IMG/VR virus record: IMGVR_UViG_2660238126_000007
Direction: 5' to 3' (one strand)
Length of the DNA stretch: 2,318 nucleotides
Source: a virus
Taxonomy: Duplodnaviria > Heunggongvirae > Uroviricota > Caudoviricetes
Under the pieces are notes generated by a model, which made no database searches, was not told the origin of the DNA, and saw only the letters and a list, made by a program, of their open reading frames with translations. Below, one piece after another: positions 1-2,318 of this stretch. Position numbers and translations under genes: made by a program. Every line of letters begins with the position of its first letter. Positions within the stretch are counted from its first letter, which is position 1.

Positions 1-354
1 GTGGCTGATTTCGATAACCTGTTCGATGCTGCCATTGCCCGCGCCGATGAAACGATACGCGGGTACATGGGAACGTCAGCCACCATGACATCCGGTGAGC
101 AGTCCGGTGCTGTGATACGTGGTGTTTTTGATGACCCTGAAAATATCAGCTATGCCGGACAGGGCGTGCGCGTTGAAGGCTCCAGCCCGTCCCTGTTTGT
201 CCGGACTGATGATGTGCGGCAGCTGCGGCGCGGCGACACGCTGACCATCGGTGAGGAAAACTTCTGGATAGACCGGATTTCGCCAGATGATGGCGGAAGC
301 TGTCATCTCTGGCTTGGGCGGGGCGTACCGCCTGCCGTTAACCGTCGCCGCTGA
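1..354 (+). CDS. FII: Head-tail joining (head completion / tail attachment) protein, lambda gpFII-like
   Basis: 117-codon ORF ending at TGA 352-354. Translation (MADFDNLFDAAIARADETIRGYMGTSATMTSGEQSG...HLWLGRGVPPAVNRRR) is recognised as near-identical to lambda gpFII over its full length. First codon in the window is GTG at position 1; upstream RBS is off-window. Position immediately upstream of Z matches lambda gene order. Confidence 0.9.
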   Translation: MADFDNLFDAAIARADETIRGYMGTSATMTSGEQSGAVIRGVFDDPENISYAGQGVRVEGSSPSLFVRTDDVRQLRRGDTLTIGEENFWIDRISPDDGGSCHLWLGRGVPPAVNRRR

Positions 355-362
355 AAGGGGGA
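355..362 (+). promoter_or_regulatory. Shine-Dalgarno for Z (AAGGGGGA), 3-4 nt before ATG 366
   Basis: Purine-rich GGGGGA run directly seen between the FII stop (352-354) and the Z start (366). Confidence 0.6.
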
Positions 363-365
363 TGT

Positions 366-944
366 ATGGCCATAAAAGGTCTTGAGCAGGCCGTTGAAAA
401 CCTCAGCCGTATCAGCAGAACGGCGGTGCCCGGTGCCGCCGCAATGGCCATTAACCGCGTTGCTTCATCCGCGATATCGCAGTCGGCGTCACAGGTTGCC
501 CGTGAGACAAAGGTACGCCGGAAACTGGTAAAGGAAAGGGCCAGGCTGAAAAGGGCCACGGTCAAAAATCCGCAGGCCAGAATCAAGGTTAACCGGGGGG
601 ATTTGCCCGTAATAAAGCTGGGTAACGCGCGGATTGTCCTGTCCCGACGCAGGCGTCGTAAAAAGGGGCAGCGTTCAGCCCTGAAAGGTGGCGGCAGCGT
701 GCTTGTGGTGGGAAACCGTCGTATTCCCGGCGCGTTTATTCAGCAACTGAAAAATGGCCGCTGGCATGTCATGCAGCGTGTGGCCGGGAAAAATCGTTAC
801 CCCATTGATGTGGTGAAAATCCCGATGGCGGTGCCGCTGACCACGGCGTTTAAACAGAATATTGAGCGGATACGGCGTGAGCGTCTTCCGAAAGAGCTGG
901 GCTATGCGCTGCAGCATCAACTGAGGATGGTAATAAAGCGATGA
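366..944 (+). CDS. Z: Minor tail protein / tail completion protein, lambda gpZ-like
   Basis: 192-codon ORF (ATG 366, TGA 942-944). Translation MAIKGLEQAVENLSRIS...[15 protein letters not shown] is recognised as lambda gpZ-like across the whole length. Strongly basic, with an RRRRRKK cluster. Synteny between FII and U. Confidence 0.9.
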   Translation: MAIKGLEQAVENLSRISRTAVPGAAAMAINRVASSAISQSASQVARETKVRRKLVKERARLKRATVKNPQARIKVNRGDLPVIKLGNARIVLSRRRRRKKGQRSALKGGGSVLVVGNRRIPGAFIQQLKNGRWHVMQRVAGKNRYPIDVVKIPMAVPLTTAFKQNIERIRRERLPKELGYALQHQLRMVIKR

Positions 945-1336
945 AACATACTGAACTCCGAGCAGCCGTACTGGATGCACTGGAGAAGCATGACACCGGG
1001 GCGACGCTTTTTGATGGTCGCCCCGCTGTTTTTGATGAGGAAGATTTTCCGGCAATTGCCGTTTATCTCACCGGCGCTGAATACACGGGCGAAGAGCTGG
1101 ACAGCGATACCTGGCAGGCGGAGCTGCATATTGAAGTTTTCCTGCCTGCTCAGGTGCCGGATTCAGAGCTGGATGCGTGGATGGAGTCCCGGATTTATCC
1201 GGTGATGAGTGATATCCCGGCACTGTCAGATTTGATCACCAGTATGGTGACCAGCGGCTATGACTATCGGCGCGACGATGATGCGGGCCTGTGGAGTTCA
1301 GCCGATCTGACTTATGTCATTACCTATGAAATGTGA
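941..1336 (+). CDS. U: Tail tube terminator protein, lambda gpU-like
   Basis: 131-codon ORF (ATG 941, TGA 1334-1336). Translation [54 protein letters not shown]...LTYVITYEM is recognised as lambda gpU. Start overlaps the Z stop in an ATGA arrangement. Confidence 0.9.
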
Positions 1337-1339
1337 GGA
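1335..1339 (+). promoter_or_regulatory. Shine-Dalgarno for V (GAGGA), 4 nt before ATG 1344
   Basis: GAGGA directly seen overlapping the U stop codon, with appropriate spacing to the ATG at 1344. Confidence 0.6.
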
Positions 1340-1343
1340 CGCT

Positions 1344-2084
1344 ATGCCTGTACCAAATCCTGTAATGCCGGTGAAAGGGGCCGGGACCACCCTGTGGGTT
1401 TATAAGGGGAGTGGTGACCCTTATGCGAATCCGCTTTCAGACGTTGACTGGTCGCGTCTGGCAAAAGTTAAAGACCTGACGCCCGGCGAACTGACCGCTG
1501 AGTCTTATGACGACAGCTATCTCGATGATGAAGATGCAGACTGGACTGCGACCGGGCAGGGGCAGAAATCTGCTGGAGATACCAGCTTCACGCTGGCGTG
1601 GATGCCCGGAGAGCAGGGGCAGCAGGCGCTGCTGGCGTGGTTTAATGAAGGCGATACCCGTGCCTATAAAATCCGCTTCCCGAACGGCACGGTCGATGTG
1701 TTCCGTGGCTGGGTCAGCAGTATCGGTAAGGCGGTGACGGCGAAGGAAGTGATTACCCGCACGGTGAAGGTCACCAATGTGGGACGTCCGTCGATGGCAG
1801 AAGATCGCAGCACGGTGACGGCGACAACCGGCATGACGGTGACACCCGCCAGTGCTTCCGTAGTGAAAGGGCAGAGCACCACGCTGACCGTGGCATTCCA
1901 GCCGGATGGCGCAACCGACAAGAGCTTCCGTGCGGTGTCTGCGGATAAAACAAAAGCCACCGTGTCGGTCAGTGGTATGACCATCACCGTGAAAGGTGTT
2001 GCTGCAGGCAAGGTCAACATTCCGGTCGTATCCGGTAATGGTGAGTTTGCTGCGGTTGCAGAAATCAACGTCACCGCCAGTTAA
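1344..2084 (+). CDS. V: Major tail tube protein, lambda gpV-like (N-terminal tube domain plus C-terminal Ig-like domain)
   Basis: The six-frame track opens this ORF at 1314 ([15 protein letters not shown]...), but the ATG at 1344 is preceded by a GAGGA SD and gives the N-terminus [31 protein letters not shown], which matches lambda gpV. 246 codons to TAA 2082-2084. C-terminal part is rich in T/V/S/A (...[25 protein letters not shown]...), typical of a Big_2-type Ig-like domain. Confidence 0.9.
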
Positions 2085-2087
2085 TCC

Positions 2088-2093
2088 GGAGAG
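2088..2093 (+). promoter_or_regulatory. Shine-Dalgarno for G (GGAGAG), 6 nt before ATG 2100
   Basis: GGAGAG directly seen in the 15-nt V-G spacer. Confidence 0.6.
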
Positions 2094-2099
2094 TCAGCG

Positions 2100-2318
2100 A
2101 TGTTCCTGAAAACCGAATCATTTGAACATAACGGTGTGACCGTCACGCTTTCTGAACTGTCAGCCCTGCAGCGTATTGAGCATCTCGCCCTGATGAAACG
2201 GCAGGCAGAACAGGCGGAGTCAGACAGCNNNNNNNNGTNNNCTNTNACCAACTATAAACGACCACTTTGCCTTTCATCCTATTGTCGATCCCTTATCGCG
2301 GCGGATAATCGCTTTTGA
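2100..2318 (+). CDS. G: Tail assembly chaperone, lambda gpG-like, 5' portion; frame interrupted by ambiguous bases and followed by divergent 3' sequence (possibly truncated or disrupted)
   Basis: ATG 2100 with SD. First 43 codons (MFLKTESFEHNGVTVTLSELSALQRIEHLALMKRQAEQAESDS) are recognised as the lambda gpG N-terminus. Codons 44-49 fall in the N-containing stretch. The remaining 23 codons (TNYKRPLCLSSYCRSLIAADNRF) do not resemble gpG and end at TGA 2316-2318, whereas lambda gpG is about 140 aa. Confidence 0.6.
   Translation: MFLKTESFEHNGVTVTLSELSALQRIEHLALMKRQAEQAESDSXXXXXXTNYKRPLCLSSYCRSLIAADNRF
2229..2246. other. Cluster of ambiguous base calls (13 N among 18 positions) inside the G reading frame
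   Basis: Directly seen: nnnnnnnngtnnnctntn. Indicates a low-confidence consensus, masked bases or an assembly gap. Confidence 0.95.

What the first reader, a model, noticed from the sequence alone, without database searches (positions are those of the whole stretch)
2247..2318. Lambda gpG homology stops abruptly right after the N-cluster; downstream 72 nt look foreign and end in an in-frame stop
Up to codon 43 the G ORF reads as lambda gpG. After the ambiguous stretch the in-frame translation (TNYKRPLCLSSYCRSLIAADNRF*) and the other two forward frames bear no resemblance to the gpG continuation I recall (…EDAIRTGAFLVAMSLWHNHPQ…). By my hand count this 72-nt tail is about 44% GC, clearly lower than the upstream phage genes, and looks non-coding. 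If real, G is cut to 72 codons, so the functional G chaperone and its downstream G-T frameshift fusion would be lost and the tail-assembly module would be defective. Possible explanations are an assembly misjoin or contig-end artefact (favoured, because the break coincides exactly with the low-quality bases), an IS or transposon insertion, a deletion joining G to unrelated DNA (prophage decay), or a mosaic recombination joint. I could not match the 72 nt to any IS terminus I know.
Basis: partly seen in the sequence, partly recalled or inferred. Interest (0 to 1): 0.5.

Follow-up and report, generated by a model that had tools for sequence, protein, structure and literature searches.

The report
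Assembly misjoin: phage G onto bluF
The apparent truncation of the phage tail-chaperone gene G is an assembly artefact: a prophage contig end and an unrelated fragment of the E. coli gene bluF were laid over each other by 18 bases, and N was written wherever the two disagreed.

Summary
The window is 100% gpG up to 2228, and 2247-2318 is not phage, is 44.4% GC and ends in an in-frame TGA. The 72 nt are not non-coding. They are 72/72 identical to the sense strand of the E. coli core gene bluF (CDS nt 501-572, BluF aa 168-190), read one base out of frame.

The N-cluster 2229-2246 (NNNNNNNNGTNNNCTNTN) is exactly the position-by-position consensus of the next 18 nt of intact G (AACCGGAAGTTTACTGTG) and the 18 nt of bluF just upstream of the tail (TGATTCCTGTGCCCTTTC). 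A base is called only where both agree (5/18, chance level), and N elsewhere (18/18 positions fit). One DNA molecule cannot carry both sequences, so two sequence ends were superimposed in silico.

The source is NCBI GCA_000936365.1, contig CCBV01000112.1. It is a serial chimera, with 9 unrelated E. coli segments in its first 12.4 kb. All 22 of its Ns lie at four joins, and 35/36 zone positions obey the same rule. None of 5426 complete E. coli genomes, and none of three contig collections, has the G-bluF junction.

G is not shown to be truncated, so there is no biological feature here. Interest is very low, except as a warning about this assembly.

The parts
1..354 (+). FII (head-tail joining protein, 117 aa). 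It has a native GTG start and is genuine prophage sequence.
   Evidence: ORF list. Pfam PF05354 on the called gene. The same GTG start is present in an intact prophage, L004 10001. The region is 98.5% identical to Escherichia phage 2G7b over 1-2228.
366..944 (+). Z (minor tail protein, 192 aa)
   Evidence: PF06763.
941..1336 (+). U (tail terminator, 131 aa)
   Evidence: PF06141.
1344..2084 (+). V (major tail protein with C-terminal Big_2 domain, 246 aa)
   Evidence: Called gene at L003 1438-2178 with PF16461 + PF02368. Annotated as major tail protein V in phage hits.
2100..2228 (+). G codons 1-43 (tail assembly chaperone gpG), unambiguous sequence
   Evidence: 100% identity to annotated gpG in many complete genomes over window 1900-2228. 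Anchor verified.
2229..2246 (.). 18-nt overlay zone. G nt 130-147 (AACCGGAAGTTTACTGTG) is superimposed on bluF CDS nt 483-500 (TGATTCCTGTGCCCTTTC). A base is printed where both agree (g, t, c, t, t) and N where they differ.
   Evidence: Predicted strict consensus NNNNNNNNGTNNNCTNTN equals the observed string at 18/18 positions. Repeated with an allele-matched bluF. Chance of this pattern plus these bases is about 1e-7.
2247..2318 (+). Fragment of the E. coli chromosomal gene bluF (ycgF), sense strand, CDS nt 501-572. Its true reading frame starts at 2248 (BluF aa 168-190).
   Evidence: 72/72 identity in 3647 records, under the annotated bluF, one copy per genome. Position in the CDS. Translation matched to BluF residue 168. 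In the source record the fragment continues only to record position about 2460, then switches to modA.
2100..2318 (+). Chimeric 72-codon ORF call (G codons 1-43 + 6 X + out-of-frame bluF). This is an artefact protein.
   Evidence: The exact product is on record on only one contig, CCBV01000112.1, with no Pfam hit. Intact homologues are 140 aa with PF06894, followed by T with PF06223.

Best explanation
The G/bluF junction is an in-silico assembly or consensus artefact, not a DNA junction. During construction of contig CCBV01000112.1 (assembly GCA_000936365.1), the end of a prophage sequence that runs through at least G nt 147 was joined to a short (~138 nt) bluF sequence. The two ends were laid over each other by 18 positions although they share no real similarity (5/18 matches). 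The consensus step wrote the base where both agreed and N where they disagreed. A gene caller then read through the join and produced a 72-codon G'-X6-(out-of-frame bluF) ORF. The window was cut at that ORF's stop codon.

Shown: the identity of both parents, the exact consensus rule, its recurrence at the other joins of the same contig, and the absence of the junction everywhere else.

Inferred: that the overlay came from a scaffolding or contig-merging step with a spurious link and a negative gap estimate. The software used is unknown.
For: (1) The tail is 72/72 identical to bluF, a single-copy core gene present in 4928 of 5426 genomes, and lies inside the CDS on the sense strand.
(2) N-cluster 2229-2246 equals the strict consensus of the G continuation and the bluF upstream sequence at 18/18 positions. 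Chance is about 1e-7.
(3) Source contig found. Its first 12,412 nt hold 9 segments: nudC 92 nt | prophage FII-G | bluF 138 nt | modA'BC' | nadE-cho-ves-spy-astE-astB' | fepD 203 nt | yafD-yafC' | pckA 169 nt | yafS.
(4) In the near-identical complete genome GE3 these segments lie at 0.855 Mb, 1.913 Mb, 0.684 Mb and 0.235 Mb.
(5) All 22 Ns in those 12.4 kb lie in four join zones, and 35/36 zone positions follow the same consensus rule.
(6) 0 of 5426 complete E. coli genomes have G and bluF within ~700 nt on one strand. The junction pattern has 0 matches in viral, genome and metagenome contig collections.
(7) Among the contigs read (the 24 index blocks with the longest contigs), all 10 places shown for the identical FII protein have FII-Z-U-V followed by a 140-aa G, T and the tape measure.
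Against: No reads were available, so the absence of spanning reads is not shown directly. The software that produces such overlays was not identified. One of 36 overlay positions (L003 12152) carries the right-hand parent's base instead of N. The modC|nadE join needs a 1-nt indel to fit. The remaining 11 kb of the contig and the other contigs of the assembly could not be read, so the rest of G and T were not located.
Confidence: 0.95

Rival explanations
1. The links between segments come from physically chimeric molecules in the sequencing library (ligation concatemers, or PCR or amplification template-switch chimeras) that the assembler followed. This is still an artefact, but wet-lab rather than purely computational.
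For: Many short foreign pieces (92, 138, 203 and 169 nt) are interleaved with kb-sized segments. Several joins are blunt or share only 1 nt. An 8-mer, GCGGTTGG, recurs 13 nt apart across the bluF|modA join, which could hint at microhomology.
Against: A chimeric molecule has one definite sequence at its junction. It would not give an 18-nt zone in which both parental continuations are represented and conflict. At minimum, a consensus overlay step is also required. No common restriction site is visible at the joins (read directly).
Confidence: 0.15
2. A real deletion or rearrangement (prophage decay) in this strain fused G codon ~43-49 to the middle of bluF.
For: bluF lies ~3 kb from the icd-type prophage attachment region in E. 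coli (icd remnant and prophage genes), so a lambdoid prophage could in principle sit nearby.
Against: The overlay zone contains both parents' continuations. The bluF piece is only ~138 nt long and is itself joined to modA, which lies far away. The orientation is wrong for a simple deletion from the icd side: the tail reads toward bluF's 3' end and icd. 0 of 5426 genomes share the junction. There are 8 such joins in 12.4 kb, cutting the core genes nudC, modA, modC, astB, fepD, yafC and pckA.
Confidence: 0.01
3. An IS element or transposon inserted into G, and the 72 nt are its terminus.
For: The homology break is abrupt and GC drops.
Against: The 72 nt are internal bluF coding sequence, at one copy per genome (median 1, maximum 2) and always under the bluF annotation. 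No direct or inverted repeats occur around the break.
Confidence: 0.005
4. The tail belongs to a divergent gpG allele or a mosaic recombination joint with another lambdoid phage.
For: None beyond the general mosaicism of lambdoid phages.
Against: No phage record matches the 72 nt beyond 20-24-nt chance hits at E>=0.2. The stretch is 100% identical to a host gene.
Confidence: 0.005

Closest known systems
Chimeric contigs or misjoins in draft bacterial genome assemblies
   Same: Flanks map to distant loci in closely related complete genomes. The junction is unique to one record. Ambiguous bases sit exactly at the joins. Truncated or fused gene calls span the joins.
   Different: The signature is unusually explicit. 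Instead of a run of Ns or a clean false join, the two contig ends are superimposed by 1-18 nt and only the agreeing positions are printed. Both parents can therefore be reconstructed from the N pattern. I could not attribute this behaviour to a named assembler.
Lambda gpG / gpGT tail assembly chaperone (Pfam Phage_TAC_2, PF06894)
   Same: Window 2100-2228 is 100% identical to the first 43 codons of annotated gpG. The gene context FII-Z-U-V-G is canonical.
   Different: The window ORF has 72 codons, no Pfam hit, and lacks the C-terminal two-thirds, the slippery site and T. This is because of the misjoin, not biology. Intact relatives have a 140-aa G followed by T.
E. coli bluF (ycgF), blue-light-responsive BLUF-EAL regulator
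   Same: Window 2247-2318 is 72/72 identical to bluF CDS nt 501-572, encoding aa 168-190.
   Different: Only ~138 nt of the 1212-nt gene is present in the source contig, out of frame with the upstream ORF, and flanked by unrelated DNA on both sides.

Membership tests
Lambda gpG tail assembly chaperone (Phage_TAC_2) with G-T -1 frameshift | N-terminal sequence and gene context of gpG (after V, in the FII-Z-U-V-G order) | tested here: met
   100% nt identity to annotated gpG through codon 43. Context Pfam hits.
Lambda gpG tail assembly chaperone (Phage_TAC_2) with G-T -1 frameshift | Full-length ~140-aa protein with the Phage_TAC_2 domain, followed by the overlapping T frame | tested here: not met
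   The window ORF is 72 aa with no Pfam family on record. The sequence after 2246 is bluF. Intact loci show a 140-aa PF06894 protein plus a 144-aa PF06223 protein. The failure is attributed to the misjoin.
E. coli bluF gene | Nucleotide identity and correct reading frame of BluF | tested here: met
   72/72 identity. Inside the annotated CDS on the sense strand. The frame from 2248 gives BluF aa 168-190.
E. coli bluF gene | Complete gene in its chromosomal context (ycgZ-bluF-bluR) | tested here: not met
   Only ~138 nt are present, between phage G and modA. Normal context shown.
IS element / transposon insertion | Multi-copy element with terminal inverted repeats and a target-site duplication | tested here: not met
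   Median 1 copy per genome, always bluF. No direct or inverted repeats in 1900-2318.
Genuine rearrangement or prophage-decay junction | One determinate sequence across the junction, reproducible in related genomes or independent data | tested here: not met
   The zone is a two-parent conflict consensus. 0 of 5426 complete genomes have the junction, and there are 0 hits in three contig collections.
Assembly chimera (misjoin) | Flanking segments are non-adjacent in closely related finished genomes | tested here: met
   GE3 coordinates are 0.855, 1.913, 0.684 and 0.235 Mb for abutting segments. G and bluF are never adjacent.
Assembly chimera (misjoin) | Ambiguity or consensus conflict localised at the joins, recurring within the record | tested here: met
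   All 22 Ns of L003 lie in 4 join zones, and 35/36 positions fit the strict-consensus rule.
Assembly chimera (misjoin) | No sequencing reads or read pairs genuinely span the join | not testable with these tools

The most novel reading that the evidence does not exclude
The strain really carries a heavily scrambled chromosome segment (or a subpopulation with a G-bluF fusion), and the Ns reflect a mixed population rather than a software overlay.
Probability: 0.01. Interest if true: 0.25.

Novelty: not a real feature. Interest (0 to 1): 0.04.

Why it matters
Biologically it does not matter. There is no evidence for a truncated G chaperone, a lost G-T frameshift or a defective tail module.

Its practical value is as a data-quality flag. 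Contig CCBV01000112.1, and by implication assembly GCA_000936365.1, is serially chimeric. Fused or truncated artefact proteins from it are already in public protein collections, for example the 72-aa G'-'bluF ORF. The N pattern (a base only where the two parents agree) is a simple, searchable signature that could be used to detect the same kind of misjoin in other draft assemblies.

Tried and rejected
- Phage origin of the tail: a blastn (word size 11) search against 50,697 phage records gave only 20-24-nt chance hits. Rejected.
- IS terminus: the sequence is single-copy and always bluF, with no repeats. Rejected.
- Real junction elsewhere: no complete E. coli genome has it, and pattern scans of viral, genome and metagenome contigs found nothing.
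- Merge through the shared 8-mer GCGGTTGG at the bluF|modA join: base-by-base labelling shows a blunt join with at most 1 nt shared, and the 8-mer is not the merge point.
- Ungapped overlay at the modC|nadE join does not fit. It fits only with a 1-nt indel (one A of the reference 'AA' is missing), and two references agree on 'AA'.
- Restriction-site (Hi-C or ligation) joins: no common site is seen at the joins by eye.
- Literature on CCBV01 / GCA_000936365: no paper found.
- Identifying the assembler: not possible from the sequence alone.
- Technical note: loci fetched in parallel were not all exported to the Python sandbox, so several reference stretches were copied from get_sequence outputs.

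Full report
**What is in the window.** The 2318-nt window carries a canonical lambdoid head-tail/tail block on the + strand:
- FII at 1-354, with a GTG start that is native (see L004)
- Z at 366-944
- U at 941-1336
- V at 1344-2084
- the start of G at 2100

The called genes carry the expected Pfam families. Positions 1-2228 are 98-98.5% identical to lambda-like phages such as 2G7b, mEp332 and 434. Positions 1900-2228 are 100% identical to prophages of many complete E. coli genomes in which the last gene is annotated gpG.

**Checking the observation.**
- The only ambiguous characters are 13 Ns within 2229-2246.
- G is unambiguous for 43 codons (2100-2228).
- The tail 2247-2318 is 44.4% GC against 56.5% upstream. 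In the G frame it reads TNYKRPLCLSSYCRSLIAADNRF*, which gives a 72-codon ORF.
- The tail has no credible match among 50,697 phage records.

**What the tail is.** It is 72/72 identical to the E. coli chromosomal gene bluF (ycgF). bluF is present in 4928 of 5426 complete genomes, at one copy each. The match lies inside the CDS on the sense strand, at nt 501-572. In the frame starting at 2248 it translates to PTINDHFAFHPIVDPLSRRIIAF, which is BluF residues 168-190. The tail is therefore coding host DNA read one base out of frame. The TGA at 2316-2318 is an out-of-frame artefact, and the low GC is bluF's own (43.9%).

**The decisive result.** The N-cluster is not random low quality.
- The next 18 nt of intact G after codon 43 are AACCGGAAGTTTACTGTG (L002 3330-3347).
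- The 18 nt of bluF immediately upstream of the tail are TGATTCCTGTACCCTTTC in an O157 allele. They are TGATTCCTGTGCCCTTTC in an allele that matches the source contig's bluF fragment 100%.
- Writing a base where the two agree and N where they differ gives NNNNNNNNGTNNNCTNTN, which is identical to window 2229-2246 at all 18 positions.
- The two parents agree at only 5 of 18 positions, which is chance level, so this is not a homology-driven overlap.
- The probability that exactly those five positions are the called ones, and carry the right bases, is about 1e-7.

A single DNA molecule cannot contain both sequences at the same positions. Two sequence ends were therefore superimposed computationally. 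One runs through at least G nt 147, and the other starts at or before bluF nt 483.

**Provenance and replication.** The exact 72-aa product (with its X residues) is on record on one contig only: NCBI GCA_000936365.1, CCBV01000112.1, 23,572 nt. The window is record 95-2412, from the first base of the FII gene call to the last base of the chimeric ORF call. That explains why the window ends in a stop codon.

The first 12,412 nt of the contig (L003) hold nine segments:

| L003 position | Content |
|---|---|
| 1-92 | nudC fragment |
| 93-2340 | prophage FII to G nt 147 |
| 2323-2460 | bluF fragment |
| 2460-4187 | modA'-modB-modC' |
| 4181-9949 | osmE/nadE spacer through astB' |
| 9949-10151 | fepD fragment |
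| 10151-12153 | yafD-yafC' |
| 12144-12312 | pckA fragment |
| 12313 onward | yafS |

In strain GE3, which matches four of these segments at 99.5-100%, they lie at 0.855, 1.913, 0.684 and 0.235 Mb.

L003 contains 22 Ns, and all of them lie in four join zones:
- G|bluF: 18/18 positions fit the strict-consensus rule.
- modC|nadE-upstream: TCCGTGG over CCCGTGA gives NCCGTGN, 7/7, with a 1-nt indel next to it.
- fepD|yafD: t against g gives N, 1/1.
- yafC|pckA: GCGGTAAGTA over TCACCAAAAG predicts NCNNNAANNN and NCNNNAANAN is observed, 9/10.

The other joins are blunt or share one agreeing base. Overall, 35 of 36 overlay positions obey the rule.

**Absence elsewhere.** No complete E. coli genome has the G fragment and bluF within about 700 nt on one strand: 0 of 5426 have at least 80% of window 1900-2318 in one place. 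A pattern spanning the junction with any 18 nt in between has no match in the viral, genome or metagenome contig collections. A local test had confirmed that N in a pattern matches N in the sequence. Among the contigs read (the 24 index blocks with the longest contigs), all 10 places shown for the identical FII protein have FII-Z-U-V followed by a 140-aa G (PF06894), T (PF06223) and the tape measure.

**Mechanism.**
- Shown: two parents, the overlay, the consensus rule, its recurrence, and uniqueness to this record.
- Inferred: a scaffolding or contig-merging step accepted spurious links between contig ends, many of them tiny contigs of 92-203 nt. It applied a non-positive gap, merged the overlapping ends column by column, and emitted N at conflicts.

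I could not identify the program, and no paper mentions the accession. Physically chimeric library molecules may have supplied the false links, but they cannot by themselves produce a two-parent conflict zone.

**Alternatives.**
- IS insertion is rejected: the sequence is single-copy bluF and there are no repeats.
- A gpG variant or mosaic joint is rejected.
- A real deletion or prophage-decay junction is rejected. The overlay contains both parents. The bluF piece is only 138 nt and is itself joined to modA. The orientation relative to the icd attachment region is wrong. The junction is absent from all other genomes.

**Comparison with known things and verdict.** This is an ordinary draft-assembly chimera with an unusually legible signature. 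The G part is a true gpG N-terminus, and the tail is a true bluF fragment. The 72-codon ORF belongs to no protein family. There is no evidence that G, the G-T frameshift product or tail assembly is impaired in the strain. Novelty: not a real feature. Interest is very low, apart from flagging this assembly and offering a simple test for similar misjoins (N only where the two flanking parents disagree).

Noticed in passing
L003 (CCBV01000112.1) 1-12412: The whole contig is a serial chimera. There are 9 unrelated E. coli segments and 8 joins in 12.4 kb, cutting nudC, G, bluF, modA, modC, astB, fepD, yafC and pckA. The assembly GCA_000936365.1 as a whole is probably unreliable.
   Followed up: yes
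L003 2420-2821, 3513-4370 and 11316-12344: Other gene calls span joins or start at them: a 133-aa truncated ModA, a 285-aa ModC' fusion, and a 342-aa ORF running from yafC across the pckA fragment and past the pckA|yafS join. Like the 72-aa G'-'bluF ORF, these are artefact proteins that now sit in public protein collections.
   Followed up: partly
window 1 and 2318 (record 95 and 2412): Both window ends coincide exactly with gene-call boundaries (the FII GTG start and the stop of the chimeric ORF). The 'in-frame stop at the end of the window' is therefore a consequence of how the window was cut. The phage segment itself starts only 2 nt upstream of FII, at the blunt join with nudC (record 92/93).
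   Followed up: yes
L003 2453-2460 and 2466-2473: The 8-mer GCGGTTGG occurs twice, 13 nt apart, across the bluF|modA join: once at the end of the bluF piece and once just inside modA. It is not the merge point. It could be coincidence or the source of the false link.
   Followed up: partly
L003 4187/4188: At the modC|nadE-upstream join, one A of the reference 'GTGAACG' is missing in the contig. Two references agree on AA. This is a 1-nt indel right at a join.
   Followed up: partly
L003 12152: This is the only overlay position (1 of 36) that breaks the strict-consensus rule. It carries the pckA base 'a' although the yafC parent in GE3 has 't'. It may be an allele difference in the source strain.
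   Followed up: no
L003 10151-12153 and 12313-12412: The yafD-yafC segment and the following yafS segment look like neighbouring loci: L018 shows yafC-yafD next to a SAM-dependent methyltransferase, and from memory of the K-12 map, not tested here, yafS lies a few kb further on. They are separated in the contig by a foreign 169-nt pckA piece. Some joins may therefore reflect partly correct local scaffolding with misplaced tiny contigs.
   Followed up: no
L001 9395-9562 (O157:H7 PV15-279): bluF lies ~3 kb from an icd remnant and prophage-type genes (the icd attachment region). This was considered for the deletion hypothesis and rejected on orientation.
   Followed up: partly
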